Of a stretch of 22,105 nucleotides of DNA, positions 1-22,105 are shown piece after piece. Under the pieces are notes generated by a model, which saw only the letters and a program-made list of their open reading frames with translations, was not told where the DNA came from and made no database searches. The stretch comes from a virus (taxonomy: Duplodnaviria > Heunggongvirae > Uroviricota > Caudoviricetes): the IMG/VR virus record IMGVR_UViG_2671180609_000024. One strand, 5' to 3'. Numbering within the stretch: the first letter of the stretch is position 1; every line of letters starts with the position of its first letter. Made by a program: the position numbers and the translations under genes.

Positions 1-1254
1 ATGCTGGAACAAATGGGCATTGCCGCGAAGCAAGCCTCGTATAAATTAGCGCAACTCTCCAGCCGCGAAAAAAATCGCGTGCTGGAAAAAATCGCCGATG
101 AACTGGAAGCACAAAGCGAAATCATCCTCAACGCTAACGCCCAGGATGTTGCTGACGCGCGAGCCAATGGCCTTAGCGAAGCGATGCTTGACCGTCTGGC
201 ACTGACGCCCGCACGGCTGAAAGGCATTGCCGACGATGTACGTCAGGTGTGCAACCTCGCCGATCCAGTGGGGCAGGTAATCGATGGCGGCGTACTGGAC
301 AGCGGCCTGCGTCTTGAGCGTCGTCGCGTACCGCTGGGGGTTATTGGCGTGATTTATGAAGCGCGCCCGAACGTGACGGTTGATGTCGCTTCGCTGTGCC
401 TGAAAACCGGTAACGCGGTGATCCTGCGTGGTGGCAAAGAAACCTGTCGCACTAACGCGGCAACGGTGGTGGTGATTCAGGACGCCCTGAAATCCTGTGG
501 CTTACCGGCGGGTGCCGTGCAGGCGATTGATAATCCTGACCGTGCGCTGGTCAGTGAAATGCTGCGTATGGATAAATACATCGACATGCTGATCCCGCGC
601 GGCGGGGCTGGTTTGCATAAACTGTGCCGCGAGCAGTCGACGATCCCGGTGATCACAGGTGGTATAGGCGTATGCCATATTTATGTTGATGAAAGTGCAG
701 AGATTGCTGAAGCCCTGAAAGTAATCGTCAATGCGAAAACTCAGCGTCCGAGCACATGTAATACGGTAGAAACGTTGCTGGTGAATAAAAACATCGCCTA
801 TAGCTTCCTGCCCGCATTAAGCAAACAAATGGCGGAAAGCGGCGTGACGTTACACGCAGATGCATCTGCGCTGGCGCAGTTGCAGACAGGCCCTGCGAAG
901 GTGGTGGCGGTTAAAGCCGAAGAGTATGACGATGAGTTTCTGTCATTAGATTTGAACGTCAAAATCGTCAGCGATCTTGACGATGCCATCGCCCATATTC
1001 GTGAACACGGCACGCAACACTCCGATGCGATCCTGACCCGCGATATGCGCAACGCCCAGCGTTTTGTTAACGAAGTGGATTCGTCCGCTGTTTACGTTAA
1101 CGCCTCTACGCGTTTTACCGACGGCGGCCAGTTTGGACTGGGTGCGGAAGTGGCGGTAAGCACACAAAAACTCCACGCGCGTGGCCCAATGGGGCTGGAA
1201 GCACTGACCACTTACAAGTGGATCGGCATTGGTGATTACACCATTCGTGCGTAA
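1..1254 (+). CDS. proA: Gamma-glutamyl phosphate reductase (glutamate-5-semialdehyde dehydrogenase), complete 417 aa
   Basis: Full-length ORF; the translation matches enterobacterial ProA as I remember it along its whole length ([20 protein letters not shown] ... [12 protein letters not shown]). Conserved core-genome GC and codon usage. Confidence 0.95.
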
Positions 1255-1368
1255 ATAAAACCGGGTGATGCAAAAGTAGCCGTTTGATTCACAAGGCCAT
1301 TGACGCATCGCCCGGTTAGTTTTAACCTTGTCCACCGTGATTCACGTTCGTGAACATGTCCTTTCAGG

Positions 1369-1444
1369 GCCGATATAGCTCAGTTGGTAGAGCAGCGCAT
1401 TCGTAATGCGAAGGTCGTAGGTTCGACTCCTATTATCGGCACCA
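1369..1444 (+). tRNA. thrW: tRNA-Thr (anticodon CGU), 76 nt with encoded CCA
   Basis: GCCGATATAGCTCAGTTGGTAGAGCAGCGCATTCGTAATGCGAAGGTCGTAGGTTCGACTCCTATTATCGGCACCA; cloverleaf with anticodon loop TTCGTAA; sits immediately downstream of proA as thrW does in E. coli. Confidence 0.93.
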
Positions 1445-1458
1445 TTTAAATCAATAAG

Positions 1459-2433
1459 TTACACATCATTAGTACCTTCCTTATTTTTTGACTGGGACAA
1501 ATTTGGGACCGATGGGTTCAGGATCGAGTCTATTTGCCGTGCGTGTTCGGTAAGGTGATTAGGTGCAAGGTGAGCATATCGACGAACCATTTCGATAGAC
1601 TCCCAGCCTCCCATTTCCTGTAACACTGACAACGGGACTCCGGCTTGAACCAGCCAACTTGCCCAGGTGTGTCTCAAGTCGTGAAATCTGAAATCATCAA
1701 TACCAGCCCGTCTCAGCGCCGCTTTCCAGGCTGTGTTTGCGTCATACCGCATCTTCCTTACTGTTGGCGCTTTCGTTCCGTCTGGTTTGGTACAGCTTTC
1801 CTTGTACACAAATACCCAACGGTGATGATTACCGATTTGTTTTTTCAATACGCGACATGCAGTATCATTCAGCGCAACGCCAATTGCGCGGTTTGATTTA
1901 CTCTCTTCCGGGTTTATCCATGCCACCCGGCGCTGCATATCTATTTGTTGCCATTCAAGGTTGATGATGTTCGAGCGTCTTAAGCCTGTTGCCAGTGCAA
2001 ATTCAACAACAGACTTTAATGGCTCCGGACATTCATCAATCAGCCTTTGTGCTTCATGGGGCTCCAGCCAGCGGATCCGTTTATTCTTTGGTTGAGGCAC
2101 TTTAATAATTGGTGCCTTATCGAGCATTTTCCATTCACGCTCTGCGGCTCTTAGCAGGGCCTTTATAAATGAAAGATGCGTAGCCTTCGTTGCAACGGAC
2201 GCTGGTTTTGGCGTGTATTCTGGAACAGGTTTCCCTTTTTTTCTGCATGCTTCTGCCCTGAGTTTCCAGTTTTCCTCATGACGCCGGTTCGTCATTTTCT
2301 GCATTGCTGAATAAATTTTTGATTCAGTAATGTCTCTTAGTTGCATTCCTGCGAAATGTTGAAGCCAGAATCCGATCTGCTTTCCATTGAGCCTGTTTCT
2401 CTGCGCGACGTTCGCGGCGGCGTGTTTGTGCAT
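1459..2433 (-). CDS. Tyrosine-type phage integrase, lambdoid/DLP12-like catalytic domain; the first 19 codons of the ORF are an out-of-frame reading of a lambda-N-like gene start, so the native N-terminus is probably missing
   Basis: C-terminal catalytic signature [39 protein letters not shown] (R..HxxR..Y tyrosine recombinase motifs). Adjacent to and transcribed toward the tRNA. The ORF start [19 protein letters not shown] is the +1-frame reading of ATGGATGCACAAACACGCCGCCGCGAACGTCGCGCAGAGAAACAGGCTCAATGGAAAGCAG. Confidence 0.8.
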
Positions 2434-2437
2434 CCAT
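2377..2437 (-). pseudogene. Lambda N-like antiterminator gene fragment (first 20 codons, [20 protein letters not shown]), then breakpoint
   Basis: Minus-strand sequence ATGGATGCACAAACACGCCGCCGCGAACGTCGCGCAGAGAAACAGGCTCAATGGAAAGCAG matches the lambda N start as I recall it, then diverges. The listed ORF 2324..2569 is a read-through of this fragment. Confidence 0.8.
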
Positions 2438-2592
2438 CTGGATTCTCCTGTTAGTTAGCTTTGGTTGTGTGTGGGAGTCGTAGTCCTGAACGAAAACACC
2501 CCGCAATGGCACATTGGCTGCTAATCCGGATTCGCACTTCCGGCCAATGCTTCGTTTCGTATCACACACACCAAAGCCTTCTGCTTTGAATG

Positions 2593-2607
2593 CTGCCCTT
2601 CTTCAGG
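2593..2607 (-). promoter_or_regulatory. nutL boxB-like hairpin (GCCCTGAAGAAGGGC on the minus strand)
   Basis: Plus strand reads GCCCTTCTTCAGGGC, the reverse complement of the lambda nutL boxB; it lies between the PL-like promoter and the N fragment, as in lambda. Confidence 0.75.
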
Positions 2608-2664
2608 GCTTAATTTTTAAGAGCATCACCTTCATGGTGGTTAGTGCGTCCTGCTGATGTGCTT

Positions 2665-2693
2665 GGTATCACCGCTAGTGGTATTTGTGTCAA
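2665..2693 (-). promoter_or_regulatory. Lambda PL-like promoter (-35 TTGACA, 17-bp spacer, -10 GATACC) firing toward N' and int
   Basis: Minus strand reads GATGTTGACACAAATACCACTAGCGGTGATACCAAGCACATCAGCAGG, near-identical to the lambda PL core (TTGACATAAATACCACTGGCGGTGATACT). Confidence 0.75.
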
Positions 2694-2727
2694 CATCGCC
2701 AGAGATAATTTATCACCGCAGATGGTT
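2667..2727. promoter_or_regulatory. Three lambda-type CI operator sites (OL1-, OL2-, OL3-like 17-mers)
   Basis: TATCACCGCTAGTGGTA (2667-2683), CAACATCGCCAGAGATA (2691-2707), TATCACCGCAGATGGTT (2711-2727); each within one mismatch of lambda OL1/OL2/OL3 as I recall them, with lambda-like spacing. Confidence 0.8.
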
Positions 2728-2908
2728 ATCTGTATGTTTTTTATATAGATTTATTTTTTGCAGGGTTGTGTGGCTTGGGAGGTGATCGAGAGATCAGAAT
2801 TGCGTTGTTTAGTGAGTTGCACCTATTAATTTTAAAATAAATACAATTGGTATCGATGAATTACAGTTGGTGGGCTGTTGGTGAGTAATTTTATTCAGGG
2901 TGATTTAT

Positions 2909-3352
2909 ATGGACGAATATGTTTATAGCGCAAGGCATAATGCTTTTTTCCCTGTGGATATGATTGATAAATATAAATCAGAGGGATGGGATTTATCAGA
3001 CGCTAAGGAAGTAAATCAAAATATTATCAGTGAGTTTATGGCTGAACCGCCACAAGGAAAAATCCGTATTGCCGGAGATGATGGGCTGCCTGCGTGGGCA
3101 GATATTCCTCCACCCACGCATGAAGAGCTTATTGAAATTACTGAATCAGAAAGACAGCTACTAATTAACCAGGCCAACGAATACATGAACAGTAAGCAAT
3201 GGCCCGGTAAAGCGGCTATTGGTCGTCTGAAAGGTGACGAACTGACGCAATATAATTTGTGGCTGGATTATCTGGACGCACTGGAGCTGGTCGATACTTC
3301 CGGTGCGCCAGATATTGAATGGCCTACGCCTCCGGCAGTTCAGGCCAGATGA
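2909..3352 (+). CDS. tfa: Tail fibre assembly protein (Tfa family)
   Basis: C-terminal Tfa signature LELVDTSGAPDIEWPTPP (compare lambda Tfa VDTSTAPDIEWP). Likely start is the ATG at 2909; the listed ORF begins at an upstream GTG at 2900. Confidence 0.8.
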   Translation: MDEYVYSARHNAFFPVDMIDKYKSEGWDLSDAKEVNQNIISEFMAEPPQGKIRIAGDDGLPAWADIPPPTHEELIEITESERQLLINQANEYMNSKQWPGKAAIGRLKGDELTQYNLWLDYLDALELVDTSGAPDIEWPTPPAVQAR

Positions 3353-3917
3353 CATCCGGCGCGGTGCTGGTATCTGTTGCCGTCACCGCGTCAATGTAAT
3401 CCAGCACGGCGTTAAGTCGGGTTGTTTCTGCCTGAGTCAGTTTCCGTCCGGCCTGTAACTTCAGCTGAATCAGACTAATGGAAGCCATTGCTGCATCAAT
3501 CAGTGATTGGCGCTGTGCTTCTGCCGCGTCTACTGCGGCACTGTGTTGTGCCTCAGTGTCTGTCACCCATTTCTCACCATCCCATTTATCGTATGGCGTT
3601 AACGGTGAAATCGTGACATAACCGTCTTTGATGGCACCGATATAATCCACTGTAACAGCTGCGCCATTTTCGATTGAGTAAACAGTCTCATTGCGATGGT
3701 CTTCTTCATGGCTCCATCCCTTACCTGTAAATACTGCCACTCTTCCCGGAATGTTTTCGCCAGGGTCAATACCAGTGGAACAGGCGGGCATACTTACGCC
3801 AGTATTAATATATTCATCAGACCAGCCCGTATACTCAGATGTTTCAGCATCATAATAAAAACAACGCATATCGCCCGGCACTGTAGCCAGCCCATTTTCA
3901 TCAAAAACAGGTTTCAT
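3324..3917 (-). CDS. Tail fibre assembly protein, alternative copy in inverted orientation (Tfa')
   Basis: C-terminus ...DYIDAVTATDTSTAPDVIWPELPEA carries the same Tfa signature; convergent with the plus-strand tfa, as in Mu G / P1 C / e14 P invertible segments. Confidence 0.8.
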   Translation of the reverse strand: MKPVFDENGLATVPGDMRCFYYDAETSEYTGWSDEYINTGVSMPACSTGIDPGENIPGRVAVFTGKGWSHEEDHRNETVYSIENGAAVTVDYIGAIKDGYVTISPLTPYDKWDGEKWVTDTEAQHSAAVDAAEAQRQSLIDAAMASISLIQLKLQAGRKLTQAETTRLNAVLDYIDAVTATDTSTAPDVIWPELPEA

Positions 3918-4414
3918 TATTTAGCCCTCACCAGAAAGTTAAATGCAATATTTCGCGGTCTGACTGCAACAAAATTCACACCATCACCCACAGAGTTACT
4001 GGTGAAATTAAATCGTGAAAATCCTGGCTGATTTCCGGCGATGCCATCATGAAAGTTAATTGCGTGTCCCGCACCTTCGCCTATATTCCCGGCAAACTGA
4101 GAAAAGTTTGTAGCTGCCTGCCAGCTTAATAATTCGCGACCACCGTCTGCACCTCGCCCGTCATCCCAGATACGAATGAAATCACCGCGGGCTTCAGGTA
4201 ATACCAGCGAAGGAAACACTTTCGCCAGCACAGGATAATCAGTGGCAGAGAATTTCGCGCCGTTGAACTTCAAAAACACCATACAGGACCAGCTGTCGAT
4301 TACAGTATTTGGCATTGCAGCGGACGGCCAGAAGAACGGAACGCCAATAGCTGGAGCACCTTCTCTCAAACCAACGTTTATGAAAATGCAGAAATAACGA
4401 GCAAATGGCATCAT
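3917..4414 (-). pseudogene. Tail fibre C-terminal variable-segment fragment (Stf'-like); no constant N-terminal tail-fibre part in the window
   Basis: Gly/Asn/Phe-rich ORF immediately upstream of, and coupled to, tfa' (3917 overlap); its 5' end contains the recombinase crossover-like site. By position it is the alternative variable exon of an invertible tail-fibre gene. Confidence 0.6.
4361..4386. promoter_or_regulatory. Candidate Hin/Gin/Pin-type crossover site (hix/gix/pix-like 26-mer)
   Basis: TTCTCTCAAACCAACGTTTATGAAAA matches hixL (TTCTTGAAAACCAAGGTTTTTGATAA) at about 19 of 26 positions; about 55 bp upstream of the invertase start, where crossover sites lie in known systems. Confidence 0.5.
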
Positions 4415-4440
4415 TCCTGCTTTTGTCAGGGAGATCTACC

Positions 4441-4995
4441 ATGCTTATTGGCTATGTACGTGTGTCAACAAATGACCAGAACACAGATCTACAACGTAAT
4501 GCGCTGAACTGTGCAGGATGCGAGCTGATTTTTGAAGACAAGATAAGCGGTACAAAGTCCGAAAGGCCGGGACTGAAAAAACTGCTCAGGACATTATCGG
4601 CAGGTGACACTCTGGTTGTCTGGAAACTGGATCGGCTGGGGCGCAGTATGCGGCATCTGGTCATTCTGGTTGAGGAGTTGCGCGAACGTGGCGTTAATTT
4701 TCGCAGCCTGACGGATGCTATTGATACCAGTACCCCAATGGGGCGCTTTTTCTTTCATGTGATGGGGGCCCTGGCTGAAATGGAACGAGAACTGATTGTT
4801 GAACGAACAAAAGCTGGACTGGAAGCTGCTCGCGCACAGGGACGAATTGGTGGACGTCGTCCCAAACTTACACCAGAACAATGGGCGCAGGCCGGACGAT
4901 TAATTGCAGCAGGAATTCCTCGCCAGAAGGTAGCGATCATCTATGATGTTGGTGTATCGACACTGTATAAGAAGTTTCCGGCCGGAGATAAATGA
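4441..4995 (+). CDS. pin: Serine-type DNA invertase, Pin/Hin/Gin/Cin family
   Basis: MLIGYVRVSTNDQNTDLQRNAL... resolvase/invertase catalytic domain with the active-site Ser in YVRVST, plus a C-terminal HTH. SD GGGAG 7 nt upstream of the ATG at 4441; the listed ORF begins 12 codons upstream. Confidence 0.9.
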   Translation: MLIGYVRVSTNDQNTDLQRNALNCAGCELIFEDKISGTKSERPGLKKLLRTLSAGDTLVVWKLDRLGRSMRHLVILVEELRERGVNFRSLTDAIDTSTPMGRFFFHVMGALAEMERELIVERTKAGLEAARAQGRIGGRRPKLTPEQWAQAGRLIAAGIPRQKVAIIYDVGVSTLYKKFPAGDK

Positions 4996-5052
4996 AACCG
5001 TAGCACGTCGTATGCAAGATCGTGCTGCGGTTTATGCTTACCACTTGAAGAT

Positions 5053-5922
<870 letters not shown>

Positions 5923-6006
5923 CTAACCCTTTGAATTTACATAGCGCAAAAAGATACCTTTCCTCATAATGTGAGCTAATTTTATGTTTCGTTTGATGAT
6001 CGGGTC

Positions 6007-6067
6007 GGTCTCGAAAACCGGAGTAGGGGCAACTCTACCGGGGGTTCAAATCCCCCTCTCTCCGCCA
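6007..6067 (+). pseudogene. 3' fragment (about 61 nt) of a tRNA-Ser gene (serU-type) - an att-site remnant, not a functional tRNA
   Basis: GGTCTCGAAAACCGGAGTAGGGGCAACTCTACCGGGGGTTCAAATCCCCCTCTCTCCGCCA matches the anticodon-arm-to-3'-end of E. coli tRNA-Ser(CGA) as I recall it; upstream sequence does not form the acceptor or D arm. Confidence 0.8.
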
Positions 6068-6649
6068 CTTTATCAATGACTTATCTCCCGACTTCCCGTC
6101 TTGCTTTTCCTAAACAGAACAATCGTAGAATATTCTTGAAGGGTTAGATCGTCACTGTTTTCTGTTCGATACTGTGACATTCAGCACTTGATTCGCTATG
6201 GATCTGACAGGAAGGTTTTGAGCGAAAATCTGCAGTTATTCAGTCGTTTTCTTATCGGTCACCATTATTCTTTTAGACATTGATCCTACAAAGCTGCCGC
6301 AAAGTTGGTGGTGGGAACTGAAGTTGCGTAGAGAAGGGGTCAATACCCGGAGGCAAACATGGGCTGGCAAAAGTGTAGCGGTATTAGGCGCAGCTATTTA
6401 GCCTAGTTATGTTTTATGAAAACTTGATATCATATAAGTGTCTTACTTATTGGCTGTAAATAAGTTTTTCCTAAGGAATTGTTTCTTGAGTATCATTTGT
6501 AACTGTAACGGAATTTATAATCCTTTGCTTTATTGTTACGGTATTTTTTATCACACCCTATTTTTAGTGGTTTTTTATACTGAAGTTTGGCAAAGTGAAC
6601 TTTATATACATATACTTCATCCTGGTTTCAGTTAAATTGGGGGGATGAT

Positions 6650-7393
6650 ATGGCAACTACATGTTCAGTTATATTGATTTTGGAGTCCTTTGATGTTTAT
6701 TTCGGAAAAGAGAGTGTGTTTCTGGAGAGAGGTTCATCTGTACTTGTCGACTCTAGCTCTAGAGATTTTTTCCTGACATATCCTGAAAGAGTGATAGTGG
6801 CGGATTTTGGCGCTGAGTTTATTAGTCGCTATTTGAAAGCTAATAACTTAAGGGATATTTCTGATTGTAGGGAATATCCATCTTATTTAAAAATAAACTT
6901 TGCTGACTTCAGTTTAATTAAAGGATTAATTAGTTGGGCTAATCACTGTGCTGAATACATAGAAATTTTTGATGAGTCTATTGCTTTTACATGTCTCTCT
7001 GCATTTTCTTCTGAAAAACAATTTGGAGTATTTCTGTTTGGATGTTTGAAAAGCACAGGGGCTAAAGTTAAAACGATTATTCATACGGATTTATCTGCAC
7101 CATGGCGTCTTAAGGATATATCATCAAGATTATATCTCAGCGAAAGTTTACTAAAGAGGAAATTGAAAGAAGAGGGGGTATCATTCAGTAAGATCATACT
7201 TGATGAGAGGATGCAAATGGCTGAATATTTACTCAGCACTCGTTGTTATCCTATTAGTAAAGTAGCTAAGGTCTGTGGTTATGCCAGTGTCTCATACTTT
7301 ACTTATGTATTTAGACGTTATTTTGGTGTTTCTCCAAGTCAATACTCTCAGAGGAGTTCAGAAAGTAAAATTCTTACTCACCAGGGAATCTGA
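6650..7393 (+). CDS. AraC/XylS-family transcriptional regulator (AppY/GadX/Rns-like)
   Basis: C-terminal dual-HTH AraC domain (WRLKDISSRLYLSESLLKRKLKEEGVSFSKIILDERMQMAEYLL ... VCGYASVSYFTYVFRRYFGVSPSQY) aligns by eye to AppY. Very AT-rich gene with a long AT-rich leader; SD GGGGGATGA before the ATG. Confidence 0.85.
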   Translation: MATTCSVILILESFDVYFGKESVFLERGSSVLVDSSSRDFFLTYPERVIVADFGAEFISRYLKANNLRDISDCREYPSYLKINFADFSLIKGLISWANHCAEYIEIFDESIAFTCLSAFSSEKQFGVFLFGCLKSTGAKVKTIIHTDLSAPWRLKDISSRLYLSESLLKRKLKEEGVSFSKIILDERMQMAEYLLSTRCYPISKVAKVCGYASVSYFTYVFRRYFGVSPSQYSQRSSESKILTHQGI

Positions 7394-7395
7394 TC

Positions 7396-7872
7396 ATTGT
7401 TCTTGCCCCCTTATTTCCAGACAGGGGGGGTATCTTAAGTTAACGTTACCCGCTGACGTCGATATTCTCGCGGAGAGCGATAACCCAACGCACTGTGCGG
7501 ATGGTTTTCATTGTAATGTTCGATCGCCACTGCAAGATTATGCAATGCCGTTCTTACATTCGGTTTCGGCATGAACGCGATGTAGTCTTCCTTCATCGTT
7601 TTCACGAACCTTTCTGCAATTCCATTACTCTGAGGACTGCTGATTGCCGTTGTGCAGGGCTCCAGATTCAACTCTCTGGCGAACTGCCGTGTTTCATGCG
7701 CTCTATACGCTGAACCGTTATCTGTCAGCCACTGGATGGACTGTTCCGGTACTTTATCGCCAAAGCGTTTTTCTATCGCTCCTAACATGACATCCTGCAC
7801 TGTCGCTTTATCGTAACCTCCCGTGCTTGCGGCCCAGTCTATGGCTTCACGATCGCAACAGTCCAGGGCGAT
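7396..7872 (-). mobile_element. IS2-like (IS3-family) element remnant: 3' part of the orfB transposase plus a terminal inverted repeat; 5' truncated
   Basis: Translation ...[38 protein letters not shown]...[18 protein letters not shown] matches the IS2 InsD C-terminal region as I recall it. Terminal sequence around 7396-7420 (revcomp CCCCCCCTGTCTGGAAATAAGGGGGCAAG) resembles an IS2 end. In-frame stop at 7873-7875. Confidence 0.8.
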
Positions 7873-8147
7873 TCATCTGGGCCAATCCTTGCTCATAACA
7901 GGCATTCACTTCAGTCATGGCAGAAAGGTATGCATGCTGGAGAAGTCGTGAAAGAAAAGAAGACTGCTGCGCCGTTTGTCGTCACGTTTATCTTCATTGG
8001 CTATGCAAGTCGTAATACAAGGTGGGACAAAACTGAGACACATAAGGCCTCGCAATGGCTTGCAAGGCTTTACATGTTTTGATGTGGTGGGACGTGTGAG
8101 CGCAGTGTTGATGGGGTAATGCTTTGAATTAGAAGCGGATTCTTATA

Positions 8148-8193
8148 ATTCGTAATGCGAAGGTCGTAGGTTCGACTCCTATTATCGGCACCA
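8148..8193 (+). repeat. Direct repeat of the tRNA-Thr 3' end (46 bp, exact): att junction between element 1 and the P4-like element
   Basis: ATTCGTAATGCGAAGGTCGTAGGTTCGACTCCTATTATCGGCACCA is identical to positions 1399-1444 of the full tRNA gene. Confidence 0.9.
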
Positions 8194-8355
8194 TCTCAAC
8201 TTCCTCAAACGTCCGTATTAGTCCATAAAATCTCTGATTTATAACATTTTTTATTCTTTTAAGTCCATAGTAGTCCGTAACCATCCAGTAGAATCCGGTA
8301 CTGAATGTGTATAGGATTGTGTATATGTTCCTGTTCGGTCTGGATTCCTATACAC

Positions 8356-9537
8356 ATGCCTTTAAACGATATGCAGATTCGCCGCGCTAAGCCTGAAGCT
8401 AAAGCCTATACATTTGGAGATGGGCTAGGGTTGTCATTACTTATAGAACCTAATGGAAGCAAGAGTTGGCGGTTCCGCTATCGCTATGCCGGCAAACCCA
8501 AAATGATCTCGCTTGGTGTTTACCCAACGATCACCCTTGCCGATGCTCGTTCCCGTCGTGATGAAGCTCGAAAACTTGTGGCAGAAGGAAAGAACCCTAG
8601 TGAGGTTCGAAAAGAGCAAAAGCTAGCTATGCAAACAGAGTCAGAGAACGCCTTCGAAAAGATAGCCAGAGAGTGGCATCAACTTAAATCTGCTAAATGG
8701 TCGGCGGGATATGCATCAGACATCATGGAAGCGTTTAAGAACGACATTTTTCCTTATGTCGGAACAAGGCCTGTGGGAGAGATTAAACCGCTAGAGCTGC
8801 TGAACGTTCTGCGTAAAATTGAGAAACGTGGTGCGTTGGAGAAAATGCGCAAAGTGCGGCAGCGTTGCTCCGAAGTGTTTCGCTACGCAATTGCAACGGG
8901 TAGGGCGGAGTACAATCCTGCGGCTGATCTCTCCAGCGCTCTCGAAGTACACCAATCCAATCATTTCCCATTCCTAAAAGCTGATGAGATACCTGATTTT
9001 CTACGTGCCTTAGAGGGTTACTCCGGGAGTAAGCTTGTCCAGATAGCCACGAAATTACTGATGATTACGGGTGTGAGAACCATCGAATTACGCGCGGCAT
9101 TATGGCAAGAATTTGATCTGGATAACGCTATTTGGGAAATTCCTGCTGAAAGGATGAAAATGCGTAGGCCACATCTTGTGCCCTTATCATCTCAAGCGGT
9201 AGATTTACTCAATGAACTCAAGATCATGACAGGGAACTATCGTTATGTTTTTCCAGGGCGGAACGATCCGAATAGGCCAATGAGCGAAGCGAGTATAAAT
9301 CAAGCCATTAAGCGTATTGGGTATGGAGGAAAAGTCACTGGACATGGTTTTCGTCATACCCTTTCTACAATCCTGCATGAGCAAGGTTTTGAGAGTGCTT
9401 GGATTGAAATCCAGTTGGCTCATGTAGATAAAAATTCTATTAGGGGGACTTATAACCATGCTCAATATTTTAGTGGAAGGAAGTCTATGATGGACTGGTA
9501 CAGTAATTTGATATTTGAAAGACTAAAAAGGAGTTAA
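8356..9537 (+). CDS. int: P4-type tyrosine integrase (N-terminal arm-binding domain + catalytic domain)
   Basis: N-terminus MPLNDMQIRRAKPEAKAYTFGDGLGLSLLIEPNGSKSWRFRYRY is the classic P4/CP4-type integrase start; C-terminal HGFRHT ... Y catalytic motifs. Immediately follows the tRNA-derived repeat and reads away from it. Confidence 0.92.
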   Translation: MPLNDMQIRRAKPEAKAYTFGDGLGLSLLIEPNGSKSWRFRYRYAGKPKMISLGVYPTITLADARSRRDEARKLVAEGKNPSEVRKEQKLAMQTESENAFEKIAREWHQLKSAKWSAGYASDIMEAFKNDIFPYVGTRPVGEIKPLELLNVLRKIEKRGALEKMRKVRQRCSEVFRYAIATGRAEYNPAADLSSALEVHQSNHFPFLKADEIPDFLRALEGYSGSKLVQIATKLLMITGVRTIELRAALWQEFDLDNAIWEIPAERMKMRRPHLVPLSSQAVDLLNELKIMTGNYRYVFPGRNDPNRPMSEASINQAIKRIGYGGKVTGHGFRHTLSTILHEQGFESAWIEIQLAHVDKNSIRGTYNHAQYFSGRKSMMDWYSNLIFERLKRS

Positions 9538-9540
9538 TTT

Positions 9541-9957
9541 GTGTCTCAACCACTTTCGGAAATATTGACATGGGATGATGAACAATGGGAGGTATTTGTC
9601 CATGATTGGCTTATTGTCTGTAAATCAGATGATTACCCGTGGAGCGAACGTTTGGGAGGAGCTGGAGATAAAGGTAGAGACGTTGTTGGATATAAATCGG
9701 ATCCTAACGTAGAAGGTTATTCTTGGGATAATTATCAATGCAAACTGTACAAAAAAAGTTTAGGGTTCTCTGATGTTGTAGTTGAGTTTGGAAAACTTAT
9801 CTATTTTACTCTGAATGGTGATTATCCCATCCCTCAGAAGTACTTTTTTGTGGCACCCTATGATTTATCTACTACATTTTCTAATTTATTGAAAAATAAA
9901 AACGAGCTTAAAAAAGCAGTCCTTGATTCATGGGATTCAGCAATTTCAAAAAAATAA
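9541..9957 (+). CDS. Cargo gene 1: small protein with a PD-(D/E)xK (Mrr-like) nuclease motif; possibly the N-terminal part of a longer protein (see findings)
   Basis: GTG start 7 nt after SD AAGGAG and 3 nt after the int stop. Motifs GGAGDKGRDVVGY and, about 20 aa later, YQCKLYKK (D ... QxK) look like a restriction-endonuclease-like core. Very AT-rich. Confidence 0.6.
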   Translation: MSQPLSEILTWDDEQWEVFVHDWLIVCKSDDYPWSERLGGAGDKGRDVVGYKSDPNVEGYSWDNYQCKLYKKSLGFSDVVVEFGKLIYFTLNGDYPIPQKYFFVAPYDLSTTFSNLLKNKNELKKAVLDSWDSAISKK

Positions 9958-10547
9958 CTAAAAAGATTGATATTCCATTAGATGATGAAATAAAAAAATA
10001 TATTGAGGATTTTGATTTTAGTATTTTTTACTCTCTACCCTTATCATTGATTTTAAATGATATTGCAAATACACACCTTTATTTTAAGTACTTTAACGAG
10101 CTGTATGTCGTGAGAATCCCTCCAAATGAAATTCCAACATACAATTCAAAAAAAGAGTCTGTATATGTTAATGCACTGCTTCAAGCCTATTCAGAGCATG
10201 GAAATAAAACTTATAGTTCTTTCTTAGAGCTTGATGATCCATACAGACGACACTTTAATAATAGTAGAAATGATTTTTATTTTGCATCTTCGCTTGAGGT
10301 TTTTGTCCGCGAAGTATTTAAAGATGATGTATTCAAAGCATTGAAATGTTACATTTCATCTTCAATTGAACCCGTCTTTTATGAAGACCATAATTATGCA
10401 TTTATTAGGTGTAATGCAGTCTTGAAGCAGGCTGTTCTGACACCAATTGCACATTCAGTACTATCAAAAATATGTGAAGCAAATGATAAAAAAGGAATAT
10501 GCCATCATTTGGTTAATGATGGTGAAGTAATTTGGACGGTGAGATAA
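9930..10547 (+). CDS. Cargo gene 2: hypothetical protein (205 aa as listed); may be the C-terminal part of gene 1 joined by a shift in an A7 run
   Basis: ORF overlaps gene 1 by 28 nt in another frame; both frames pass through the A7 homopolymer at 9948-9954. No domain recognised by eye. Confidence 0.5.
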   Translation: MGFSNFKKITKKIDIPLDDEIKKYIEDFDFSIFYSLPLSLILNDIANTHLYFKYFNELYVVRIPPNEIPTYNSKKESVYVNALLQAYSEHGNKTYSSFLELDDPYRRHFNNSRNDFYFASSLEVFVREVFKDDVFKALKCYISSSIEPVFYEDHNYAFIRCNAVLKQAVLTPIAHSVLSKICEANDKKGICHHLVNDGEVIWTVR

Positions 10548-11005
10548 TGGTTAGAATTTATAATTCAAGTTTAGAAGTGGCATGTCGAATGGCGAAAGTG
10601 CTCGTCGCTATTTATCCTTCTTCATTAAGCCTTGAACGGCTTATTTGTTTTGATTTTATTTTAGTAAATCTTAAGGATTTTTTACCTGAAGAGATTAGTC
10701 TTCATCCTCCAATACCCCGTAGAGATGCTCAGTTAGCCCTAAAACGAGAGATTGTTTTAGAATCATTGGCTTTGTTGCAAGGCTATGAACTAGCCTCAAA
10801 AATTTATACACATCGTGGTTTTGTATATAAAGCTTCTGAAAAAACATATGCATTTACAAATTCTCTACATAATGAATATGTTGCGCAGATGGAGCATAAT
10901 ATAAATTTGGTGGTTAAGTTATATAGTGATATTCCTGATGAGCAGTTGCAATCAATTATAAAAAATAAAATTGGCAAATATGATATGGAATTTAATTATG
11001 AATGA
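10547..11005 (+). CDS. Cargo gene 3: hypothetical protein (about 152 aa)
   Basis: ATG overlaps the gene-2 stop (TAATG at 10545-10549); its stop overlaps the next gene's start. Same AT-rich composition. Confidence 0.55.
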   Translation: MVRIYNSSLEVACRMAKVLVAIYPSSLSLERLICFDFILVNLKDFLPEEISLHPPIPRRDAQLALKREIVLESLALLQGYELASKIYTHRGFVYKASEKTYAFTNSLHNEYVAQMEHNINLVVKLYSDIPDEQLQSIIKNKIGKYDMEFNYE

Positions 11006-11630
11006 CAATTTTTTTACGTTCAGAAAAATAAAGGTAACCGGATTCAATAAATTAGATGCTATAATTGAATTTGGTTCTAAATTGACTATTTTATATGGTG
11101 GTTCTGACTCTGGAAAAACATACATATATTATTTGATTCGATATTTATTAGGGAGTGAAAAACTAAAAAATAAAGATATCGATCATGCTCAAGGTTATGA
11201 TTTAGCCTATCTGGAATTTAATTTTCAAGGTAGGGTAATGACAATTGAGAGGTCTCTTCAGGATAGCGCCCATTACAGATTATATGATTCGAGCATTGAA
11301 AATGTTAGTGAAGCTAATCTGTTGATGGTTTTTTCCAAAAGTGCTTCGTCTAAAAAGAGTTTTTCATCATACTTTTATGGTAGGTTGAATTTCAAAGAGG
11401 CTAAAGTAAGAACAAACTTAAGTAATACTCTTCATAAATTTAATCTTAATAATGTTTTTGAATTTTTTTGTATTGATGAATTAAGAGTGTTAACTGAGAA
11501 GTCGTTAATTCTTTCTGATATTCCTAGCGAGGAGACAAAAAGAAAGTCTGAATTTAAATTCCTTTTAACTCAGAGAGATGATACTAACTCCTTAGCAGAA
11601 AAACCAAATAAAAAAGCAAGATATTTTTAA
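10998..11630 (+). CDS. Cargo gene 4: N-terminal head of an SMC/Rad50/RecN-like ABC ATPase (Walker A)
   Basis: FRKIKVTGFNKLDAIIEFGSKLTILYGGSDSGKTYIYYLIRYLLG is the canonical SMC-like N-terminal strand-loop-Walker A arrangement (GxxxxGKT). The ORF ends at a TAA inside a T5/A7 tract and the next ORF continues in the same frame. Confidence 0.65.
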   Translation: MNDNFFTFRKIKVTGFNKLDAIIEFGSKLTILYGGSDSGKTYIYYLIRYLLGSEKLKNKDIDHAQGYDLAYLEFNFQGRVMTIERSLQDSAHYRLYDSSIENVSEANLLMVFSKSASSKKSFSSYFYGRLNFKEAKVRTNLSNTLHKFNLNNVFEFFCIDELRVLTEKSLILSDIPSEETKRKSEFKFLLTQRDDTNSLAEKPNKKARYF

Positions 11631-11660
11631 AAAAATCAAATTGCAAATATTTATGAGGAA

Positions 11661-12251
11661 TTGAAAGCGCAATTAATTTATCCTGAATATGATCAAGTCA
11701 TTGTTTCAAGAGAACTTGAGAAAGTAGAGCAAGATATTGAATCATCGAAAGATATATTGAAAGGTATTGTTGATGCACTTGATGATAAGAAGCAATTATT
11801 AAAAGAGTTAAGTGATGAATTATATTCAATCAGTGACAGGGAAAAATACTTATCATTACTCATTGAAAGATTTAGTCTTCTTAAAGACCAATACTTTATA
11901 GATCTACAAAGAATAGATGTTGTATCACAGGCGAATTTCTATTTAAATAATTTTGCAGATATTTATTGTGAGTTCTGTAATACACCGCAAAAAAAAGAAA
12001 ATGAAATATCATATGATGATTGTTTTTTGTCGTGTAATGCAGAAAAATTGAAAATCAAAAGCCAGCTGAAAGGATTAATTGAATCAATCGGATCTAATGT
12101 TCGCGAACATGAATTAATTATGTTAAGAAAAAATGATGTTAATGAAATTTATCAATCAGAAAAAAGTGATTTTAAGACGTTAGAAGATAAAAATATAAAA
12201 CAATACATTCATCTCTTGAATCACTTTATGAATATAAAGACAATCTTTTAA
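11661..12251 (+). CDS. Cargo gene 5: coiled-coil segment of the SMC/Rad50-like ATPase with a Cys4 cluster (CxxC-x14-CxxxC); probably not independently translated
   Basis: Heptad-rich sequence (EKVEQDIESSKDILKGIVDALDDKKQLLKELSDELYSI...), cysteines in YCEFCNTPQ...DDCFLSCN. Same frame as gene 4, separated by a single TAA; the listed start is a TTG with no convincing SD. Confidence 0.5.
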   Translation: MKAQLIYPEYDQVIVSRELEKVEQDIESSKDILKGIVDALDDKKQLLKELSDELYSISDREKYLSLLIERFSLLKDQYFIDLQRIDVVSQANFYLNNFADIYCEFCNTPQKKENEISYDDCFLSCNAEKLKIKSQLKGLIESIGSNVREHELIMLRKNDVNEIYQSEKSDFKTLEDKNIKQYIHLLNHFMNIKTIF

Positions 12252-12817
12252 TGGATCACACAAAACATAGCATTCTATCTTCATTACAAGATAAAGAAGA
12301 TGATGTTGACGAACTTAAATACTCCGCCGAGGACTTTGACTCCTTAACAGTAGCTGATTTGTATGATATAGAAATAGCGATGCAAGACTTTTTGAATGAT
12401 ATAAATTTTGAAAATTCTAAAGATAACAAAGTGCGATTTGACGAAGATACATATGACTTTAATATCAATGGGAAACGCCGAGGAATGTTTGGTAAAGGTA
12501 CCCGTGCAGTAATGCATGCTATATTTACCATTTGCTTTGCGGAATTTTTATCAAGAAAAGGGAATCCATTCATTGGATTTGTTGTGCTTGATAGTCCATT
12601 AGTGACGCACTTTGATAAAGATAGAGGGGGTTCTCTATCGGATGTTAATAGCGTCAGTCTCAGTGATTCATTTTATCACGCATTAATCAAAAGGGACTAT
12701 AATTTCCAGATTGTAATTCTTGAGAATAAAGGTCCGACGTTCCAAATAAAAATTAATGATGCAAATAAAATCCATAACTTAAATAAGAATGGAAGCTCTG
12801 GTTTTTATCCTGTTTAA
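12251..12817 (+). CDS. Cargo gene 6: C-terminal head of the SMC/Rad50-like ABC ATPase (signature-like region, Walker B/D-loop, H-loop)
   Basis: FGKGTRAVMHAIFTICFAEFL followed by PFIGFVVLDSPLVTHFD (hydrophobic strand + D, Walker B-like) and a downstream His (FYHAL). ATG overlaps the gene-5 stop (TAATG). Confidence 0.6.
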   Translation: MDHTKHSILSSLQDKEDDVDELKYSAEDFDSLTVADLYDIEIAMQDFLNDINFENSKDNKVRFDEDTYDFNINGKRRGMFGKGTRAVMHAIFTICFAEFLSRKGNPFIGFVVLDSPLVTHFDKDRGGSLSDVNSVSLSDSFYHALIKRDYNFQIVILENKGPTFQIKINDANKIHNLNKNGSSGFYPV

Positions 12818-13175
12818 TACATTAAAAATATAACTGCTAATTGGGGTGCTCGAAATTATATTTCGTTTCGAGCGCTCAGTTCATTTCTAAATAATTTGCA
12901 AAATTATTTTGGGTACTTTCGCCTCTACACTTCCTTCGGGTGGTTCCACAATAATGGATCTCACCGGCGTTTGATATTTTATAATCTAACCCCTTAGCGC
13001 GCGCAGCCCCCCACGCCTGCTCGCTTCGCTTAACAGACTGGTTTTCATGCATTCCGCAAATCGTCTCAGAAGCCACCACACAAGGGCTTTCGCGTCAAAA
13101 ATGGTGCATGAGAATCATGCGTTTTCATGCGCTATAGACATGCACTCATGCGCTCTCAGGCCAGCCAGGGAAAAG

Positions 13176-13215
13176 GCGTAAAAAATCCCAGTACTGGACC
13201 GGGATTACGTGGGCT
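13176..13215 (-). terminator. Rho-independent terminator for the minus-strand sid-psu-delta operon (possibly bidirectional)
   Basis: Stem AATCCC (13184-13189) / GGGATT (13201-13206), flanked by an A-run on one side and a T-run on the other; on the minus strand the hairpin is followed directly by TTTTTT. Lies just 3' of the Ogr/Delta-like gene. Confidence 0.6.
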
Positions 13216-13226
13216 TTTTTTGCTAA

Positions 13227-13499
13227 TCAGACAGGAATTTGCTGACGGCTTGACAGCTTTGACGCGGAGCCATAGCGATTGAGAGTTTGCTGTTGTTTTT
13301 CCGGCATTTGTGCTTTCTCTGATTCCTGTTCATTGCGCCGGGGCTTCATGATTATCGTATCCACACTTTCCAGTGCGGTAAATGTGTAGGAACATTCAAG
13401 ATTCTGGCACTGATACCATGAGCGTTTAACCGATGGTGCTTCATAGGCGGAGGTTCTGGCGTGTGCCGTCGTACCGCATTCGGGACATTTAAGTGCCAT
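13227..13499 (-). CDS. Ogr/Delta-family zinc-finger late-gene activator (single-domain, 90 aa)
   Basis: MALKCPECGTTAHARTSAYEAPSVKRSWYQCQNLECSYTFTALESVDTIIMKP aligns by eye with P2 Ogr (CPxC..AHARTS ... QCQN.xCS.TF..ESV). Confidence 0.85.
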   Translation of the reverse strand: MALKCPECGTTAHARTSAYEAPSVKRSWYQCQNLECSYTFTALESVDTIIMKPRRNEQESEKAQMPEKQQQTLNRYGSASKLSSRQQIPV

Positions 13500-13504
13500 T
13501 AATA

Positions 13505-14056
13505 TTACTCCTGCATGCCGTTAATGTAATCCAGACGTTGCTGAAAGCGCAGTTGTTGTGCAGGGGTGTAAGAGCTCTGGCAATCACGAACCATCATGGG
13601 GTCAGGCATCACACCGGATTCATCCAGAATCATACGATAATCCCCGGCAATTTCAGGCGGTGTTATTGCCAGCTGGCGAACCAGAGCATTGCGTAATATA
13701 CGGGACGCAACGTCAACCCCTCCGCGCCCCTTCAGGAACGGAGCCAGTGCAGATGTCAGGGCTGCTCCATTCGCCTGCATAAAATTGCTGAGAGCGTCTT
13801 CTGTGCAGGCCTCCATCAGTTGATGCTGCGAGTAAATGCATTCGCGCGCAGCACAGTTAATTTGCCATTTCAGCACATCCAGATGTTCCCGCTGTAATTC
13901 GAGCTGTCGAGCATAATCTGCTGGTTTTTCCATGGCAGTGAGGAGTGATTCTATCTGTTGTTCAACGGCTTTTCGGCTCTCACTATGTCCAGCCCACAGA
14001 ATACGGGCATTTCTAAAACTGATAAGCGCTTGGTCTGGAGTGACTCGGGCCATCAT
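13505..14056 (-). CDS. psu: Psu-like polarity suppression / capsid decoration protein
   Basis: Segment LDVLKWQINCAARECIYSQHQ ... LSNFMQANGAALTSALAPFLKG ... TPAQQ resembles P4 Psu as I recall it (KWQ.N.AA ... FMQ.HG.AL..ALAP.L.G ... TPAQ). Size 183 aa against 190 aa. Confidence 0.7.
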   Translation of the reverse strand: MMARVTPDQALISFRNARILWAGHSESRKAVEQQIESLLTAMEKPADYARQLELQREHLDVLKWQINCAARECIYSQHQLMEACTEDALSNFMQANGAALTSALAPFLKGRGGVDVASRILRNALVRQLAITPPEIAGDYRMILDESGVMPDPMMVRDCQSSYTPAQQLRFQQRLDYINGMQE

Positions 14057-14805
14057 ACTGCTTTCTCCTTCTCAGCACGTTCCTGACGAACCTTCATTTT
14101 ATGCATAGCTGCTGGAGAGAGTTTATTACTGAAATCCAGACGGGCCGCATAATCCGGGGCAACTCCCGCCAGTTTAAACACGGGGTCCTGTTCGGGCATC
14201 GCATCGTTAGTCAGAGCCGGTCTGGTGATATGTTTATGAATAAAATCTTTCAGCAGTGTGTCCGGGTCATTAACTGAATGCACCACACCGACAACTGCGC
14301 TGGCTTCCCTGCCCATTGTTGATTTGAGCAGGCTTAGTGTCTGGATTAGTGCTTTTCCATGCGACTGCATAAAATCTTCCCAGATTTGTTTTGCGCGAAT
14401 ACCCACAAGGGTGTCGTGCGCGTGGATATACTTTCCGGCTAATTCCGCAGCCTCCTGCGGCAAAAGTGCATTTTCGCTTTCCTGAGCCGCCAGCAGCTCA
14501 TCAAAATCCTCAAGCGTTTCTCGTCCCAGCGCAATTTCCGTGCGCAGTTTTTTCATTTCCTTTGAGACTACGCCCTGACTTTCACGAAATAGCGTGCGCC
14601 ACTCCTCATTCAGGGCGTTCGTCGTGGCTTCCATTTCAGCGCGGCGCTGGCGGATTGTCGCAATATTATCCGCTGCCGCTTTTTGCTGACGACGTGCTTC
14701 AAGCCATGCAGATTTGGTGGCATTCACTTTCTCAAGCGCCTGTTGCGTCGAAACAGGGATAGAAATTTCAACGATCGGGTTATTGTTCTGTTCTGGGATT
14801 GTCAT
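14053..14805 (-). CDS. sid: Probable Sid-like external scaffold (capsid size determination) protein
   Basis: 250-aa alpha-helical, Ala/Glu/Gln-rich protein, first gene of the minus-strand operon and overlapping psu by 4 nt; size and position match P4 Sid (244 aa). Called by context, not by a recognised motif. Confidence 0.5.
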   Translation of the reverse strand: MTIPEQNNNPIVEISIPVSTQQALEKVNATKSAWLEARRQQKAAADNIATIRQRRAEMEATTNALNEEWRTLFRESQGVVSKEMKKLRTEIALGRETLEDFDELLAAQESENALLPQEAAELAGKYIHAHDTLVGIRAKQIWEDFMQSHGKALIQTLSLLKSTMGREASAVVGVVHSVNDPDTLLKDFIHKHITRPALTNDAMPEQDPVFKLAGVAPDYAARLDFSNKLSPAAMHKMKVRQERAEKEKAV

Positions 14806-14971
14806 GTCAGCACCTAGTGGTTTGTCGTGGTGTCAATTGTGCTGTGATGCATACAAAGCTGCCATTGAACGCCATTGTGCGAGCGACAAGACAAAGACTG
14901 AACCGCCCCGGACCTCTTTTGGCTAGCCAGAAAAGGCCTCGTTTAACTAAGGCTGTTTCAGACTTACCTTA

Positions 14972-15187
14972 ACTATTCACTACTATTCACTTAGGTAAAA
15001 AAAATAGGTAATACAGAAGGTTATAAGGTGAAGGGTTGGCATGGCAGTATTCATCGACTGTTCATAACTGTTCACATGGGAATAAAATTATTTATGGTAT
15101 TTTTTCATAATGGGTGGTTTTTTTATTCCTCGTAGCTATTTGTTTTTTGCTCCTCACCACTATTCACCCTTATTCAGGAGTATTCAA
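14972..15187. repeat. Cluster of about 8 direct iteron-like repeats, T(A/G)TTCA(C/T) (P4 type-I-iteron-like TGTTCACC variants), in the divergent intergenic region
   Basis: ACTATTCACT ACTATTCACT (tandem, 14972-14991), AGTATTCAT (15047), TGTTCAT (15059), TGTTCAC (15069), TATTCACC (15161), TATTCAG (15171), TATTCAA (15181), all in the same orientation. Confidence 0.6.
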
Positions 15188-15738
15188 CAGGCACATAAAT
15201 AGACTGCATGTTTTTGCCGGGGAATAACATTTTCGCCTCTGGCCATGGTGTTGCATTTCATACTGATTTTTATAAAACTAGATCTGTCCGGTTCTTTATG
15301 GATTCATTCGGATATATTTTACGATTTAAGGTGATGTTATTTAATATCAAGGTTTTTATGCAGGCCCAATGTTTATAAGTTGGATGCGATTCAAAAATAT
15401 GCCCGGAAATTGGGGCCTGCAATGCAAGGCCTCGTGTAGAAGTTGTACTGCCTTGCTGTATTGGCGGTGGGGTTAGCACTATCAGGTGCAATGACCCATA
15501 GGATAGTAAACCCTGGGTGAATGGTAGTTCCTATTAATGCTCCTGTATTTATAGTCCGCAGGCATGGTATTTATTATGTCATTTTATATGGTTTAATCGG
15601 GCTTTAAATTCCATAAAATCAATATGTGACGCTAAATAAAAAATGCGTGCGCAGGTGGTTTATATACACATAATAAGGAACTACCTGAACCCGGATAAAT
15701 TCATCCGGACTGTTGTGGAAATTAAAGAGGGTAGATAA

Positions 15739-15999
15739 ATGCGTAATATTTCTGTGTCTGCGCCAGCTCCTGCTGCGCCATTATTTCCTGTATCGAACCA
15801 TCATGAGCGATTTTTACGCCTGCCTGAGGTGATGCACTTATGCGGGTTGTCCCGTTCGACCGTTTACGACCTGATCAGCCGCGATGCGTTTCCGAAGCAG
15901 ATCCCGCTTGGCGGTAAAAATGTCGCCTGGGCACAGTCTGAGGTCAGCGCATGGATGGCGGACCGCATCAGCGCCCGTGGGCGGGGATGTGATGCATGA
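15739..15999 (+). CDS. AlpA/Vis-family small DNA-binding regulator (excisionase-like HTH)
   Basis: [48 protein letters not shown] matches the AlpA/Vis HTH pattern. SD AGAGGG 7 nt before the ATG. Confidence 0.8.
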
Positions 16000-16549
16000 T
16001 GATACCTGCATACATTAAATACCTTTATTCTGGCTTGCTTACTGTCGTCATTTCCAGGTATAGTTTTTCCGCTGTCGCAAAATCGGCAGCCGGAATTGGC
16101 GTTCCGTATAACTTATTGGCGACAATTGACGCCCCTTGCGTCTTTTTTTACGTCGTAGCTCAGGCACAACCATTTTCAGGGCTGTGGTGTTTATGCTTAC
16201 ACCATGGTTCTATCGAGATAATGGTAGTCCGGGCGGGGCAGCCTTCGGGCTGGCCGGTTTCCAATAAGGCCGGTTACGCCAACCCCGTTCGGGCTGCCAC
16301 CAGTGAAATTGGCGTTTCCGGTGGTAGCAATAACCGCTACTTATTGGAGGCTGCCATCATGGCTACAATCCTCACCCCGTCACACCCGCAATATGTCTTT
16401 GTGTTTGCCGCAATCCGCCGTGCTGACACTCACCCCCGCATCTGTATGCTTCGCACTGTCTCCTGCGATGAGCGTTCCGCGCGCCGTTTGCTAGTCCGAG
16501 ATTATGTACTCTCCCTTTCTGCACGGCTGCCTGCCGGGGAGGTGACGCT

Positions 16550-16771
16550 ATGAACCAGTTTGAGATTTCCTACGACGATGTTGTAAGGCTGAAACATTTA
16601 CGCAATGTGGGTGAGTATGTAACTGGCATGGCAGCCCTGCAGGACTGTTATGAAAAGCCAGCAGGTGCCCAATGCGAACAACTGGTTTCCCTCATTTATC
16701 TGATGACAGAGCAACTGGATGGAGTGGTGCAACGCTGCCATGACGACCTGATGAATGCGGAGGTGGCCTGA
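16550..16771 (+). CDS. Hypothetical small protein of the P4-like early operon (73 aa)
   Basis: SD GGGAGGTGA 4 nt before the ATG; ATGA-type overlap with the next ORF; same operon as alpha. Function unknown (positional analogue of P4 epsilon/orf151). Confidence 0.55.
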
Positions 16772-17094
16772 TGATATGCTGTGAATCTCTTCTGGCACTT
16801 CGTGCCGCTCTGTATCGCCGTGCCGTTGCCTGTGCCTGGCTGGCTCTAAGCAATCATCAGGAACGTTATTCCGGCCTGACGCTCGCTGAACTTGAAGATG
16901 CCATAGCCCGCGAGCTGGAAGGGTTCTATCTGCGCCAGCATGGGCAGCAAAGAGGGCTGGAAATTGCCTGCGCGTTGCTTTCGGATCTGATGGAGTCGGG
17001 GCCGCTTAAAGCCTGTCCGGTTCTCTCACTGCTCGGAATGACGGTCATGGATGAACTTTGTTCCCGTCACCTCAACAAACCAGCGCTGCACTAA
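16771..17094 (+). CDS. Hypothetical protein of the P4-like early operon (107 aa)
   Basis: SD GGAGGTGG upstream; start overlaps the previous stop; ends 13 nt before the alpha start. Confidence 0.55.
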
Positions 17095-17107
17095 GGAGGG
17101 CCGCACA

Positions 17108-19441
17108 ATGTCAGGAATGAAAGTTAGCCAGGCTGAGAAAGCAGCTCGGGGTCACTGGTCAAGAATTTTACCTGCGCTGGGCGTAAATGTACTGAAAAAT
17201 CGGCACCAGCCCTGCCCGGTCTGTGCCGGGAAAGACCGCTTTCGATTTGATGACCAGGAAGGGCGGGGAACGTGGTTCTGTAACCAGTGCGGGGCAGGTG
17301 ATGGCCTGGCGCTTGTAAGTAAAGTACTGGATGTAGGCATTAGTGAAGCGGCAGACAGAATAAACGGCATTATCGGAAACCTGCTGCCAGTATCTCAGGG
17401 AATGCTTGAATCTGGTTCTCCTGAAAAAGAGGACGGGAGAAAAGCTGCAGCAGTGCTGGCTGCCCGTTTGTTTGATAAGTCCCGCCAGACCACTGGCAAT
17501 GCCTATCTGACGAGTAAAGGGTTTCCTGCACTGCCTTGCCGGGAATTAACCGCTATGCATAAAGTCGGTGGTGTGGCATTTCGCGCGGGAGATCTTGTCG
17601 TTCCATTGTATGCAGATGGAGAGCTGGTAAATCTGCAGTTAATCAACGCTAATGGGGGCAAATGCTTCCTTAAAGGCGGTCAGGTTAAGAATGCCTTTTA
17701 CCTGGTTGAAGGTACTGCCAAAGCAGCCAAACGGCTCTGGATAGCGGAAGGATATGCCACCGCACTTACTATCAACTATCTGACTGGCGATGCTGTCATG
17801 GTGGCCTTTTCGTCCGTCAATTTCCTTTCCCTGGCGAGCATTGCCTGCAGTGAGTACCCAACGCACCAGATAATTATTGCTGCTGACCGCGATCTCAACG
17901 GTGCGGGGCAAACAAGGGGCGCAGCTGTTACCGGGGCCTGCAATTGCACAATGGCGCTCCCGCCTGTGTTTGGTGACTGGAACGATGCATTCACGCAAAA
18001 CGGCGAAGAAGCCACCCGGCATGCAATTCATGAAGTAATAAAACCAGCTGTTGCCAGCCCCTTCGACACAATGAGCGAAGCTGAATTTACCGCGCTGAGC
18101 GTCAGCGAAAAAGCGCAGAGGGTAGTGGATCACTATAAAAATTCACTGGCAGTAGACCCGAACGGGCAGCTCCTTTCACGCTATGAGGCGGGGGCCTGGA
18201 AAGTTATCTATTACGCCGATTTTGCCCGTGATGTCGCTGCGCTGTTTCAGCGCCTCGACGCACCTTTTTCATCCGCGAAAATTGCGTCTCTCGTGGAAAC
18301 CCTCAAACTGATCGTTCCGCAACAGCAGAATCCGGCGCGGCAACTTATCGGATTTCGCAACGGTGTGCTCGATACCCGGACAGGATTGTTCAGCCCGCAC
18401 GATAAGAAGCACTGGTTACGTACGCTGTGCGAGGTGGATTACACGCAGCCCGTTGACGGTGAGTCACTGGAAACCCATGCCCCGGCATTCTGGCGCTGGC
18501 TGGATCGTGCCGCAGGTTTTAATCCTGAAAAACGGGACATTATTCTGGCTGCATTGTTTATGGTGCTGGCTAACCGTTATGACTGGCAGCTGTTTCTGGA
18601 GGTCACTGGCCCTGGCGGAAGTGGAAAGAGTATTCTTGCTGAAATAGCAACCATGCTGGCGGGTGAAGATAACGCGACCTCGGCAACCATTGAAATGCTT
18701 GAGTCGCCAAGAGAACGAGCTGCGTTAATAGGTTTTTCACTGATTCGACTTCCCGACCAGGAAAAGTGGAGCGGTGACGGGGCCGGACTAAAAGCCATCA
18801 CTGGCGGCGATGCGGTATCCGTTGATCCCAAATATCAGAACGCCTATTCAACCCACATCCCGGCGGTCATCCTGGCTGTGAACAATAATCCGATGCGCTT
18901 CACTGATCGTAGTGGTGGAGTTTCACGCCGAAGGGTGATCCTGCATTTCCCCGACCAGATAGCCCCGGAGGAACGCGATACCCAGCTCAAAGAGAAAATT
19001 GCCAGTGAGCTAGCGGTGATTGTTCGCCAGCTTATGCAGCGTTTCAGCGACCCAATGAGTGCCAGGACATTGCTTCAGTCACAGCAGAACTCCGATGAAG
19101 CGCTCACCATCAAACGTGATGCTGATTCAGCTTTTGATTTTTGCGGCTACCTTGAGGTCCTACCTGACACCACGGGCATGTTTATGGGGAACGCTAATAT
19201 TGTTCCACGTCAGCCTCGAACTTACCTCTACCATGCCTATCTGGTCTACATGGAGGCTAACGGCTATAAAAATACGCTCAGTCTGACCATGTTTGGCAAG
19301 GGGCTACCGTTAATGCTCAAGGAATATGGGCTGCAGTATGAGAAACGACGGACCAATCAAGGAATGCAGACTAATCTGGCCCTAAGAGAGGAAAGCAATG
19401 CTGACTGGTTGCCAAAATGCGATGAGTTTGCAGCGAAATAA
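17108..19441 (+). CDS. P4 alpha-like bifunctional primase-helicase (777 aa)
   Basis: SD AAGGAGGG before the ATG at 17108. N-terminal zinc-binding primase motif CPVCAGKDRFRFDD...GTWFCNQCGAGDG; central P-loop EVTGPGGSGKSIL (D5-type helicase Walker A). Length equals that of P4 alpha (777 aa). The listed ORF starts 19 codons upstream. Confidence 0.9.
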   Translation: MSGMKVSQAEKAARGHWSRILPALGVNVLKNRHQPCPVCAGKDRFRFDDQEGRGTWFCNQCGAGDGLALVSKVLDVGISEAADRINGIIGNLLPVSQGMLESGSPEKEDGRKAAAVLAARLFDKSRQTTGNAYLTSKGFPALPCRELTAMHKVGGVAFRAGDLVVPLYADGELVNLQLINANGGKCFLKGGQVKNAFYLVEGTAKAAKRLWIAEGYATALTINYLTGDAVMVAFSSVNFLSLASIACSEYPTHQIIIAADRDLNGAGQTRGAAVTGACNCTMALPPVFGDWNDAFTQNGEEATRHAIHEVIKPAVASPFDTMSEAEFTALSVSEKAQRVVDHYKNSLAVDPNGQLLSRYEAGAWKVIYYADFARDVAALFQRLDAPFSSAKIASLVETLKLIVPQQQNPARQLIGFRNGVLDTRTGLFSPHDKKHWLRTLCEVDYTQPVDGESLETHAPAFWRWLDRAAGFNPEKRDIILAALFMVLANRYDWQLFLEVTGPGGSGKSILAEIATMLAGEDNATSATIEMLESPRERAALIGFSLIRLPDQEKWSGDGAGLKAITGGDAVSVDPKYQNAYSTHIPAVILAVNNNPMRFTDRSGGVSRRRVILHFPDQIAPEERDTQLKEKIASELAVIVRQLMQRFSDPMSARTLLQSQQNSDEALTIKRDADSAFDFCGYLEVLPDTTGMFMGNANIVPRQPRTYLYHAYLVYMEANGYKNTLSLTMFGKGLPLMLKEYGLQYEKRRTNQGMQTNLALREESNADWLPKCDEFAAK

Positions 19442-19448
19442 CTGACCT

Positions 19449-19469
19449 AAGACCGGCTGTGCCGGTCTT
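19449..19469. terminator. Perfect palindrome / hairpin (AAGACCGG ... CCGGTCTT) between the convergent alpha and cargo genes; no U-tract
   Basis: AAGACCGGCTGTGCCGGTCTT forms an 8-9 bp stem, 8 nt after the alpha stop. No flanking T-run on either strand, so terminator function is uncertain; it could be a protein-binding palindrome. Confidence 0.35.
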
Positions 19470-19573
19470 AAATCCGCTACAGGAAATTATCTCAAAATAT
19501 ATATCGATAAAATTTAAAAGTTATATGCTAAGGCGTCAGCGGAAAATGCATCTAATTCATTGTTAGATGATGT

Positions 19574-20530
19574 TTATTTTTGAATTGATTTAAACATCCC
19601 ATCGAGTTGTAATTTATTTATGTCGGTTTTCTTTATGGCTTTAATTAAGTTTTCAATAACTTCCAAAGAAAAAATTACATCTTTCTTTTCAATTCTAACC
19701 CCCCCGTGGTGGCTGCAAGCATTAAGGATGTCCTTTGTAATTTCAACATCATTTTTCATTAATGGTTCATAGTCCAGAGCCTCAATAACAGAAACTAAAC
19801 TACCTAGCATTTGCTCTTGGTATTGAACGTTGTTTAAATGCATTATACGAATATTAACAAGCATGAGAATATATTCTAAATATCTCCTGGCAGTATTTCC
19901 TTTCTCTTGTAAAGAATCACGATCATATTCCTCAATACTCATGACTTCATTATGTAAAGAGGCTATTTTGTGCTCTGCTAATGAAATATTTATCGCATCC
20001 ATGAGGTTTCGTGAGAAGCCTGTAGATGTAACATGACCATTTGCGGGCCTTGTTAAAATACATGTAGTATAGCAATTTATATTTGGGGTCTGGATTGTCT
20101 CATTTACTCTTTTAACCGTTCTATAAACGTCTACCATATAAGAACCTGAGTTTTCAAATGAACATGAAGAGCATTTTGTATTATATATTCTATTTAGAGA
20201 TAACTGATTGTGATAGTATCCCTTTAAGAAAGCATATATAGTGTCATTAAACTCGACAAACACAACGGACTCAATATATATATGGAATTTATCATTGGGG
20301 TGCCACTCTAATTCAAGTCTTCTTGTAGAGTCATCAAAGGAAAAGTTTGAAATAAAATCCCAGTTACCTAAATCTATAAAATCAACGATATTTCTACCTG
20401 CACCATGGATATTTTTATTTATTAAAGTTGTGATTGAGTTTTTTATAATGTCCCAATCATGAATTTCATGATCGAATTTATTATTGATGGTTTCTTTTAT
20501 TTGATTGGAAAAGTTTGAATAACTAGTCAC
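19574..20530 (-). CDS. Orphan AT-rich cargo gene, hypothetical protein (318 aa), between alpha and the distal att remnant
   Basis: Long ORF with a GTG start preceded by a GAGG SD; strongly AT-rich, Asn/Ile/Lys-rich composition unlike the flanking P4-like genes. No domain recognised by eye. Confidence 0.6.
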   Translation of the reverse strand: MTSYSNFSNQIKETINNKFDHEIHDWDIIKNSITTLINKNIHGAGRNIVDFIDLGNWDFISNFSFDDSTRRLELEWHPNDKFHIYIESVVFVEFNDTIYAFLKGYYHNQLSLNRIYNTKCSSCSFENSGSYMVDVYRTVKRVNETIQTPNINCYTTCILTRPANGHVTSTGFSRNLMDAINISLAEHKIASLHNEVMSIEEYDRDSLQEKGNTARRYLEYILMLVNIRIMHLNNVQYQEQMLGSLVSVIEALDYEPLMKNDVEITKDILNACSHHGGVRIEKKDVIFSLEVIENLIKAIKKTDINKLQLDGMFKSIQK

Positions 20531-20829
20531 TTGTTAGCCTCAAAATTAATAATGAGTATTAAAATTTAATTGATATTGTCTATAAAATGTAGCGATGCAA
20601 TTTTATTGCAACGAAATGATTTTTACAACATACCATTATCGCTAAACAAAATCGCACCCATCAAATCAACTTACGTTACAATCACTACAAAGCGATTGCA
20701 TTTAAATTCAAAACAGTTTTCTGTTGGGCGCATTTTTTGTTGTACTGGACTAAAGAGAAAAAATGGGGTAAGGAACAAATACCTTCCGTGCTCAAAAATT
20801 AGGTTTTTATGCACTTATTAATCAGTCAA

Positions 20830-20921
20830 GGTGAACAGTAAAGTGTTCACTTCTTATCAATCGTTAATTTCATATCTTTTTGAATATTAATGAAAAAAAA
20901 CACAATGAGTAGTATGAACAG
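20830..20921. repeat. Inverted pair of P4 type-I-iteron-like octamers (GGTGAACA gtaaag TGTTCACT) plus a further inverted copy (ATGAACAG)
   Basis: GGTGAACAGTAAAGTGTTCACT at 20830-20851 (GGTGAACA is the reverse complement of TGTTCACC); ATGAACAG at 20914-20921. Confidence 0.5.
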
Positions 20922-21060
20922 TTTTCCCCCAAAAAAAGTTTTTTCTGCCTTGAGAATGCGCGGAAAGCGAACGCCTTCACCAATGTGTATAGGGGTGTGT
21001 GTAGTTTAAATCTTCTATTTTAATTTATGTATTAAAATCATTGTGTTGGTGGCGATTATT

Positions 21061-21100
21061 GGTTCCTATTATCGCACCATTTAAATCAAGTAGTTACCCC
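21061..21100 (+). repeat. Degenerate third copy of the tRNA-Thr 3' end plus flank (distal att remnant of the array)
   Basis: GGTTCCTATTATCGCACCATTTAAATCAAGTAGTTAC against the tRNA 3' end plus its flank GGTTCGACTCCTATTATCGGCACCATTTAAATCAATAAGTTAC at 1420-1462 (a 5-nt and a 1-nt deletion, two substitutions). Confidence 0.6.
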
Positions 21101-21205
21101 ATATTTAAATACACCACGTTTCCTCCTGTGCCGCATTTGTGCCATTGTAACCCTGGCAATTAATCAAAATACTGTTCTGACATCAGGCAATGCAGGTGCA
21201 GACAT

Positions 21206-22105
21206 TTAAGCCAATTGCTGCCGCCATTCCTTAACGTGGTCAATCAGAGCGCGGAGCTTTGGTGCAATATTGCGACGCTGTGGGAAATACAGATAGAAGC
21301 CCGGAAATTGTGGAAGAAAGTCATCAAGCAGAGATACAAGCTTACCGCTTTCAATATACGGCCTGAAAGTTTCCTGAGTGGCAATTGTTATTCCTCCGCC
21401 GGCAAGAGCCAGCCTCAACATCAGACGCAGATCATTAGTCGTAATCTGCGGTTCAATCGCAAGGTCGAAAGCTCTCCCGTTTTCTTCAAATGGCCAGCGA
21501 TAAGGCGCAACCTCCGGGGACTGACGCCAGCCGATACACTTATGATTCACAAGTTCACGCGGATGAACAGGTGTGCTGTTGGCTGCGAGATAGGAGGGAG
21601 AGGCAACGACCATTTCACGCTGCCTGCCGGTAAGGGGCACAGCAATCATGTCTTTTTCAATGACCTCTCCGAGCCTTACGCCAGCATCGTAACCTGCGGC
21701 CACGATATCGAATTCCTCATCCGTGACAACAATATCAAGCGTAACGGCTGGATTGGCTGCTGCAAACGAAGCGATTAGCGGACCTGAAAGAAATTCTTCA
21801 GCTATTGACGTCACCGCGATTCTGAGAAGTCCGCGTGGCACATGGTCAGAAACCATCTCTTCGAACGCTGCCTCAATACCGGATAAAGGTAATGACAGCG
21901 ATTTATGCAGCCGTTCTCCCGCTTCTGTCAAATTAACTGAGCGCGTGGTCCGCATTACAAGCATTGTCCCGAATGCATCTTCAAGGCGTCTTATTCCCTG
22001 ACTGACCGCTGAACGGGTAACGCCCAGCCGTGCGGCGGCTTTACTAAAATTACTCTCTTCTGCTACCGCGATAAAAATGGGTAAAAGATTAAGATCGATT
22101 TTCAT
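21206..22105 (-). CDS. LysR-family transcriptional regulator (299 aa; start codon at the window edge)
   Basis: N-terminal LysR HTH (MKIDLNLLPIFIAVAEESNFSKAAARLGVTRSAVSQGIRRLEDAFG) and C-terminal substrate-binding domain. Core-genome-like GC. The ATG is the last three bases of the window. Confidence 0.85.
   Translation of the reverse strand: MKIDLNLLPIFIAVAEESNFSKAAARLGVTRSAVSQGIRRLEDAFGTMLVMRTTRSVNLTEAGERLHKSLSLPLSGIEAAFEEMVSDHVPRGLLRIAVTSIAEEFLSGPLIASFAAANPAVTLDIVVTDEEFDIVAAGYDAGVRLGEVIEKDMIAVPLTGRQREMVVASPSYLAANSTPVHPRELVNHKCIGWRQSPEVAPYRWPFEENGRAFDLAIEPQITTNDLRLMLRLALAGGGITIATQETFRPYIESGKLVSLLDDFLPQFPGFYLYFPQRRNIAPKLRALIDHVKEWRQQLA

Follow-up and report, generated by a model that had tools for sequence, protein, structure and literature searches.

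Our analysis identifies a candidate anti-phage gene at the right end of a P4-like satellite in Escherichia coli O157:H7, whose 318-amino-acid product is predicted to carry in its C-terminal half a HEPN fold, as in RNA-cutting immune proteins. The gene (19574-20530, minus strand, GTG start; WP_000205213.1, a "hypothetical protein" in RefSeq) lies in the window, that is, the whole stretch of 22,105 nucleotides that was analyzed. From the arrangement of the sequence, it appears to be the payload of a single-gene cassette of ~1.35 kb (~19475-20827) inserted between the terminator of alpha and the crr/att end of the satellite. The initial annotation had suggested a possible single-gene abortive-infection or anti-phage function. 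This idea gains support from the predicted HEPN fold, the catalytic-type residues, the lack of a partner gene, and the location of relatives in mobile elements or near defense genes. Overall, the best explanation, to which we give about an even chance, is that the gene encodes a phage-triggered HEPN RNase, the payload of a mobile single-gene cassette, that would arrest translation.

Genomic setting of the satellite

The window corresponds to the thrW region of the E. coli O157:H7 chromosome; the chromosomes of EDL933 and many other O157:H7 strains are identical to it over the region tested. It opens with proA, which ends at 1254, followed by tRNA-Thr (thrW; 1369-1444). A cryptic lambdoid/Mu-like phage remnant (1459-~8150) forms the first island at thrW. 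The RefSeq annotation of EDL933 assigns to this remnant cII, frameshifted replication genes, tail-fiber and assembly genes, and the pinE invertase, as well as a LEM-3-like GIY-YIG protein, an AraC regulator, and an IS fragment. At ~8148-8194, blastn located another copy of the tRNA-Thr 3′ end, and the P4-like satellite begins after it.

The satellite starts with int (8305-9537) and an AT-rich cargo block (9541-12817) that lies in the int-psu interval, the main hotspot, and is annotated in RefSeq as an ABC-three-component system. The ATPase of this system appears to be broken up into three consecutive ORFs (10971-11630, 11661-12251, and 12251-12817). Besides, in strain PV15-279 the first gene of the block is flagged as frameshifted, and the int side is replaced by IS1203. 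Thus, the int-psu cargo of the satellite is probably decayed. The ogr/delta, psu, and sid-like genes follow (13227-14805), with alpA-like, icd-like, and DUF5375 genes between the sid-like gene and alpha. Alpha, the primase-helicase gene (17051-19441, plus strand; RefSeq start 17108), is 72% identical to P4 alpha at both the nucleotide and the amino-acid level, and RefSeq names its product "primase-helicase zinc-binding domain-containing protein."

The right boundary of the island is set by an attR core at 21064-21097 on the plus strand, a ptwF-like copy of the thrW 3′ end that reads TCCTATTATCG-CACCAT.... The distal att remnant proposed initially is real, since this copy matches the tRNA-Thr 3′ end (1369-1444) and the copy at ~8148-8194. 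In most E. coli genomes, similarity to the window begins only at ~21057. A further att-core-like copy, ATCGCACCCATCAAATCAA (20651-20669), lies in the private DNA upstream of the target gene, at a distance of 420 bp inward from the attR copy ATCGCACCATTTAAATCAA (21071-21089). Both are without the same G relative to thrW ATCGGCACC (1436-1454), and the flanks of the inner copy are loosely similar to those of attR over ~50 nt. A secondary or tandem integration may have left this inner copy behind as a vestige.

A single-gene cassette between alpha and att

In P4, the stop codon of alpha is followed by t-alpha, then by crr, which consists of two 120-bp repeats carrying type-1 iterons, and finally by the arm repeats and core of attP; no gene is present. 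The corresponding order in the window is the terminator, the target ORF, ~300 bp of private DNA, iterons, an arm-type repeat, and attR. The position of P4 t-alpha is occupied by a 14-bp GC-rich stem-loop between the convergent genes (19444-19474; a terminator-like hit, inverted repeat I1). The minus-strand RNA of this element folds with a z of -4.3 for a 150-nt stretch, and the stem-loop could terminate both convergent transcripts. The description of the target as a 318-amino-acid ORF convergent with alpha holds, and RefSeq places it at identical coordinates.

Upstream of the target gene lies a cassette-specific AT-rich region (20531-20827, minus strand) that has no counterpart in other P4-like backbones. 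Since other E. coli P4-like elements resume their backbone similarity to the window only at ~20828, the sequence argues for a cassette holding one gene between t-alpha and crr. The crr-like iterons (ACTGTTCAC-type; 20830-20922), recognized from the P4 crr annotation, lie at 20830-20850 and 20915. Iterons of the form ACT[GA]TTCAC are common to this crr-like region and to an ori-like region in the sid-alpA interval (14972-15168), which mirrors the ori and crr of P4. Only one copy, TGTTCACC at 20830-20837, is an exact P4 type-1 repeat. An arm-type repeat, AATGTGTATAGG... (20982-21006, plus strand), was found by blastn with a second copy at the start of int (8304-8329); the arm repeats of P4 attP flank the core likewise.

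The content of this slot differs among related elements. The P4-like element of strain TL012 has an unrelated 357-amino-acid gene between the primase and the crr-like region (L031 2746-3819), the product of which has no Pfam or PADLOC match. In EcPF15, the slot before crr is empty, and a 219-amino-acid HSDR_N_2-domain protein is encoded after crr (L032 4286-4945). In a second P4-like lineage (L013-L015), in which alpha is diverged, an allele with 76% amino-acid identity follows alpha in the same convergent arrangement. Moreover, the IMG/VR contig L030 holds a frameshifted copy of the target gene adjoining a 99.7% identical alpha. The proposal of a second accessory payload slot is supported by these different genes, by the ~1.35-kb cassette, and by P4 itself, which has no gene there. 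Homology of the target to a structural or regulatory P4 gene was not found, nor is it a conserved core gene of P4-like elements, most of which lack it. Both its position between core features and the varying content among related elements place the gene with P4-like defense-hotspot cargo, a type of cargo reportedly treated by Rousset et al. in 2022. The primase-att interval of P4-like elements has been described as a minor hotspot that holds 7% of P4 defense systems; P4 hotspots are mostly filled by defense systems, and the main one is int-psu (PMC13586616). The slot as such is thus already known from this published minor hotspot. Like the hotspot cargo described there, the target is an AT-rich accessory gene at a variable position of a P4-like element; unlike the main-hotspot cargo, it sits in the primase-att interval and not between int and psu. 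Judged by their descriptions, none of the systems that the main text of PMC13586616 names or tests is the target protein.

The composition of the gene sets it apart from the core of the satellite, as had been noted from the sequence. The GC content is 0.31 over 19501-21000 versus 0.52 to 0.55 in alpha, and Asn, Ile, and Lys together make up 27.0% of the protein versus 10.9 to 18.0% in alpha, int, psu, sid, and LysR. The gene also has its own Shine-Dalgarno sequence, GAGG (20538-20541, minus strand), 7 nt before the GTG, which is kept as TTTTGAGG in the L013 allele. Sigma-70-like hexamers occur upstream at 20628 to 20600 and 20582 to 20555, promoter-like sites being no more frequent than expected by chance. 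The upstream region had been called palindrome-rich; it contains short inverted repeats only, and its promoter-like and terminator-like counts do not exceed those of shuffled sequences. A palindrome-rich region as a regulatory feature was discarded on this ground.

Conservation and distribution of the family

The target gene is real and under purifying selection. The dN/dS ratio (Nei-Gojobori) is 0.06 versus an 80% identical allele and 0.12 versus the 76% allele, and synonymous sites are nearly saturated. The label "orphan" proved wrong. A set of 5.8 billion proteins contains 36 homologues (90% clusters), most of them 313 to 321 amino acids long and 44 to 80% identical, in Citrobacter, Providencia, Pantoea, Pectobacterium, Proteus, Serratia, Enterobacter, Salmonella, Klebsiella, and Aeromonas. 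The family extends to 152 clusters at E ≤ 1e-3, with 100 clusters at E ≤ 1e-10, when a profile is searched against 1.84 billion representatives. Irrespective of the host, the homologues examined all have a GC content of 29 to 35%.

Within E. coli, the gene is present in 307 of 5426 complete genomes and intact with at least 99% identity in 306 of these 307; by records, 306 of 308 are at least 99% identical. All 40 records sampled across the E. coli ranking are O157:H7, O55:H7, or without a stated serotype. Practically every E. coli O157:H7 genome has the gene, which is thus fixed in O157:H7. A scan of GTDB representative genomes yielded one locus, IMG/VR yielded six, and plasmids yielded one copy, which is fragmentary.

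A survey of homologue contexts, which the initial annotation had recommended, found no conserved partner gene next to the homologues across about 12 contexts. These surroundings, read from the sequence, fit a lone mobile accessory gene. In a Citrobacter integrative and conjugative element (ICE), the 80% homologue stands between an orphan N6/N4 DNA methylase and ArdC, with a type I restriction-modification (RM) system containing an AAA_15/21 ATPase nearby. A 44% homologue in an E. coli thrW island (L010 11446-16327) directly follows the integrase and adjoins the PADLOC candidate PDC-M60; the A, B, and C components of the latter are three genes, encoding a Y4jQ-family protein of 1091 amino acids and two receiver-domain proteins. 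An Enterobacter homologue adjoins both a P2-like remnant (ogr, gpW, gpV) and GmrSD, a Pantoea homologue is located at the end of a lambdoid prophage, and a metagenomic relative adjoins an MmeI-type RM system. In Proteus, Serratia, Enterobacter, and Aeromonas, the gene forms lone islets between core genes with large private flanks, and such chromosomal islets without defense neighbors account for about one-third of the contexts seen. The family is unnamed, sparsely distributed, and always AT-rich, moving between cargo positions of mobile elements as a lone gene.

Predicted fold and putative HEPN active site

The AlphaFold2 model of the target protein, built on the homologue alignment, has a pLDDT of 89.7 and a pTM of 0.85. 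Residues 1-167 (20030-20530, minus strand) form an α/β domain of two helices and a ~10-strand sheet. This domain carries a conserved acidic/aromatic patch, VDFIDxGxWD, in which D50 and D58 are kept in 59 and 60 of 61 relatives, respectively; D53 and W57 also belong to it, and W76 lies outside it. We consider the N-terminal domain a putative sensor, regulatory, or ligand-binding domain. Residues ~169-318 (19577-20026, minus strand) constitute the helical domain, which in the predicted structure adopts the four-helix up-down arrangement of HEPN proteins.

The initial annotation recognized no domain. This stands for sequence libraries but not for structure prediction, in which the HEPN domain is visible. 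Searches with the target protein gave no usable family match in Pfam (sub-threshold noise only), NCBIfam, or PHROGs and no PADLOC-DB v2 family at E ≤ 1, and the Pfam HEPN models did not match it even at E ≤ 1. Against PDB sequences, a profile of the 61-sequence alignment matched only a designed coiled coil (E = 2.1).

Conservation was counted in an alignment of 61 diverse relatives that share down to about 14 to 15% identity (range, 14 to 30%). R215, E219, H274, and G277 are invariant in all 61, and N270, S273, G243, L245, and Y237 are conserved in at least 90%. According to the translation and the column counts, the helix-1 motif EKGNTARRYLEYILM (residues 209-223; 19862-19906, minus strand) includes R215, one turn (four residues) before E219. 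Position 223 is Lys in 51 of the 61 relatives, so that E219-x3-K223 constitutes the Ex3[KR] motif of HEPN domains. The second motif, LNACSHHGG (residues 269-277; 19700-19726, minus strand), spans the end of helix 3 and the next loop, the usual place of Rx4-6H. H274 directly follows the helix formed by residues 260-272 and corresponds to the motif His, N270 (57/61) lies four residues before it, and S273 is kept in 56/61. The Arg of Rx4-6H is missing: position 269 is L, A, S, T, C, or V, never Arg. The polar residue after the Arg position is present as N270.

In HEPN families, the motif Arg is usually followed by N, D, or H, and many families have Ex3[KR]; the label "inactive" is kept for domains without conserved polar residues (PMC3710099). 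The closest members of the superfamily are variants with the motif His but without the motif Arg, of the Parep1/8 type, in which other basic residues are conserved (Anantharaman et al. 2013, PMC3710099). In contrast to the superfamily, the target family has mostly Leu or Ala at the Arg position, an invariant R215 four residues before the Glu, and a fused N-terminal α/β domain that matches no library. R215 on helix 1 might substitute for the missing motif Arg. A polar center that is rearranged and yet strongly conserved suggests catalysis rather than mere binding, though catalysis is not assured because the canonical HEPN Arg is absent in every family member.

Relation to known HEPN systems

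Two single-protein HEPN systems offer the nearest functional parallels. ApeA (Gao_Ape) is an abortive-infection tRNase that is activated by deoxydinucleotides through a ligand pocket and cleaves anticodons (bioRxiv 10.64898/2026.01.26.701840). Like ApeA, the target is one gene in E. coli accessory DNA that encodes a non-catalytic N-terminal region before a C-terminal HEPN domain, and ApeA serves as a model of how a ligand-sensing domain turns on a HEPN RNase. However, ApeA is a mostly helical protein of ~580 amino acids that is built from an N-terminal, a Mid, and a split HEPN domain and possesses the canonical catalytic R502, whereas the target protein has 318 amino acids, a beta-rich N-terminal domain, no motif Arg, and no PADLOC or Pfam ApeA match. 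DARNA (PD-T7-3) is a tRNase activated by single-stranded DNA that the phage SSB presents (bioRxiv 10.64898/2026.02.22.705581). It shares with the target the single-gene E. coli architecture of a HEPN domain plus a sensor domain; the sensor role and the abortive-infection logic are proposed for our protein. DARNA differs in its reversed domain order, with an N-terminal HEPN domain (R117x4H122) and a helical Pds5-like C-terminal domain, and in its length of 456 amino acids. None of the family HMMs in PADLOC-DB v2, among them those for DARNA, ApeA, PD-T4-2, and other catalogued defense families, matched the target protein.

RnlA/LsoA likewise reportedly places a HEPN RNase after non-catalytic N-terminal domains and has an anti-phage role (PMC8266594). 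The paper repeatedly names R255 and E258 alongside H323, so that residues outside Rx4H are discussed there as well. RnlA differs by a canonical Rx4H and a dedicated antitoxin, RnlB, whereas the target has no partner gene and no sequence similarity to it. The only link to RnlA was a non-significant match in BFVD to an "RNaseLS-like protein" (E = 4.9e-3, TM = 0.17).

What is already known is the slot and the effector class of single-gene HEPN systems. What is new is a family unrecognized by Pfam, PADLOC, NCBIfam, PHROGs, or PDB sequences, with a distinctive motif arrangement and N-terminal domain. Our literature search found no paper that mentions WP_000205213, and the motif strings of the family are absent from the searchable parts of the DefensePredictor supplements.

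Proposed function and alternative explanations

We favor a phage-triggered RNase because of the resemblance to the abortive-infection RNases ApeA and DARNA/PD-T7-3, and it is by analogy with them that RNase activity, a trigger, and an anti-phage phenotype would be expected of the target protein. The satellite, integrated at thrW in the O157:H7/O55:H7 lineage, carries the gene in its minor cargo hotspot. R215 and E219 (with K223), together with N270, S273, and H274, would form the HEPN ribonuclease center, the motif Arg being supplied from helix 1. Without a phage-derived cue, sensed via the N-terminal domain or oligomerization, the protein would stay inactive. Once activated, it would cut tRNA or mRNA independently of metal; the resulting stop of translation would abort the infection, to the benefit of both satellite and host. 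Points against an anti-phage RNase are the missing canonical Arg, the lack of a match in defense libraries, the lone islets that make up about one-third of contexts, the anti-restriction neighbors in the ICE, the frameshift in L030, and the absence of the gene from the searchable parts of two large validation studies. A more far-reaching version is possible, although we would sooner doubt it than accept it: the target may be the founding example of a family of single-protein immune effectors in which a PH/YojF-like sensor controls a HEPN RNase whose Arg has migrated to helix 1. On that tentative reading, the family would be defined by the motif R-x3-E-x3-K plus N-x2-S-H and would have spread as a lone AT-rich gene over slots of P4-like, P2-like, and lambdoid elements, ICEs, and integrase islands, becoming fixed in the whole O157:H7/O55:H7 lineage.

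Among other explanations, the HEPN domain could be non-catalytic, acting as a nucleic-acid- or ligand-binding regulator or adaptor of satellite, helper-phage, or host transcripts and not as a toxin. We regard this as unlikely, given that the invariance of R215, E219, H274, and G277 and the near-invariance of N270 and S273 at 14 to 30% identity are the pattern of a catalytic center. A role as a satellite-specific regulator is also unlikely, since many mobile elements unrelated to one another, as well as chromosomal islets, carry the gene. Alternatively, the gene may serve counter-defense or establishment, its product being an inhibitor or an RNase that disarms host immunity or competitors. The methylase and ArdC that flank the Citrobacter homologue are both typical anti-restriction functions and fit this explanation equally well, and the well-defined contexts are all mobile elements. 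We nevertheless give counter-defense a low probability: tblastn against 50,697 GenBank phage genomes, P4 included, found no homologue, BFVD viral structures gave no significant match, several copies are fixed chromosomal islets outside recognizable elements, and defense systems dominate the P4 hotspots (PMC13586616).

A further explanation is an addiction module, in which the protein would be the toxin of a toxin-antitoxin pair that stabilizes the element, with a small-RNA or peptide antitoxin hidden in the 300-bp upstream region. HEPN toxins are indeed common in such modules, as in HepT/MNT, RnlA/RnlB, and AbiF with its RNA antitoxin (PMC8266594), and long private flanks travel with the target gene. 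Yet conservation of the upstream DNA between alleles is poor; neither tandem repeats nor an Rfam match were found in it, nor any small ORF shared with the 76% allele, and no adjacent partner gene is conserved across the about 12 contexts. With neither an adjacent conserved antitoxin gene nor a repeat RNA found, the addiction module is improbable. Least credible of all, and very improbable, is the view that the ORF is spurious or decaying and lies in AT-rich junk DNA near att, even though the 31% GC, the GTG start, the absence of a sequence-library match, and the frameshifted L030 copy are what such an ORF could look like. The low dN/dS with saturated synonymous sites, the full-length conservation to 44% identity and beyond, the confident predicted fold, and the intact state of the gene in at least 306 genomes refute it.

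If the phage-triggered RNase is confirmed, a compact defense family of 318 amino acids would emerge that PADLOC, Pfam, and NCBIfam have missed. It would also offer an experimentally tractable example of how a HEPN active site can be rebuilt when the motif Arg is absent, and a concrete gene for the little-studied primase-att hotspot of P4-like satellites. Since essentially all O157:H7 genomes have the gene, it could bear on the phage susceptibility of O157:H7, e.g., in phage biocontrol or typing. If the protein is inactive or non-defensive, the gene would be just another hypothetical accessory gene of a cryptic satellite.

Longer architectures exist among the distant relatives, for which the sequence-profile libraries gave no usable match and whose N- and C-terminal extensions match no Pfam or PADLOC family. 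Six members of 469 to 507 amino acids (P0042-P0046 and P0063) have an N-terminal extension of ~190 residues with weak, sub-threshold similarity to DUF3775. Four others of 571 to 612 amino acids (P0069, P0096, P0115, and P0143) have a C-terminal extension of ~250 residues with the conserved pattern HLFT..EI...ADD..DN.LV.DE.G.

Follow-up and report, generated by a model that had tools for sequence, protein, structure and literature searches.

Near the right-hand end of a P4-like element of E. coli O157:H7, non-coding DNA carries an inverted pair of octamers under which RefSeq places no feature in genomes of the O157 lineage. What is this pair for? The first-pass annotation had offered two answers, namely a second binding locus for the replication protein alpha, of the kind that crr forms with ori1 in P4, and an operator for the neighboring cargo gene. 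They are considered here in the light of the anatomy of the element, of the P4 record and of the corresponding loci in related elements.

The right-hand end of Sp2 and its inverted repeat

The stretch of DNA under analysis (22,105 nucleotides, hereafter the window) represents the island at thrW in E. coli O157:H7, in which the prophage Sp1 and the P4-like element Sp2 stand in tandem; the names are those used in strain Sakai, where Sp2 was described as a P4-like prophage (PMC2669165). Many complete chromosomes of E. coli O157:H7 match its segment 19400-21300 at 100% identity. The window starts in proA, followed by the gene for tRNA-Thr(CGT) (1369-1444), and the left end of Sp2 is a partial, 46-bp copy of the 3′ half of this tRNA (8148-8193), just upstream of the integrase gene int (8305-9537). 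Beyond int come an AT-rich cargo region (9541-12817), the minus-strand genes delta, psu and sid, 930 bp of intergenic DNA, and a plus-strand operon that ends in alpha. The core set of int, psu, delta, sid, an alpA-like gene and alpha is present in the P4 order, as judged from the RefSeq annotation of the identical O157 locus, open reading frames and Pfam. The cargo region 9541-12817, on the int-to-delta/psu side, is the main P4 hotspot and has a GC content of 0.28-0.35; in the RefSeq record of a closely related O157 genome, it holds 'ABC-three component system' genes and three hypothetical proteins.

On the other side, the stop codon of alpha (19441) is followed by a hairpin (19444-19474), cargo DNA (19475 to about 20820), the putative crr (20821-20952), an arm site (20983) and the att core (21064), which is the order of P4 with one insertion. 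The cargo DNA contains an AT-rich minus-strand ORF (19574-20530), past which 675 bp of non-coding DNA hold the inverted repeat. The attR site (21064-21089, plus strand) is a copy of the tRNA-Thr 3′ end plus flank, identical to 1428-1454 at 26 of 27 positions; it marks the right end of both the island and Sp2, and a core LysR-family gene directly follows. The right-hand anatomy of Sp2, from alpha through cargo, crr and arm site to attR, is thereby fixed. In this tandem integration at thrW, the right-end copy comprises the last 17 nt of the tRNA plus flank, and the core of Sp2 amounts to only about 17 bp. The sequence that follows the tRNA (TTTAAATCAATAAGTTAC) is similar to the chromosomal sequence beyond attR (TTTAAATCAAGTAGTTAC), so that the attP of Sp1 seems to extend into the flank.

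The probable arm-type site of the integrase, ATGTGTATAG (20983-20992, plus strand), has further exact copies at 8305-8314 (plus) and 8348-8357 (minus). These three are the exact copies in the window, where seven sites are found at up to one mismatch against 1.1 expected. In the circular form of Sp2 they flank the att core on both sides, and the annotated arm repeats of P4 occupy the same two places.

The inverted repeat itself can be read directly from the sequence as the palindromic pair GGTGAACAgtaaagTGTTCACT at 20830-20851, and its description as an inverted repeat of the octamer was accurate. The left arm, iteron 1 (GGTGAACA, 20830-20837, minus strand), reads as TGTTCACC, the type-1 repeat of P4, in exact reverse complement and has the same position as the P4 repeats 4398-4405 and 4578-4585. 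A 6-nt spacer, gtaaag (20838-20843), which is identical in 26 units of other genomes, separates it from the right arm, iteron 2 (TGTTCACT, 20844-20851, plus strand), which matches at seven of eight positions. The interior (20852-20912, plus strand) corresponds to iterons 3, 4 and 5 of the family consensus, with mutations at the invariant positions 20855, 20857, 20866, 20868 and 20909. Iteron 6 (TATGAACA, reverse complement TGTTCATA; 20913-20920, minus strand), weakened to six matches of eight, lies 61 nt past the pair; it is the further inverted copy that had been noticed about 65 bp away. A 10-mer at this iteron, TATGAACAGT, recurs as its exact reverse complement in the ori array (15057-15066). 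The unit is closed by an A7-G-T6 tract (20931-20944), kept in nearly all of 27 related units of one class (class A, see below) and in both crr repeats of P4. The AT-rich, non-coding character ascribed to the surroundings agrees with a GC content of 0.32; an 83-aa ORF at 20570-20821, which has no Pfam match, was treated as spurious.

The bare octamer is not enriched, as 19 matches to TGTTCACC at up to one mismatch are found in the window against 14.9 expected, the copy at 20830-20837 being the sole exact one. The evidence was therefore taken from arrangement and homology instead. The arrangement GTGAACA-N6-TGTTCAC, searched with up to two mismatches, is found once in the window, exactly, against 0.06 expected. 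AT-rich DNA holds many short palindromes, and together with the unremarkable octamer count this is what might be said for a fortuitous repeat. Yet the rarity of the arrangement, the profile E-values of 1e-23 and 5e-6 given below and a position conserved across genera refute that explanation, the probability of which is negligible.

Another palindrome of the region, TGCAATTTTATTGCA, does exist, although at 20596-20610, two nucleotides away from the approximate 20594-20608 first given. It overlaps the −10 hexamer of a minus-strand promoter-like site (TTGTAA-17-TAAAAT, 20628-20600) upstream of the cargo ORF. It lies outside the crr and could be an operator; promoter-like sites in this region are not above chance (seven found, 9.4 expected).

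Homology to the P4 cis replication region

In the P4 record (X51522), crr is annotated as the 'cis required region for replication' at 4291-4590. Two direct repeats of 120 bp make up this region, and each of them contains five type-1 repeats, not all in the same orientation; on one side of the region is the alpha terminator (4604-4628), on the other are the attP arm repeats (4151-4174) and core (4078-4097). Both the GenBank annotation (X51522) and a preprint (bioRxiv 10.64898/2026.03.30.715334) treat crr as required or essential for the replication of P4. In the direction of alpha, the parts of each P4 unit follow one another as GGTGAACA-N6-TGTTCACC, CTTCACC..TATTCACC, an AT-rich stretch of about 35 bases, GGTGAACAgtGTGAACA and a tract of A8T6; TATTCACC is itself annotated as a type-1 repeat. 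The window is colinear with this unit from about 20826 to 20946, with the pair at the same 6-nt spacing, an AT-rich interior of equal length, ..agtATGAACAgtttt and A7GT6. Between the window unit and either P4 unit, 75-76 of 120 bases are identical (z = 6.8-8.7 against shuffles).

Profile searches gave the same result. An nhmmer profile of 27 class-A units from other genomes, built with the window unit left out, has a single match in the window, at 20821-20952 (E = 1.1e-23, model positions 3-134). Similarly, a profile made from the two annotated crr repeats of P4 alone matches 20829-20942 (E = 5e-6, model positions 5-119). Base composition alone is an unlikely source of these matches, given the E-values of single hits and a position that is conserved. 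The site noticed at 20830-20921 is thus real, but it is part of a larger module of about 20821-20952 that includes the conserved A7GT6 tract.

The location is also that of the P4 crr, as the unit lies past the 3′ end of alpha and before the attP core, with ori1 on the opposite side of alpha. The type-1 iterons, which occur in both orientations, belong to one family common to the unit and the ori1 array at 14971-15076. The unit has three iterons against five annotated per unit in P4 (six with the adjoining CTTCACC) and six in the class-A consensus. The P4-style arrangement of two direct 120-bp repeats separated by 60 bp is absent from Sp2; no second unit was detected in the window with the family profile, nor beside the alpha terminator.

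From these sequence comparisons, the homology of the window unit to crr is a near certainty, and we consider it likely, with a probability of about three in four, that 20821-20952 is the crr of Sp2, present as one copy of the unit of about 120 bp that P4 carries twice. The proposal of a second locus comparable to the P4 crr, paired with the direct array as ori1, is thus supported by homology, position and related loci. A function by homology can be given to a stretch that RefSeq leaves without annotation and that about 310 complete E. coli genomes carry.

Related elements, alternative readings and the state of the unit

A sensitive blastn search of 5,426 complete E. coli genomes with 20780-21063 identified the segment at 99% identity or more in about 310 of them. 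These are largely O157:H7 and O55:H7, for which reason they provide no test of selection. Another 55 genomes have matches of 60-80% identity, which among the matches listed cover 20828-20946. In all three loci inspected among these 55 genomes, the unit lies downstream of the alpha-like gene of another P4-like element. Among the numbered loci referred to below, it stands directly past the alpha terminator in L004 and L005, and past an unrelated 305-aa ORF in L003.

A broader view was gained from 80 loci that encode alpha relatives, taken from one-genome-per-species contigs. In 43 of them, whose alpha is in every case at least 72% identical, GTGAACA-N6-TGTTCAC is present downstream of this gene. 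It lies 37-70 nt past alpha in 31 of the 43 loci, about 15 with one pair and 16 with a P4-type tandem, so that the two-unit form of P4 is not general; in five it is displaced by 0.7-2.3 kb, and in seven there is one unit beside alpha and another 1.2-2.0 kb further on. The resulting range of alpha-to-crr distances, from 37 to 2336 nt, fits a site that works at variable distance. P4-type units have the spacers ATCCAC and GTCGAC and come as two units about 170-180 nt apart. Class-A units, to which that of the window belongs, are single, highly conserved and have the spacer GTAAAG; their consensus reads aaaaGTGAACAgtaaagTGTTCACTGTTCACc..TATTCACc, about 35 nt, GTGAACAgtGTGAACAgtttt, then A8GT7. For distant alpha relatives (56-68% identical), a search for 7-mers shared between the 450 nt past alpha and the ori region yielded almost nothing, and no argument from co-variation is made.

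These loci bear on the operator proposal, according to which the pair would be a regulatory palindrome for the minus-strand cargo gene 19574-20530. The pair is indeed an inverted repeat in non-coding DNA upstream of that gene, but 300 nt separate it from the start codon, and the hexamers that resemble a promoter are at 20555-20664. Moreover, the identical pair and spacer are found directly past alpha in elements that lack the cargo gene. Conversely, homologues of the cargo gene occur without the pair in an ICE-like Citrobacter locus (80% amino acid identity) and in Proteus chromosomes, and the DNA homology to the Citrobacter locus ends at the ORF. The operator proposal is thus not borne out, and we regard it as very improbable.

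Equally improbable is a role of the pair as a recombination arm of attP, bound by the integrase, an excisionase or a host bending protein. At 143-234 nt from the att core, the sites are within the range of arm sites. However, the unit is also carried by elements with a different att core, of the P4 type (P4, L003, L004), and with different arm repeats (GGGGGCAC), and in Sp2 the arm motif is a separate one, ATGTGTATAG, at 20983, 8305 and 8348.

The closest alpha relative is found in L043, from Scandinavium lactucae (alpha 94% identical; DNA 90.5% identical over 14258-19420). At the site of the window cargo it has a SIR2-like ORF (6428-7525), followed by a terminator, a crr unit, the ATGTGTATAG motif and an att core of the thrW type. 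Its crr, within 7667-7930, has lost the left arm of the pair and kept iterons 2, 3 and 5, and is eroded at other iterons than that of the window. L043 also has a bearing on ATCGCACCCATCAAATCAACTTACGTTAC (20651-20679), which weakly resembles attR plus flank (21071-21097). As a second, degenerate att copy it would make the crr a remnant of another element, but its score was reached by 16 of 300 shuffles, and this sister element has the same order of alpha, cargo, crr and att; the candidate was rejected. The resemblance is probably due to chance; if real, it would be an older element boundary.

How well the crr unit of the window has been preserved can be judged column by column. At columns at least 90% conserved among class-A units it agrees at 63 of 70 positions (90%), against 32 of 76 (42%) at variable columns (Fisher p = 5e-10), which argues for past purifying selection on the unit, since divergence is near saturation at free columns and held at constrained ones. 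Nevertheless, iterons contain six of the seven departures at conserved columns: iteron 3 has T for C at 20855 and 20857, iteron 4 has A for C at 20866 and T for C at 20868, iteron 5 has G for A at 20909, and iteron 6 has A for G at 20914. The unit, the most degenerate of 28 in class A, retains the palindromic pair, perfect over 20 bp, together with one weakened iteron and the A/T tract. With three of its six iterons mutated at invariant positions, the site is probably weaker than the consensus crr.

One may therefore ask whether the unit is a crr by descent that no longer suffices for replication, in a fixed and decaying Sp2, where chance and short time have kept it. Apart from the degeneracy and the three damaged iterons, this would be in line with the loss of the T-run of the alpha terminator at the cargo junction, and the roughly 310 near-identical carriers, being largely one lineage, are silent on selection. 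In addition, Sp2 of Sakai showed no circularization, replication or packaging, with or without mitomycin C (PMC2669165, Table 2), and the resident P2-like prophage was judged defective by the authors of that study (PMC2669165). On the other hand, the difference between conserved and variable columns, the perfect palindromic pair and the intact alpha ORF and binding domain all speak against such a relic. P4-type elements respond to a P2-type helper, whose signal they need for induction, so that the negative result in Sakai is not decisive. Furthermore, the variant pattern of the ori is common to Sp2 and to L043 of another genus, which points to a stable lineage state rather than to recent decay. 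A relic is hence a possibility of some weight, but the less probable one; the odds that the window unit is still a competent alpha-binding crr seem roughly even or somewhat better. For asking how little of a crr alpha requires, a partly eroded unit with a perfect pair would be well suited.

Partner origin, cargo and comparison with known systems

The direct array 5.8 kb away, proposed as the partner of the pair, is real. Located at 14971-15076 (plus strand), it corresponds to P4 ori1 base for base in an alignment, the GTAATACAG core and six positions of iterons included, and the same module is found in 31 relatives. It comprises five direct iterons (TATTCAC twice, TATTCAT, TGTTCAT and TGTTCAC), one degenerate inverted iteron (GGTGAAGG) and the conserved GTAATACAG core. 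Only one iteron is a strict TGTTCAC; the others depart from TGTTCACC, and the same variant pattern in L043, hence in two genera, may reflect a shifted or relaxed specificity of alpha. With the crr family profile, the ori region gives only E-values above 0.2.

Alpha itself (17108-19441, plus strand) is an intact ORF for a 777-aa primase-helicase with zinc-ribbon, Toprim, D5_N and Pox_D5 domains (Pfam) and has 72% DNA identity to P4 alpha. Its residues 671-770 match all 100 residues of the origin-binding domain of P4 alpha (PDB 1KA8; E = 9e-46), and in sequence this C-terminal domain is intact. An ORF of the DUF5375 family (16771-17094, plus strand; PF17345, E = 1.7e-49) stands at the position of P4 ORF106 in the same gene order. 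We take P4 ORF106 to be cnr, the copy-number regulator that acts on alpha.

In P4, the iterons of ori1 and crr are bound by the same initiator domain. According to older work on this phage, the C-terminal winged-helix domain of alpha is said to bind type-1 iterons at both sites, and both are reportedly needed in cis for replication from ori1. Alpha is also said to bridge ori1 and crr by looping, and Cnr reportedly raises DNA binding by alpha and so limits copy number. A scheme for Sp2 can be built on the features that sequence comparison has established (the homology, position and iterons of the unit, the partner ori and an alpha with an intact binding domain), with binding, looping and the requirement in cis taken by analogy from P4. 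In an excised, derepressed Sp2, the winged-helix domain of alpha would bind the TGTTCAC-type iterons of the unit, with the perfect pair GTGAACA-N6-TGTTCAC as its main target, probably as a dimer. Alpha would likewise bind the iteron array of ori1, 5.8 kb away, and alpha-alpha contacts would join both sites by DNA looping. The ori1-crr assembly would be needed in cis for the start of replication at ori1, and it is there that the Cnr-like protein (16771-17094) might exert a damping effect.

Between alpha and the unit, the AT-rich cargo module (19475-20820, minus strand, GC 0.31) contains the ORF for a 318-aa protein (19574-20530). No family was found for this protein in Pfam, PADLOC or NCBIfam, and tblastn against plasmids returned one partial match. 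Its own family is small, with 36 clusters (90% identity) from Enterobacterales and Aeromonas. In the Citrobacter locus, the 80%-identical homologue lies beside genes for a TraG-like coupling protein, an N6/N4 methyltransferase and ArdC. The hairpin at 19444-19474 (plus strand) is homologous to the alpha terminator; along 19444-19480 the hairpin is kept and the T-run is replaced by ttaaatcc at the left cargo junction. As it faces the 3′ end of the minus-strand cargo ORF, it may serve both genes, or it may terminate alpha poorly. Unrelated cargo is present at the same site in L003 and L043.

The order of features shows that the cargo gene lies inside the satellite Sp2. This matters for censuses of P4-like satellites, one of which ends the elements at alpha (PMC8628076). 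A defence hotspot between primase and att was recently reported (PMC13586616), and the cargo ORF, which lies in it, is on that account a candidate defence or anti-defence gene. The crr goes unmentioned in the census papers on P4-like satellites that were consulted, these two (PMC8628076, PMC13586616) among them. Cargo is found between the alpha terminator and a crr unit in the window, L003, L007, L011, L028, L034, L040 and L043, and between two crr units in L008, L016, L023, L035, L053, L057 and L060, where it consists of 1.1-1.9 kb of non-homologous, low-GC DNA. The intervening segments have a GC content of 0.31-0.47 and are not homologous to one another, which indicates that crr units bracket a site of variable cargo and thereby refines the reported hotspot. 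In L008, L016, L023, L035, L057 and L060, the alpha-proximal units have a distinct common right flank (..ccagaaaaaacttttt..caaaa..atcagaccg), the sequence of which suggests a conserved junction for cargo exchange. Tentatively, crr units might in addition serve as conserved anchor points of a hotspot for cargo exchange, in which the 60-bp-spaced repeats of P4 would be an empty landing pad and recombination between co-resident crr units would swap cargo; this extension is possible, but we would not give it even odds. If true, a crr-based model would mark the right end of satellites better than the alpha gene does.

One of the closest known systems is the P4 crr, with a unit length of about 120 bp, the same internal order, 63% identity and an ori1 with the same iteron type about 5 kb away. 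The differences are that Sp2 has one unit and P4 two, that the spacer is gtaaag rather than atccac or atcgaa, that three interior iterons have been lost in Sp2, that a 1.35-kb cargo module separates alpha from the unit, and that the unit goes with an att of the thrW type rather than with the P4 att core. The P4 ori1 (X51522 9310-9413) belongs to the same iteron family; it has mostly direct iterons around the GTAATACAG core, where replication starts, whereas the window unit has the architecture of a crr. The Sp2 crr is a fresh example of an element known since the 1980s, and it leaves the mechanism of P4 replication unchanged.

The class-A units of other P4-like elements of Enterobacterales (e.g., L004, L005, L009, L012, L014) share with the window the identical 20-bp core GTGAACAgtaaagTGTTCAC, the unit length, the single copy, the terminal gtGTGAACAgtttt and the A/T tract. 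In contrast to the three iterons and the displacement by 1.39 kb seen in the window, they have five or six iterons and usually lie 47-60 nt past alpha. Displaced units similar to that of the window occur in L003, L007, L034 and L040, and in L011 and L028 the displaced units are of the P4 type.

A more remote parallel is provided by iteron plasmids such as R6K, which like Sp2 have one initiator and two iteron clusters kilobases apart. In R6K, the pi protein links the gamma ori with the alpha and beta origins, by looping or handcuffing that serves activation or control. The analogy is one of mechanism, as the initiator and the sequences of these plasmids are unrelated to those of Sp2.
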